A DNA stretch of 64,000 nucleotides from Planctomycetota bacterium (GTDB lineage: Bacteria > Planctomycetota > UBA1135 > UBA2386). Below, piece after piece: positions 1 through 64,000 of the stretch. Under the pieces are notes generated by a model, which did not search any database, had not been told where the DNA came from, and was given only the letters and a program-made list of their open reading frames with translations. Positions within the stretch are counted from its first letter, which is position 1; each line of letters begins with the position of its first letter. The DNA lies in contig OZ245006.1 of assembly GCA_965223545.1 (NCBI GenBank), positions 4,576,001 through 4,640,000 of the forward strand, read 5' to 3'. Position numbers and translations under genes: made by a program.

Positions 1-646
1 GGCCGACCTCGTGGGCGGCGTGCAGCGCGCGCGCGGCCGATTCGATCACCGCCACCGCATGGCGCCAGCCGGCGGGCTCGCCGGCGCGGCCGGTGTCGAG
101 TGCACCCGCCTGCTCGATGGCGGCCAACCGGGCGGCGAGGGTCTCGCCGGGTGCGAGCGCCATGGCGAGATACAGCACGCCGTCGGCTTCGCCGTGATCG
201 TGCACCGCGCACAAGCCGGGGTGGTCGAGCCGGGCCAGGACCGACGCTTCGCGATCGAACCGCTGTTGGCGGGCGCGCGAGGGCGCGGCATGGGCGGGCA
301 AGACCTTGAGCGCGACCTGGCGGCCGTCGCGGCTGTCGGTCGCCAGGTGCACCGCGGCCTGCGCGCCGCGGCCGAGCTCGCGCTCGAGGTGGTACGGACC
401 GATGCGGGTTCGTGCCGCGGGTTGCGCCGGTACGTCCGGCTCGGCCCGGGTGCCGAGCTCACCGATGATCGCGAGCTGCCGCCACCAGCGCCGGAAGCGA
501 TCGGCGCAGTCCGGGGCGCTGGCGCACAGAGTCTCGAGCTCGTGGGCGTTCGCCCCCGGGTGCTGCTCGAGCCACGCGGCGAATCGTCGCCGCGCAGACG
601 CCGTGCCGTCGGCGTCGGCCATTGGGTCGGGTGCGGCGTCCGGCAT
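1..646 (-). CDS. Ser/Thr protein kinase, N-terminal part (runs off the window start)
   Basis: Not in the ORF track; manual translation from ATG 646 gives MPDAAPDPMADADG...IGPYHLERELGRGAQAAVHLATD...VALKVL...RFDREASILARLDHPGLCAVHD, i.e. the N-terminal Hanks kinase subdomains. Confidence 0.88.
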   Translation of the reverse strand, partial: MPDAAPDPMADADGTASARRRFAAWLEQHPGANAHELETLCASAPDCADRFRRWWRQLAIIGELGTRAEPDVPAQPAARTRIGPYHLERELGRGAQAAVHLATDSRDGRQVALKVLPAHAAPSRARQQRFDREASVLARLDHPGLCAVHDHGEADGVLYLAMALAPGETLAARLAAIEQAGALDTGRAGEPAGWRHAVAVIESAARALHAAHEVG

Positions 647-673
647 CGCCGCCGTGGGTCAAAGGTGCCGGGA

Positions 674-871
674 TCAGGAAGTCTCGCGAGCGGGGTCGGT
701 CGCGTCCAGCTCTTCCTCGGTCGGCTCGGGCGGCGGCAGCCGGAAGACGAAACGGACGATGCGCTTGACGCGGGTGGTGATCCAGCGCCAACCAATCAGG
801 AGGAAGCCGGCGATGGCAACGAAGACCGAAGTGACCGGTGCGATGGACTCGGGGCCGATGTACGCGATCAT
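674..871 (-). CDS. Small single-pass membrane protein (65 aa)
   Basis: MIAYIGPESIAPVTSVFVAIAGFLLIGWRWITTRVKR: hydrophobic helix plus basic tail; same strand and directly upstream of the kinase. Confidence 0.6.
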   Translation of the reverse strand: MIAYIGPESIAPVTSVFVAIAGFLLIGWRWITTRVKRIVRFVFRLPPPEPTEEELDATDPARETS

Positions 872-1089
872 GGAAAGCTGATAGGGCGAGAAGTGGCCTT
901 GCAGATGTGCAGGGCGGACAAGGGTCGGGGAATCGTAGCTCGCCCCGCCGGCCGTGCAACCTGCCCGGCTTGCGGGGGAGTGCTGAGCGGTGGCCACAAA
1001 CCCCGGTGAGAAGGGGGGTTGACCGACGCTGGGAATCGGCTGCAGGTGGCTGTTTCTAAAGCGGCCCGGGCGTGGACGATGGGCGCGCC

Positions 1090-1881
1090 ATGACCGATAC
1101 GGACCTCACCACTCTCGCCGTCGAGCGCGATGGCGCCGTGCTGCGCGTGTTTCTCGACCGCCCCGGCGTGCGCAACGCCTTCAACGGGGTCGTCGTCGAC
1201 GAGCTGACGCGCGTGTTCACCGGCGCCAGCGACGATCCCGCCGTGCGCGTGGTCGTGCTCGCGGGGCGGGGCAAGAGCTTCAGTGCCGGCGCGGACCTGC
1301 AGTGGATGCGCGAGCAGGGCAACCTCGAGCCCGAGGCGAGCGAGGCGGACACGGCCAAGATGGCGCGCGCGTTCCTCTCCATCGCGCGCTGCGCCAAGCC
1401 GGTGGTCGCGCGGATCCACGGCCACGCCCTCGGCGGGGGCAGCGGCCTGACCGCGGCTGCCGACATCGCGCTGTGCGCACAGGACACGGTGTTCGGGCTC
1501 ACCGAGGTCAAGCTCGGCATCGTGCCGGCGGTGATCTCGCCGTTCGTCATGCAGAAGATCGGTGCCGGTCGAGCGCGCACGCTGTTCCTCACCGGCGAAC
1601 GCTTCGACGGAGTGGAAGCCGAACGCATCGGCTTGGTGCACAAGGCGGTGCCGCTCGATCGGCTCGACGCCGAAGTCGACCGCACGGTCGGCGAGCTCCT
1701 GAGCGCGGGCCCGGCCGCGGTGGCGAGCGCGAAAGAGCTGATCCGCACCGTCGCACCGCTCGACCTCGAAGCGGCGATCCCCGTCACCGCCCGCTGGATC
1801 GCGGCCCTCCGCGCGACCCCCGAAGCCCAGGAGGGAATGAGCGCCTTCCTCAACAAGCGCAAGCCCGCGTGGCTGGCGTGA
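1090..1881 (+). CDS. Enoyl-CoA hydratase/crotonase (methylglutaconyl-CoA hydratase-like)
   Basis: Crotonase motifs FSAGADL, HGHALGGG, FGLTEVKLGIVP, C-terminal EGMSAFLNKRKP. Confidence 0.93.
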   Translation: MTDTDLTTLAVERDGAVLRVFLDRPGVRNAFNGVVVDELTRVFTGASDDPAVRVVVLAGRGKSFSAGADLQWMREQGNLEPEASEADTAKMARAFLSIARCAKPVVARIHGHALGGGSGLTAAADIALCAQDTVFGLTEVKLGIVPAVISPFVMQKIGAGRARTLFLTGERFDGVEAERIGLVHKAVPLDRLDAEVDRTVGELLSAGPAAVASAKELIRTVAPLDLEAAIPVTARWIAALRATPEAQEGMSAFLNKRKPAWLA

Positions 1882-1909
1882 AGGTACGGAGCCTGACTCC
1901 GTACCTTCA
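1879..1909. terminator. Perfect 13-bp hairpin between convergent genes, probable bidirectional terminator
   Basis: TGAAGGTACGGAG-CCTGA-CTCCGTACCTTCA; the outer triplets are the two stop codons. Confidence 0.6.
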
Positions 1910-3673
1910 GAACACCACGCGGGAGACGATGTCCGACACCTCGAAGGGCAGGGTCGGGGTGGTTGGGTCGAACGTGACGGCCTGCCAGTGGAGCGGCGGG
2001 ATCGGTACTCCTGACGGCAGGTTGATCTGATAGCTCGCGGTGCCGGTGCGGTCGGCCGTGGTGAGGCCGAAGTTGGCGATGGCGTTGAACTGCGCGCCGA
2101 TCCCGAGGCTGAGGACGCCGGGTACCGTGCTGGGTTGCAGCGAGCTCGAGGCCAACAGCGTGGACTGCCAGCCGGCGTCCGTGTGGACGAGGATCGGGGC
2201 AGGCGTGCCGCGCAGGAAGAACACCGGCGTTGTGATCTGGCTCGGGTGGTTGCCGGTGATGTTGAGCGTCAGGCTGTTGCTCGGCGAGCGCCGGTTGATG
2301 GCGACGACCGGGTGAGTGCCGATGGGGAACGGGCTCGGTGGGCGGAGCTGGATCGTCGTGGGATCGACGATCGAAAACCCGACCTGCTGTCCGCCGATGC
2401 GCAGTATCAGGACCGTGTCGAGCTCCTGGCCGCGGAGCGTGACGATCGGCGGCGCGTGCGAGGGCGTGGTGGAGGGAGTCGCCGACGTCAGCGTCGGCGG
2501 TGGGCCCGACGAGGGGACGCAGAAGAGAGTGTTGCGGAAGGCGAGGATGCCGGCAGCCACGGCGGGACTGAAGCCGGTCAGGATGCCGGAGCATCCGCCC
2601 AGCCTCGAGCACATGATCGCGCAGGACGAGCTGGTGTTGCAGTGGTTGGCGGCCCAGTTGTGGCCGAGTTCGTGCGCAGTGAGTGCGACCCGCGCTGAGA
2701 AGTTCGTGGTATAGCGCGACCACGAGAGCGCGTACGCCGAGGCAATCGCGCAGACGACGCCCAATTCGGCGATGCCGATGACGCTCGACGTGAGCGCTCG
2801 GCCGGTGAACAGGTGCGCAACGTCGCGTTGGACGCCCGTGTGCTGGTTGTTCCAGCGGTAGGAGAACGCGTTGAGAAGATCCGACGGTTGGCTGGCAAAG
2901 TAGGTCGGCGTCGTCCGCACGATGATCGCGGTGATGGTGTAGGTGATCTCGCAGTCGCGCTGGTAGATCACGTCGATCGCGTTCATCACCGTCATCAGGT
3001 CGTTCTGCACCGCGGTCGTCGAGCCCCCCAGTTGGCGGTAGTACGGCTCGTCCGCATCGAGGGCGATCTCGCAAACATCGATGGTGCCGGTGCGCGTGGT
3101 CGTCACGAGTCCCGACGGCGGTGGCGGCACCGACAGCCGGCGCTGCATGAAGTCGGTGACGCCGCACGTGTACTGCGGGCCGTCGTACGCCGATGCGCGG
3201 TAGACCAGATGCAGATCGGCCGGGCTGCCTGGCAGCGCATCGTGCAGTGGTTGAATGCCGAAGGTCTTGCCGTCGACGTGCACGGTCGCGGTCAGCCGGC
3301 CGGCGATGAGACTCGCCGCGACCGGCGCGGCATCGACTCCCGCGACCCGGCCACGGTAGGTGACCGACGGTGGCGCCGGGACCTCGGTCAGTCCCTTGCC
3401 GTCGTCGACGAGCAGCTTGAAGTCTGGCGCGCGCAGGTCGTGCGGGCGCAGCTCCAGTCGGCGCAGCGTGCCGTCGAGCAGCACGTTGGTCGTCACGACC
3501 CCGTCGCGGTGGTCGAAGGTCAACGACTGCACCGTGCCGTCGCGCAGATGCAGCGCGGCGAGCAGGTCGGCGGGCGGAGTGATCGGGCCCTGCGCGACAA
3601 CGCCGCAGGGACTGATGGCCATGGCGAGCGCGGCGACGAGCGCAGCCGTCGACCGAAAAGGGCGTAGATGCAT
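1907..3673 (-). CDS. Secreted M12B/reprolysin-like zinc metalloprotease with IPT/TIG domain and shared C-terminal domain
   Basis: Signal peptide MHLRPFRSTAALVAALAMA..AQ; prodomain CGV; HELGHNWAANH zinc motif; Met-turn CAIMC; TIG-like PTLTSATP..VTLRG. Confidence 0.88.
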   Translation of the reverse strand: MHLRPFRSTAALVAALAMAISPCGVVAQGPITPPADLLAALHLRDGTVQSLTFDHRDGVVTTNVLLDGTLRRLELRPHDLRAPDFKLLVDDGKGLTEVPAPPSVTYRGRVAGVDAAPVAASLIAGRLTATVHVDGKTFGIQPLHDALPGSPADLHLVYRASAYDGPQYTCGVTDFMQRRLSVPPPPSGLVTTTRTGTIDVCEIALDADEPYYRQLGGSTTAVQNDLMTVMNAIDVIYQRDCEITYTITAIIVRTTPTYFASQPSDLLNAFSYRWNNQHTGVQRDVAHLFTGRALTSSVIGIAELGVVCAIASAYALSWSRYTTNFSARVALTAHELGHNWAANHCNTSSSCAIMCSRLGGCSGILTGFSPAVAAGILAFRNTLFCVPSSGPPPTLTSATPSTTPSHAPPIVTLRGQELDTVLILRIGGQQVGFSIVDPTTIQLRPPSPFPIGTHPVVAINRRSPSNSLTLNITGNHPSQITTPVFFLRGTPAPILVHTDAGWQSTLLASSSLQPSTVPGVLSLGIGAQFNAIANFGLTTADRTGTASYQINLPSGVPIPPLHWQAVTFDPTTPTLPFEVSDIVSRVVF

Positions 3674-3835
3674 GGGGAACAACGGGTCGGGCCGCCGCAG
3701 CTTGGGGGGCGCGGCCGAGACCGTCAAGCCGGGAGCGCCGCGGACCTGCAGGCGGCGGCGGCGCTGCGCCGCACCCGTCGGTGCCATGGCCGCGCTTGAC
3801 CGCGCCGACCCGTTCGGCTCGTCTGCCGCCAGGTC

Positions 3836-5065
3836 ATGACCACCGCGACCGCCGCCGGCAGCCCGAGCTCCTCCCGCGTGGTGTTGTTGGGAGCCATCGC
3901 CCTCCTCTTGTTGGTGCCGGTCACCCTGCCCGTGCCGGTGCTGCGCGGCCTGGTGCAGGAGCGGTTCTTGGTCTCGGACTTGCTCACCGCGTGCTTCATG
4001 TCGATCAACATGGTCGGCGCGGTGCTCGCCGCACCGATCGCGGGAATGCTCGCCGACCGCGGTGGCCGCCGCGCGCGGTGGATCGCGGCGGCGCTGGTGA
4101 TCGACGCGGCCTGCTTCGCGGCGATGACCGCCGACCTCACCTTCGCCGCGTTCTTGGCGATCCGCTTCGTCGAGGGGTGTGCGCACATCGTCGCGCTGTC
4201 GCTGCTGCTGTCGTTGGCGGCCGCCAGCTCCGGACCCGAGCGGCGCGGCCGCGTGATGGGTGCGGTGGGCGCCGGACTCACGCTGGGGGTCGCGCTCGGC
4301 GCACCGCTCGGCGGGGCGTTGGGGCGGGACGATGCGCTGCAGCCGCTGCGCGCCGGGGCGATCGTCTGTCTCGCCACGGCTGCGCTGGTGCTCGTCGTGT
4401 TGCCGGACGTGCGCTCCACTTCGCGGCGGCCCAGCTTGCGGGCGATCGTGGCGACCCTGCGCCGCGAGCGCGGGCTCTGGGCGCCGCTGTCGTTCGCCTT
4501 CGCCGATCGATTCACCGTCGGCTTCTTCACCACGGTCTTTCCGCTCTACGTGCAGCGCGTGCACGCCCTGCCGGTCGAGCGCGTCGGATTGTTGCTGGGG
4601 TTGTTCTTGGGGCCGTTCGCCCTGCTGTCATACCCGGCTGGCCGACTGGCCGAACGGCGGGTGCCGGCGCATCTGGTGATCGCCGGCAGTGCGATCTACG
4701 GCGCGTTGGTGGTGACGCTGGGGTGGTGGCCGTCGTCGGCATTGCCGTACTTGATGGTCGGCCTCGGCGTGACGTCGGCAGTGATGTTCGTGCCCTGCCT
4801 GATCAGCACCAGCGAGGCGGTCTCCGGCGACGTGCGCTCGACGGCGCTGGGCGCGTTCAACGCCGCGGGGTCGCTCGGCTTCATCGTCGGACCGCTGGTC
4901 GGTGGCATGGTGGCGCAGGAGGTCGGGGCCGTGCACGGTCTGCACCAGGGCTACCGGATGTCGTTCGTCGTCGCCGGGCTTGCCGAGCTGTTGTGCGTGC
5001 TGCTTGCCGGCCGTGCGTTGTTGCGCGCGGCGAGGCTGCGGGGTCGCGCGGCGCCCGGCCGATGA
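3836..5065 (+). CDS. MFS transporter
   Basis: About 12 hydrophobic segments; motif A GMLADRGGRR. Confidence 0.9.
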   Translation: MTTATAAGSPSSSRVVLLGAIALLLLVPVTLPVPVLRGLVQERFLVSDLLTACFMSINMVGAVLAAPIAGMLADRGGRRARWIAAALVIDAACFAAMTADLTFAAFLAIRFVEGCAHIVALSLLLSLAAASSGPERRGRVMGAVGAGLTLGVALGAPLGGALGRDDALQPLRAGAIVCLATAALVLVVLPDVRSTSRRPSLRAIVATLRRERGLWAPLSFAFADRFTVGFFTTVFPLYVQRVHALPVERVGLLLGLFLGPFALLSYPAGRLAERRVPAHLVIAGSAIYGALVVTLGWWPSSALPYLMVGLGVTSAVMFVPCLISTSEAVSGDVRSTALGAFNAAGSLGFIVGPLVGGMVAQEVGAVHGLHQGYRMSFVVAGLAELLCVLLAGRALLRAARLRGRAAPGR

Positions 5066-5101
5066 ACCCCACTCGAGAATGGTCTACAGTCGCCGGTCGC
5101 C

Positions 5102-6331
5102 ATGAACCCGACCGACACCGACACGCAGTCTGCTGCCGCCCGCCTGCTCGCGCTCGAAGAACGCTACGCCGCGCACAACTACCATCCGCTCGACGTCGTC
5201 CTCAGCCGCGCCGAGGGCCCTTGGGTCTGGGACGTCGACGGCAGGCGCTACCTGGACTGTCTGTCGGCGTACTCCGCGGTCAACCAGGGCCACAACCACC
5301 CGCGCATCGTCGCCGCGCTCGTGGAGCAGGCGCAAAAGCTGGCGCTGACGTCGCGGGCGTTTCGCAACGACCGCTTCGGCCCGTTCTGCGAGAAGCTGTG
5401 CGGGCTGCTGGGCTTCGACCGCGTGTTGATGATGAACACCGGCGCAGAAGCGGTGGAGACCGCGATCAAGGCGGCGCGCAAGTGGGGCTACGAGATCAAG
5501 GGTGTGGCGCCGGGTGCTGCCAAGATCATCGTCTTCGACGGCAACTTTCACGGCCGCACGACGACGATCGTCGGCTTCTCCGATGACCCGCTGGCCAACA
5601 GCGGCTACGGGCCGTTCGCGCCGGGCTTCGTCAGCGTGCCGTACGGCGACGCGGACGCCGTCGAGCAGGCTTTCGACGACGATGTGGTCGCGGTGCTGGT
5701 CGAGCCGATCCAGGGCGAGGGCGGCGTCGTCATGCCGCCAGCGGAGTTCCTGCCGAAGCTGCGCGCACTCTGCGACGCGCGGCAGGCCCTGTTGATCTGC
5801 GACGAGATCCAGTCCGGCTTGGGGCGTGCCGGGGAGTGGTTGGCGCACACCGCCGCGGGGGTGCGCGCCGACGCGGTCACCATCGGCAAGGCGCTCTCGG
5901 GTGGGCTGTATCCGGTTTCCGCCTTCCTCGCGAGCGAAGCGGTGATGGCGGTCTTCACGCCGGGCACCCACGGCTCGACCTACGGCGGCAACCCGCTGGC
6001 CTGCGCGGTCGCCGAAGCCGCGTGCGATGTGCTCGTCGAGGAGCGGTTGGTGGAGCGCTCGGCCGAGCTGGGGGCGTGGTTCCTGGATGCCCTGGCCGGC
6101 CTCGGTGCGGACACGGTTGCCGAGGTGCGCGGCGCCGGGCTGTGGGCCGGCGTCCAGCTGCTGGAGGAAGCCGGCGGAGCCCGTCGCTACTGCGAAGCGC
6201 TGCGCCGCGAGGGCATCCTCGCCAAGGAGACCCATGTCCACACCATCCGCTTCGCGCCGCCGCTGGTGATCGAGCGCGCCGATCTCGAATGGGCCGTCGA
6301 CCGCATCGGCACCGTGCTGAACGGCGGCTGA
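5102..6331 (+). CDS. rocD: Ornithine--oxo-acid aminotransferase
   Basis: AHNYHPL, YSAVNQGH, NFHGRT, EPIQGEGG, DEIQSGLGR, GKALSGG, HGSTYGGNP. Confidence 0.95.
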   Translation: MNPTDTDTQSAAARLLALEERYAAHNYHPLDVVLSRAEGPWVWDVDGRRYLDCLSAYSAVNQGHNHPRIVAALVEQAQKLALTSRAFRNDRFGPFCEKLCGLLGFDRVLMMNTGAEAVETAIKAARKWGYEIKGVAPGAAKIIVFDGNFHGRTTTIVGFSDDPLANSGYGPFAPGFVSVPYGDADAVEQAFDDDVVAVLVEPIQGEGGVVMPPAEFLPKLRALCDARQALLICDEIQSGLGRAGEWLAHTAAGVRADAVTIGKALSGGLYPVSAFLASEAVMAVFTPGTHGSTYGGNPLACAVAEAACDVLVEERLVERSAELGAWFLDALAGLGADTVAEVRGAGLWAGVQLLEEAGGARRYCEALRREGILAKETHVHTIRFAPPLVIERADLEWAVDRIGTVLNGG

Positions 6332-6337
6332 ACGCGC

Positions 6338-9229
6338 TCAGCGCAGCTCGAGCCGCACCGTCTGCGGCGGCGCCGCCGCGTCGACGTGCAGTGTCCGTTC
6401 GGCGCGCAGGCCGCCGGCCTCGACCAGCACGGTGTAGCTGCCCGGCGCCAGTGCGCAGTCGAGCTGCGCGCTGGCCCGGCCCCGGGTGTTGTGGATCCGC
6501 GCCACGACCGGGCGCCCATCCGCGACCACGCGAAACCGCACGTCGTGCATCCCCTCGCTCGGCAGGGCGGCCTGCAGCGTGTGTGGAATGCCGGCGGCGA
6601 TGGACAGTGCGGCAGTCGTCTCCCGGCCGGCGACCACCTCGACCGGTACGGATGCGGCGGCCGCGCCCGTGCCGGTCAGTGCCATTCGGTAGCGGCCCGG
6701 CGGCGCCAGGTCCGACACCAGCGCACCGTCGCGCTCGCGCATGGATGCGATGAAGGCACCGTCGTCGAACAGGCTGACGTAGGCCTTCTCCGGCAGCGGG
6801 GCGTCGAGAGGCACGCGCACCGTGCCGCCTTCCACCAGCTGGAGGACGCCCACGTCCCAGGTTTCTTCCGACGCGAGCGCGCGCCACGGTGTGCGCAGAG
6901 TCGGGTAGTCGTCGCTGCGGACCACGAGGCGGTAGGTTCCCGGCTGCAATCGCTCCATCGAGAACGCGCCCGTGTCGGCGTCGGTGGTGTCGACGCGTCC
7001 GCCGGTGGCTCCGCGCTTCGACGGGGACACGCGGACGTTGGCTGCCGGAGTGCCGTCCGGTCGGAGCACGACGCCGCGGATGCCGGCGTCGGCGACCAGC
7101 CTCTGACCCGCCACGACCAGCGGCCCGGCGCGCGGGTCGACCGCGCTGCGCTGCACGGTCTCCAGATGGCGGCTGCGGATGGTGATCTCCAAAGTCCCGT
7201 TCTCGGGGCAGTTGGCGACCTCGAACGAGCCGTCCGGTTCGGTGTATGCATGCCCCCACCAGCGGGTGCCGGGGTCGCTGGGCCGCGCCTCGACGATCGC
7301 ACTCGCGACCGGCTCGCCGCCTGCCGTCACGCGGCCGCGCAGCACGACGCCGCGCGACAACACGGGGCTCCATTCGACGGTCTCGCCGTGGACGAGCTGC
7401 AGCGTGGCGGCGGCCTTGCCGTGGTCGTCGTGCGCGGCGCGGACCTCGACCGCGCCGGCGCTGCCGCCTTCGAGGGTGAAGCGGCCGTCGCGATCGGTGA
7501 AGGTGCGCAGGTGCTCCGGCTGTCCCCATTCGCCGGCTTCCACCTCGACGCGGCGCAGTGGGTTGCCGTCGGCGTCCGTCACGGTCCCCGCGCAGCGAGG
7601 TGCCAAGTCGAGGGAGACGTCGACGCTGACGTCGGCCAGCTCGACCGCGTGCACGGTCCCCCGCCAGACGGCGAAGCCTTCCGCCCGTACCGCGACGCGC
7701 TGCTCTCCGGCGGCGACGCCGACGACCTGAAACTCACCTTCACTGTCGGTGCGGACCTCGGCCGGCCACGGCTTGCTCTCCCGGCTGCCGGCCAGTCCGC
7801 GGAACTCGCCATCGCCCAACCAGACGATCGCCCCGGCCACCGGCGCGCCGGTCGGCGAGCGCACGATGCCGCGCACCGTGCCGCCGCGCTGATCCATGAC
7901 CAGGCGCACCTCGAGGACTCCGCCGCGGCTGCCGCTGCTGTAGCGCAGCGGCGTCGCTGCGTAGCCCGCCGCCCGCGCGGCGATGTGGAAGGCGTGCGGG
8001 ACCGCGCGGATCGAGAAGCGACCCGCCGCGTCGGTGGTCGTCGCGCGCTCGATACCGCGGTCCGAGCGGGCGAGCGGGGCGGTGTAGACCTCGGCGCCAC
8101 CGATGCCGACCCCGTCGGCGTCGACCACCACGCCCTTCACCGTCAACCCACCTTCCAGGGTGACTTCGAGATCCGAAGTCTCGCCGGGGGTGATCTCGAA
8201 GCGGTGCATCTCCGGCTCTCGGGTGAACTCGGCCACGCCGGCCCCGCCGGGGAGTTCGGTGAACGTCGCGATCCCGGCGCCGTCGGTGCGCGCGCGCAGC
8301 TCGCCGTAGGCACGGTCGACCAGGCCGCGGTGCGTGATCAGTACCAGGACGTCGTCCGCGGGGGTGCCGTCGGCGTACTGCAAGACGACGCGCAGGTCTC
8401 CGGTCATCGGCGCCGGCTCTTGTGCCGCTGTGGCGATGGCCGCGCGGCGTGTCGGCTCGGCGGGCGCGTCGGTGACGGGCCTTTGTGTGCCTGTCATCGC
8501 GGACGCTGGTGGCGGGGCCGCAGGCTGGCGTCCGGGATCGCCCGTCGGCGGAGTGCTGGTCGCGATCCAAAGCAGGCCTGCGGCGGCGGCGGCGCAGCCA
8601 CCGGTGAGGAGGAGAGTCTTGGTGTGCGTAGCCATGGCGAGCAAGCCGAACGTCGGCAGCGGGGAAACGGGTCGCGGCGCGGGCCCACGCCGGGTGAGCG
8701 GCGACAACGCCATCAACCACGCCTTGCGGTCGCCGCCGTGCGCGGCGTCGAGCCGCGCGCGCAGGCGCAGCAGCGCGTCGCGCAGACGGTTCCAAACGTG
8801 GCTCACCGGCAGGCCGAGCTCGGCGGCGATGCGGCGCGGTGGCAGTCCCTCGAAGTAGCGCAGGACGACGACGTCGCGCATCGGCGGCGGCAGACTGTCG
8901 ACCGCGGCCACCAGCGCCCGGCGCTGCTCTTCGCGTTCGGCCAGCTCGGCCGAAGAGGGGACCCGCTCGCGGGCCGCCGCGGTGCGTTCGCGCGCCGCGC
9001 GCCGCGCGCCCTCGCGCCGCGCATTGCTGGCGGCCCGCCGCGCGATGCGGGCCAGCCAGGAGCGCACGTCGCGGATCGGCGCTCGCCCGGCGGCGAGCGC
9101 CTGCAGAAACGTCTGTTGCACCAGGTCGTCGCCGTCGCCGGCCGCCAGGTCGCGCGCCAGCGCGCGCACGAACGGCGTCTCCCTGAGCAGCCGTTCGACG
9201 TCGACGGTGGAGCGCGAGATCATCACCAA
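6338..9229 (-). CDS. ECF sigma-70 factor fused to a TM helix and multiple carboxypeptidase-regulatory-like domains
   Basis: N-terminal sigma2 (DDLVQQTFL..WLARIAR) and sigma4 (VDSLP..RDVVVLRYFEGL..IAAELG); TM near aa 200-222; repeated G.V.DADG.P..GA.V / TD..GRF units. Confidence 0.88.
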   Translation of the reverse strand: MVMISRSTVDVERLLRETPFVRALARDLAAGDGDDLVQQTFLQALAAGRAPIRDVRSWLARIARRAASNARREGARRAARERTAAARERVPSSAELAEREEQRRALVAAVDSLPPPMRDVVVLRYFEGLPPRRIAAELGLPVSHVWNRLRDALLRLRARLDAAHGGDRKAWLMALSPLTRRGPAPRPVSPLPTFGLLAMATHTKTLLLTGGCAAAAAGLLWIATSTPPTGDPGRQPAAPPPASAMTGTQRPVTDAPAEPTRRAAIATAAQEPAPMTGDLRVVLQYADGTPADDVLVLITHRGLVDRAYGELRARTDGAGIATFTELPGGAGVAEFTREPEMHRFEITPGETSDLEVTLEGGLTVKGVVVDADGVGIGGAEVYTAPLARSDRGIERATTTDAAGRFSIRAVPHAFHIAARAAGYAATPLRYSSGSRGGVLEVRLVMDQRGGTVRGIVRSPTGAPVAGAIVWLGDGEFRGLAGSRESKPWPAEVRTDSEGEFQVVGVAAGEQRVAVRAEGFAVWRGTVHAVELADVSVDVSLDLAPRCAGTVTDADGNPLRRVEVEAGEWGQPEHLRTFTDRDGRFTLEGGSAGAVEVRAAHDDHGKAAATLQLVHGETVEWSPVLSRGVVLRGRVTAGGEPVASAIVEARPSDPGTRWWGHAYTEPDGSFEVANCPENGTLEITIRSRHLETVQRSAVDPRAGPLVVAGQRLVADAGIRGVVLRPDGTPAANVRVSPSKRGATGGRVDTTDADTGAFSMERLQPGTYRLVVRSDDYPTLRTPWRALASEETWDVGVLQLVEGGTVRVPLDAPLPEKAYVSLFDDGAFIASMRERDGALVSDLAPPGRYRMALTGTGAAAASVPVEVVAGRETTAALSIAAGIPHTLQAALPSEGMHDVRFRVVADGRPVVARIHNTRGRASAQLDCALAPGSYTVLVEAGGLRAERTLHVDAAAPPQTVRLELR

Positions 9230-9301
9230 CAGGACACCGCCGAGTCCGGATCCTGTACGCGATTCACGAGTTTGTCGCCACGCCGCCGTGCGAGCGAGGG
9301 T

Positions 9302-9439
9302 TCAGAGCAGGTGGCCCACCAGCAGCGAGGCGCCGGCGATCCCCGCCGCGATGAGCAGTAGGCCCAGGCCGGCGCGCACGATCGCCAGACCGAGACCGAT
9401 CTTGCGCAGAACGAACGATGGTTCGTGGTCCAGGCTCAT
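9302..9439 (-). CDS. Small hydrophobic membrane protein (45 aa)
   Basis: MSLDHEPSFVLRKIGLGLAIVRAGLGLLLIAAGIAGASLLVGHLL in an intergenic gap. Confidence 0.45.
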   Translation of the reverse strand: MSLDHEPSFVLRKIGLGLAIVRAGLGLLLIAAGIAGASLLVGHLL

Positions 9440-9523
9440 CGAGAAATGCAATCGTCCGGCGAGGGGGCATCGTAGCAAGTCCCGATGGACAGCGTCCGGG
9501 GCGGCCGTAGCGTTCGGAGCGTG

Positions 9524-10957
9524 ATGACCGAGCGCTGCCGATCTCTCGCCGCCTGTGCGTGTGCGGTTCTCGCCCTGCTGGTCGGTGCCGGCGCGTGCAC
9601 CGACGATGGGGTGCCCGCCGGCGAGCCGCCAACGGCGGGTCCGGCGCGCAGTGCCCCGGGGGAGCCGGTCCGCGACCGCGGTCGCGCCGGCTTCTGGTTC
9701 GATGCGGCGCGCGTCGCCGACGAGTCGCTCGAGGCGGCGCGGGACGGGCGCGTCGCCGACCTGGCCAACTTGCCCTACACCCGCGGCAGCAACAGCGCCC
9801 CCGATGACGATCGGGTGACCTACCTGGACCTCGAGGGCGCGCAGCCGGGGCTCACCCTCGTCGTGTCCGGCCACGAGCCGCACGCCGCGGTGATCGATCT
9901 CAAGGGCAACGTCTTGCACGAGTGGAGTTATCCGTTCGAGGAGGCGTGGCCGGACACCGACGACCTGGAGCGCTGGCGAGTCGAGAACAGCTTCTGGCGG
10001 CGCGTGCACGTCTTTCCCAACGGCGACCTGCTGGCGATCTACGAGGACACCGGCATCGTCAAGCTCGACCGCGACTCCAAGCTCTTGTGGCGGCGGGCCA
10101 ACCGCGCGCACCACGATCTGTGGGTCGCGCCCGACGGCCGCATCTACGTGCTGACGCGCACCCATCACCTCGAGCCGCTGCCGGCGCGGGTGCGCAAAGG
10201 CACCGGCGGTAGGCGAGCGCCATTCCTCGAGGATTTCGTCACCGTTCTGTCCCCGGACGGGGACGAGCTGTCGTCGGTCTCGGTCTTCGACTGCGTGCGG
10301 AACTCGCCGTATGGCTCGCTCGTGCATTTCGCGCCCGCCGAGGACGATATCTTCCACACCAACACGCTCGAGATCATGACGGGTGCGTTTGCCGACCGGC
10401 ACCCGCTCTACGCGGCCGGCAACGCACTGATCTCGATCTCGACGATCCAGACGATCGCCGTGCTGGATCTGGAGCGGCAGACCACGGTGTGGGCGATGAC
10501 CGGGCTGTGGGTGTTCCAGCACCAGCCGACGGTGGTGGAGGAGGGTCGAATCCTGGTGTTCGACAACGCGGGCCTCGGCGCGCGATCGCGCGTCATCGAG
10601 GTGGATCCGGTGACGCAGAGGATCCACTGGGTGTTCGGCGACGATCCCTCGGTCGGGTTCTGGTCGCACATCCTCGGCTCCAACCAGCGGCTCGCCAACG
10701 GCAACACCCTGATCACCGAGTCGGTTCGCGGACGTGCGTTCGAGGTGACCCCGGGCAAGGAGGTCGTCTGGGAGTACCTCAATCCACACCGCGCCGGCGC
10801 CCAGCGCGAGTGGATCGCGACCCTGTTCGAAGCGGTGCGACTCCCCGAGGGCTATTTCGCCGGCCAGTTTGCCGCGCTCGAGGCGCAGCTGCAGGACGCG
10901 GAGGCGGTGCCGCTCGAAGGTGTCGATGCGCTGCTGCGCGGGCGCGACGGCAAGTGA
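9524..10957 (+). CDS. Arylsulfotransferase (ASST)-like beta-propeller lipoprotein
   Basis: Lipobox-like GAGAC; AHHD, HTNTLE, QHQP, ILVFDN, QRLANGNTLITES, VVWEY motifs; start could be 9485. Confidence 0.85.
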   Translation: MTERCRSLAACACAVLALLVGAGACTDDGVPAGEPPTAGPARSAPGEPVRDRGRAGFWFDAARVADESLEAARDGRVADLANLPYTRGSNSAPDDDRVTYLDLEGAQPGLTLVVSGHEPHAAVIDLKGNVLHEWSYPFEEAWPDTDDLERWRVENSFWRRVHVFPNGDLLAIYEDTGIVKLDRDSKLLWRRANRAHHDLWVAPDGRIYVLTRTHHLEPLPARVRKGTGGRRAPFLEDFVTVLSPDGDELSSVSVFDCVRNSPYGSLVHFAPAEDDIFHTNTLEIMTGAFADRHPLYAAGNALISISTIQTIAVLDLERQTTVWAMTGLWVFQHQPTVVEEGRILVFDNAGLGARSRVIEVDPVTQRIHWVFGDDPSVGFWSHILGSNQRLANGNTLITESVRGRAFEVTPGKEVVWEYLNPHRAGAQREWIATLFEAVRLPEGYFAGQFAALEAQLQDAEAVPLEGVDALLRGRDGK

Positions 10958-10966
10958 CCGTCGCCT

Positions 10967-11608
10967 CTACCGTGGCGGTGGCGCGAACGCCTTGCGCGCG
11001 CGCTCGACGCGCCGTCGCGTACCGCAGCCGGGGACGTGGTCGTTGACCAGGCCCATCGCCTGCATGAACGCGTACGCCGTGGTCGGCCCGACGAAGGTCC
11101 AGCCGCGGCGCTTGAGGTCGGCGGCGAGCCGTCGGGCGTCATCGGTGGTCGCCACCACGCCGCGGTATCGCCGCGCCGGCTCGAAGCCCCAAAAGTAGCG
11201 CGCCAGGCTGCCGTGCTCGTCGATCAGCTCGAGTGCGCGGCGCGCGTTGTTGATCGTCGATTCGATCTTGCCGCGGTGGCGCACGATGCCGGCATCGCGC
11301 AGGAGCCGGTCGACGCTGCGCTGGTTGAAGCGGGAGACCGCGGCCGGATCGAAGCCGCGGAACGCTCGTCGGAACGCGTCGCGCTTGCGCAGGATGGTCA
11401 GCCAGCTCAGGCCGGACTGAAACCCCTCCAGGCAGATCTTCTCGAACAGGCGCCGGTCGTCGTCGACGGGGAAGCCCCACTCCTCGTCGTGATAGGTGAC
11501 GTAGTCCTCCGCGGTGCCGCACCACCAGCAACGGACCGCGCCGTCGGCCGCGGTGCGCAGCCGCTCGGCGGTGGCATCGGGGTCGGGTTGGGGCTCCGGG
11601 TCGTTCAC
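10967..11608 (-). CDS. tag: DNA-3-methyladenine glycosylase I
   Basis: RCWW, YHDEEWG, LEGFQSGLSWLTIL, FVGPTT.YAFMQAMGLVNDH; GTG start overlaps the upstream stop (GTGA). Confidence 0.95.
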   Translation of the reverse strand: MNDPEPQPDPDATAERLRTAADGAVRCWWCGTAEDYVTYHDEEWGFPVDDDRRLFEKICLEGFQSGLSWLTILRKRDAFRRAFRGFDPAAVSRFNQRSVDRLLRDAGIVRHRGKIESTINNARRALELIDEHGSLARYFWGFEPARRYRGVVATTDDARRLAADLKRRGWTFVGPTTAYAFMQAMGLVNDHVPGCGTRRRVERARKAFAPPPR

Positions 11609-12690
11609 CGGTCGCCGCGCTGCGAGTCGTCGGTGTCCTGCGCGTGGCGCCGCTTCGCCATGACGCCGCTCGCGATCTCCCACGCCTCGCGCAGGTCGCG
11701 GTCGACGAGATTGGGCCAGTCGGCATCCGGCGCCGCGCGCAGCTCCGCGGCCCAGGCGCGCTGTTGTGGCGACAGCACCGCGTCCACGTCGCCGCCGCGG
11801 CGCAGACGGGCGTTGACGCGCACGGCCTGCGCCTGCGTCAGCGGCAGCGCCCGCAACGGCGAGTGGAACAGCCCGTACTTGGGCTCACCGTCCGCGCGCA
11901 GGCCGCCGGGCGACGGTTTGGCGAGCGCGCCGACTGCGGCGGCAGCCGCGGTCTGTTGGGCGTCGGTCGTGGTGTAGATGTGCTGCGCGCATTCCTTGTT
12001 CACCGCCGTGCGCAGCAGGTCGGCGAACGACAGGCGGCGCGGATCGAACTGCACCTCGACGACTTCGTGTCCTTCGAGGAACGCCGCCCGGGTCGCCACC
12101 ACTCCGTCGAGGAGGCCGAACTCGGCCTCGCCGACCCAGAATCAACCCATGCCGAAGATCGCGGTCTCCACGCCGCGCGCGTGGCTGGCTTCTTCGCTGG
12201 CGAGCAGTCGCAGCCAGCCCGGCGCGCTGTCGCCGAGACCGGCCACCATTCCCGCGGCCAGCGCTGCGGTGGTCCAGGCATTGGCGATGCGCGGCACCAG
12301 GTCGGTGCGGTCGGCGGCGACGATGCGCACCACCGGGTTGTTCCAGGCGCGCTCCTCGAACGCGCGCCGCACCGCGTCATCGGCGTCGCCTTCGGTGTTG
12401 TTGTAGACGCAGACCGGAGTGAACAAGGTCTCGGCCGCCTCGACGATCAGGGGGTGGCTCAGCACGTGAGTCCCGTAGTCGACGCAGGTCTTTCAACCGG
12501 GGACCTCTTGGAACAGCACCAGCAGCGGGCGGTCGTGGGCCTTGGCGTCCGCCGTGGCGGCGTCGAAGTCGCGGAACCACGACACCGCGCCGAGCTCGGC
12601 CGGCTGGGCGGCTCGGTTGGTGCGCTCTTGGGCCGCGGCCGCGCCGATCAGCGCGGCGCCGATCGCGACGGTGGCAGTGGCAGTGTGCAT
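11605..12690 (-). CDS. Predicted exported selenoprotein with two Sec: thioredoxin-like UxxC domain (VPGUxxT-type family) plus MsrA-like domain, 361 aa
   Basis: ORFs 12493-12690, 12142-12465 and 11605-12102 share one frame, separated only by TGA at 12493-12495 (FQEVPG-TGA-KTC) and 12142-12144 (IFGMG-TGA-FWVGE); signal peptide; downstream hairpins. Confidence 0.88.
12106..12135 (-). promoter_or_regulatory. SECIS-like hairpin after the second UGA
   Basis: Minus strand GTCG-GC-GAGGCCG-AGTT-CGGCCTC-CT-CGAC begins 6 nt after the UGA; G at second loop position. Confidence 0.7.
12452..12474 (-). promoter_or_regulatory. Candidate SECIS-like hairpin after the first UGA
   Basis: Minus strand GGG-A-CTCA-CGTGC-TGAG-CCA-CCC begins about 18 nt after the UGA; weaker stem. 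Confidence 0.45.
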
Positions 12691-12757
12691 GGCCCGAGCA
12701 TAGCCGCCCCTTGTGTACAGGTGGCCACCTCCGCGGACTCATCGGTGAGCCGTCTGT

Positions 12758-13960
12758 TCAGAAGGCGAAGGCCAGCTGGACGACGGCGCCCCAGGTGTCG
12801 TTGCCGGCGGTCATGCCGGTGATGTCGATGTAGAGCAGCTCGAGCGGCGAGAAGCCGAGACCCGCCGTGTACAGATCATCGAGGCCGTCCTCGAAGTCGT
12901 GGCTGTAGCCGCCGCGCAGCTGGAGGAAGTCGCCGAAATCGAGCTCGGCGCCGATGCGGAACGACTGCGTGGTGTCGGCGAGCTCGAAGCGCTCGATGTC
13001 GACGACGTCGATGTCGGCGGCGATCGTCAGCAGATCGGTGGCGAACGCGACCCCCGCCGTCACGCGGGGATGCACGTGGTAGGTGAACGCGTTGCCGTTG
13101 GTGGTGACCGTGCGGTATTCCTCCTCGATCAGGTTCCGTCCGGCGATGCCGAGCGTGAGCTGGGGGATCGGGCTGAACGCGGCACCCAGATCGAGGTTGA
13201 AGCCGAGGTCGTCGTTGCGGAACTGGTCGTCGTCGAACTCTTCGTTCTCGAAGGTGTCGACGTTGACCGAGTAGTTGAACGTGTCCACCCGCTGCAGCTT
13301 GGGGGTGACTCCGATCGACAGGCTCGGTCCGCCGAAATCGACTTCGTGCGCGAACGCCAGGCCGACGTCGGTCAGCGCGGCGGCGAGCACGACGCCTTCG
13401 GATTGGATGTTGTCGAGGTCGCCGGGGTTGGTGGCGGTGGCGATGCGCACCAGATCGCCGGGGTCGACATTGACGAACGCCTGGCCGTCGATCTGGCTCG
13501 CCACGAACAGCGAGATGGACAGTGCTTCCGAGGGAAACGTCAGTGCGAAGCCGCCGCCCGCGCTCGAGTGCGCGGTCCGGCCGCCGAGCGACTGCAGCTG
13601 TGCCGCCAGGGACAGCAGCTCGGCCGGGGTCGCCGTGCCGCCGGCGTTGAGCCGGTCTTGCAGGTCCGTCAGCGACGCTTGAAAGTCGTCGATCGCGTCG
13701 ATCAGTCCATCGCGGTCGTCGACCAGCGCGCCCAGGGTCGGCAGGGCGATGCCGAACGCGGTTTCCCCATCGGCGCGGGTGATCAGCGCGGGGTTGGTCA
13801 TCGCCGCGGTGATCCAGCGGGTCGACGCGACGCCGGCGCCGCCCATGGCGCGGTTGCGCGCCTCGAACGGCTGGGCTGCTGCGGCGGCGCTGAGGAGCGT
13901 GGCCAGCAGCGCGGCGGCGGGTCCGGAGTGGGGGGGAACGGGGGAGAGTGGGGTTCGCAC
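12758..13960 (-). CDS. TraF_2-like outer-membrane beta-barrel protein
   Basis: AAGGAGG RBS; signal peptide; ARNRAMGGAGVAS...NPAL; GVTPKLQR; amphipathic strands; terminal Phe (QLAFAF). Confidence 0.8.
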   Translation of the reverse strand: MRTPLSPVPPHSGPAAALLATLLSAAAAAQPFEARNRAMGGAGVASTRWITAAMTNPALITRADGETAFGIALPTLGALVDDRDGLIDAIDDFQASLTDLQDRLNAGGTATPAELLSLAAQLQSLGGRTAHSSAGGGFALTFPSEALSISLFVASQIDGQAFVNVDPGDLVRIATATNPGDLDNIQSEGVVLAAALTDVGLAFAHEVDFGGPSLSIGVTPKLQRVDTFNYSVNVDTFENEEFDDDQFRNDDLGFNLDLGAAFSPIPQLTLGIAGRNLIEEEYRTVTTNGNAFTYHVHPRVTAGVAFATDLLTIAADIDVVDIERFELADTTQSFRIGAELDFGDFLQLRGGYSHDFEDGLDDLYTAGLGFSPLELLYIDITGMTAGNDTWGAVVQLAFAF

Positions 13961-14140
13961 GGCGACGGGCACCTCCTTTGTGTCCTGTTCCCTGTTTCGG
14001 CCGGAATCGCCCTTGGCATGAGGTGTTGGCTCGCTTCCGGGGCCGGAACCCCCCGCGCGGGGGGTGCTCGAGGGGCAGCCGGGCGCCCGATCCACGGTTG
14101 CGGCGGTCACCCGGGCATCGCTCTAGACTAGATCTCCTCG

Positions 14141-16594
14141 ATGCGCCCCGAACGCTACGCCCGGGTTCGCCGGCTGTTCCACGCCGCCCGCGAGCTGGAG
14201 CCCTCCGAACGAATGGTCTTCCTGGCGCAGGCGTGTGCAGATGCGCCCTCGGTGCAGGCGGAGGTCGAGGACTACCTGGGCGCGGAGAACGAGCGCTCGG
14301 GTCTGACCACGTGGACGCCGCAGCGGATGGCCGCAGCGGTCGACGCCGGCGCGGCGCCGGCCGATTCGGTGATCGGCGCCCTGCAGATGCGCACGGGCTG
14401 GACGCTGGAGGTGCGGCTGCGTCCGCCGGAGAAAGAGGCGCCGGCGCGGGCGGAGCTCGAGGCGCCGAGCCGTCGTTACGAACTGACCGGTGAGATCGCC
14501 GCCGGCGGGGTCGGGGTCGTCTACCGCGGCCGCGACCGCGATCTCGGTCGCGAGGTCGCGATCAAGGTGCTGCGGCCCAAGCTGCGCGACGATCCGTCGA
14601 TGGTGCAGCGCTTCGTCCAGGAGGCGCAGATCTGCGGCCAGCTGCAGCACCCGGGCATCGTCGCCGTGCACGAGCTCGGCCTGCGCGCCGACGGCGTGCC
14701 GTTCTTGGCGATGAAGCTGATCCAGGGCCAGACGTTGGCGGAGCGATTGCGCGAGCGCCGCGCCGGGTCCGGCGAGCTCGGTCGGTTGCTGCTGATCTTC
14801 GACCAGGTCTGCCAAGCGGTCGCCTACGCGCACGCGCGCGGAGTCGTGCACCGCGATCTCAAGCCATCCAACGTGATGCTGGGCGCGTTCGGTGAGGTGC
14901 AGGTCGTCGATTGGGGGCTCGCCAAGGTGCTGGGAGAGCGGTCGAGCGTCGGCGCTCCCGAGGTCACCACGGTCACCGACGCCGGCGGCGGGGTCTCGGT
15001 GGTCGGCGCCGCCCTCGGGACGCCGGCCTACATGGCTCCCGAGCAGGCGCGTGGCATGCAGGAGGACGTCGATGAGCGCGCCGACGTGTTCGCCTTGGGG
15101 GCGATGCTGTGCGAGATTCTCACCGGCGCGCCGCCACACGACGGCGAGGCCGGTGGCGTCAGCGTCGACCAGGCGGCGCGCGCGGACCTGCGACCGGCAT
15201 ACCGGCGGCTGCGGGAGTGCGCGGCCGAGCCGGCTCTGCAACGGCTGGCGATCCGCTGCTTGGCCGTCGAGCGCGACCGCCGGCCGCGCTCCGCCGAGCG
15301 CGTCGCCGCCGCCATGGCGCAGTATCTGGTCGCCGTCGAAACGCGGGCGCGCAAGGCCCGAGTGCGGGCGGCCGCGGCCAAGCAGAAGGCCGCGCAGGAG
15401 CGCATCGCCCGCGACCGCGAGGTGAAATCGATGGCGTCGGTCGCCGCCCGCGTGCGGGCGGTCGGCGAACGGCGCGCCGCGCGGTTGCGCACCGCGATCA
15501 TCACCCTCGTCGCGGTGATGATCGGCGCCGGAGTGCCGCTCGGGGTCGCCTGGCAGGCGCGCGAGCGCGCCCTGACCGGCGGCGCTCGGCTCGAGTTCGA
15601 GCTGGCGCTGCGCCAGGCGGAGCGGTTGGCCGATGCCGAGGCGAGCGAGGCGCGCTTGACCGAAGCACAGACGACTCTCGTGCGGGCGACCCGCCTGGCC
15701 GGGCTGCCGATCGGCATCGCCGAGGACCAGGTGGCGCATGCCGAGCAGCTACTCGCCGATGTGCGCGTTCGCCGCGCGGAGCTGGTCGCGGCCGCGGCCC
15801 GCCAGCGAGAGGTCACCGCGCTGCGGCGCGGCCTCGACCTGCTCTGGGTACCCGACACCGTGATCGCGGGCGCCGAGCAGTGGTCGGTGGAGCGCGCCCG
15901 CGAGTTGGACCTGGCCTACGTCGATCGGTTTCGGCGCCACGAGATCGCGGTCGACCACCGACGTGCTGCCGACGTCGTGGCGCGCTTGGGTGGCGTCGCC
16001 GACTCCGCCATGGCGGCGCACTTCGCGGCGTGGGCGCGCCTGCGCCGCCGCGCCCTCGAGGCCGACCGCGGGCCGCCGACCGGAGATCCCGTGCACCTGC
16101 TCGAGATCGCGTCCGCGCTCGAGGCCGACGCCGCGTGTCGCGACTTGATGCGGTTGTTGGTCGCCTCCGGCGGGCGCCCCGAGGCGTTGTCGGCTTGGCT
16201 GGAGCGACGCGGCGTCGACCGCTTGCCGCCGGCGTCGGCGTGGTTGGTGAGCGCGTGGTGCGATGAGCGCGGTGATCTCGCGCTGGCGACGGAGGTGGCG
16301 GCGGCGGCCTGCCGCCGCGCGCCGGGCGATCTCGCGTGTCTGTTGCGGCTCGGCCTGGCAGCCGAACGGAGCGGCGTCGCGGGCGCACCGCAGGCGCTGT
16401 CGGCGTGGAGTGCGGCGGCGGCGTTGGTGCCCGAAGATCCGGGCGTGCGCCTGCGGCTCGCCGCCAGTCTCGCAAGGGTGGGACAACAGGAGGCTGCCGT
16501 CCGCACCTTGGACGCGCTGCTGGAGTGGCGTCCGCGCGATGCCGCTGCGCTGCGGTTGCGGCGGTCGTGGTCGGAGCCGGAGGCCGAGAAATGA
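14141..16594 (+). CDS. Membrane Ser/Thr kinase with C-terminal TPR-like helices
   Basis: [42 protein letters not shown]; one TM segment. Confidence 0.93.
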
Positions 16595-17151
16595 CCGAGG
16601 TCCCCACCAGCGACCCCATGGATCTGGCGGCGCGCCTGCGCGCGCGGCCCGACGCAGCGGACGAGTTGGTCCCCCAGCTGTACGAGCAGCTGCGTCGGGT
16701 GGCGGCGAGCCGGCTGCGGCGCGCCGATCACGCGGTCGGCCTGCACCCCACCGAGCTGGTGCACGAGGCGTACCTGCGCATGGCCGACCAGAGCGGGTTG
16801 GACGCGGCGGCGCGCTCGCGGTTCTTCGCGGTCTCGGCGCAGGTGATCCGCAACGTCTTGGTCGATGCCGCGCGGCGTCGCGGTGCCGCCAAGCGCGGCG
16901 GTGGCATCGCCGACGTGCCGCTGGGCGAGGACGAGCCGCACCCCGGCCGCGCGCCGATCGACGTGTTGGCCTTGGATGAGGCGCTGGCGCGCCTGGCGGC
17001 GTTGGACGCGCGGCAAGCGCAGGTGGTCGAGCTGCGCTTCTTCGGCGGGCTGACCTGCGAGGAGGTCGCCGAGGTGCTGGGCCTGTCGCGACGCACCGTG
17101 CAAGCGGATTGGAGCATGGCGCGCACCTGGCTGCGCCGCGCGCTGGAGTAG
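16591..17151 (+). CDS. ECF sigma factor, planctomycete kinase-associated type (TIGR02999-like)
   Basis: [53 protein letters not shown] overlap with the kinase. Confidence 0.92.
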
Positions 17152-17164
17152 TCGTACGAGGTCA

Positions 17165-17523
17165 TTCGATGCACGTGAACACCGGTCCGACGCGCGCCAG
17201 CTTGATGCCACGATCTCGTAGATGACATCGAACTCGGGACAGTGGTAGCGGCCCAGCATGTCCGCGACTTCGATCGTCTGCGTCTCGTCTGCGCCGGCTG
17301 GTTTCGCTCGACGATGGTTGCCCCGAGGGTGTAGCCGGGATCAGCTCCCCGCCGCGCGTGATGGCAACCGAGAAACCGGGGAGTCGCGCTGGTTCCACGG
17401 TTCGCCGATTTGGTCGATCGCGGCGCGCTGGTCGTCGGACAGCCCTTGGGCGGCCAGGCCCGCGGCCGACGTCAACAGCGTGAAGGCGAACGCGACGTGG
17501 CTGGCGGGGGGCGAGGCAGGCAT
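17165..17523 (-). pseudogene. Remnant of a secreted serine hydrolase (beta-lactamase family), frameshifted and internally deleted
   Basis: Signal peptide and AIDQIGEPWNQRDSP, then PGFSVAITRGGELI in another frame, then GRYHCPEFDVIYEI; no SxxK core. Confidence 0.55.
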
Positions 17524-17675
17524 GGCCCCATCATGGGTTCGTGGCACCCGAAGGGCACGGTGTGTCACGGGCGCACACGAGGGGCGTCTTGTCACCCTGC
17601 CGTAACGCGGGGGCGCGGGCGGCGCCGGCGCGCGGAATGGGACCGCATGGAACACCGATTGCGACGCGGTAGCGC

Positions 17676-19109
17676 ATGAACCGAGCAGTCTCGAAGTGCA
17701 CGCTCCTCGCGATGGTCTGCGTCACCGCCACCTTCGCCACCGCTCAAGGCCCGTTTCGCAAGACGCGGTTCGCGACGATGCCTTTCACTGGCGGTGGCTA
17801 CGATCTGGCGGCAGGAGACGTTGACGGCGACGGTGACGCCGACCTCGTCATCGGTGGCGACCATAAGGACAACCTGCTGTTCCTCAACGACGGGCGTGGC
17901 CGCTTCGTTGACGCGACGCAGGGCCGGCTGACGACGCCGCCGCCGCCGCCGACCTCGATCTTCGGCAACGCCACCTACGCGGTCGATCTCACCGACATCG
18001 ATGGTGATGGCGATCTCGACCTGTTGCTGGTCAACGACCACAACTTGCCGGACCGCGTGCACGTGAACAACGGTACCGGAGTGTTCACCGACGTGTCCGC
18101 CACTGCGTTGCCGCCGAACGCGGATTGGAGCGTGGATCAGGTGGTCGCAGATTTCGACCGCGATGGCGATCCTGACTGGTTGGTCCGGCACGGTGCGGGG
18201 CTTCGCTACTACCAGAACAACGGTGCCGGCGTGTTCACCGACACAACCGCGGTGAGCATCCCCGCCGGCATTGGCGGTGGCTCCTGGGAGTTCACTGGCA
18301 GCATGGCTGCCGATCTCGATCAGGACGGCGACCTCGACGTTGTCTGCCCGAACTCCTCCGGGGAACCGCTCTTGCTCGTCAACCAAGGTGCCGGCACCTT
18401 TGCTCCGGCTCCCACCGGCACGCTGCCGCCGGGAATCCAAGGAGGGGGCTACGCGGCGGACGTGGACGGCGACGGTCGCGTCGACCTGGTCCTGAGGAAA
18501 GGCGGCTTGTTCTTCCGCAACTTGGGTGGTCTCACCTTTGCTGCGCCGGTGACTGTCGGGTTCTGGCCAACGTTCGCGGCGGTCGACTACGACGAGGACG
18601 GCGACGCCGACCTCCTGTCGCGCGGAGTTGTGTACCGCTACGACGGAGCGCTGGGCTTCACCAGCGTGGCGACGCCGGAAATGGTGCTCGCCGGACCCGC
18701 ATTGGCTCTGGCCGACGTGGACGGAGATCGCGACCTCGACGTGGTCCTGCGGGGCGTCGTGTTCCCATGCTTCCAACGCCAGCTCGACGCGAGTGCGGCT
18801 CCATCACGCGGGATGGCCTACAGTGTCGATGTCTATGCGCCGACCGACTCGCCCGCGATCCCGGTGCTGCCGTTCGTCGCTGCGGGCTCGACAGCGGTCG
18901 CGATCGCCGGCCTCGGCACGCTGCGGCTCGCTCCGGCGTCAGTGGTGGCGATGCCCGTGATCACTGCGCAAAGTGGCGTTGGCCGGGCCGCCTGGCCGAT
19001 CCCGGCGAACCCCGCGATCCTTGGTGCGGAGCTGGATGTGCAGGCCGTCGTCCTGGACCCTCGTCGACCGGCGGTGCTCGGCAACGCGTTGCAGGAGTTC
19101 GTTCAGTAG
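17676..19109 (+). CDS. Secreted FG-GAP/VCBS repeat protein with shared C-terminal domain
   Basis: Signal peptide; seven D-x-D-x-D-G-x-x-D repeats. Confidence 0.9.
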   Translation: MNRAVSKCTLLAMVCVTATFATAQGPFRKTRFATMPFTGGGYDLAAGDVDGDGDADLVIGGDHKDNLLFLNDGRGRFVDATQGRLTTPPPPPTSIFGNATYAVDLTDIDGDGDLDLLLVNDHNLPDRVHVNNGTGVFTDVSATALPPNADWSVDQVVADFDRDGDPDWLVRHGAGLRYYQNNGAGVFTDTTAVSIPAGIGGGSWEFTGSMAADLDQDGDLDVVCPNSSGEPLLLVNQGAGTFAPAPTGTLPPGIQGGGYAADVDGDGRVDLVLRKGGLFFRNLGGLTFAAPVTVGFWPTFAAVDYDEDGDADLLSRGVVYRYDGALGFTSVATPEMVLAGPALALADVDGDRDLDVVLRGVVFPCFQRQLDASAAPSRGMAYSVDVYAPTDSPAIPVLPFVAAGSTAVAIAGLGTLRLAPASVVAMPVITAQSGVGRAAWPIPANPAILGAELDVQAVVLDPRRPAVLGNALQEFVQ

Positions 19110-19190
19110 GCCGGAGCCTGGCGCGGAGCGACGCCCCCCGATAGGCTCGATAGACCGACGGCGGCGACCGCCGCGAATCGGGGGCTCCCA

Positions 19191-20153
19191 ATGCGTCAGT
19201 TGATTGCCGTGCACGGAATCGGGTCCCATCAGCCCGACTTTCACAGCTCTTGGGAAGCGCGATTGCGCGCGCAGCTGCCCGACCTCGACTTCGAGGTCCG
19301 CGGCCTGTTTTGGGCCGACCTGAAGCAGCGCATCGTCGACCGCTATCCCATTGTCAGCCCACGGTTGGCGTCCGCGTTGGACCGCATCGGTATCGGCGCT
19401 GCCGACGAATTCCGCAAGAGCGACGCCTATCAGGTGATGCGCGAGACTCTTCTGGACGTGTTCGCCTATTCGCTGTTGCACGACATGCGCCACATGCTGC
19501 AGACCGACGTGCTGCTGCGGTTGATGGAGCTGACGCGCGGTGACGGGGGCGAGAGCATCATCGTCGCGCACTCGCTCGGCGCCGCGCTGATGGTGCACGT
19601 CGCCGCCCTGCAGCGACGCGTCGACGGGCGGGTTCCGCATGGGGGACTGGTGCTCCTGGCACCGCCGCTCGGCATTCGCTCGCCGGTCTCTGCGATTCCC
19701 GATCCTCTCGCAGTGACCCCCGACAGTGCTCGGCCGACCGGCCTCGCTGGGGGGTTGGAGCAACACTTGGCGCACGAGCGGCTCGATTGGGTCGAAGGCC
19801 GTAGCTACGACGACGAGCTGAGCGAGGACCAGCGCCACGCGATCCTCGAGCAGGTCGCCCAGGATTGGATCGCGGTCGGCCGGCGCGCACTGCACTTCTG
19901 CGTCAATCGCAACGACATGGTTTGCAGCGACGTCCGGTTCGAGCTCCTGGATCGGCGCCGCGACGTGGTGCCGATCAAACAGGGATTCGATGCCGACGAG
20001 GTCGCGATCTTGAACGCCGTGGCCAACTACCACGAGTTCGAGTTCGGTGCACCAAAGGTCGATCAGGTGAGTGAGAATCACGACGTGCTGACTTACCTCG
20101 AGCAGCCGGCGGTGACCGGGGTGCTGCGCGCTTTGATCGAGGAGGGCGCATGA
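19191..20153 (+). CDS. Alpha/beta hydrolase-fold protein
   Basis: VHGIG oxyanion region, AHSLG nucleophile elbow, candidate Asp (NRNDMV) and His (NHDVLTYL). Confidence 0.72.
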   Translation: MRQLIAVHGIGSHQPDFHSSWEARLRAQLPDLDFEVRGLFWADLKQRIVDRYPIVSPRLASALDRIGIGAADEFRKSDAYQVMRETLLDVFAYSLLHDMRHMLQTDVLLRLMELTRGDGGESIIVAHSLGAALMVHVAALQRRVDGRVPHGGLVLLAPPLGIRSPVSAIPDPLAVTPDSARPTGLAGGLEQHLAHERLDWVEGRSYDDELSEDQRHAILEQVAQDWIAVGRRALHFCVNRNDMVCSDVRFELLDRRRDVVPIKQGFDADEVAILNAVANYHEFEFGAPKVDQVSENHDVLTYLEQPAVTGVLRALIEEGA

Positions 20154-21163
20154 GGACGCTCGGTTTCTCCGGCGCCGGCTTGCTGATCGCGACGCTCCTC
20201 GCCGGCTGCAGCGCGTGGCCGCGCGAAGTGGCGCCGGAGACCCGCGCGGCGGTGACCCGGCCGGTGCGCGACGTCCTCGCACCGTATCTTGATGGTCTGC
20301 GGCAGTTGGTGGCAGCGCTGCCCGACCCAGCGAATGGCGACGATCCGGGCGATCGGCTGGCGCTGGTCGCAGCGCGCGCGCGCGGCAATGCCCTGGTGCG
20401 CGATGCCGAGGCCGCCCGGCGACTCCTGGCCGCTGGCGAGCCCACCCTCGGGGTCATCGAGTCGCTGAAAAACCACCGTGCCCAACACCTCGCGCCGCCC
20501 TGGCGCGTCCTCGAGCTCGCGGAGGACCAGCGCAATGCCGGGGCGGCGTTCGGCGCGCGCTTCACTCAGCCGGAGCGGAAGCTCTGGGAGGCGGCCGGCG
20601 GCCCGGGTGATCTGCTTGGTGACGAGCTGTTGGTGCCGTACCTCGAGCGCCGGTCGGCACTGTTCGACCGCAAGTACTTCCACGACCCCGACGACCAGGG
20701 CGGCAACTTCATCGAGGGCTGGCTCAACAGTCGTCTGGCGTGGTTTCGCTCGGCGCAGATCGGTGACCCGGGTTGGGAAGCCAGCGCCGGCGTGTCGCCG
20801 TGGGAGGGGATCGCGCGGCTGGAGCCGATCGGCAGCCTCGATGGGCAGGGATCGCTCGGCATGATGGCCGCGCTCGGCACGACGTATCACTTCTTTCCTG
20901 CTGCGGGCGCCACCGAGTCCGGCGCACCGCGGGCGGAGGAGGGTGGCCTGTTGGCCGACTGGCTGCAGCGCGCCGGCCTGCGCGCCGGCGTCGGCGTCTC
21001 CGAGCGCGACGGCGAGACCGTCGATCTGCTGTTGGGCGCCGGCGTGCAGCTGCGGTCGTTGACGGTGTGGGGGCTTTGGAATCCCGAGGAGGACGAGTTT
21101 TCGGTCGGCTTCGGCGCGGCGGACTTCCGCTGGGTCACGGAGGCGTTGACCGTCTTCGAGTGA
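20150..21163 (+). CDS. Hypothetical lipoprotein with beta-strand-rich C-terminus
   Basis: Lipobox LLAG-C; ATGA overlap with the hydrolase; GGAGG RBS. Confidence 0.75.
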   Translation: MRTLGFSGAGLLIATLLAGCSAWPREVAPETRAAVTRPVRDVLAPYLDGLRQLVAALPDPANGDDPGDRLALVAARARGNALVRDAEAARRLLAAGEPTLGVIESLKNHRAQHLAPPWRVLELAEDQRNAGAAFGARFTQPERKLWEAAGGPGDLLGDELLVPYLERRSALFDRKYFHDPDDQGGNFIEGWLNSRLAWFRSAQIGDPGWEASAGVSPWEGIARLEPIGSLDGQGSLGMMAALGTTYHFFPAAGATESGAPRAEEGGLLADWLQRAGLRAGVGVSERDGETVDLLLGAGVQLRSLTVWGLWNPEEDEFSVGFGAADFRWVTEALTVFE

Positions 21164-21188
21164 TGCCGCGTCGCGTGCGGACGTGTCG

Positions 21189-22886
21189 TCAGGGTTGCTG
21201 CACCAGGATCGAGCCTAGATTGCGCCGGTCGCCATCGGCATCCTGCGCGACCAGCGTGTAGCGACCCTGCAGGAGCTCGAGCTCGGTTGCACCACCCTCA
21301 CGCAACACGCGCCGTGCGACGCGTTGGTCCCCGTCGAACACGCTGACCACGCTTCCCGGGGCCAGACCGAAGGCGCCCAAGTCGACGATCCCGTACTGAC
21401 CGCTCACCTTGTCGGACGCGATCTCGAGTCGAGCCGAGTCCACGGTCCGGGTCGCGATCCACTGGGTCGACACCCGTCCCGCACCCGAGCGTCGCCGGTC
21501 GGCGATCCGCACCTCGCCCTCCAGAGCATCCAGCGAGAACACGAAGACACCTCGGTGGTCCGTGCGGCCGCGTTGGCGCTTGCTGCCCGCGCTCCACGTG
21601 ACCAGCGCCCCTCGCCAGGCTTGACCCCTTGCGTCGCGCACGCTGCCGGTCACCTCCACGCCCTTTGCTCGCAGATCCACGCAGAGCCTTTGCTCGCCCT
21701 CTGCAACGGCCACCGCCATCGTCGTCGTGACTCCGTCGTGCCGCGACACGACCGCTGTCCATTGTCCTGCGCCGATGCCGTGATACTCCGTGTGGCGTTC
21801 TCCGCGCTCCGCGGGTCTCGTGGTGCGCGCCCATGATGGTGGGGAGGATCCCATGACCCCGTCCGCGATCAAGTCGATGCTGCGGACGTCGTCTTCATGC
21901 TCGAACCGGACGGTGGCCCCCTTGGCGAGACGCGCGATGAGCGCGTCTTGCTCCGCGGCCACGTGCGCCATGTGGGTGGCGTATCCCTCCGCGCGGACCC
22001 AGACCGGGACCGGTCCCGCTGGCATGCCGGCGAACGTGAACCGACCATCCTCGGCGGTGCGGGTCTCGGCGGTGCGGGTGAACGCGCGGGAGCCGGGCTC
22101 TCGAGTGTTGTGCCCCGCGAAGAGCCTGGCGTTCGCCAGCGGTGTGTTGTGGTCTCCGATGACGAGGCCGCGGATCGTGCGGCCTCCGGGTTGGCACTGC
22201 AGTGTGACTCGCTGTACGCCTTCTCGCACGCGCACCCGGAGCGAGTTGAGGTGGTCGCGCGCGCTGGCCCACAGCCAGACGCCATCACGAACGAAGGTCC
22301 GCAGGACACCATCGGCTTGCGTGCGGCCAACCCGCAGCTCGGGCTCGATCTCGCCCGGCTCGCCGCCGCACAGCACTCGGGCACCCGCGAGCGGCGAGCC
22401 GTTGGCGCCGAGCACCACCACCTCCCGCGCCGTGCGGAAGGGCACTTCGATCTCGACCTCGGATCGGATGCCGTCGCGAACGTCGACCTCGACCGCCGGG
22501 GCCGAACACACCCATACGATGTAGCCGCCCGGTGCTGGCCGCAGTTCGGCCACCCCCTTCGGGTTCGTGGTCTCGGTCACGATCACCGCGAACGGAGACT
22601 TCTCGCTCGCGAGACTGACCACGGCCTCTGGCAGGCGTTGCCCGAGGGAGCTTCTGACGCGGACCAGCAGCTCTTCTTCTTCCGAGCCGGTGCGGCTGGA
22701 CAGGAGGCGTCGGCGATCGGAGGCATTGGCGGAGTGGCCGTGCAGTCTGCCCTCAGCCGCTCGCGTGGTGCCATTGCCGAGCGCGAGAGAGTCGCTGGGG
22801 GCGGGCGAGAGGGTGGCCACTGCCAAGAAGCCCAGCAAGAGCAGCGCGCATGCGCCGAGCCCGGCGAACACCATCGCCGTGCGCAT
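21189..22886 (-). CDS. Membrane-anchored carboxypeptidase-regulatory-like domain protein
   Basis: N-terminal TM (MRTAMVFAGLGACALLLLG); repeats G.PLAGARV, TAEDGRFTF, TDHRGVF. Confidence 0.75.
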   Translation of the reverse strand: MRTAMVFAGLGACALLLLGFLAVATLSPAPSDSLALGNGTTRAAEGRLHGHSANASDRRRLLSSRTGSEEEELLVRVRSSLGQRLPEAVVSLASEKSPFAVIVTETTNPKGVAELRPAPGGYIVWVCSAPAVEVDVRDGIRSEVEIEVPFRTAREVVVLGANGSPLAGARVLCGGEPGEIEPELRVGRTQADGVLRTFVRDGVWLWASARDHLNSLRVRVREGVQRVTLQCQPGGRTIRGLVIGDHNTPLANARLFAGHNTREPGSRAFTRTAETRTAEDGRFTFAGMPAGPVPVWVRAEGYATHMAHVAAEQDALIARLAKGATVRFEHEDDVRSIDLIADGVMGSSPPSWARTTRPAERGERHTEYHGIGAGQWTAVVSRHDGVTTTMAVAVAEGEQRLCVDLRAKGVEVTGSVRDARGQAWRGALVTWSAGSKRQRGRTDHRGVFVFSLDALEGEVRIADRRRSGAGRVSTQWIATRTVDSARLEIASDKVSGQYGIVDLGAFGLAPGSVVSVFDGDQRVARRVLREGGATELELLQGRYTLVAQDADGDRRNLGSILVQQP

Positions 22887-23066
22887 CGTGTGACCACGCG
22901 CGTCGGGCGCGCTGCTCATCGAGTCCGTCGCATCTCGCTCCGGACACGTTATAGCAGCACCAGCTGGTTCCACCCAGCGATGGCCGTGCCGCTCGCCGTG
23001 CCGAGTGCCGTGGTCGACCCATCGGGGTTGACCACTTCGAACCCGCCGGCGCCGGGTCCTCGCTGA

Positions 23067-23235
23067 GCAAGAAACGTCCGCCAGCTGATTGCTGCGATCA
23101 AGGCCTACATCGACGAGCACAACGACGATCCGAAGCCGTTCGTGTGGCGGAAGACTGCCGAGCGGATCCTCGCAAAGGTCGGCCGAGCACGCGCGGCCCT
23201 GCATAGGTCCCCAACAGCGTGAATCACACCACTAG
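23067..23235 (+). mobile_element. IS630-family transposase C-terminal remnant with probable right end
   Basis: Manual translation NVRQLIAAIKAYIDEHNDDPKPFVWRKTAERILAKVGRAR..*; followed by ATCACACCACTAG. Confidence 0.8.
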
Positions 23236-23291
23236 CCTCTTGGGCTCGCCGGTCGTAAAGCTCGGTCGTCCGCGGTGGGCCGGCGATTCGA

Positions 23292-23678
23292 TCAGAACAT
23301 CCCGTTGTCGTGCGCGGCCTTGTCGGGAACCACCTGCAGGACGTCCCAGTGCTCTACGATCTTGCCGTCGTCGTCGAACCGGAAGATGTCCATCCCGGCA
23401 TAGTCGTGGTCGCCCGGCCATTTCTGGTGGCAGTGCAGGACGACCAGGTTTCCCTCCGCTACTGAGCGCTTGACCTCGGTGGTCTTACGCGGGTACTCCG
23501 CGGCCATTCGCTCGAAGTACTCGATGAACGCTTCCTTGCCATCCCCGACCTCGGGATTGTGCTGGATGTAGGTGTCGCCGACGTACTGCTCGATCGCTTC
23601 ACGCGGCTTGCACTGGTTGAACATCAGGTCGTAGAAGGCGATGGCGCTCTGCCTGTTCTGTTCGGCACGGTCGGTCAT
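23292..23678 (-). CDS. SnoaL-like/NTF2-family protein
   Basis: YIQHNP.V.DGKE.F, DIFRFDDDGKIVEHWDV. Confidence 0.9.
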   Translation of the reverse strand: MTDRAEQNRQSAIAFYDLMFNQCKPREAIEQYVGDTYIQHNPEVGDGKEAFIEYFERMAAEYPRKTTEVKRSVAEGNLVVLHCHQKWPGDHDYAGMDIFRFDDDGKIVEHWDVLQVVPDKAAHDNGMF

Positions 23679-23716
23679 GATCTCGTCTCCCTCGTCGGTC
23701 GTGGGCGGGCGAGATG

Positions 23717-24637
23717 TTATCCCCACTGGACTGCGCGCATCGACAACGAGCCGAGGTCGAACCCTTCGACAGGGAAGCTCACGGAGTCCTCCTCATCAGT
23801 CGCCGCGTAGGCGTAGAGCAGGGGGAACCAGTGGTCTGGCTGCGGATGCGCTTGGCGGGCGTGCTGCCCCTCGGGCCATGCCTTGACGAGGTGCGCGCTG
23901 TCGCGCTCTTGTAGCGCTTCTGCGACCTCGCGATCGAATTGCTCGGCCCAGGCCGGCGTCGTGGGATCTCCTCCAGAACCGCGCGACAGCGCGTCCCGTA
24001 GATTGTGGGTGATGTTGCCGCTACCTAGGATCAGCACCCCACCGCCGCGCAACTGATGGAACGATCGCGCGAGCTCGAAATGCTGGGTTGAGCTCAAACG
24101 GGCATCAAGGCTCAGCTGCACGACGGGCACCTCGGCTTCGGGGAACATGTGCCGGAGTACCGACCAGGAGCCATGGTCGAGACCCCAGTCGTCCTTTACA
24201 GCGGCGCCGCGCGCCGCGTTCATGGAGAGGATCGTCTTGACCCGGGCAGCCAGGTCCGGGCTTCCGGGCGCGGGGTACTGGACGTCGTAGAGCTCCTGGG
24301 GAAACCCTCCGAAATCGTGGATGGTGCGAGGCTGGCTTCCTCCTGTGATGAAGCTGCCCTCGGTCCACCAATGCGCCGAAACAGCCAGGATGGCGCTCGG
24401 GTGAGGGAGGTCCTTGCCGATGGCCTTGAACGCTTGACTCCACCGGTTGTCCTCGATCGCGTTCATGGGAGAGCCGTGCCCGAGGAAGAGTACTGGCATG
24501 CGTGTCTTAGCCTGGCCTGTCTTCTCCATCGTTGCCTCGGGGTCGTCTCGTCGGCGGCAGCCCAGAATGTGTGATGCTGCCGCCGTGAGCCCTGCGGCTC
24601 CCGCCGCCTTGAGCAGATCCCGGCGACCGAGTTCCAT
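23717..24637 (-). CDS. ygiD: 4,5-DOPA extradiol dioxygenase (LigB family) with Tat/lipoprotein-like N-terminus
   Basis: MPVLFLGHGSPMNA, SAHW, IHDFGGFP, GLDHG.W, GSGNITHNL, HP.PDH..PL. Confidence 0.92.
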   Translation of the reverse strand: MELGRRDLLKAAGAAGLTAAASHILGCRRRDDPEATMEKTGQAKTRMPVLFLGHGSPMNAIEDNRWSQAFKAIGKDLPHPSAILAVSAHWWTEGSFITGGSQPRTIHDFGGFPQELYDVQYPAPGSPDLAARVKTILSMNAARGAAVKDDWGLDHGSWSVLRHMFPEAEVPVVQLSLDARLSSTQHFELARSFHQLRGGGVLILGSGNITHNLRDALSRGSGGDPTTPAWAEQFDREVAEALQERDSAHLVKAWPEGQHARQAHPQPDHWFPLLYAYAATDEEDSVSFPVEGFDLGSLSMRAVQWG

Positions 24638-24641
24638 GCAC

Positions 24642-25031
24642 CTACTCCTTCCGGTAACGCATCATGGTCATGGTGTTGGGTTGGATCTTGGCCATGAAGT
24701 CGGCGGTCGCCGGTGCCGACGAGAAGCTTGCCATGGAGGCGTCAGCGTCCTTGGCTGATCGCCAGTGAACGATCACAAGCCACTGGCTGTGCTCGCCAGC
24801 GGCCGATTCTCGAGACACGAAGCCAGGCTGTTTGGCTACATGCTGAAGCTCGACAGCGCGATCGAGTGGCCGGAATTCTTCAGCCGTTACGCCAGGCTTC
24901 AGCTGAAACGTCACGACTTCGATGACCCCGGCACGCTGTGCTTTCGGAGACGCCGCACAGCCGAAGAGCATGCCGACGACGGCAAGGAGCAGGAGTGTTT
25001 GTGTCACCCGTCGGCCTGTTCCTGAATCCAT
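24642..25031 (-). CDS. Lipoprotein, ABM/dimeric alpha-beta barrel-like
   Basis: Lipobox LFG-C; EVVTFQLK, QPGFVSRE, W.VIVHW.S. Confidence 0.72.
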   Translation of the reverse strand: MDSGTGRRVTQTLLLLAVVGMLFGCAASPKAQRAGVIEVVTFQLKPGVTAEEFRPLDRAVELQHVAKQPGFVSRESAAGEHSQWLVIVHWRSAKDADASMASFSSAPATADFMAKIQPNTMTMMRYRKE

Positions 25032-25050
25032 TTTCGTCTCCCTTCTGGCC

Positions 25051-25902
25051 TTAGAATTTGCCGTTCGTGTTTTTCCACTCGGACTGGGGTGGGATCGTCT
25101 CGATCACATCCCAGTGCTCGACGATCTTGCCTCCCTCGATCCGGAAGAGGTCGTAGAACGCCGAGTGCTCACCTTTGCCGAACTGGCCCTCACTCATGGT
25201 GAGGACGAAGCTGCCTTGCCCCAAGACGCGGTGCAAGCGGTCGTACTTCATGATGAGACCGTTGTCGGCGAAGTACTTGAGAGCCGCGCCCAGTCCATCA
25301 AGGCCATCCGCGATGCCGGGGTTGTGCTGGTGGTACTTGTCGGGGTTGATGTAGGCGGTGAGCTCGCTGGTGTCCCCGCCCATGAGAACGGTCTCGACGA
25401 AGGAGCGCACGAGTTCCTTGTTCGCCTCGGTCTTGTCGAGGTCCAGAGCCTCGGTCGGCCCGTCCAGCTGGGTCCTGCCGCTCGGGTTCGGCGGCTGAAT
25501 CTCAGCGAGGTTGTCCCAGTGCTCGACGATCTTCCCGTCCTCGAAGCGGAAGACGTCGAAGCCGACTTTGGGGCCGAAGAAGTCGTACTCGGTGTGAGTG
25601 AAGGCGAAGTCGACGTCTTCGAACGCTCGAATGACCTTGGCCTTGAACCCGCCAGGGGGCGCCGCTTGCACGACCGCAGCGAAGCCTTCCAGGCCATCTC
25701 CAATGGCCAGGTTGTGCTGGATGTACTTGTCCGCGTTGATGTAGGAGATGGGCTCTTGATCGCCGGTCTCTAGAGATGTCAGTAGGGCAGCGGCTTTGTC
25801 TTTTTGCGAGGGCATGTGGGGTCCTCCTTGTTGTGTCGTCGAGCAGCCGACCAGCGTGGCAAGGACGCCGACGAGCACACTCGTCTCGATTCTTAGCTTC
25901 AT
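25051..25902 (-). CDS. Tandem SnoaL-like (two NTF2 domains) lipoprotein
   Basis: Lipobox LVG-C; two copies of Y.QHN..I.DG / D.FR.E.GKIVEHWD. Confidence 0.88.
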   Translation of the reverse strand: MKLRIETSVLVGVLATLVGCSTTQQGGPHMPSQKDKAAALLTSLETGDQEPISYINADKYIQHNLAIGDGLEGFAAVVQAAPPGGFKAKVIRAFEDVDFAFTHTEYDFFGPKVGFDVFRFEDGKIVEHWDNLAEIQPPNPSGRTQLDGPTEALDLDKTEANKELVRSFVETVLMGGDTSELTAYINPDKYHQHNPGIADGLDGLGAALKYFADNGLIMKYDRLHRVLGQGSFVLTMSEGQFGKGEHSAFYDLFRIEGGKIVEHWDVIETIPPQSEWKNTNGKF

Positions 25903-26056
25903 GAGGGATAGAGCTTCGTCGAGCGCACCACCGCGAGAAGGTCGATCTACGACAAACGCTGGTCGAAACTGGACACAACTGGGCGCCGTGCGTGTGGCTC
26001 GCGTGTCTCGCGCGGGTCCTTCTAGTCCCGTAGCACGATTCGTAACGAGGAGTCAA

Positions 26057-27025
26057 TCAAGCGGATCCGCCCTGCGTTCGTCGGAAGGCCTCGGGAGGCG
26101 AACCAACGACGCGCTTGAAGAACTTCGCGAAGTTGGTGGGCTCCGAAAAGCCTAGTCCGTAGCCGATGGCTTCCACCGTGTCGGTGGTGGTGGCGAGCTG
26201 CCGCTTCGCCTCCAGGACCACGCGAAGGTCGATCATTCGCTTTGGTGACGTGTTTCGTGCTGCCCGGCACGCACGCGCCAGCGTACGTGGCGTAGTGCGT
26301 AGCTTGGACGCATACCACGCTTGCGTACGGGATGAGGCGTGTTGATCCTCGAGAAGGTGCTCGAACTCCAAAACGAGCGCCTCGTAGCGCAGCGCCGTCA
26401 GATCCCCGGTATCGCGGCGAGCTGTTACGACGTCGGCGAGACCCGCGAGGATGGTTCCAAGAACGTGAGGCCCTACGGTTCCTGGCCGCAATTCCGAGGC
26501 TTCGCTGTCGAGCACCTCCTGCAGGCGTAGGAGCTCGGTCAGAATCCTGAAGTCGCTCGCAGCCGGGTGCAGGACTGTGTTGGCCTGCCAGCGGGCGGGG
26601 TGCGGGATGTGGGCCTGCTCCAAAGCCCCAGGCGTGAAGAAGAGGATCAACGCCTCGTGGTCTGCGCCGGCGTCGAAAGAGTGCACCTGCTCAGGGCGAA
26701 CGTGTAGGACGTCGCCGGGGCTCAGCGCGATACGCTCGAAGTCGACGTAGTGGGCTCCATTGCCGGCGACCACGAACTGGACCAAGTGAAAGGCCAATCG
26801 CGTCGGGTCGTACATGGAGTGATCCATCTCGCGCGCGCGCAGATTCGACAACCGCACGACATCGACCGGGCTCGAGCGCCCGGTCGAGTGGCTGAAGGTA
26901 AGCCTCTGGATGCGATCGTTCCGGCCTCTCTGGTCTTCCCGACGTGGCCTGACGACTGGGCACCGCGCCTCATTGGAGCGGGCAGTGGGTTCCCGGGTCG
27001 GGTTGCGCGATCGGTCGAGCTGCAT
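26057..27025 (-). CDS. AraC-family transcriptional regulator (true start probably further downstream)
   Basis: Cupin-like N-domain (PEQVHSF); HTH with EAKRQL...IGYGLGFSEPTNFAKFFKR..G.PP. Confidence 0.9.
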   Translation of the reverse strand: MQLDRSRNPTREPTARSNEARCPVVRPRREDQRGRNDRIQRLTFSHSTGRSSPVDVVRLSNLRAREMDHSMYDPTRLAFHLVQFVVAGNGAHYVDFERIALSPGDVLHVRPEQVHSFDAGADHEALILFFTPGALEQAHIPHPARWQANTVLHPAASDFRILTELLRLQEVLDSEASELRPGTVGPHVLGTILAGLADVVTARRDTGDLTALRYEALVLEFEHLLEDQHASSRTQAWYASKLRTTPRTLARACRAARNTSPKRMIDLRVVLEAKRQLATTTDTVEAIGYGLGFSEPTNFAKFFKRVVGSPPEAFRRTQGGSA

Positions 27026-27031
27026 CGAGTG

Positions 27032-27424
27032 ATGCGTCCTACGTTATCAAGAGTTCAGCGACCGGTGGGGGAACCAGGACCGGATTACCTCCGGCGGTTG
27101 CCGCTGCTCGCGCACGAGCTCGCAGCGCTCTACTTGATCGGCTCCTTCGCGTACCTCCAGGGTCGAGCCGGGCCCCGACCTTGGAAGGGCACCGGCGTCG
27201 ACGAAGATCGGTTCGAGCAGTTCGCCTGTATCCGCAACGCGCTCACAGACAACAAGGGCGACATCTCACAAGACCATGACGACTCGTGCCTGGGCAGGCT
27301 GCGTGACATCGCTGCGATCCCAGGGGTGAGCGTCAACGGGACTGTTGTCTCGCTGGACCTCGACTTCACCGAGCAGGTGCGGCAGTCATTCCCTCGGTTG
27401 TCGAAGCACTTGCGACACTGGTAG
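27032..27424 (+). pseudogene. Possible degenerate HEPN-like protein fragment
   Basis: Helical segment then IRNALTDNKG, resembling the Rx4H motif R-N-x3-H-N-x-G with His replaced by Asp. Confidence 0.3.
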
Positions 27425-27603
27425 CGGAGGCACGATGACCCAGACACCGAAGACCCCCGAGCAGGGTCCAGTCCCACCGAGATCCGCGCCACGAAGCTCG
27501 CCTGGAGGTCGACTGCGCCGTCTCGTGCGTGTCCCAGACCTCGACCGAATTCTCCGGCGTGTTGCGGTTGAGCAGGAACTGTCGGCGGTGGATCTACCGC
27601 CGG

Positions 27604-29556
27604 TCACCGAAGCTCGAATCGTCGGCCGCTCCGCACGACAAGGGGCCGCTCCCAGCCCTGGCCCGTCTTCGGCGTCCAGGTCACGGAGTAGTCGCCGCTG
27701 CTGAGCCCGCCGATCTGCGTGTAGTTGCTGGACTCGAGGATAGTCGTGCGAGGCACCGCCAGGGATTCGCCGGCGGAGAGTCGCCGGGCGATGAGCAAGG
27801 TTCCTGCATTCCCGGTGCCGTGGTTCCAGCGGAGCTCACCCTGCGGGCGTAGAGTCACGCTCGGCCCGATGCCGGACGATGGCGAGCCGGGTACGAACTC
27901 CTCCCCGTACCCAGCTGCGCCGATTCCCAGCCAAGAGTCGCTGGCGCCATCGATCGTGGCGTGCCAGCGACCGTCGCTGTCGACGGGCGTGACCCGGCTG
28001 CGCTCGATGGCGTGGGGGTGCACTGTTCGCACCCGCACGTGCTCGATCCTCTCGCCCGAAGAGCTCACGACCGTGCCACTGAACGCGTCGGTGGGTTGCA
28101 GCTCGACCACGGTCCGCGAACTGCGGATCTCCTCGAAATGCTCGCGATAGCCCGGGTAGCGGATCCTGATCTGATCTGGCTCAACGGCGAGTTCATCGAG
28201 AACGAACTCGCCGTCGGCCTTCGTCCGCCCGGTCCCGGTCTGCACCTGACCCCGAAGCATCGGAGTGACTTGGGCCAGAGCAATCGGCTTCTTCGACCGG
28301 GCGTCGCGCACCTTGCCGTGGACCCGCAAGCCTGGCGCCAGGTCTATGTGAAAGGGGATCTTTCGGGCATCGAGGTCGAAGGACCGAGTCTTTTCGACGA
28401 ACCCCGCGGCTCGTACGAGGAGCTGTCCTGGTCCGGCCGGGACGACCATGTCGAGCTCCCCGCCCTCGTTGCTCCTGCCGCGGACCGCGCTCGAGCCGTC
28501 CGTGGCGTACCACGTGGCACGCGCGCCCGCGATCGGTGCACCACTGATGGATCTGACGATGCCCTGCAGTTCGACGCCGCGTTCCAGCGCGATCCGGTGC
28601 GAGCCCGAGGGCCCGATTTCGGCTCGGACGATCTCGTCGACCACGGAGATCATGTTCTCGGCCGTCACCGTGCAGTACGTGTGCGTCCAGGACTCTGGCA
28701 GAGCATCCACGGTCGCCTCGCCGGAGTCTCCCGTCGTCCAGGTCACGCCCGGGGCGGTGGACAATGAGAGATCAGCGCCCGGGATCCCCTGCCCGTCGGG
28801 CGCGACGACGAAGATCTCGAGCTCCGTGGCTTTCGCCAGCACGATGCGAAGCGGACGCGCCGCATACGGGCCGCTGCCGGTCTCCGGTGGTCTGGCGGCC
28901 GCGGCCTGCATCGCGGCGTAGCCCCTGGCGACGACGGAGAACTCCGCGTTGGGCTGCTCCCACGCAATCGGCAGGACCACCAGCCCGTCCGAGTCGGTCG
29001 AGACCGTCGTGGGCGCGGCGGTGAAGGCCGTCACCGCGACGTTCGGCACGGGGTGGTGATCGGAGTCCGACACCCGAATGCGCAGGAGCCAAATGGTCGG
29101 CCGAGTCACGATCGCGCACCGCGCTTCGGGCTCTCCGGCGGAGATCTTCAGCGCCCCCGGCTCGCAGGAGAAGCCCGCCACCGAGACCTTCGCAGTCACC
29201 TCTCCGAGATTCGATACATCCACGGCGACGCGGCCAACGGCATCGCTGGTGTATCGCTGCGCCGAACGGTCGTCAGGTTCGAACGTCATTGCGAGTCCCG
29301 GCCGCGGTGTTCCGCTTCCGTCGATGAGCGTCAACAACAGCTCCCGGCGAGCGGGTGGTGGGGTGGCCGGAGTCCTGTCTTCTGCGGGCGGCCGGGCCCG
29401 TTCGCCGGAGAGGTCGACCGGGCCGCGGGCTTCGCGCCGGTCGGTCACGGGTGGTCGCGCGGATTGTCCGGCGCCGGACCAAGAGAACGCCATGGCGCCC
29501 AGCACCAGCCCTGCGACCGCGGCCCCCATCAAGTGGAGCTTGGTTCGTCTTGTCAT
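27604..29556 (-). CDS. Membrane-anchored carboxypeptidase-regulatory-like domain protein
   Basis: N-terminal TM (LMGAAVAGLVLGAMAFSW); repeated DG..IPGA.V / T...GE units. Confidence 0.78.
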   Translation of the reverse strand: MTRRTKLHLMGAAVAGLVLGAMAFSWSGAGQSARPPVTDRREARGPVDLSGERARPPAEDRTPATPPPARRELLLTLIDGSGTPRPGLAMTFEPDDRSAQRYTSDAVGRVAVDVSNLGEVTAKVSVAGFSCEPGALKISAGEPEARCAIVTRPTIWLLRIRVSDSDHHPVPNVAVTAFTAAPTTVSTDSDGLVVLPIAWEQPNAEFSVVARGYAAMQAAAARPPETGSGPYAARPLRIVLAKATELEIFVVAPDGQGIPGADLSLSTAPGVTWTTGDSGEATVDALPESWTHTYCTVTAENMISVVDEIVRAEIGPSGSHRIALERGVELQGIVRSISGAPIAGARATWYATDGSSAVRGRSNEGGELDMVVPAGPGQLLVRAAGFVEKTRSFDLDARKIPFHIDLAPGLRVHGKVRDARSKKPIALAQVTPMLRGQVQTGTGRTKADGEFVLDELAVEPDQIRIRYPGYREHFEEIRSSRTVVELQPTDAFSGTVVSSSGERIEHVRVRTVHPHAIERSRVTPVDSDGRWHATIDGASDSWLGIGAAGYGEEFVPGSPSSGIGPSVTLRPQGELRWNHGTGNAGTLLIARRLSAGESLAVPRTTILESSNYTQIGGLSSGDYSVTWTPKTGQGWERPLVVRSGRRFELR

Positions 29557-29649
29557 CGCGCTCCAGCAACGATACCGCGGGGCTCTTCGTTCAATCTCGG
29601 GCACCACCCCTGGTTGACAGCACAATCCCCACGGGCTCTGCTCGCCGCC

Positions 29650-30543
29650 GTGACTACGACCGAAGGCAAGCGTCCCCTGCACGTCGCCATCTCGCTGGGC
29701 AACGCCGACGTCGCGCCGATCGACGGCGTGAGCAATGAGGACGTTCACCGCGCGCACATGGACTTGGCTCGTGGGCTCCTGCAGCGCGGACACGTGCTGG
29801 TCTACGGTGGTGATCTCAAGCCGAGCGGGGGGCTCAGCGAGGAGCTGCTGGGGCTGGCGGCCGAAGCCTCGCCGCTCGGTGCCGGCGCGCGCGACGCCCC
29901 CGAGCGATGGGTGCGCAACGGCGTGGCGTGGCCGATCCACCTGCGCTATCGCCAAGAGGATCTCGCGCCGCTGAAGTTGCAGCGCGCCTTCGAGTTCTTC
30001 GATCCGCCGGCCGACCTGGCGCTCGATGACGCCGCGCGGCAGACGTTCGTGCCGCCGGACACGCCGGAGCGCCGGGTGTGGTGGGCGCGCTCGTTCCGAG
30101 CGATGCGCGAGCAGCTGGGCGGCACGCTGGATGCGCGGGTCGTGGTGTGCGGCCGCGGCATCGGCTCGTCGGGGGCGATCCCGGGGATTCTCGAAGAATG
30201 CGTGGTCGCCGTGCAGCAGCGGACGCCGCTGTTCCTGGTCGGCGCGCTCGGTGGCGTTGCGGTGCCTTTGATCGAAGCGTTCACGCAGGGCACGACCACC
30301 GTCTTCACCCGAGAAGCGCAGCGGGCGCACGAGCCGATGGGGGCGCTGTTCGACTATCTCGACGCCAACGGGCTCGGCGCACTCGCTGATTTCGAAGCGA
30401 TCGTGCGCCAGCTGCACGAGGCCGGCGTCGAAGGCTTGTGCAACGGGCTGAGCCGAGAGGAGAACGAACGCCTGTTCACCGGCCGTGACTGGCCGGCATC
30501 GCTCGAGCTGTTCTTGAACGGGCTCGAGCGACTGCGCGGCTAA
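29650..30543 (+). CDS. Stand-alone SLOG-superfamily protein (SLOG cluster 2-like)
   Basis: VAISL...LARGLL..G..LVYGGDL; WP.H; MRE..; ARVVVCG...G.IPGILEE; PLFLVGALGG. Confidence 0.78.
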   Translation: MTTTEGKRPLHVAISLGNADVAPIDGVSNEDVHRAHMDLARGLLQRGHVLVYGGDLKPSGGLSEELLGLAAEASPLGAGARDAPERWVRNGVAWPIHLRYRQEDLAPLKLQRAFEFFDPPADLALDDAARQTFVPPDTPERRVWWARSFRAMREQLGGTLDARVVVCGRGIGSSGAIPGILEECVVAVQQRTPLFLVGALGGVAVPLIEAFTQGTTTVFTREAQRAHEPMGALFDYLDANGLGALADFEAIVRQLHEAGVEGLCNGLSREENERLFTGRDWPASLELFLNGLERLRG

Positions 30544-31922
30544 AGCCCGCCGACCTGCGCCGCGCCCGCGCCGGATACCAGCAGCTGCGCCGGGTTCGCG
30601 CCGGGCGCGGCCACCAGCGCTTGCAGGTAGAACGTTTGGCCCAAGAGCCCCGGTGCGTTGGGGATCTGCGCCGTCCAGACCGAGCCGAAGCCGATCGCCG
30701 TGCTCGCCAAGGGGCCGACGAGGAGGCTGCAACCGGTGATCCCGAATCGCGTCAGATCCAAGGGCAGTGGCACCGCGCCCCATTGGCTGATCGAGTTGCC
30801 GACCATCATCACGCCGGCGCCCGGTGCGTTGGCAACCTGCACGGAGAACGGGCGCCCCAGCCACGGCAGGCTCGACGGGGCCGTGGCGCGTAGGCTCGGG
30901 GCGGCGATCCCGGCACACCCCGGCCCGGTCGTCGCGAACCGGGCCGCGACCACGGGCTCGTAGATCCAGGTCTCGTCACTGGCACCTCCCGATGCGAACC
31001 CGCCGAACATCACGGTCTGGCCGCGGGCGGTGTCGTGCGCCAATGCGAACTCGGAGCGGCCGGCGGGCGCGCCCGACGGCATCCGTGGGGCCCAACCGCT
31101 GCTGGCGTCCAGCTCGTAGGTTCCCCACGGAAACCCCTGGCCGGGGCCGCCGCCGAAGCCGACCTTGACCACGCGGTCGCGCGCCTCGTCGTAGGCCATC
31201 TTCCAGGCCGCCGGTGCGGCACCGCCGTTCACCACCGTCCACGCCCGGCCATCCCATGCCCACGTGTCGGTGAACAGGTTGGCACCACCCTGGCCACCGC
31301 CCAACAGGACGCGCCGGCGCTGCGAGTCGTAGGTCAGGTGCGCGTAGGCGCGCTCCGGAGGGTGCACCGCGACCGGCGCGAGCCGCCACGACGATCCGTC
31401 CCATACCCAAGTCTCGTTGGTCGGATTCGCCAGCGCGCCTCCGCCGAACTGGATCACCGAGCGATCGGCGCGCGACAACACGGCACCGATCTGGTTGGGG
31501 GGCGTCTGTGCTGCGGCGGCGACTTTGGTCCACGCGACGCCATCCCAGCGCCAAGTGCCGTAGCCGTTGTTGTCGAACAGCACGACGATGACACCACCTC
31601 CCACCGGGTCGTGTGCGAGGGTCGCATCGAGGATGCCGATCGAGCTGGGATAGGGAATCCGACTCCAAGTCGTGCCATCCCACTCCCACGCGTCGGTGAG
31701 CGCGCGGCTGTTGTCGTCGACGCCACCGAGCATCACGCATCGCGCGCGCCCGGGGTCGTAGGCCATCCCCGCGCCGTAGCGCGCCGGGGGCTCTTGAGCC
31801 GGCGACGCCAGCCGCCACCGTGTCTGGCTGGCGCCGTGCGCCAGCGGTGCAGTCACGCTGATTGTGAGCGCGGTGATGGAGCAAACGAAGCTCGCGCGCA
31901 GCCAGCCATGAGGATTCAGCAT
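30540..31922 (-). CDS. Secreted Kelch-like beta-propeller protein with shared C-terminal domain
   Basis: Signal peptide; repeats of [MA]YD..R...V.FGG and TW.WDG..W. Confidence 0.88.
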   Translation of the reverse strand: MLNPHGWLRASFVCSITALTISVTAPLAHGASQTRWRLASPAQEPPARYGAGMAYDPGRARCVMLGGVDDNSRALTDAWEWDGTTWSRIPYPSSIGILDATLAHDPVGGGVIVVLFDNNGYGTWRWDGVAWTKVAAAAQTPPNQIGAVLSRADRSVIQFGGGALANPTNETWVWDGSSWRLAPVAVHPPERAYAHLTYDSQRRRVLLGGGQGGANLFTDTWAWDGRAWTVVNGGAAPAAWKMAYDEARDRVVKVGFGGGPGQGFPWGTYELDASSGWAPRMPSGAPAGRSEFALAHDTARGQTVMFGGFASGGASDETWIYEPVVAARFATTGPGCAGIAAPSLRATAPSSLPWLGRPFSVQVANAPGAGVMMVGNSISQWGAVPLPLDLTRFGITGCSLLVGPLASTAIGFGSVWTAQIPNAPGLLGQTFYLQALVAAPGANPAQLLVSGAGAAQVGGL

Positions 31923-32176
31923 GTGGATCGACCTCTACGCAGGAGGCGGCGACCGGACTTGCGTTTCTTAGAAAACCTACCCCGAACGGTCACCGTGTGT
32001 CCGGGGACTCCTCGTCGGGCTTCTTTGCGACTGGAGAAAGTCGTCGACCGAGGAGAAACCACCGATTCGTGTGCACCCGGATCGGGTCTTGGGGCCAGTT
32101 GTCAGGCCCCGCCAGCGGTGCCGCACCGCGCAGCTCTTGACGTTGACCGGTCGGCGCCAACGATAGGAGCGGAGTC

Positions 32177-33697
32177 ATGTCTCTCACCGAACACTCCCGT
32201 CGCCGCTGGATTGCCGCGCTGCTCGCCGTCGGGTTGGCCGCGGGGTCGGTGTTCGCCCAGTCCGAGGCGCGCCGCGTCGCGAGACTGCGAGCGGCCTTCG
32301 CGCGTGAGGCCAAGTCCGGCGAGGACTTCGACCGCCGGCTGGAGGCGCTGCGGAGCGTCGAGCCACTGAGCGAGCGCATCGTCGAGACTCTGGTCGCCGT
32401 CTACGATCGCATGGAGCGGGAGGCGAAGCCGATCGAGGAGCGCCGCGACCGGCCGTTGCAGTCGGGGGGTGGCAGTGCGCGGCTGGTGCCGTTGCGCGAC
32501 GCGTTGCAGCGGTTGCGCTCGTTGCAGGATGTCGTGGTCGCGGTCGTGACGCGGGCGCGGGGCGAGCCGCTGGTCCGGTTGGTGGGGCTGGCGCTGGGTC
32601 GCAAGCGACTGCCCACGCGTTTGGCGCACGGCATCGTCGGGAGCGCGCAGCACCTCGAAGCCGGCGAGGCCGATGTCGTCTTCGACAAGCTCACCAAGAG
32701 CTCGTCGCGAGAGGTCGTCGTGCTGGCTCTGGCGGCGGTGGCGGCGATCGGTCCCGCAGCCCACGCCGCCGGCAACCGGGTCGTGGAGCTGCTCGGGCAC
32801 GAGGATGTCGATGTCGCCGTTCAGGCGGTACGCGCCCTGGAGGCCCTGCGCTGGCCGGCTTCGCTTCCCGCGATGATCGATCGCCTCGACGGCGCCGAGG
32901 GGCGCCTGCGGCGGTCCTTGATCGGCGCGCTGCGAACGCTGACCGGCGCCAACCCCGGCGCTGCTGTCGCGTCGTGGCGCCTTTGGCTCGAGCACGAGGG
33001 GCGGGCAATGGTCGAGGGGAAGGCCCCGCTCGCCGCCGCGGACGCCGCCGAGGCGAGTGCGCAGCCCGAACCACAGCTCGAGTCGGTGCCGGGGGCGACC
33101 GGCTCGTACTTCGGGATTCCGCAGGATGGCGACGCGATCCTGTACGTCGTCGACGCGTCGCAGTCGATGCGACAGCCTGGCGCCGGCACAAGTGATGAAA
33201 CCCGGATGGAGCGTTGTCAGCGTGAGCTGCACCGGGCGCTCGACGCGCTGCCGCGCGGCAAGCGCTTCAACTTGATCACCTTTGCAAACGGCGTGGTGGC
33301 GTTCGACACCGCCATGCAAGAGGCGACCCCGGACAACCTGCGCCGGGCGCACGAGTGGGTCGACGCCATCCAGCTGCAATATCAGACCAACGTGTACGAT
33401 GCCCTCGACCTCGCCTTCCGGGTTGCCGGCCGCCGCGGCGAGGACGACCTCTATCCCCTCGAGGCCGACACGATCTTGTTCTTGTCCGACGGTGAGCCGA
33501 CGCGCCGATCTACAACGCGAGCCGGCATGCAGCCCGATTCGGCCGACGAGATCCTCGCCGCGGTCCATCGCTGGAACCCGTTGCGGCGCATCGTCGTGCA
33601 CGTCGTCGCCCTGGGAGTCAGACCCAGGGCCGAGCGACCGCGCAACTTCTTGCGGCGGTTGGCGCAGGAGAACGGCGGGCGCTTCGTCGAGCGCTGA
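32177..33697 (+). CDS. HEAT-repeat plus von Willebrand factor A domain protein
   Basis: Signal peptide; helical repeats; MIDAS DASQSM, TNVYDAL, FLSDGEP. Confidence 0.88.
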   Translation: MSLTEHSRRRWIAALLAVGLAAGSVFAQSEARRVARLRAAFAREAKSGEDFDRRLEALRSVEPLSERIVETLVAVYDRMEREAKPIEERRDRPLQSGGGSARLVPLRDALQRLRSLQDVVVAVVTRARGEPLVRLVGLALGRKRLPTRLAHGIVGSAQHLEAGEADVVFDKLTKSSSREVVVLALAAVAAIGPAAHAAGNRVVELLGHEDVDVAVQAVRALEALRWPASLPAMIDRLDGAEGRLRRSLIGALRTLTGANPGAAVASWRLWLEHEGRAMVEGKAPLAAADAAEASAQPEPQLESVPGATGSYFGIPQDGDAILYVVDASQSMRQPGAGTSDETRMERCQRELHRALDALPRGKRFNLITFANGVVAFDTAMQEATPDNLRRAHEWVDAIQLQYQTNVYDALDLAFRVAGRRGEDDLYPLEADTILFLSDGEPTRRSTTRAGMQPDSADEILAAVHRWNPLRRIVVHVVALGVRPRAERPRNFLRRLAQENGGRFVER

Positions 33698-35142
<1,445 letters not shown>

Positions 35143-35146
<4 letters not shown>

Positions 35147-38079
35147 GGCTTGTGCAGCGTCTCGTCGAGATTGAGTAGCACGCTTGCGGCGATGGTCCAG
35201 GCGGCGAGGTCGGCGGGGGAGGTGTCGATGGGCGTCGCGCCGGCGAGCGCGTGGGCGGCGGCCGGCGCACCGGCGTAGTGCCGGCGCTCGCGCTCCAGAA
35301 GCTGGAGCAGGCGGTTGCGCTCGTCGTCGGTCGGCTCGCGCACCAGGCACAGCCGGACCGCGTGGTCGATGCGGTCCAGGTCGGTGCCGTCGGGGCACTC
35401 GCGCAGTGCGCGACGCGCCAGCGCGCGGGCGGCCTCGACGTAGACCGGATCGTTGAGCACAACGAGCGCCTGCAGGGGCGTGTTGGTCGGCGTGCGCCGC
35501 ACGACGCAGAACTCCCGGCTCGGCGCGTCGAAGGCGACCATCGACGGGTACGGGTTGGTGCGCCGCCAAAACGTGTAGAGCCCGCGGCGATAGCGATCTT
35601 CGCCGGTGGCGTCGGTCCAGCGGTCGCTGCTGTAGACCACCTGCCAAAGCCCCTGCGGCTGAGGGGGCATGACGCTCGGACCGCCGATCTCGTCGGACAG
35701 CAGCCCGGCGATGGCCAGCGCCTGGTCGCGGATCGTCTCGGCGGGCAAGCGGCGCCGGGGGCCGCGACCCAACCAGGTGTTGTCCGGATCGGCAGCCCGG
35801 CGCGCGCTCGGCACGGCGGCGGTCTGCCGATAGGTCGCCGAGGTCACCATCAGGCGCAGCATGCGCTTGACGCTCCAGCCGTTGTCGATGAGCCGCCGGC
35901 TCAACCAATCCAAGAGCTGCGGGTGGCTCGGCGGGTCTCCCTGCGTGCCGAAGTCTTCACTGGTCGCCACCAGCCCGCGGCCGAACAGTCCCTCCCAGAG
36001 GCGGTTGACGACTACCCGTGCGGTCAGCGGGTTTTCGTTTCCCACCAGCCACTGCGCGAACCCCAACCGATCGCGGCGTGCGTCGGCCGGCAAGTTCGGC
36101 CAGATCGATGGCAGGCCTGGCTCGACGGCCTCGCCCTTGGCGAGAAAGCTGCCGCGTCGATGCACGTGGGTCGTGCGCCGCGCGTCGGGCGGCAGCTCGC
36201 GCATCACCGGTACCGAGTTGCCGCGGATCTTGTCGATCGACGCCTGCAACGCGTCGGCCGCCGCGATCAGCGGCCGCGTCGCCTCGTCCTGGGCGAGGTA
36301 GGCGTCGGTCAGGGCGCGCTGTTGCGCGGCCGACCGCTCGGCGGCCGCGACCGCGAGCGCGGCCTCCGCCTCGCCGCCCAGATCATCGGGCCGCAGCGCG
36401 AACGCGAAGCCCGCCGCCCCGCCGTGGTTGGTGATGCGGAGCACGACTTCGTTGTCGCCGGCCCGCAGCCGGCCGGCGGCGCGGTCTTGATCGGGCGCCG
36501 CGCCGCGGCGCACGTCGCGGTGCAGCAGGCGTTCGCCGTTGAGCCAGAGCTCGACGCCGTCATCGCTGCCGATCGAGAACACGACGTCGAGCGCTGCGGC
36601 CGCGACCAGCTTGCGCCGCAGCAGCCAGCTGGCCGGTGCGCCGTCGGGCAGGGCGTGGACGACTCCGTCTCCCCATTCGGGGTGTGGCTGCCAGGCGGCG
36701 TCATCGGCGGGACTCGGCTCCGCGTCGGCCGCGCCGGCGGGCGGTATCGGCAGCGGTCCCGCCAGCTGCCAAGCGCCGCTCTCGAGGTCGGTGTCGGCAA
36801 AGCGCGCGCGGTGCAGCTCGCGCTCGGCGAGCCACGCGTCGCGCGCCACGGTCACGGCGGCCGGCAGGTCGTCCAGCACGGCGCGCTGCCGTGCGAGCAG
36901 GGCCTCCAGGCGCGCCCGCTCGGCGCGTTGGCTCGCGTCGAGCACGCGCAGCAGTGGCCGGTCGTCGTCCTTGTCGCTGTCCTCGGTGTTGTTGAAGAAG
37001 GCGAAGGCGCGGTAGTAGTCGCGCTGCTCGATCGGGTCGTATTTGTGATCGTGGCAGCGGGCGCACTCCATGGTCGTGCCGAGCCACACCTGTGCCGTCG
37101 TCGACAGCCGGTCGTGCACCGCCTCGACGCGGAACTCCTCGTCGTCGGTGCCGCCCTCGTCGTTGGTCATCGTGTTGCGGTGGAACGCCGTGGCGATGTG
37201 CTGGGCTTCGGTGGCATCGGGCAGCAGATCGCCGGCCAGCTGCTCGATCGTGAACCGGTCGAACGACAAGTCGCGGTTGAAGGCGTCGATGACCCAATCG
37301 CGGTAGAGCCAGATCTCGCGCCGCGCATCCTTCTCGAATCCCTTGGTGTCGGCGTAGCGCGCGAGATCGAGCCATCCGCGCGCCATGTGCTCGCCGTATC
37401 GGGGGGATGCGAGCAATGCGTCGACAGCGCGTTCGTAGGCGCCCGGGGCGTGGTCGGCGGCGAACGCGCGGCGGAGCGCCTCGCTCGGTGGCAAGCCGGT
37501 CAGGTCCAGGCTGACCCGCCGCAGCAGCGTCTGCCGGTCGGCGCTGGGCGCGGGTTGCCAACCCCGCGCCTCGAGCCGGGCCAAGGCGAACGCGTCGATG
37601 GCGTTGCGCAGCCAGTCGGGCTGGGCGACCGCCGGCGGGGTCACCGCGGCGATCGGGCGGTAGGCCCAATGGGCGAGCGGGGCGGCGGTGTCCGGCTCGG
37701 CGGGCCACGGTGCTCCGGCGTCGATCCAACGCCGGAGGACGTCGATCTGCGCGTCGGTCAGCGGTGCTTCGCGGGGTGGCATCCGTCGCTTGCCGCGACT
37801 CTGCGTGATGTGCCACATCAGCAAGCTGCCGTCGGCGTCGCCGGCGCGGATCGGTGGCCCGGAGCGGCCGCCCGCCAGCGCACTCTGCCGCCGGTCGAGG
37901 CGCAGGCTCTTGCGCTGCACGCGCGGGCCGTGGCACGGCACGCAGCGGCGCTCCAGGATGGGCGCGACGTCGCGGCGGAAATCCGGCGGCGCCGCCGGTT
38001 CCTGCGCCCGCGCGGCGGGGCCGAGACCGGCCGCGCCGAGAGCGAGCAACGCGACGGTGGGGGCGCAGCGGGCGGACAT
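35143..38079 (-). CDS. PSD1/planctomycete cytochrome c domain protein (PSCyt1-DUF1549-DUF1553)
   Basis: CVPCH and CARCHDHKYDP; DLARYADT; NPLTARV.VNR.W; TNTPLQAL; PA14-like insert GSDDG..LWLNG. Confidence 0.95.
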
Positions 38080-38113
38080 CGCCCGGGATCATAGCACCGG
38101 AGGCGGGGGCTCC

Positions 38114-38779
38114 TCAGGTCGGGGTGCCGCCGGCGCGGCGGGCATGCGTCTTGCGGTGGCCGCGCAGGTCGAACCAGATCTTCAGCGCCACCAGCACGAT
38201 CAGGACGCCGTGCGGCAAGTCGAGCACGACGACCAGGACGGCGCCGAGCACGATCGCCAAGTGCATCACCAAGATGCGCGGGTAGATCGACGACATCTCG
38301 CGGTTGACCGTGGTGCGCCGGTATTCGCCGCGGCCGATGTAGTTGACGAAGAACGACAGCGTGTGGCTGATCGCCAGCCCGCCGATCGCCACCGCCGTCT
38401 CGGTGCGCTCGAGGAGGGTCCACGCGCGCTGCAGCGCTTGCCAGCCCTCGCGCGCGTGAAAGCCACTGTCCGTGATCGCGCTCAGCAGCATCAAGTGCGC
38501 GAACAAGAACATGCCGTAGTGGACGCAGAAGAAGGCGATCAGGAACAGCTTGGGCGTGCCCGGCTGCCGCATCGGCGCCAGCGCCATGCGCGGCAGATTG
38601 AGCACGCCGAGCACCGCGTTCTCCAGCCAGTAGAGAATCAGCAGGTGGTACGGATCCCAGTCGAAGGCCACCACGCCGATCGCGGGGACGAGGTTGGCCA
38701 GCACCAGCGCTAGTTGCGACAGGCGCAGCGCCGCAAGAGGTTGCGGAGACTCGTTGCGGTCGGCGGCGGGCGGCTGCAT
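38114..38779 (-). CDS. DUF6498-like membrane protein
   Basis: ANLVP..GV..F.W, YWLEN, FFCVHYG.F..H, RILVMH. Confidence 0.8.
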   Translation of the reverse strand: MQPPAADRNESPQPLAALRLSQLALVLANLVPAIGVVAFDWDPYHLLILYWLENAVLGVLNLPRMALAPMRQPGTPKLFLIAFFCVHYGMFLFAHLMLLSAITDSGFHAREGWQALQRAWTLLERTETAVAIGGLAISHTLSFFVNYIGRGEYRRTTVNREMSSIYPRILVMHLAIVLGAVLVVVLDLPHGVLIVLVALKIWFDLRGHRKTHARRAGGTPT

Positions 38780-38866
38780 CGAGGCAACCGTAGTGCGTCG
38801 AATCGGCGCGGCGCAACAGATCTCAGCGCGCGCGACCCCGGCGGTCCGCCGTGCTACAACCCGTCC

Positions 38867-39796
38867 ATGCATTCGACAGCGGTGCGTGGCGTTCGGTATG
38901 CCCTGTTGTGGTTCTCGATGCCGGTGTGGGCGGCGGCGTGCGCGGTGCCCGAGGCCCGGACTCTCGATGGTCGAGCACTGCACCGGCCGGCGCTGCCGCC
39001 CGCCGTTCTCGACGGGCGCCTCGCCGCGCTGCGCGACGCCGAAGCGGAGCTGTTGGCGTCGCCCGACAGTCTCGATGCGCTGATCTGGGTCGGTCGTCGG
39101 CAGGCATACTTGAGCCGCTACCGCGACGCGATCGCGACCTACGATCGCGGGTTGCGCGTGCACGGCGAGCACCCACGCCTGCTGCGCCACCGGGGCCATC
39201 GCTGGCTGACGTTGCGAGCGCTCGATGCGGCGCGCAGCGATCTGCAGCGCGCCACCGCGCTGATCGAGGGACAGGCCGACCGGGTCGAGGCCGATGGCTT
39301 GCCCAACGCGCGCGGCATCCCCACCAGCACGCTGCACACCAACATCCACTACCACCTGGGCTTGGCTTGCTTCCTGCAGGGGGACTACGCCGCTGCCGAG
39401 GCCGCGTACCGCCGTTGCCTCGCGGTCGCGGCAAACCCGGACATGTGGTGCGCGACGGCGTACTGGCTGTGCCTCACCCTGTGGCGGCAGGGTGGTGATG
39501 CGGTAGACCTCTTGCGGTCGGTCGACGCGGACTTCGACGTCATCGAGAACCACGCCTATCACGAGTTGCTCTTAGTGTTCGCCGGGAAGCGCGCGGTGGA
39601 CACGGTGCTCGCCGGAGTCGAGGAGGGCAGTGGCGACTTCGCGACCCGCGCCTTCGGTGTGGCCGAGTGGCTCCACCGCCGCGGGGATCCCGCTGCCGCG
39701 CGGGATCTGCTGCGACGCATCTGTGCCGGCGACTCGTGGGCGTCGTTCGGCCACATCGCCGCCGAAGCCCGTTTGCTCGAGACCGGCGTGCGCTGA
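38867..39796 (+). CDS. TPR-repeat protein, probably exported
   Basis: IWVGRRQAYL, RHRGHRWLTLR, NIHYHLGLA TPR helices. Confidence 0.82.
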   Translation: MHSTAVRGVRYALLWFSMPVWAAACAVPEARTLDGRALHRPALPPAVLDGRLAALRDAEAELLASPDSLDALIWVGRRQAYLSRYRDAIATYDRGLRVHGEHPRLLRHRGHRWLTLRALDAARSDLQRATALIEGQADRVEADGLPNARGIPTSTLHTNIHYHLGLACFLQGDYAAAEAAYRRCLAVAANPDMWCATAYWLCLTLWRQGGDAVDLLRSVDADFDVIENHAYHELLLVFAGKRAVDTVLAGVEEGSGDFATRAFGVAEWLHRRGDPAAARDLLRRICAGDSWASFGHIAAEARLLETGVR

Positions 39797-39801
39797 CCGC
39801 G

Positions 39802-40350
39802 CTACCAGGTGTCGATCGCGCGGGCCAAGTTGGCCCGGGCGGTGGCCTCCAAGCCCGCACCCCAGCTGGTGTGGTAGATCCGGTCGCGGGCCAGGAAGCG
39901 CTCGAAGACCTCGCGCTGACCGCGGTAGAAGTCGTCGTCGGAGTAGCAGGAATACTCCGCGCGGATGTCGTCGGTGTTGGCGCGGAACCTCGGCCAGTCA
40001 CTCGCCAGCGAGGACAGGTCGAGGTCGAGGACCGCGGCCGAGGCGTCGCAGCTGGGCTCGTGCTGGACGGTGTCGAGCACGATCTGGCGCACGAGGTCGA
40101 CACTGTCGGTGGGCCAGCCCGCGGCGCCCAGCTGCTGCGCCGCCAGCGCCGCGCTGTCCGCCTCGTTGGTGGTGCTCGGCACCTTGTAGATGGCGTCGTG
40201 GTACCAGACCGCCAGCACCTGCTCCGGCGACAGGCGCAGGTCGCGACCCTTCCACAGCATGTCGGCGATGTGCTCGATCGTGTGGTAGCGCCGGTGAGGC
40301 TCGCAGTAGCGCCGGCTGAGGTCGACGAGAACCGAATTGGGCAGTGGCAC
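39802..40350 (-). CDS. HD-superfamily metal-dependent phosphohydrolase (COG4339-like)
   Basis: Y.EPHR.YHT..HI, WYHDAIY, NE..SA, LDLDL..L, IR.EY. Confidence 0.88.
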   Translation of the reverse strand: MPLPNSVLVDLSRRYCEPHRRYHTIEHIADMLWKGRDLRLSPEQVLAVWYHDAIYKVPSTTNEADSAALAAQQLGAAGWPTDSVDLVRQIVLDTVQHEPSCDASAAVLDLDLSSLASDWPRFRANTDDIRAEYSCYSDDDFYRGQREVFERFLARDRIYHTSWGAGLEATARANLARAIDTW

Positions 40351-40430
40351 CGAGGAGTCTTGCGGCGGGGATGCGGGCGACGGGCGGGGACAGACTGTAG
40401 CGTCTGCCGCGCGCCGTCGCGAGCTTGGCG

Positions 40431-41543
40431 CTACGGCCGGCGCTCCATCTCCTGCCAGCCGTTGTAGGTCACGTAGCGGCCGCTGGCGCGGTTTGCCAAG
40501 GCGATCGCGGCCGACGAGTAGTAGATGTTGAGCGTGCCCTTGATCTCGAAAGTGCTCGCTCCCGGCCCCTGGATCAGCGCGCCGCGGATGGTAGCGGTGC
40601 CGGCGCTGTTGTCGATGTTGCCGGCGACCAAGACGACGCCGTCGAACTCGAAGGTGCCGGTGATGGTCAGATCGCCGTTGACGACCAGCACGCCGGCGCC
40701 GCGCGAGTTGCCGGAGAACGTGACGTCGCCGCCGCGGTAGGCGACGTTGGCGATGCCAGCCGCGCCGTTGCCGAACGAATACGACGAGTACTTGCTGCTC
40801 GTCAGTACCAGGTTTGCCGTGTTCTGGATCTCGGCGACGACGGCGGCGAAGTTGAGCGGACCGGTGGGGCCGACTTGTGGGCTGCCCGCCGAGTAGCTGC
40901 TGATCGTCGCCGTCATCGTCGGCGAGGCGCCCGGTGACGCGACCCCGACCCCCATCACCGACACGCCGGTGCTGGCGCCGGTCATGGTCACCTCGTTGCC
41001 CGAGATCAGCGGCGTGCCCTTGCCGATGAAGTTGACGTTCGGGTTGAGCAGAGCCACGGCACTGGTGATGTTGGGCAGCACCTTGACCGGGCCCAGGTAG
41101 GCGACCACGCGTCGCTGCACCGCGCGGTACTGACCCGCCACGAGGATCTGGAACACGTCTTCGTCGGCCTCGTCGATCTGGCCGTCGCCGTCGTTGTCGA
41201 GTCCGTCGGTGGCCAGGTAGGTCGGCGTCACGGTGAAGGACAAGCCGCTGCCCAACGCCCGGTTGTAGCTGACGCCGGACTGCAACGTCGGTGGCGTCGA
41301 CTGCGCGCGGAAGACTGCGTCGTCGATGCCGGACTCGGCCGCCAACAGCGCCTTCTCGTCATCGAGCACCGCGGCGTGCTCGGCCGAGCGCTTGGCCATC
41401 ACCGAGGTGAACGACGCCGCGGTCAACAACAGGGGCATCAAGAAGGCGAACAGCGCCAGCAACACGGCGCCGTTCTCGCCGGTGGGCAACCCCATCGAGG
41501 TTGCATGACACCGAGCATGACGATGATGAGATCGAATACGCAT
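40431..41543 (-). CDS. PilX-like minor pilin/pseudopilin
   Basis: ENGAVLLALFAFL hydrophobic N-terminus; ALLAAESGI; DGLDNDGDGQIDE loop; G.GVLVVNGDL; C-terminal W.E. Confidence 0.72.
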   Translation of the reverse strand: MRIRSHHRHARCHATSMGLPTGENGAVLLALFAFLMPLLLTAASFTSVMAKRSAEHAAVLDDEKALLAAESGIDDAVFRAQSTPPTLQSGVSYNRALGSGLSFTVTPTYLATDGLDNDGDGQIDEADEDVFQILVAGQYRAVQRRVVAYLGPVKVLPNITSAVALLNPNVNFIGKGTPLISGNEVTMTGASTGVSVMGVGVASPGASPTMTATISSYSAGSPQVGPTGPLNFAAVVAEIQNTANLVLTSSKYSSYSFGNGAAGIANVAYRGGDVTFSGNSRGAGVLVVNGDLTITGTFEFDGVVLVAGNIDNSAGTATIRGALIQGPGASTFEIKGTLNIYYSSAAIALANRASGRYVTYNGWQEMERRP

Positions 41544-41601
41544 GGCTGGACTCCACTGCTCCCCCTGCTGAGTGGAACCCGTTTGACTGAGACTCCTGTC
41601 G

Positions 41602-43626
41602 TCATCCTGGACGGCGGAGATGAGGAGTGGGGTGCGGAGTGTCTCGTCCCGGGACTGGTGCCGGGTTCGCGTAGCGTTGCCGTTCGTGAGTTTCCGTGAC
41701 CGCTTCGAGCTCGGCGATGACGGCCGGCGGCAGGCCGGCGGCGCGCACCCGTTGCATCAGCTCGCGCGGTGTTTCCCCAGGGAGAAGGCGGACTTTGGCG
41801 CGCGCTATCGCGCGTGCATAGGTCCACACCGCGGGGTGGTGGCGTCGCCGTCGCCGGCGTCGTAGCCCGAGCACGGCGGCGGCGATCGACAGCGCCCACA
41901 ACAGGGCCTGCAGTGGGTTGGCGAGCCCCCAGGTCGCGAGCTGGCGCGGTGCAGCGCGCAGCCAGGCGAACGCTGCGGCGCGGGCGTCGTCGTTGAACGT
42001 GGTCAGCCGCGTCCAGAGGCCGCCGATCCAGGCGCGCGCGCCAGCGAGAAGACCGGGCTCGGCATCGCCCGCGCCTTCCGCCGCCGGAGTCGCGTCGACG
42101 GCGTACCAAAAACCGTTCGGGTCGAGGACCTCGACCCAGGCGTGCGCGTGGCGGCGGCGCACGACGATCTCGGTGCGGTCCGCGCTCCACTCACTGCAGA
42201 GATAGCCGGTGACCATCCGCGCGGGGATGCCCTCGCTGCGCAGCATCAGCGCGAGCGCGGTGGCGAAGTACTCGCAGTGTCCGACCGTACCGCGCTCGAA
42301 GAAGTCGGTGAGATTGCGGGCGGCGTCCGGCTCTCCCGGCAAGGCGTAGCGCCCGTTGTTGGCCAGCTCTGCCCGCAACGCCTCGACCAGCGCGTGCGGC
42401 GGCGCGCCCTCGATCCGGCGGACGACCCGGCGGCACAGCCGCCGGGCGGCGCGCGGCATGGTCCTGCCCAGCAGCTCGATGTAAGGGAGCACTGCGCGGC
42501 TGGTGTGGCGAGCGCGGTGGTCGGCGTGCTCCAGCGCGCGGCTCCGCAGGCCGAGGCGGTAGTGCAGCGGTCGCTGTGCGTCGCGGCGGTGGTCGAGCAG
42601 GATGGAGACCGTGCCGTCGTGATTGGCGCTGGCGAAGGCTTCGTCGGCGACGCGGATGCGATCGGCCTCGAGTGGCGCGAACAGGCGTGGGCTCTCGGTG
42701 TCCTCGAGCGTGATGTCGAGCTGGGTGACCGCGTCGGCTCGCGGCCCCGGCCGGTAGAGCTCGGTGTCACTCTGCCGCAGCCACTGCGGGTCGAGAGCCC
42801 GGCCGTGGGCGGGGCCGCTGAGCACCGTTCGCCACCGGTTGGCTTCGAATCGGTCGAAGGTGGCGCCGCGCCACAGGGTCGGAACCGCCGCGCGGTCGCC
42901 GCCGACGACGCGGATGCGCATGACCACCCGGTCGCTCTGCACTACCGCGCCGCTCTGGCCGAGCTTGACGGTCTCGCTGAAGCCGGTCTCGGCGATCTGC
43001 TGGCTGAGCAGGTGCTCGGCGACGAGGCCCTCGCGCTCGAAGTCGCGCGGCAGGAGCGCGAAGCCGCCGAGCGTGAGGCCGATCACCACCACGCCGCGCA
43101 GCATCGCGTCGCGGAGCTGGGCCCGGTCGACCCTGGTGCCGAACCGGGCCGCGTGCGCCAGCGTCATCGCCATCAACAAGACGGTGACGTAGACGATGAA
43201 CAGGGCCGCGTAGGCGACGTCTTGACAGAAGAAGCTGGTGACGAGAGCGATCAGGAAGGAGTTGAAGAACAACAGGTCGGGTCGTTGTTGCCGCGACAAG
43301 TTGTTGAGCAGGTGCACCTGGCACAAGGCCGCCAGCATCAGGCCGTCCTCGAGCAGGAAGCGGATGCCGGAGGTGGCGTGGTGCACGAGCAGGGCGAAGA
43401 CGCCGAGCACCGAGCCGTTCCACAGCGCGCGGTACAACAGCCGGGGTTGCCAGCGCGCGGTCCAGGGTGCGATCGCGGTCAGCAGCCACAGCGGCAGCAG
43501 CCAGTGCGTGCCGACCGCGCCGGTGAGCTGGACGAAGGCGAGGTTGACGAGCACCACTGCCAGCAGCGCATGGCGCAGGCCGCGCGGGTGGTGGAACGTT
43601 CCGCCCGTTGGCGCCCGGCCGCTCAC
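41602..43626 (-). CDS. TgpA-like membrane transglutaminase (DUF3488 plus transglutaminase core)
   Basis: Several TMs; GHCEYFATA, GIPAR.VTGY, HAHAWVEV, DATP; GTGA overlap with DUF58. Confidence 0.92.
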   Translation of the reverse strand: MSGRAPTGGTFHHPRGLRHALLAVVLVNLAFVQLTGAVGTHWLLPLWLLTAIAPWTARWQPRLLYRALWNGSVLGVFALLVHHATSGIRFLLEDGLMLAALCQVHLLNNLSRQQRPDLLFFNSFLIALVTSFFCQDVAYAALFIVYVTVLLMAMTLAHAARFGTRVDRAQLRDAMLRGVVVIGLTLGGFALLPRDFEREGLVAEHLLSQQIAETGFSETVKLGQSGAVVQSDRVVMRIRVVGGDRAAVPTLWRGATFDRFEANRWRTVLSGPAHGRALDPQWLRQSDTELYRPGPRADAVTQLDITLEDTESPRLFAPLEADRIRVADEAFASANHDGTVSILLDHRRDAQRPLHYRLGLRSRALEHADHRARHTSRAVLPYIELLGRTMPRAARRLCRRVVRRIEGAPPHALVEALRAELANNGRYALPGEPDAARNLTDFFERGTVGHCEYFATALALMLRSEGIPARMVTGYLCSEWSADRTEIVVRRRHAHAWVEVLDPNGFWYAVDATPAAEGAGDAEPGLLAGARAWIGGLWTRLTTFNDDARAAAFAWLRAAPRQLATWGLANPLQALLWALSIAAAVLGLRRRRRRRHHPAVWTYARAIARAKVRLLPGETPRELMQRVRAAGLPPAVIAELEAVTETHERQRYANPAPVPGRDTPHPTPHLRRPG

Positions 43627-44654
43627 GCAGTCGCTCCCGTGGTCGTCGTGCGCGGCAACCGCAGCACGCCGGGCGCCACTGGCGGCGGTGCCGGTGCGTC
43701 GCTGGGCAGCGGCGCAGCCGTGGCCAGATAGGTCCACAGCTCGTCCCAGGGTCGTTGGCACTCGCCGTAGCTGCCGCTGACGTCTTGGCTGTGCAGCACC
43801 AGCACGTCCTTGTTGGTCCGCGCCCACTGCGCCAGGCCGGCGATCAGCTGCAGTGCCGGCTCCAACGTGTCCGGATCGTGCCGCAGATCGAGCAGCACCT
43901 CGATGCCGGTGCGCGCGTCGGTCTCGCGCTCGATCACGACGAGGCCGGCGCGCCGCGCGCTGGCCTTCCAGTGCACCGTGCGGGGTTCGTCCCCCGGCCG
44001 GTAGTCGCGCAGGCCGACGGCTTCGCCGGCGTCCGGCTCACCGCCGGCGAGCTCGCCCTCGAGCTGGGCGATCAGCTGCCGGCGGTCACGCGCCGCGCCG
44101 AGGTCGACGGGGGCTGGATACACCACGATGTAGGGCGGAGACTTCGCCCGGCGCCAGGCGCGGGCGAAGCCGAAGGGGTAGCTGCTGGTCAGCCGCGCCT
44201 CCGACAATGAGTGCAGTCCGCGCGGCAGCGCCGGCAGAGTGCCCTCGACGATGCAGTCGGCGTCCGCTGCACAGCGCCCCGCAGTCGCCACCGGCAGTCG
44301 TTTTCCGGCGATCGATACGGTGCATTGCAGCGTGTAGCGGGTGCGGGCCGGTGCACGCACCAGCACGGTGGCGCGCGGCGCGACGCCGGCGGGCGCCGGC
44401 TCGACATGCAGCACCGCCGCGCTCGCACCGGCGACGTTGCGCCACGTCCACCACAGCGAACAACCCGCGACGGTGGCGGCGAACACCATCAGCAGGAAGA
44501 ACAAGTTCATGTAGGGCGCCGCGTAGAACGCGGCGATCAGCGTCGCGTAGAACAGCAGCGCCTTCATGCCCAGCGCGGTCGGGACCAAGCGGACTCCGCC
44601 ATCCGGGCCGTCGAGACGCTGGCTGGGCGGAGACTTGGCCGGCCCCGGCTTCAT
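43623..44654 (-). CDS. DUF58 protein
   Basis: S.YPFG, VVYP, LRDYRPGD..R.VHWKASAR. Confidence 0.92.
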   Translation of the reverse strand: MKPGPAKSPPSQRLDGPDGGVRLVPTALGMKALLFYATLIAAFYAAPYMNLFFLLMVFAATVAGCSLWWTWRNVAGASAAVLHVEPAPAGVAPRATVLVRAPARTRYTLQCTVSIAGKRLPVATAGRCAADADCIVEGTLPALPRGLHSLSEARLTSSYPFGFARAWRRAKSPPYIVVYPAPVDLGAARDRRQLIAQLEGELAGGEPDAGEAVGLRDYRPGDEPRTVHWKASARRAGLVVIERETDARTGIEVLLDLRHDPDTLEPALQLIAGLAQWARTNKDVLVLHSQDVSGSYGECQRPWDELWTYLATAAPLPSDAPAPPPVAPGVLRLPRTTTTGATA

Positions 44655-45586
44655 AGTGGTACGGGCGTGCGGTCGATGAGCTCTTGCAGCACCGCCGCGG
44701 CGTCTCCACTGCCGCGCAAGAACACGCGGTGGGCGAGCACCGGGCGCGCCAGTGCCTTGAGGTCGTCGGGCACGACGTGATCGCGCCCGTCGAGCAGCGC
44801 GCGCGCGCGCGCTGCCCGCAGCCAGGCCAGCGCGGCCCGTGGGCTGGCGCCGAGCAACACCTGCTCGTGGCGGCGGCTTTCGCGCACGACGGCGTAGGCG
44901 TACTGCGCGACCGGCTCGCTGATGTGCACCTCGTCCACCGCCGCACGGACCGCGACCAGGTCTTGGCGGGTGACCACTGGTGTGAGTCGCGCCAGCCGCA
45001 GCTCCGGTTGGTCGCCGGCGTACAGCGCCAGCTCCCGCTCGGGCTCGGGATAGTCGAGCTCGACCCGCACAGTGAACCGGTCGAGGGCGGCCTCGGGTAC
45101 CGGGAAGGTGCCGTGGAACTCGATCGGGTTGCGCGTCGCCAGCACCGAGAACGGGTCGGCGAGCTCGACCGGACGGCCCTCGACCGACACGCGGCCGTTC
45201 TCCATCGCCTCGAGCAAGCACGACAGGGTGCGCGGGCTGGTGCGATTGATCTCGTCCGCCAGCACGATGTTGGCGAACAGCGGTCCCCTTGCGAATACGA
45301 ACTTCTCCGCCCGCGGCTTCCAGATGCTGGAGCCGACGATGTCCGACGGCATCAGGTCGTTGGTGAACTGCACGCGGTTGAAGTCGCAGTCCACGCAGCG
45401 CGCGAGGGCGCGCGCCAGCAGGGTCTTGCCGGTGCCGGGCACGCCCTCGATCAAGGCGTGGCCGCCGGAGACCAACGCGACCAGTAGGGTGTCCAGCACC
45501 TCTGGCCGCACGGCGACGACCGCTGGAATGGCGGTTCCGATCTCACGCCGCAGCGTGGCGGCATCGGCTGATAGGCTGACGGTCAA
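44651..45586 (-). CDS. MoxR-family AAA+ ATPase (start approximate)
   Basis: GVPGTGKT, RVQFTNDLMPSD, LADEINR, ATRNPIE..GT, DRF, GASPR. Confidence 0.95.
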   Translation of the reverse strand: MTVSLSADAATLRREIGTAIPAVVAVRPEVLDTLLVALVSGGHALIEGVPGTGKTLLARALARCVDCDFNRVQFTNDLMPSDIVGSSIWKPRAEKFVFARGPLFANIVLADEINRTSPRTLSCLLEAMENGRVSVEGRPVELADPFSVLATRNPIEFHGTFPVPEAALDRFTVRVELDYPEPERELALYAGDQPELRLARLTPVVTRQDLVAVRAAVDEVHISEPVAQYAYAVVRESRRHEQVLLGASPRAALAWLRAARARALLDGRDHVVPDDLKALARPVLAHRVFLRGSGDAAAVLQELIDRTPVPL

Positions 45587-45728
45587 AGGTGCGCTTCCCC
45601 CAGACAGCAATCGGCCGACCCGCGTCTCCAGCTGGTGTCCGAAATCGAGACCGGAAATTGCTTCTTGGCATCGGGAGTTCACACTCCTCGACTCGACCTC
45701 GCTCCCGCATCGATTCGAAGAACAACGC

Positions 45729-47042
45729 ATGGAAGTGACCTACCTCGGGCACGCCGCCATCCTCGTGCGCAGTGGCGGCACCAGCCTGTTGATGGACCCG
45801 TGGCTCGAGGATCCGGCGTACTGCAACAGTTGGTTCCACTACCCGCCGCTGGAGCTGCGCATCGAAGACGTCGCACCGGTGGACTACGTCTGGTGCTCGC
45901 ACGACCACCCCGACCACTTCGACCGCAAGACCCTGGCCAAGCTGCCGCGTGATCAGAAGATCCTGGTGCCGCAGTTCGCTTCCGGTCGGCTGGGCCGTCA
46001 GTTGCGCGCCGAGGGGTTTACCGACCTGGTGCCGATGCCATTCGACCGCGAGATGGAGCTGGGGCCCGATCTGCGCGTGACCGGGATGCGCACCGATCTG
46101 GTGTGGGAAGACAGCGCGCTGGTCGTCGAGGGCGGCGGCGTGCGGTTGTTCAACATGAACGACTGCAAGCTCGGTGATGATCTGCTGCGTGCCATCGGCG
46201 AGCGCTACCCGCTCGACATCGCGTTCGTGCCGTTCTCCGGCGCGATCCAGTTTCCGACCTGCTATGGCTACGACGCCGCTGCGCTCGAGGAGATGTGCGC
46301 CGAGCGCCGCCAGCGGCATCTGCGCTGGTTCGTGCACCGCATCGAGCTGCTCGGGGCCAAGCGGGCGGTGCCGTTTGCCGGCAACTTCGCGCTGCTGCAC
46401 CGCGACCAGGTGTGGATGAACGAGCCCGAGAGCAACAACATCAACACCCCCGACGAGGCCATCGCCGCCCTCGCCGAGGGGCTGCCGCACGTCGAGGGAG
46501 TGCAGATGAACCCCGGCGACCGTTGGACCGTGGCGGGCGGGCTGGAGCTGCACAAGCCGGCGCCGGCGTTCGCCGACAAGATGCGTGAGGTGCGCGCGCT
46601 CGCGCGGAAAGTCGCCGACGACGTCGATGCGCTGCGGAGCAGCGAGCCGCCGGCGCGTTCGACGCTGCGCGCCGATCTCGAGGGCTACTTCGCCGGCGTC
46701 GCGCGGCGGCATCCGGAGCTGCCGGGCCGGATCGACGCCCGGGTGGTGATCGAGGCCGAAGGCAAGCACGGGGGCGTCTGGTGCCTGGTCTTCGACCGCG
46801 AGGGGTTTCGCTGCGAGGACTTCAACGACGGCGATGCGTGGAATCTGCGCATGACGATGTCTTCGTCGTTGCTCCAGCAAGCGGTCGATGGAGCGATCTC
46901 CTGGGACGAGCTCGCGCTCTCGTTCCGGGTCCGTTTCGCCGAGAACCCCGAGTTCTTCAACCAGGACTTCTGGGTGATGCTCTACAACAACGAGATGGAG
47001 TTCTTGGCGGCCTATCTGCGGGATCCCGCGCCCAAGTTCTGA
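45729..47042 (+). CDS. MBL-fold protein similar to the CMP-Neu5Ac hydroxylase catalytic domain, no Rieske domain
   Basis: DPWL.DPAY..SW, SHDHPDH, EDS, NMNDC, GA..FP..Y, PFAGNF. Confidence 0.8.
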   Translation: MEVTYLGHAAILVRSGGTSLLMDPWLEDPAYCNSWFHYPPLELRIEDVAPVDYVWCSHDHPDHFDRKTLAKLPRDQKILVPQFASGRLGRQLRAEGFTDLVPMPFDREMELGPDLRVTGMRTDLVWEDSALVVEGGGVRLFNMNDCKLGDDLLRAIGERYPLDIAFVPFSGAIQFPTCYGYDAAALEEMCAERRQRHLRWFVHRIELLGAKRAVPFAGNFALLHRDQVWMNEPESNNINTPDEAIAALAEGLPHVEGVQMNPGDRWTVAGGLELHKPAPAFADKMREVRALARKVADDVDALRSSEPPARSTLRADLEGYFAGVARRHPELPGRIDARVVIEAEGKHGGVWCLVFDREGFRCEDFNDGDAWNLRMTMSSSLLQQAVDGAISWDELALSFRVRFAENPEFFNQDFWVMLYNNEMEFLAAYLRDPAPKF

Positions 47043-47061
47043 GCGCGTGGCGGTGACCGCG

Positions 47062-48408
47062 ATGAAGGTGCTGCACGTCGGGCACGGCTTCTTCCCCGAG
47101 AGCCAGGGCGGCGTCGAGTCGTACTTGCGCGATCTGCTGCGCGAGCAGGGGCGGCAGGGTCTCGATGTCACGTTGTTGACGGGCAGCATGGCGCCGTGGC
47201 CCGAGTGCGGCGTCGAAGAGCTGTCGATCGAGGGGCTGCGCGTCTTGCGGCTGCACCGGGACGACGCCTACTTCGACGTGCACAGCAAGGCCCATCACCC
47301 CGTCGTGTCGGCGTTGTTCGCCGAGCTGATTGCGCGCGAGCGTCCCGACGTCGTGCATCTGCACCAGTGGATCCGGCTGAGCAGCGACCTGGTCGAGGTG
47401 GCGTCCGGCCTCGGCGTGCCGGTCGTGGTCACGCTGCACGATCTGTACACCTCGTGCCCGCGGGCGTTTCGGGTCGACGCGCGCGAGCAGCCGTGCACGC
47501 GGCCGCTGTCGGTCGAGGCATGCGGTTGGTGCGTGCCGCGCTACGGCCACGAGGACGACGCGGAGATCGCGCTGGGCATCGACCTGCACCGCGACCAGTA
47601 CCAGGGCGAGCTGGCGTTGGCGTCGGCAGTGCTGGTGGCGTCGGAAGCCACCGCCGACCTGATTGCGGCGACCACTCCGTGTCCAAGAGACCGCTTCACG
47701 ATCGCGCCGCTCGGCTATCGCCGTCGCTACGACCAGCCGCTACCACCGCCGCCACTGCCCGCCGCGGGCGAGCCGTTTCGCTTCGGCTACTGGGGCAGCG
47801 TCGCGCCGCGCAAGGGTGGCATCGTCCTGCTCGAGGCGATGGCGCAGCTGATGCAGCAGGGGGCGCCGCGGCCGGTCGAGCTCTGCATCTTCGGCAAGTG
47901 CGACACCGAGGCGTTCCGCACAGCACTGCTCGAACGCGCCGCGGGCCTGCCGGTGCGGTTGCTCGGCCCGTACGACTACTCCGGTCTCGCCAGCGCCGGC
48001 GTGCACATGGCGGTGTTCCCAATCGTCTGTTTCGAGACGTTCGGCTTCGTCCTGGACGAGGCGCACGAGCTGGGCTTGCCGGCGATCGTCACCGATCACG
48101 GCGCGCTGCCGCGGCGCGCCGCCGGCGCGTCGATCGCGGTGCCGCCCAACGACGCCGCGGCGCTTGCCGCGGCGATGCGCTCGGTGCTCGAGGAGCCCGG
48201 GGTCAGGGATACCCTGGCGGCGCGGCTGCCCGCGCTGCCGCCCACTCCGGCGGAGCACGCGGCGGCGCTGCTGGCGATCTACCGGGCGCCAAAGGGTCCG
48301 GCGGCCGGCGGGGCTCCGGTCGTGGACCGCCGGCGGCGTGGGGCTTTTACGGTCAAGCAGCGCGAGAGTGCGCTGCGCGCCCTGCACCCCGGCCGCGGCC
48401 CGTATTGA
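47062..48408 (+). CDS. Glycosyltransferase family 4
   Basis: GGVESY, PDVVHLH, TLHD...CPR, KG, ETFGFVLDEA...G.P; start may be 47047. Confidence 0.9.
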   Translation: MKVLHVGHGFFPESQGGVESYLRDLLREQGRQGLDVTLLTGSMAPWPECGVEELSIEGLRVLRLHRDDAYFDVHSKAHHPVVSALFAELIARERPDVVHLHQWIRLSSDLVEVASGLGVPVVVTLHDLYTSCPRAFRVDAREQPCTRPLSVEACGWCVPRYGHEDDAEIALGIDLHRDQYQGELALASAVLVASEATADLIAATTPCPRDRFTIAPLGYRRRYDQPLPPPPLPAAGEPFRFGYWGSVAPRKGGIVLLEAMAQLMQQGAPRPVELCIFGKCDTEAFRTALLERAAGLPVRLLGPYDYSGLASAGVHMAVFPIVCFETFGFVLDEAHELGLPAIVTDHGALPRRAAGASIAVPPNDAAALAAAMRSVLEEPGVRDTLAARLPALPPTPAEHAAALLAIYRAPKGPAAGGAPVVDRRRRGAFTVKQRESALRALHPGRGPY

Positions 48409-48504
48409 TTTTGGCCGGCGCGGAACCATGGTTCCGCGTATCCACCGCTATGCTGCCCGGTTCGCTTCCCGGCGGGCCCCGCCGGCAGCAGCCTCCCGAA
48501 GATC

Positions 48505-49728
<1,224 letters not shown>

Positions 49729-49902
49729 CGGCGTGAGGGCGGGCGGCCCTGGACTCCTCGGCTGGCGGCTCGATGTCCGACCACGCGAGCTAGTGCTCGA
49801 GGGCGTCGGCCAGCGACGTAGGTCACGATCTCTATGTCGCAGTGGCCGTGCTCGCCGAATCCTGGCCCGGCCGCACGCGATCCTGGTGATCATGACGCAC
49901 AC

Positions 49903-50907
49903 TCAAGAGACCCGGCCCCGTAAGAGTTCCCCGGCCGCCTCCTCCATGCTCAGCCAGGGTTCGTCGTCCGGCCACGCCAAGGGAGCTGCGGGGAAGAAGG
50001 CAAGTCGGACGATCGCCTCGGGGTCCCGTTGGTCGTGGGGCCAGAGCTGGTCGAGCAGGAGGCCTGCCGTGTCCACGAACTTGCCCCGCCGGGACTCGGG
50101 CATCTCCGGGGAAAGCAGAGCCTGCGCCTTCTCCAGGGCTTGCTTGCGGGCCCGTTGGTCGGAGTTCTGCCGCCACACCTCCAGCAGCTGGAGCACGGCC
50201 AGGTCCGCGCCGTCGGCGACGACGATGGGACGCTCGCCGCGCCACTCTCGCCAGGTCTGGGACTCGGTGAACACCCACGGGGCGCTCAAGGAATTGACCG
50301 TCAGGGCGATCAGTAACGCGTCGGCCCGTTCCAGGTGCTCGCGGATGACGTCGCAGATGTGCTCGCCTGGCCGCAGCTCGGCTTCGGCGAGCCACCCGTG
50401 CACGCCGAGGTTGGCGAGGTGCAGTCGCAGGCGCCCGCAGAAGTGGCAGTCCAGCCCGGAGTGCGCCAGGAAGATCCGAGGGGCTCCTTCGCGCAGCGTG
50501 GGCAACGTCTCGAAAGGCAGCCCGGGACCGGTGAGCAGGGGCTCGAGCAGCTCACGCGGGGCATCGCCCACGTGTTCCACGAGCCCCCAGAGGCGCCTCA
50601 TGTCCCTGGCGTGGGGGTAGCGCGCGGGCCGGAGGACGGTGTCTTCGTTCGCCCACCACCAGTTCTCCAGGGCCTTGTCCAAGTCCCTGGCGTCGAACGG
50701 GTGACCTTCTTCGTTGATCAGGGGGCGCCCGCATTCTCGGCCGCAGGCAACCAAGCGCTCGGCGTCGAAGAAGCTCCGCGTCCGCTCCCCTTCCGCCTGG
50801 TCCAGAGGTACTGCGTGCTTGCTGAGCAGCGCCAGGACATCCCGGACCCAGGCTGGCTCTCTGGCGTTCTCAGAGCCGCTATTCACCGCTCTCGCCAACT
50901 TCCGCAA
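49903..50907 (-). CDS. TIR-domain protein (start uncertain)
   Basis: IFLAHS..D..F..RL...L...GV..WL.E.EL.PG..I...I...LE.AD.....T.NS...PWV..E. Confidence 0.82.
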   Translation of the reverse strand: MRKLARAVNSGSENAREPAWVRDVLALLSKHAVPLDQAEGERTRSFFDAERLVACGRECGRPLINEEGHPFDARDLDKALENWWWANEDTVLRPARYPHARDMRRLWGLVEHVGDAPRELLEPLLTGPGLPFETLPTLREGAPRIFLAHSGLDCHFCGRLRLHLANLGVHGWLAEAELRPGEHICDVIREHLERADALLIALTVNSLSAPWVFTESQTWREWRGERPIVVADGADLAVLQLLEVWRQNSDQRARKQALEKAQALLSPEMPESRRGKFVDTAGLLLDQLWPHDQRDPEAIVRLAFFPAAPLAWPDDEPWLSMEEAAGELLRGRVS

Positions 50908-51351
50908 CCTGCTCGGCGCGGGGTGCAGGCGCTCGCCCGGTCGGACGGAGAGTCGGTGGGCGATGTTGCTGTGTGCCTCCTTGCTGGCGCAAGTGAATCG
51001 AATTCACCATCGACTTCGGATCACGAGGAGTTTGGAGTTTCCGCGGTGCCTCACGGATCGTGCAGCGATGGAACCAAGCCCGTCGAGCATGCGGCAAGGT
51101 GTCGAGCTTGGCAACTCCTGTGCGAACTCGCGCGCTAGTTCGCAACCACAGCGCGGAGCCAGCCAACACGCCCCTGCCGCTCAGGAGTAGCGGACGCCCC
51201 AGTGTTCCGGCACACGAGGCCGGGGTAGTGGGCGGTCGTCATTGCTGTGGGGCTCAGGGGCGAGAGGGACGCGGAGCCACGCCAAGGGACCACCGACGAC
51301 GGAACCACAACGGGGACCGCTTCCGCGTGACCCGTGCTGCGCCGTTTCTGC

Positions 51352-51620
51352 AATGACAGAGCCCACCCCCGACATCTACGTCTCGCGGATGTCCAATCGC
51401 ACCGCGCAGACCATGACTCTCCACCAGTTCGCCGCTCGCTTCGAGCGAGTGGCGCCGGCGCCATGGTGTGTCGCCGCCGGGGTAGGCTCACGCGATGCCG
51501 CCGAGGACGTGGTGCAGGCGGTTGCCTCGCAGGCGATCACGAAGCCGAAGAACTTTGGGACAACCTGTTTCGCAGACCGTGCGGTCCGCTCGTGTCGTAT
51601 GACTCACGCCGCTGGACGAA
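51352..51620 (+). pseudogene. ECF sigma factor remnant
   Basis: QFAARFE...WCVAAGVGSRDAAEDVVQ..A..A resembles sigma2; sigma4 absent. Confidence 0.55.
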
Positions 51621-51672
51621 CGCCGCGGATTGCAGTGCCTGTCCGCGCGCGAGCAGCCACCCGCGAGTGCCC

Positions 51673-52484
51673 ATGAACCCGAACCGCAAACAGCCGGCGG
51701 TGATTGCCGTGGTCCTCGCGCTGGCGATCGCCGTCTACTTCGCGGTAGGGCGGACCGGAGCACCGTCGATGACGACCGGCGAGCCGGCGGCGGACGAAGG
51801 AGTCGCCATGGGAGTTGCGAGCGGGCAGCCAACCGGCCGCCCGAGCACTGCGCCGTTGGAACGGGCCATGGTCCCGGTGCAACCGCAGGCCGACGAGAAC
51901 ACGGCACGGCCGGTTGGACCGAGTTTCTGGCCGGGGGTCACGCTCGACGTGCTCGACGCGCACACACGCGCGCCGCTCGCCGAGTTCCACTACCGCCGCA
52001 AGGAGCCGCTGCCGGGTCAGAAGCAGATCGACGGGGCCATGGCCGACACCGAGGAGCCCGGCCGTTTCCGTTTTCGAACCACACCCGGTGAGGTGTCGAT
52101 CTGGCCGCGCGGCCAGGGCACGCTCGGCTTCGGCCAGGCTTGGATGGACGTCGATCTCGTCGCGGGCCTCCAGACCGTGCGACTCGTGCTCAAGCCTGCG
52201 TGCCTGATCCGTTTCGAGTCCGCGTCGACGGTGCCCCAGCACGGCTGTCGGACGAGATCGGGGACTGGTTGCGGTACGGCACGATCAAGGGGATCCGCGG
52301 CGTTGGTCACGAGGGGCGATCGCTGGGCGGCACGCAGGAGCGATTCGAGGTGAGCGCGCCCGGGGTGTACGAAATCGACTTCGACGGGCTCACCAAGGAC
52401 CGCTTCCGATGGATTCCGGCGCAGCTCGCTTCGGTGCGCGCCGGCGAAACCACGAGCGTGGTCGTCGAACTGCACAGGAAGTAG
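51673..52484 (+). pseudogene. Frameshifted membrane-anchored carboxypeptidase-regulatory-like protein
   Basis: TM AVIAVVLALAIAVYFAV; V.DA.T.APL..F; frame switch near 52215 (LIRF / RVRVDG...VRAGETTSVVVEL). Confidence 0.6.
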
Positions 52485-52782
52485 GCAGTCCCTCGGCAAT
52501 CACCACTGCCCCCCGGCCGGTGGAGGGCGCCGCCGGCCGCTCTGCCCGAATTCGGCCGCACGCTGTGCGCGCAGAGCACCGGGCGGCAAGAGCCGGATCT
52601 GTGCCGAGGCGCGCGGATCGCGTAGACGGTGTACTTCGGGCCGCAAGCCCCGCGGGCCCAGACCCGGCTCTTCTCCGCTGCGTCAGAATCCACCCCATCG
52701 CGTCCTCTGCGCGCGCCCGTTTGCGCATGGGGTGTGGGTGGTCACAGACGGCCGCCATTCACCCCTAACGACGAGGCTACCG

Positions 52783-55059
52783 ATGCAGCTCGTGGATCGT
52801 GTCTACCCAACCGTTGTCGTCGCTGCTGTCGCCCTGAGCGCGACCCTGGCGGCGTTCCCCCAGCAGCCGCCTGTCGACCGTTCCTCGGGCGAAGCGCTCG
52901 ATCGTCCGATCCCGATGAACGCGTTCTCGGTGCCAATCCACACGGCGGAGGCAGACAAGGGGCTGGAGTACGGCATCTGGGCGTCCGGCCCGGACTACAA
53001 GGTGTCGTTTCACGACGGGATGGCGTTCTACCCGATGTTGGGCAAGGACGCGCCGCGCAACCTACCGGTCCGCTGGGTGACGACCTCGGTGCGCGTTGGT
53101 GATCGCGAGCTCTTGCAAGACGCGCCGCGCACCGCGTACACCGATTGGCGTTTCGAGTTCCAACACGATGAGTTCACCGAGGCGTACGACGTGCGTGCCG
53201 ACGGTGTCGAGCAGACTTTCGTGCTGCATCGCCGCCCGGATGCGGTTGGCGACCTCGTCATTCGCGGACGTCTCGACACCGAGCTTCGTGCCGATCGCTT
53301 GCCCGCGCAGGTGAGTGATCTCGAGCTGCGCGACGACCGTGGCAACGCGGTGGTGCGCTACGGCCGAGCGCTGGCGTTTGACGATTCCGGAGCGACGCGC
53401 GACGTGTCGACGCAGTACGATGGCGACGCTGTTGAGCTGCGGCTGTCTCAGGAGTTCCTCGCCAATGCGACGTACCCGCTCACCGTCGATCCGCTCCTGA
53501 GCAATGCGATGGTTTCCCCTGGCGGAGGCACGATCTGGGGTGTCTCGATCGGCCGCAACGACAGCCACGATGAGCTCATGGTGGCCTTCCTTCGCGAGTT
53601 CTCATCCGGGGACGAAGACGTGTACGTTCACTTGCTGAAAGACAACTGGGCGTTCACGACACCGATCTTCACCGATGTCTCGACGCAGTGGGGGCATCGT
53701 TCCATTGATGTGGCCTACGTCGCCGGGGCGAAGCGCTGGGTGGTCGCCTACAACCGGACGTTTCAGTTCTCCAGCAGCGAGATGCGCGTGCACTACCACG
53801 ACGGCGGCGATTTCTCGATGAGCACCGTGCTGCAGTTCCTCACCAATGCTGACTTCGCCGACGACATCGCTGTGGGAGGTGCGACCGATCCGTCTTCCGT
53901 CGAGGCGTTGATCGTCTACCGCAAGGACGTCGGTCAGATCAACGGCCCGAACTCCGCTGTCCGCGGTTTCATCGTCGACGCAGCAACGTACTCGAAGCTG
54001 TCGGATTTCCAGATCAGCAATCAGAGCACTATCCACGATGCCGAGGCTTGCCAGGTCGTCGAACGCAGGCAGCTGGGCAGCGTTCCATGGCTCGTGACCT
54101 TCCACGAGTCTGAGAGGATCTATAACCCGGGCGATGACTGGGATCTCTACGTCACCCGCGTCTGGGACGATGGCCGGAGGGATAGAGTCGTGGAGATCGG
54201 TGACTCCAACATCGTGAACCACAGCGTCAGGCCGTTTATCGACGGCGGCCACGATCGCGCGATCGTCGCCTATCACGGGCTTCTCAATACGACGCCGGGC
54301 CCCGCCCCAACGTTCACCAGGCAGATCATGGTCCAGCGCGTGGATTGGTCGCTGTCGGCCAACTGGCCGGTCGTCACTTCTCCTGAGGAGATCATTCGGT
54401 CCTCGGAGTTTCTGGCGATTGGTGGAATCGCGTACGACAACCAAACCAGAAGCCACTGGACGGTTGTCGTGGCGCAAGTCTCGGGTCCCTCACAGATCGA
54501 GGTGCTCCGCCTCGGCCACGACAGTCGCGTTGCCGAGTCGGCAACCATCAGCGGTGGTACCGGCTACCAGTGGACGGCCGTGACGTTCGACGACGACGCC
54601 AAGGAGTACTCGATTGCATTCCACAGCGGCGGCAACGTCCTGGGAACCAAGCTCGCCTATCCCCAAGGTGCCGGCACCACCTACATCGGTACCGCCTGTG
54701 GGAGCGCGACGATCAGTCCGCGCGGCACGTCGCACGCGTATCTGCCGTGGTCGGGTACGTCGAACTTCGGCGTGGCACTCTACGGCGCGCCAACCGCCAC
54801 CTCGGCCGTCCTGATGCTGGCCGGCGGCACCAGCTCGATCCCGTTGGGGACGCTGGGGTTGCCCGGCTGCACCGTCTACCTCGACCCCGCGCAGCTGGCT
54901 GGCAGCATCGCGGTGCAGCTGACGAGCTCCTTCTACGACTTGCCGATGAAGATCCCGAGTGGCCCAACCGGCGACATCTACATGCAGTGGGTGTATCTCA
55001 ACCCCGGGGCGGTCGGTGGCATCGAGTTGACGCGTGGAATGAGTGTTGCTGTGCGTTAG
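52783..55059 (+). CDS. Large secreted protein with beta-propeller-like middle and shared C-terminal domain
   Basis: Signal-like hydrophobic N-terminus; N-domain EAYDV..DGVEQTF...YG.A.A.D..G...A.YPL.VDP; beta-rich middle. Confidence 0.85.
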   Translation: MQLVDRVYPTVVVAAVALSATLAAFPQQPPVDRSSGEALDRPIPMNAFSVPIHTAEADKGLEYGIWASGPDYKVSFHDGMAFYPMLGKDAPRNLPVRWVTTSVRVGDRELLQDAPRTAYTDWRFEFQHDEFTEAYDVRADGVEQTFVLHRRPDAVGDLVIRGRLDTELRADRLPAQVSDLELRDDRGNAVVRYGRALAFDDSGATRDVSTQYDGDAVELRLSQEFLANATYPLTVDPLLSNAMVSPGGGTIWGVSIGRNDSHDELMVAFLREFSSGDEDVYVHLLKDNWAFTTPIFTDVSTQWGHRSIDVAYVAGAKRWVVAYNRTFQFSSSEMRVHYHDGGDFSMSTVLQFLTNADFADDIAVGGATDPSSVEALIVYRKDVGQINGPNSAVRGFIVDAATYSKLSDFQISNQSTIHDAEACQVVERRQLGSVPWLVTFHESERIYNPGDDWDLYVTRVWDDGRRDRVVEIGDSNIVNHSVRPFIDGGHDRAIVAYHGLLNTTPGPAPTFTRQIMVQRVDWSLSANWPVVTSPEEIIRSSEFLAIGGIAYDNQTRSHWTVVVAQVSGPSQIEVLRLGHDSRVAESATISGGTGYQWTAVTFDDDAKEYSIAFHSGGNVLGTKLAYPQGAGTTYIGTACGSATISPRGTSHAYLPWSGTSNFGVALYGAPTATSAVLMLAGGTSSIPLGTLGLPGCTVYLDPAQLAGSIAVQLTSSFYDLPMKIPSGPTGDIYMQWVYLNPGAVGGIELTRGMSVAVR

Positions 55060-55502
55060 CGCGCGACTGGTCGCTGACGCGGGCGATTCAGCCCTTTACG
55101 CGACCAGGTTCCGAAGGCATTCGGCAGCGCTGAAGTCGCGGTCGCCGAGGTGGAAGGCCGTGACCATACGCGCCCACTCGAGCTCGCTGGGCGGCGGAGG
55201 CTCGAGATCGGTGCAAGCAGGCGAGCTGCGACGGCACTGGGCGGGTTGGCGCCGAAGGATCAAGCGGAATCAGCGGCACCTCGCCGCCCGCGCTGGCGCT
55301 CGAGAGGGCGCTGGGCCAGACCCTGCGGCGGTACGAGGCGCTGCGCACGACCTTCGAGCAGGGTGACGACCCGCCTGATAGGGAGGCGGAGCCGCGCGAG
55401 GTCGTACACCCGCCGGACGACTTCGCGCTGCGCGTCGAGCGGGGGATTCCATGGCCCCATGACCCGCGAGGGGCAGCGCTCACGCGGGTCCGAGCACTCG
55501 CG

Positions 55503-58500
55503 TCAGCGGCGCAGCAGCGTCTCGACACGTTGTCTCTCGTACGGCGTGAAGTCGCGGAAACACAGCACCTCCGCCAACGCCTCCAGCTCGTCGTCGTCGA
55601 TGGGCCAGATCCGAACCGCGCGATCGGAGCCCGCCGTCAACACGCCCTTGCCGTCGGGGGAGAACGCAGCCCAGGTCACGATGCCTCCGTGCGGCAGGTC
55701 GATGAACGGCCCGCCCTCACGGGTGAACACGCGGGCACGACCGTCCGCGCCGGCCGTCACGAACCGCCGACCGTCGGGGGAGAACGCCACGCACTCGATC
55801 CGGCTCTCGTGCGCTGCTTCTTGCCGTTCGATCGTCCCATCGGTCCGCAGCAGCCAGAACGAGCCGCCGACTCCAGCGGCCAGCAAGCGTTGTGGATCGA
55901 ACGGATCGACGTCGAGACCCAGCAGGTACTCCACGGAGTCCTCGGTGTCGAGTTGGCGATGGCTGCCAGCCTCGAGTCGACGGATCCCGTGCTTCTCTGC
56001 CAGGAACGACACTCCATCGGGACCCGTGGCGACGGCCGCACCCCCGGTGGTGAGAGGCACGGTCCACAGCACGCGTCCGTCCGCCGCGTAGCAGGTGACG
56101 CCGGCTGTGTAGTACGGCACGATGAGCTCACCGCTCGGGGAGAAACCGATCGCGTATGCCCGTCGGCCGGCTCCGTCGAGGACCGGTAGCTCGGCGAAGG
56201 GCTCGGGGTCTCCTGGCCGGCATCGGAAATGGCGCATCGGCGAGAGCGCGCCACAGGTTGCGAGGCGCACGCTGCCGTCCGGGAGCCGCTGCGGGGAGAC
56301 GGCGATGCGCAGGGCCCCGCCGGCTCCCCCGCGGAGTTCAGGGAGGGGTACCTCGCCGACGATCGCTCCGGTCTCGGTGTCCCAGAGGCTCAGGGTGTTC
56401 GGCGCGGCAGCGCAGACGACGTAGCGCTCGTCGATCCAGGCCGCGCACCACACGTACCGCTGGGCCGGGCGAAGCACCGGGAAACCGGGCACCATCGTCT
56501 TCCAGCGTCGCACCGTGTCGTGACCTGCGCTCAAGAGCTCTTGGCCGGATGCGGAGAAGGCGATGTGCGAGGGGGTTCCGCTGTGGCCGCGCAGGACCGA
56601 GCGAACTTCACCGTTGAGACCGAGGACGTGGATTGGTCCCTGGTGAAACGCCGCGACGAGGGATCCGTCGTCGGGCGCGAACGCACAGGACTCCGGGTTG
56701 CTCTCGCCGAGGTGGGACCACTCGGGGCGGGCTTGGTTCGTCGCCCATAGGCGGACTCTGCGATCGAGGGAGCCGACGAGCAATCGAGTGCCCTTGTCGT
56801 CCATCGCGAGACAAGTGATCGTGTGCGCTAGCTGCTTGGGCTCGGCGATCGACTCGAGTGACTCGGTGTCGAGGACCTCGATCGATCGGTCCAACAGCCC
56901 CAGCGCAAGCCGTCTTCCGTCGCGTGACAGCGCACTTCTCAAAACCTGTGTCGTGGCTCCTACGCCGCGCGAGAGCATGACGACCGCGGCGTCTGCACGG
57001 AGTTGTCTCTGAATGGCTCCGGTGGCGTCCTCGCGCGTCGCGTCGCGTCGTACCGGCGCGCGGGCAAGCAGCCTGGATCCCGAAGCCGCGTTCGTGACGA
57101 CGACCGATCCGTCGGTCGCCACCGACAGCAGCTTGTCGGCCTCGGCCAACACATACAGGGCGAGCACCTGGGCGCTATCGTCGTGCGCGGGAGCGCTCCA
57201 CAGCATTGTTCCGCTGGCCGAGACGGCATGGACACGCCCCGACGCATCTCCCCAGAAGAGCCGTCCCGCCAGATCGAAAACCGGGCGTGTGCGCATGCCA
57301 GCTTGCGCCTGTTGCGAAGCATCGTCGCCCGCAGCGTCTTCTCCTGGGAGCTTCGTCGGGAGGTCGAGCTGCTCGCCGGAGGCCGCCGAGTACAGACGTG
57401 GCCACTGCCCGGGGTTTCCCACAACGAACCGTGTGCCGTCCGGTGACCAGGTGGCGAAACGACCGTTCCCCCGGAGAACGCGACCCCAGGTACCCGCGGT
57501 CGACGTGAGCGACTCCGATGGCCCCCAGACGCCGCACAGCAGCGTGCCTTCGTCGGTCGGCGACGGTGCCGCCCACCAAGCAATGTCACCGGTCCGGACT
57601 TCGTCTGTCTGGTGCATCCGCTGCAAGGCAGCGACGAGGCGCGTACGCGTCGCGTAATTCCGAGCGCGGTCGAAAGCGTCCCTGGCCAGCAGCGCTCCGA
57701 ACACCGGATCGCCACCGGACAGCTCGTGCATCGCGCTGACCTCCAGCTGCGCGGCGATGTCCGCGGCCTCTCGCTCCACCGAGACCAGCCGCGCGAGCAA
57801 GGCGAGAAGAAGCAGGACCGCGGCGACCGACGTCGCGACGATGGGATGCCGGCGCGCCAACACAGCGCTGTGCCGCAGCGGCCCGGGAGCGCGGGCCGTG
57901 ACGTGCTGGCCGCGCGTAGCGCGCTCGAGATCGTCGGCCAGGGCTCCCGCGTCGGCGTAGCGCCGCGCTGGGACCTTCTCGAGGCACCGGTGCACGACCA
58001 GCGCCAGCGTGCGCGGGACCTCTGGGTTGTGCCGCCGCACCGGCGTCGGCTCGTCGCCGAGGATCCTGCGGTACAGGTTCTCGCGGTGTACGGCCTCGAA
58101 CGGGGGCCGCAGCGCCAGGCACTCGTACAAGGTGGCGCCGAGCGACCAAACGTCGGCACGCGGCGTGACCCGCGCGTCGCCGCGCACTTGCTCGGGGGGC
58201 ATGTAAGCCGGCGTGCCGAGGGCCGAGCCGGTGCGCGTCAGGCTGGCCGCGGCGTCGCTCCAGGCCAGGCCGAAGTCGAACAGCACCGGTGCGCCGCACT
58301 CGCGCAGCATCACGTTGGCGGGCTTGACATCGCGGTGCACAACGCCCTCGGCGTGCAGCCGCGCCAGGCCGCGCGCGATCTCCGCGACCCAGCGGGTCGC
58401 CGCGCGCCAATTCGGCGCGTCGGCAGCGACGTGGCGCCGCGCTCGCGCGAGCCGGTCGGTCAAAGTCTCGCCGGCCAGCAGCTCCATCGCCAGAAACGGC

Positions 58501-58955
58501 GTGCCGTCGACCGCGCCGATCTCGTGAACGCGGCACAGCGCCGCGTGCCGGTGACGCGCCAGCACCTCCGCCTCGTGGCGAAACCGCCGCTCGGCCGCGG
58601 CACTCTCGATCAGCTCGGGACGCAGCACCTTCAGGGCGACCGGCTCGTCCGTCCGGCGGTCCACGGCGCGGAACACCACGCCCATCGCTCCGGCCCCGAG
58701 GAGCTCGTCGAGGCCGTAGTTTCCGAACTGGCTGCCGCTCCGCAGCGCCACCGCAGGAGCGTCGTCCGGGGCAACGCCGAGCCGCTGCAAGTAGCGGAAC
58801 CGCTGCCGCAAACCCCGGGCCCGCTCCGGGTGCTCTCGACACACTCTGTTGAGCGCGCCGCTCCACTCGGCTTCGGGCGCCGACAGCACTCGGTCGAGGA
58901 GCCGGTCGAGTTCGTCCTCGAACGAAGGCGACGGTACGGCGTCCGGCATGGGCAC
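55503..58955 (-). CDS. Ser/Thr kinase with TM and WD40 repeats
   Basis: LGAGAMGVVF, HRDVKPANVM, DFGLA, GTPAYMPPEQ; FSPDG...TAG.D...R.W repeats. Confidence 0.95.
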   Translation of the reverse strand: MPMPDAVPSPSFEDELDRLLDRVLSAPEAEWSGALNRVCREHPERARGLRQRFRYLQRLGVAPDDAPAVALRSGSQFGNYGLDELLGAGAMGVVFRAVDRRTDEPVALKVLRPELIESAAAERRFRHEAEVLARHRHAALCRVHEIGAVDGTPFLAMELLAGETLTDRLARARRHVAADAPNWRAATRWVAEIARGLARLHAEGVVHRDVKPANVMLRECGAPVLFDFGLAWSDAAASLTRTGSALGTPAYMPPEQVRGDARVTPRADVWSLGATLYECLALRPPFEAVHRENLYRRILGDEPTPVRRHNPEVPRTLALVVHRCLEKVPARRYADAGALADDLERATRGQHVTARAPGPLRHSAVLARRHPIVATSVAAVLLLLALLARLVSVEREAADIAAQLEVSAMHELSGGDPVFGALLARDAFDRARNYATRTRLVAALQRMHQTDEVRTGDIAWWAAPSPTDEGTLLCGVWGPSESLTSTAGTWGRVLRGNGRFATWSPDGTRFVVGNPGQWPRLYSAASGEQLDLPTKLPGEDAAGDDASQQAQAGMRTRPVFDLAGRLFWGDASGRVHAVSASGTMLWSAPAHDDSAQVLALYVLAEADKLLSVATDGSVVVTNAASGSRLLARAPVRRDATREDATGAIQRQLRADAAVVMLSRGVGATTQVLRSALSRDGRRLALGLLDRSIEVLDTESLESIAEPKQLAHTITCLAMDDKGTRLLVGSLDRRVRLWATNQARPEWSHLGESNPESCAFAPDDGSLVAAFHQGPIHVLGLNGEVRSVLRGHSGTPSHIAFSASGQELLSAGHDTVRRWKTMVPGFPVLRPAQRYVWCAAWIDERYVVCAAAPNTLSLWDTETGAIVGEVPLPELRGGAGGALRIAVSPQRLPDGSVRLATCGALSPMRHFRCRPGDPEPFAELPVLDGAGRRAYAIGFSPSGELIVPYYTAGVTCYAADGRVLWTVPLTTGGAAVATGPDGVSFLAEKHGIRRLEAGSHRQLDTEDSVEYLLGLDVDPFDPQRLLAAGVGGSFWLLRTDGTIERQEAAHESRIECVAFSPDGRRFVTAGADGRARVFTREGGPFIDLPHGGIVTWAAFSPDGKGVLTAGSDRAVRIWPIDDDELEALAEVLCFRDFTPYERQRVETLLRR

Positions 58956-58974
58956 GAAGATAGGCGCTGGATCG

Positions 58975-60432
58975 TCAGAGGATGGTCACCCTCAGGCCCT
59001 CGGTGGCGTGCACGCCGGTGCCGGCGAGGTGGAGGGACTGCAGGAAGAGGGCGGCCCCCAGGGGGGCAGAAGCAGGGAGCGGGAAGCTCAGCACGCTGCG
59101 CCCGCTGCCTGGTTGCAACATCATGGGGAGGGACAGCAGAGCCGCGGGATTGAGCAGGAGGCTGACGCCGAGGCTCGGGATCGGGATCGGTTGCGCGGCC
59201 TTGGCCACGCCAGCGAAGCACACGCTCAGCGCTGGCGACGTCGCCGGCGCCGGCCACGCGACGTCGACGAAAAAGGCCGCGTTGCCCGCGCGCGGCAGGC
59301 GATCCGGGTGAGGGGAGGTGGACCAGCGGTAGGTGGGGCTCGGGCCCGAAGGCGTGCCACACCGCACGGGGGCAGGCGCCACAGCGATGCCGGACAACGG
59401 CCCGCGGGCCCCGCACAGAGTGAGGTTTGCCAGCGGCGTGATGGCGCCGGTCGCCTGCTCGAACCAGTGTACGCCACCCGTCGCCGTGCTGGCGAGCAGG
59501 CGGCTGCCCGCCAACGCCAGCGCGCCGGTCGTCGGCTCGACGGCGACTGCGCAGACGTTCGCCCAGGTCGTGCTCAGCGCCGTGGTGGCGAACGGTGGAT
59601 CCGGGTCGACGCGCAGGAGTGAGGGCAGTCCCGCTCCATTGAGCTGCACCGAACTCACGATCACGTTGCCGTCGGATTCGACCGCGAGATTCCGGCACGC
59701 GCCACTCATCCCTGGCAACATCGTGCTGACCTGCGCCGGGGCCTGAAGCGGGAAGCGGTACAGCGCACTGCTCGTTGGCGTTTCGACCCCGAGATAGGCC
59801 ATCCCCGATACACGGTCGTAGGCCACGGCTCGGACGGCACCGGTGGGGTTCCAGCCACCGAAACTCAGAGGCGTCACAGCGCCCGTGGTCAGGTTCGTGG
59901 TGAACACCTGGACCCACGTGGTCGGCCCGGTGCCAGCGGGCAGCCCTGCGAGGTTGTTGGCCGCCACCAGCACCACGTCGGGCTGGACGAACGCGAACTG
60001 CAAGATCGCGCCGCCCGGGTTGCGCGCCCTGCCCAGGGGGATCGTGCGCACGACAGTGCCGGCCGTCCCGGTGAGTGACACGACGTGGAGGCTGATCGGC
60101 TGTCTGGCCGGCGCGGTCGTTCCCACGACCAGGTGGCCGGTGGACGGATCGAGGACGATCCCCGAAGCGCCCAAGGACCCGGAGCCGCCGTAGCCGGCGC
60201 CGGTGAGGGCGGCCGGCAGGCCGGTGACGCAGAGCAGCGACCCCGGCCGGCGGGGGTGCGCGAGGTAGATGCCCCCATCGCCCGTGAACACAGACGCGGG
60301 CTGGCGCCATGAGCTGACCGCGTAGTACCCGTCCGGCACCTGCGACGAGGCAGGTGCCGCCAGGGCGGCGGCGGTCACGACGAGGGAGACGAGGCCTGCG
60401 TTGCGGAGGCTCGGGATCGACTGCGAGTTCAT
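58975..60432 (-). CDS. Secreted beta-propeller-like protein with shared C-terminal domain
   Basis: Signal peptide MNSQSIPSLRNAGLVSLVVTAAALAAPASSQ; repeated [GA]IV[LV][DE]P.TG.L. Confidence 0.82.
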   Translation of the reverse strand: MNSQSIPSLRNAGLVSLVVTAAALAAPASSQVPDGYYAVSSWRQPASVFTGDGGIYLAHPRRPGSLLCVTGLPAALTGAGYGGSGSLGASGIVLDPSTGHLVVGTTAPARQPISLHVVSLTGTAGTVVRTIPLGRARNPGGAILQFAFVQPDVVLVAANNLAGLPAGTGPTTWVQVFTTNLTTGAVTPLSFGGWNPTGAVRAVAYDRVSGMAYLGVETPTSSALYRFPLQAPAQVSTMLPGMSGACRNLAVESDGNVIVSSVQLNGAGLPSLLRVDPDPPFATTALSTTWANVCAVAVEPTTGALALAGSRLLASTATGGVHWFEQATGAITPLANLTLCGARGPLSGIAVAPAPVRCGTPSGPSPTYRWSTSPHPDRLPRAGNAAFFVDVAWPAPATSPALSVCFAGVAKAAQPIPIPSLGVSLLLNPAALLSLPMMLQPGSGRSVLSFPLPASAPLGAALFLQSLHLAGTGVHATEGLRVTIL

Positions 60433-60535
60433 GTCGTCTTCCAGTTGAGAGAAGCGTTCCCCGTCTCGGACGGATTCCTCGCGGGCGGCGTAACGGCGCG
60501 CGATCGAGAAACCCGGATGCTGACGGCTACCTGGG

Positions 60536-61168
60536 TCAGGGCCGGCCAACGCCACCCTGATCGATCCGCTCGAGCTCGCGGGCCAGGTTGACCATCCCGC
60601 GCCGCAGCAGCATGCGGGACGCGGGCTCGGTACGACCAAGCGCTGCCGCAATCTCGCTGTGCGGCATGCCGAGGAGCCGCGCCATCGTGACCGCCTGCCT
60701 CTGGTCCTCGGGGAGCCTTTCGAGCGCGCGCTCGAGGATGCGCGCGTCCTCGGCGCGCATCGCTTGGGCGCTGGGCGTCGACAGCGCGCGGACGGCGGCC
60801 GCGAGGTCGAAGTCGCCCGCGACCGATGGCGATACGCCAGCCTCGCGGTGCACATCGCGCTTGCCGGCGCGGTGGTGCCGCTGCTTGTCGATGATCTTGT
60901 TGAGCGCTGCCCGCCGCAGCCACGCGCGGAAGCCAGCGCGGTCAGCGAAACTCTCGCGCCCGAGCTCGGGCAGCAGGTCCGCGGCCACGGACTGCGTGAC
61001 GTCGCTGACCGACTCGCGAGCCAGAACGTCACGGCCGACATTGAGGCGTACGAACACCGACAGCTCGGGCAGGTGAGCGGCGAGCAGCGTGCGCAGCGCG
61101 GCAACGTCGCCTTCCTGCGCGCGTCGGGCGAGGTCTTCGGGCCAGGGGACCGCCGGATCCTCCGTCAT
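60536..61168 (-). CDS. ECF sigma-70 factor (planctomycete type)
   Basis: ESVSDVTQ, FRAWL...ALNKI.D..R.H...KRD..RE, TPS, L..LPE.QR. Confidence 0.9.
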   Translation of the reverse strand: MTEDPAVPWPEDLARRAQEGDVAALRTLLAAHLPELSVFVRLNVGRDVLARESVSDVTQSVAADLLPELGRESFADRAGFRAWLRRAALNKIIDKQRHHRAGKRDVHREAGVSPSVAGDFDLAAAVRALSTPSAQAMRAEDARILERALERLPEDQRQAVTMARLLGMPHSEIAAALGRTEPASRMLLRRGMVNLARELERIDQGGVGRP

Positions 61169-61393
61169 GCCCCGCCAAGCATAGCACCGGCTTCGCGCAT
61201 TGCGCCGTGACGCCATCCGAGTGAAGCAGCAGATCTGACCTCCCCCGTTGAGTTGACACGGGGGGTCTCGCGGGACCCGGAGCAGACGAATGACAACGTA
61301 GACTCGCGGCAAAGCAGACGGCGATCGCGGTGAAACGGGCGAGTTTCCGAGCTGCGCGCAGACCCGATGCGCGCGGCGAGCGCGATCGCAGCA

Positions 61394-61637
61394 TCAGTCA
61401 CTGGAACTGGAGTTCCGGATCGGCGGGCTGCGAGCGGCCGCGATGAGCGGCGGCTCCACGGGCAGGCCGACGTGGCGCAAGATGCGGTCGAGGGCCACGG
61501 GGTCCGTGAGGAGGTCGAGGACCTGCGCGGTCCGCTGCAGTGCGGGCACAGCAGGACGTCCACCTTGAAGATCCGCAGCATGAGCTCGGCCCACGAGTAC
61601 CGCCGCTGCCCACGACGGCGTGGCGGCGGCTCAACAC
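61394..61637 (-). mobile_element. IS91-family (Y2/HUH) transposase C-terminal remnant, frameshifted
   Basis: SWAELMLRIFKVDVLLCPHCSGP then, in another frame, VLDLLTDPVALDRILRHVGLPVEPP.IAAARSPP. Confidence 0.8.
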
Positions 61638-61832
61638 CTGGAAGGAAGCCGCCGACCTGATCACCAACGGCGTCGATGGCGCGCCAAGACGGTGACCTAC
61701 TATTCGCCCGCCTGATGGACGGCGCCACCCAGGTCAAGTGCAGCGAGTTTGGCGAGGCGGTGATCGCCCACATGTAGCGGCGCGCGGCCGGGCCGCCCTA
61801 TACTCCGCGGCTCGATGTCCGACAATGCAAGC
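61638..61832 (+). repeat. Right copy of the direct repeat (attR-like), containing a decayed icd 3' fragment at 61638-61777
   Basis: Aligns to 49581-49790; the icd part has a 7-nt and a 1-nt deletion plus several substitutions. Confidence 0.92.
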
Positions 61833-62594
61833 GTGCGTCCGTCCTTCTCGCTGGCTGGTCGGGTGGCTTTGGTCACCGGCAACAGCACGGGGCTCGGGCG
61901 CGAGATGGGGTTGGTGCTCGGCCGGGCCGGCGCCAAGGTGCCGGTCAACTACCACAACAACACCGCGCGCGCCGAGGCCGCGTACGAGGAGTACCGGGCA
62001 GCCGGCATCGAGACGGTGCTGGTGCGTGCCGACGTGACGACGGAAGAGGGCGTGGAGGCGTTGTACGCCGAGACCGAGCGCGCTTTGGGCAAGGTCGACG
62101 TGGTGGTGCCCAACGCCACCTGCGAGCAGCCGCTCAAGCCGATCGAGGAGTACGACTGGGCGTTCTACCAGCGCATGCTCGACTTCTTCGTCAAGAGTCC
62201 GTTCTTGTTGACGCGGCGGGCGCTGCCGCACTTGAAGCAGCAGGGGTGGGGGCGCATCGTCAACATCGTCAGCGAGGTCTACCACCGCAGCGTGGCGCCG
62301 TTCAGCGCCTACGTCGCGGCCAAGGGCGGGCAGATCGGCTGGTCGCGCAGCATGGCGAGCGAGCTGGCGCCGTTCGGCATCACCGTCAACATGGTGGCGC
62401 CGGGGTGGATCCCGGTGGAGCGCCACGAGAGTGACCCGCAGGAGATGAAGGACGAGTACCGCGCGTTGATTCCGATGGGTCGGTGGGGAGTGCCCAGAGA
62501 CGTCGCCGACGCGGTGCTCTACCTGGCGAGCGACGAGGCCGGGTTCGTCACCGGGCAAACGATCTGCGTCAACGGCGGAATGACGCCGTGGTGA
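61815..62594 (+). CDS. SDR-family oxidoreductase (FabG-like)
   Basis: TGNSTGLG, YVAAK, VNMVAPG, FVTGQ.I.VNGG. Confidence 0.93.
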   Translation: MSDNASVRPSFSLAGRVALVTGNSTGLGREMGLVLGRAGAKVPVNYHNNTARAEAAYEEYRAAGIETVLVRADVTTEEGVEALYAETERALGKVDVVVPNATCEQPLKPIEEYDWAFYQRMLDFFVKSPFLLTRRALPHLKQQGWGRIVNIVSEVYHRSVAPFSAYVAAKGGQIGWSRSMASELAPFGITVNMVAPGWIPVERHESDPQEMKDEYRALIPMGRWGVPRDVADAVLYLASDEAGFVTGQTICVNGGMTPW

Positions 62595-64000
62595 GTTTGG
62601 ACGGCGATCGCACGGGCCCGTTTCGACGAATCCTGGTGGCCAACCGCGGCGAGATCGCGGTGCGCGTCGCGCGTGGTTTGCGCGAGCTGGGGATCGAGCC
62701 GGTCGGGGTCTACAGCGAGGTCGACGAGCGCGCCACGCACGTCGCGGCGATGTCGCGCGCGGTCGCGCTGGGCGGCACGGCGGCCGCCGACTCCTACCTG
62801 TCGATCGACAAGGTCGTCGCCGCGGCGCGCGACCAGGGCTGCGATGGCGTCCACCCCGGCTACGGCTTCTTGTCCGAGAACGCCGCGTTCGCGCGGGCGG
62901 TCGCGGAGGCGGGGCTGGTGTTTCTCGGGCCGAGCCCGGCGGCGATGGAGCAGCTGGGGCAAAAGCGCGGCGCGCGTGAGCTCGCCGAAGCCGCCGGCGT
63001 TCCCGTCGTGCCCGGCTATCACGACGATACCGGCGACGACGCCGCGCTCTGCGCCGCCGCCGGTCGCGTCGGCTTTCCACTGATGCTCAAGGCCTCGGCC
63101 GGCGGCGGTGGCAAGGGAATGCGATTGGTCGACGACCCCGGCGCGTTGCCCGACGCGTTGGCCGCCGCGCGGCGCGAGGCCAAAGCGGCGTTCGGCGACG
63201 ACCGCATGCTGCTCGAGCGGCGCGTGTTCCCCGCCCGCCACGTCGAGATCCAGATCGTCGGTGACCAACACGGCGACGTCGTCTCCCTGCACGAGCGCGA
63301 GTGCTCGGTGCAGCGCCGCCACCAGAAGGTGTTGGAGGAGTCGCCGTCGCCGGCGGTCTCGGCCGAGCTGCGGCAGCGCATGGGGGAGGCCGCGGTGGCG
63401 CTCGCCAAGCACGTCGGCTACGCCAACGCCGGCACCGTCGAGTTCTTGCTGGACGAGGCGGGCGAGTTCTACTTCCTCGAGGTCAACACGCGGCTGCAAG
63501 TCGAGCATCCGGTGACCGAGATGGTGACCGGGTTGGATCTCGTGCACTTGCAAGTCGCGGTCGCCGCCGGGGCGCGGTTGACGGATCTGGTCGGTGGCCG
63601 AGACACCACGCCGCGTGGCCACGCGATCGAAGCGCGGATCTACGCCGAGAACCCGGAAGCCGGCTACCTGCCCGCCGCGGGCCGGCTGGCGCGCGTGCTC
63701 GAGCCGAGCGGGCCGGGCGTGCGCGTCGACTCGGGGGTCCATTCAGGCGTCGAGGTCTCGCCCCACTACGATCCGATGCTCGCCAAGCTGATCGTGCACG
63801 CGCCCGATCGGCCCTCGGCGTGCCGCCGGCTGCTGCACGCGCTCGGCGAAACGGTGTACCTCGGCATTCCCACCAACGTCGACTTCTTGGCGCGGGTCGT
63901 GCGGCACGAGGCGTTCGCGCGGGGCGCGCTGCGCACCGACATGCTCGACCTGCATCCCGAGTTGGCAAAGCCCCCGGAGTCGATGCCGCCGGACATCGCC
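62591..64000 (+). CDS. Biotin carboxylase subunit of an acyl-CoA carboxylase (runs off the window end)
   Basis: Not in the ORF track; manual translation gives RILVANRGEIA, HPGYGFLSEN, GGGGKGMR, ERECSVQRRHQK, EVNTRLQVEHP, YDPMLAKLI; GTGA overlap with the SDR. Confidence 0.95.
   Translation, partial: MSLDGDRTGPFRRILVANRGEIAVRVARGLRELGIEPVGVYSEVDERATHVAAMSRAVALGGTAAADSYLSIDKVVAAARDQGCDGVHPGYGFLSENAAFARAVAEAGLVFLGPSPAAMEQLGQKRGARELAEAAGVPVVPGYHDDTGDDAALCAAAGRVGFPLMLKASAGGGGKGMRLVDDPGALPDALAAARREAKAAFGDDRMLLERRVFPARHVEIQIVGDQHGDVVSLHERECSVQRRHQKVLEESPSPAVSAELRQRMGEAAVALAKHVGYANAGTVEFLLDEAGEFYFLEVNTRLQVEHPVTEMVTGLDLVHLQVAVAAGARLTDLVGGRDTTPRGHAIEARIYAENPEAGYLPAAGRLARVLEPSGPGVRVDSGVHSGVEVSPHYDPMLAKLIVHAPDRPSACRRLLHALGETVYLGIPTNVDFLARVVRHEAFARGALRTDMLDLHPELAKPPESMPPDIA

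Follow-up and report, generated by a model that had tools for sequence, protein, structure and literature searches.

The locus described here raises the question of how a cell would read a gene that two in-frame TGA codons appear to break in three and, if both codons are read as selenocysteine (Sec), what a protein with Sec at two active sites would do. It lies in a 64,000-nucleotide stretch of a Planctomycetota genome (contig OZ245006.1, positions 4,576,001 to 4,640,000), which in its entirety is the window to which our coordinates refer. A first-pass annotation had joined three open reading frames into one 361-codon frame with only two TGAs. Retranslation reproduces that frame and places it on the minus strand, a detail absent from the earlier description. 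It starts with an ATG at 12690 and ends with a TGA at 11607-11605, and its only two internal stops are both TGA, at codon 66 (12495-12493, context LFQEVPG-TGA-KTC) and codon 183 (12144-12142, context AIFGMG-TGA-FWVGE). The same annotation had predicted that standard pipelines would split the gene in three, and they do: NCBI and ENA list three separately called proteins for it, of 65, 107 and 165 aa. The features that the argument needs are these.

11605..12690, minus strand: whole coding sequence, an NF041383 VPGUxxT type 2 selenoprotein with two Sec (361 codons and a terminal TGA)
12631..12690, minus strand: probable Sec-pathway signal peptide, residues 1-20 (TVAIGAALIGAAAA), from a hydrophobicity heuristic and a low-pLDDT N-terminus; cleavage site presumed
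12232..12588, minus strand: thioredoxin-fold domain, residues 35-153, DsbD-gamma/DsbH-like, with U66-K-T-C69 and a WNNP loop (Pfam PF13899; fold match)
12493..12495, minus strand: TGA for Sec66, first position of UxxC (Cys in homologues; TGA in 38/172 loci)
12452..12474, minus strand: SECIS-like hairpin 1, which is imperfect here (4/6 core pairs by our count)
11773..12174, minus strand: residues 173-306, an MsrA-derived domain without loops L1 and L2 and part of a helical domain of the C. oremlandii type (VIA, Foldseek, HMM alignment)
12142..12144, minus strand: TGA for Sec183, the MsrA catalytic Cys/Sec position, GUFW (Cys in homologues, HMM alignment; TGA in 27/172 loci)
12112..12129, minus strand: SECIS-like hairpin 2, a 7-bp stem whose AGTT loop begins 20 nt after the UGA
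12064..12066, minus strand: Glu209, equivalent of Glu55, the C. oremlandii MsrA proton donor (HMM alignment; Glu in 402/404; role from the available text of PMC4479559)
11989..11991, minus strand: Cys234, aligned at the MsrA active-site Tyr90, a candidate resolving Cys (HMM alignment; Cys in 299/404)

The most prosaic explanation is that the gene is a pseudogene with two nonsense mutations, a product of assembly error, or a gene whose TGAs another code reads as Cys or Trp. Against an error, a contig of depth 511 spans 11450-12649, including both TGA sites, with zero differences; its source is probably the same study as the assembly and hence not independent, so that it argues only against assembly error. 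The runs X5 and X6, which stem from other studies, reach neither TGA. Against another code, TGA is the ordinary terminal stop of this very gene, as judged from its overlap (GTGA) with a GTG that shares the reading frame of the downstream DNA-3-methyladenine glycosylase I gene, and from the lack of a hairpin behind it (best stem 2 bp). The glycosylase gene (10967-11608, minus strand) probably starts at this GTG, and its pairing with the selenoprotein does not recur among the top neighbor clusters of 101 loci. Upstream on the same strand (12758-14110) lies a gene for a TraF_2 (PF13729) outer-membrane beta-barrel-like protein, followed on the plus strand (14141-17151) by a Ser/Thr kinase with a TPR tail and, after it, an ORF that by eye resembles an ECF sigma factor.

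The first-pass annotation had proposed looking for the Sec machinery in the genome and aligning the TGA=U translation to homologues, and both results favor recoding. The host genome encodes SelA (464 bits), SelB (318 bits) and SelD (346 bits), each above its cut-off, together with a tRNA-Sec (anticodon TCA). Its selD carries one in-frame TGA itself; it directly follows selA (L010 / L001, G000:C1:1264004-1266329, minus strand), and SelD is a selenoprotein (GG-U-AAK). A protein search that scored 8000 candidates found 854 relatives, and in 120/120 of the homologues listed both TGA columns hold Cys. In a pooled alignment of 420 sequences, of which 404 cover both sites, Cys or Sec occupies site 1 in 397/404 and site 2 in 402/404.

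The TGA pair is also shared. From 190 loci fetched, 183 were parsed (7 were not) and 11 duplicates were dropped, leaving 172 distinct loci in a sample biased to relatives of the query. Sites 1 and 2 are TGA/TGA in 27 of these, TGA/Cys in 11, Cys/Cys in 134 and Cys/TGA in none, and no other stop falls between the two sites. The earlier judgment that two nonsense mutations would be unlikely thus holds: the identical pair in 27/172 loci, with no further stop, speaks against a pseudogene or another code. So does the presence of selA in 26/27 other TGA-carrying genomes, although the exception, the one-TGA genome G246 (84% complete), has no selA match and on its face favors these explanations. Co-occurrence of selA was rejected as a discriminator between TGA and Cys forms, as 11/12 phylum genomes with a no-TGA match have selA too.

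Further evidence comes from the RNA itself. The bacterial SECIS is a hairpin just 3' of the UGA with a G early in its loop. Behind site 2, a 7-bp stem begins 13 nt past the UGA and carries an AGTT or GGTT loop across genes. It is fully paired in 24/27 TGA genes vs 0/145 Cys genes, a comparison without a synonymous control, as no Cys gene encodes the same peptide. Among 17 genes, 97.5% of its cells are paired, with two-sided (compensatory) changes in 3/7 pairs; the covariation score is reached by 0/500 shuffles, and slid controls pair in 28-58%. Such a stem in that register follows 114 of the 135,848 TGA triplets of the host genome. The site-1 hairpin is 82.5% paired across 26 TGA genes, with a two-sided change in 6/9 pairs, and is fully paired in 20/38 TGA genes vs 0/134 Cys genes, again without a synonymous control. 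The hairpin is therefore clear at site 2, and at site 1 is clear across the family yet imperfect in this gene; both registers were picked by inspecting these sequences, and kin share sequence. Folding of the 95-96 nt stretches after the UGAs as single sequences was unremarkable (z 0.53 and -1.71). Four one-Sec genes (L019, L020, L035, L041) carry the site-1 hairpin in a different register, which suggests that SECIS elements arose or shifted separately. A genome-wide motif and hairpin scan for further selenoproteins in the host returned mostly noise.

Complete machinery, Cys columns and SECIS-like hairpins with compensatory pairs thus support the original proposal of Sec at both sites, and on this strong comparative evidence we consider it very probable that both UGAs are recoded as Sec to give a full 361-aa product. 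Covarying hairpins behind the TGAs are hard to reconcile with a pseudogene or another code, and although readthrough is argued here from comparison of genes, we regard explanations of that kind, assembly error included, as scarcely credible.

How widely is the second Sec distributed? Among 401 genomes of the phylum there are 40 over-cut-off matches, 18 with two TGAs (host included), 10 with one and 12 with none. The named relatives are Planctomycetota, and none of 21 family matches from 120 genomes of another phylum (that of G401) carries a TGA. A quick IQ-TREE phylogeny of 101 rows places 17 two-Sec genes in a single 19-row branch (SH-aLRT 98) together with two one-Sec genes, and on a FastTree phylogeny of 404 rows the second Sec needs 3 changes. 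The two-Sec genes are therefore not independent cases, and these trees make one or a few origins of the second Sec probable. The one-Sec genes within the branch, L021 and L029, have Cys at site 2 and lack Cys234 but have a Cys six residues later; a reversion from Sec is likely. The His or Tyr that precedes the catalytic residue in 131/145 forms with Cys at site 2 is found in 0/27 two-Sec forms, although its loss (position 182) and the second Sec form only 2 independent pairs on the tree. In the two-Sec group, the peptide downstream of Sec is nearly fixed around the hairpin. Another family member, L230 (G435:C12:30015-30860), has one in-frame TAG.

The family itself is already catalogued. With TGA read as U, the protein matches the NF041383 profile at 364.9 bits (cut-off 275) over model positions 1-286 of 287, and its VPG-U motif (LFQEVPGUKTC) lies in a thioredoxin-like domain that scores above the gathering score of PF13899. 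NF041383, the VPGUxxT family thioredoxin-like (seleno)protein type 2, shares the VPGU motif and its model already spans both domains, but the motif here is UxxC, unlike the catalogued VPGUxxT type. In its available text, a 2026 review lists NF041383 as hypothetical protein OS_HP5 with motif VPGU and 1 Sec and assigns it no function (PMC13188914), whereas here there is a second Sec at an MsrA-type site with its own hairpin; a 2022 review, as far as available, lists OS_HP5 without a domain or motif (PMC9312934). The 2026 review counts differing Sec positions as separate subfamilies and describes proteins with 2-3 Sec as a small subset. The bacterial double selenoproteins that it catalogues, namely the NF041212 HUGP/GUXX-star fusion, NF047649, NF041536, MduS and TsoB, likewise have two Sec per protein, often one per fused domain, but judged by name, none of those in the available text is a thioredoxin-MsrA fusion (PMC13188914).

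The second Sec and the MsrA-like half find no mention in the available portions of the literature searched, which included bioRxiv 10.1101/2022.07.06.499078 and PMC1976440 (the main text of the latter also lacks the term 'OS_HP5'), though the NCBIfam comment or BSepDB may record them. Terms for the NF041383 family are likewise absent from the main text of PMC13326102, from its supplement as searched and from the available text of PMC12013277. Since the family is catalogued, what we add is limited to the second Sec and the MsrA reading, and the two-Sec variant of that family is real. The VPGU thioredoxin domain also occurs with a long helical tail (L205, G310:C5; L206, G280:C21) and with a helical domain without the MsrA core (L207, G372:C249). 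In L209, L210 and L211 a C-terminal thioredoxin-like domain with EHPG-U-xxC or ENPG-U-xxC follows an N-terminal domain, and these are probable further selenoproteins.

What kind of protein would the full frame encode? The AlphaFold2 model is confident (pLDDT 93.6, pTM 0.89) except at its N-terminus, where pLDDT is low. In that model the thioredoxin domain, residues 35-153, matches DsbD-gamma/DsbH-like folds best (3F9U: Z 15.3, rmsd 1.9, 116 aligned; DsbH: Z 14.1). The best fold match of residues 173-306 is the 1-Sec MsrA of Clostridium (Alkaliphilus) oremlandii (4LWJ, 4U66), across both its catalytic and helical domains (VIA against 4LWJ residues 6-188: Z 15.3, rmsd 2.2, 133 aligned), and Foldseek ranks 1-10 are all MsrA-type entries (best E 8.7e-7). 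HMM alignment, Foldseek and VIA therefore agree with the fusion of a UxxC thioredoxin to an MsrA-derived domain that had been read from the sequence. Neither the Pfam search nor the structural matches of the model include an MsrB. The signal peptide claimed at the same time is probable by our hydrophobicity heuristic (2.29 for the query; at least 1.8 in 112/118 homologues), with the presumed cleavage site a matter of that heuristic as well.

The MsrA-like half is only partly an MsrA. The active site of the C. oremlandii enzyme comprises GCFWG, Tyr47, Glu55, Gln89, Tyr90, His137 and Tyr140 (PMC4333827, available text). Here, Sec183, Phe184 and Trp185 stand for its Cys/Sec16, Phe17 and Trp18, Glu209 for Glu55, and Tyr272 (in 330/404) for Tyr140, the last by motif alignment. 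In the HMM alignment, however, the Tyr47 loop (L1) is deleted, the Gln89/Tyr90 loop (L2) is deleted with Cys234 in place of Tyr90, and the counterpart of His137 is absent. The corresponding motifs are nearly gone family-wide (P[TSN]Y in 1/404, QY.[SA] in 6/404, HQ.[YF] in 1/404). The TIGR00401 msrA profile gives 27.5 bits vs a cut-off of 108.1, and PF01625 gives 29.9 bits (gathering score 23.7) while covering just positions 1-33 of 153. Having lost the Tyr47 and Gln89/Tyr90 loops and His137, the domain does not have a full MsrA active site, and in view of this partial site we call it MsrA-derived rather than filing it as an MsrA. The proposal of an MsrA-like repair enzyme accordingly stands for the fold, GUFW and Glu209, and falls short at Tyr47, Gln89/Tyr90 and His137.

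The first-pass annotation had also likened the protein to Neisseria PilB, an envelope fusion of a thioredoxin-like N-terminal domain with MsrA and MsrB that is recharged by DsbD (PMC6210582, available text). The concept of a thioredoxin-Msr fusion survives, but the analogy is loose: PilB has an MsrB and complete Cys MsrA motifs, whereas this protein has no MsrB, and in PilB the reduction by the N-terminal domain is intermolecular for MsrA and intramolecular for MsrB alone (PMC6210582). By analogy, the closer model is the C. oremlandii Sec-MsrA with glutaredoxin. According to the available text of PMC4479559, that enzyme lacks a resolving Cys and does not accept thioredoxin as reductant; it is recycled by glutaredoxin attack on the oxidized catalytic residue, and its loops L1 and L2 shift aside as another thiol approaches. 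The protein described here differs in a fused reductant-like domain, a predicted signal peptide and the Cys at the Tyr90 position. The fused thioredoxin-fold domain would fill the glutaredoxin-type recycling role, and the fusion together with the loss of L1 and L2 fits a reductant kept permanently beside the active site. Where a homologue has no more than two Cys, they stand precisely at positions 66 and 183.

Couplings between alignment columns give a hint of the same arrangement. We ran a mean-field DCA, which suffers from limited depth (Meff about 344, 316 columns) and from confounding by kinship among the sequences. Plausible within-domain contacts come out on top, and of the 80 highest-ranking pairs 7 are interdomain. 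Three of these link residues 84 and 87 with 307 and 309, and four link Q61, C69, V76 and R122 with D267, C234, F184 and M181 near Sec183. Three pairs lie by both active sites (Q61-D267, C69-C234 and V76-F184), with C69-C234 at rank 34 of 48,516. These couplings are suggestive of domain-domain contact near the active sites. A complex prediction with isolated domains of the Cys homologue P0007 scored 0.01 against a mark of 0.32 and weighs neither way.

Starting from the observed frame, machinery, family, fold, residue conservation and SECIS covariation, we propose tentatively, with a probability of roughly 0.45, that the protein is an exported selenol relay that reduces an oxidized envelope substrate, most likely methionine sulfoxide. 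On one mRNA, the two UGAs would be read through by SelB and tRNA-Sec, each with its own downstream SECIS hairpin, yielding a 361-aa double selenoprotein that would be exported as a self-contained redox relay. Sec183, aided by the invariant Glu209, would attack the oxidized substrate, most likely peptidyl methionine-S-sulfoxide. Oxidized Sec183 would then be reduced within the same chain by Sec66 of the fused thioredoxin domain, either directly or via Cys234. The bond would pass to Cys69, and the UxxC would be recharged by a DsbD-family membrane protein. A DsbD-family gene is present elsewhere in the host genome and could be the electron source, as for PilB. PF01794, which we take to be the MsrQ-type domain, was not found in that genome (91% complete).

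Genomic context bears on the substrate in both directions. A canonical msrA is adjacent in 5/101 loci, all Saprospiraceae, which counts for a link to Met repair; no neighbors are common beyond close kin in a neighborhood clustering of these 101 loci. Counting against a plain MsrA function, on the other hand, the host genome encodes a pair of complete MsrAs whose N-termini are signal-like, one being a Sec form. The Sec form (L044, G000:C1:4196541-4196948, plus strand; GUFW) has a full active site and a helical domain of the C. oremlandii type (4U66, E 3e-48); a GTT loop caps its 8-bp hairpin. The other (L043, G000:C1:3108788-3109237, minus strand) is a canonical Cys MsrA whose N-terminus is lipoprotein-signal-like by eye.

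The losses in the active site weigh on the methionine sulfoxide step in particular, since Tyr47 and Tyr90 are two of the three residues that bind the sulfoxide oxygen, and His137 is gone with them. It is a real possibility, though short of even odds, that the MsrA fold has been repurposed, with L1 and L2 gone, the thioredoxin domain packed against it, and residues 66 and 183 (with Cys69 and Cys234) forming a composite site for another substrate, such as a protein disulfide, a sulfenic acid, a peroxide or a small S- or N-oxide. Such repurposing would account for the family-wide loss of Tyr47, Tyr90 and His137, the replacement of Tyr90 by Cys234, the interdomain couplings and the retention of two complete MsrAs in the same genome, as well as for a set of near-invariant residues without an MsrA counterpart (E62, N97, E113, W116, N118, E188, Q288, N293, Q310). 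It sits less well with Glu209, Phe184, Trp185 and Y272, which are central to sulfoxide catalysis and methyl binding and are strongly kept, or with the msrA adjacency in one Saprospiraceae group. The most specific form of this idea, in which the two Sec, 117 residues apart, form a composite site that runs an Se-Se relay in one extracytoplasmic chain on a substrate other than methionine sulfoxide, we find doubtful.

Conserved Cys and Sec residues could also serve as ligands, with U66, C69, U183 and C234 converging in a protein that binds or detoxifies a metal, a metalloid or selenium. Four such residues are conserved, 0/275 rows lack C69 yet have C234, and the DCA rank of C69-C234 is high enough to invite this interpretation. 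In the 404-row set, however, 6 rows lack C69 yet have C234, both are missing in 44/404, and no metal-resistance genes recur as neighbors among the 101 loci. Co-evolution of C69 and C234, striking as raw co-loss, was rejected on the tree (5 independent pairs, median p 1), where the pair test gives the coupling no support. We consider a ligand role improbable.

Very unlikely, in our view, is an arrangement in which the thioredoxin domain serves other proteins in trans and the MsrA-like half acts as a scaffold for docking, its Sec being vestigial or regulatory. The VPGU domain does have other C-terminal partners, once with the MsrA core deleted (L205-L207), and the PilB domain does reduce MsrA between molecules (PMC6210582, available text). 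But a scaffold would hardly keep Cys or Sec at residue 183 and Glu at 209, each in 402/404, nor would one clade be expected to evolve and keep a dedicated SECIS for position 183.

The exported selenol relay thus remains our preferred, if tentative, reading, and the locus matters beyond the choice of substrate. It corrects a gene that pipelines break in three and adds a two-Sec subfamily absent from the available text of the 2026 inventory (PMC13188914). The composite two-Sec site, should it exist and act on another substrate, would mean a new kind of chemistry for the MsrA fold. The proposal gives an uncharacterized family a testable, putative function. Finally, the natural series of Cys/Cys, Sec/Cys and Sec/Sec forms lets one ask what Sec contributes to the individual steps of a relay, and also informs how a SECIS is built within coding sequence.
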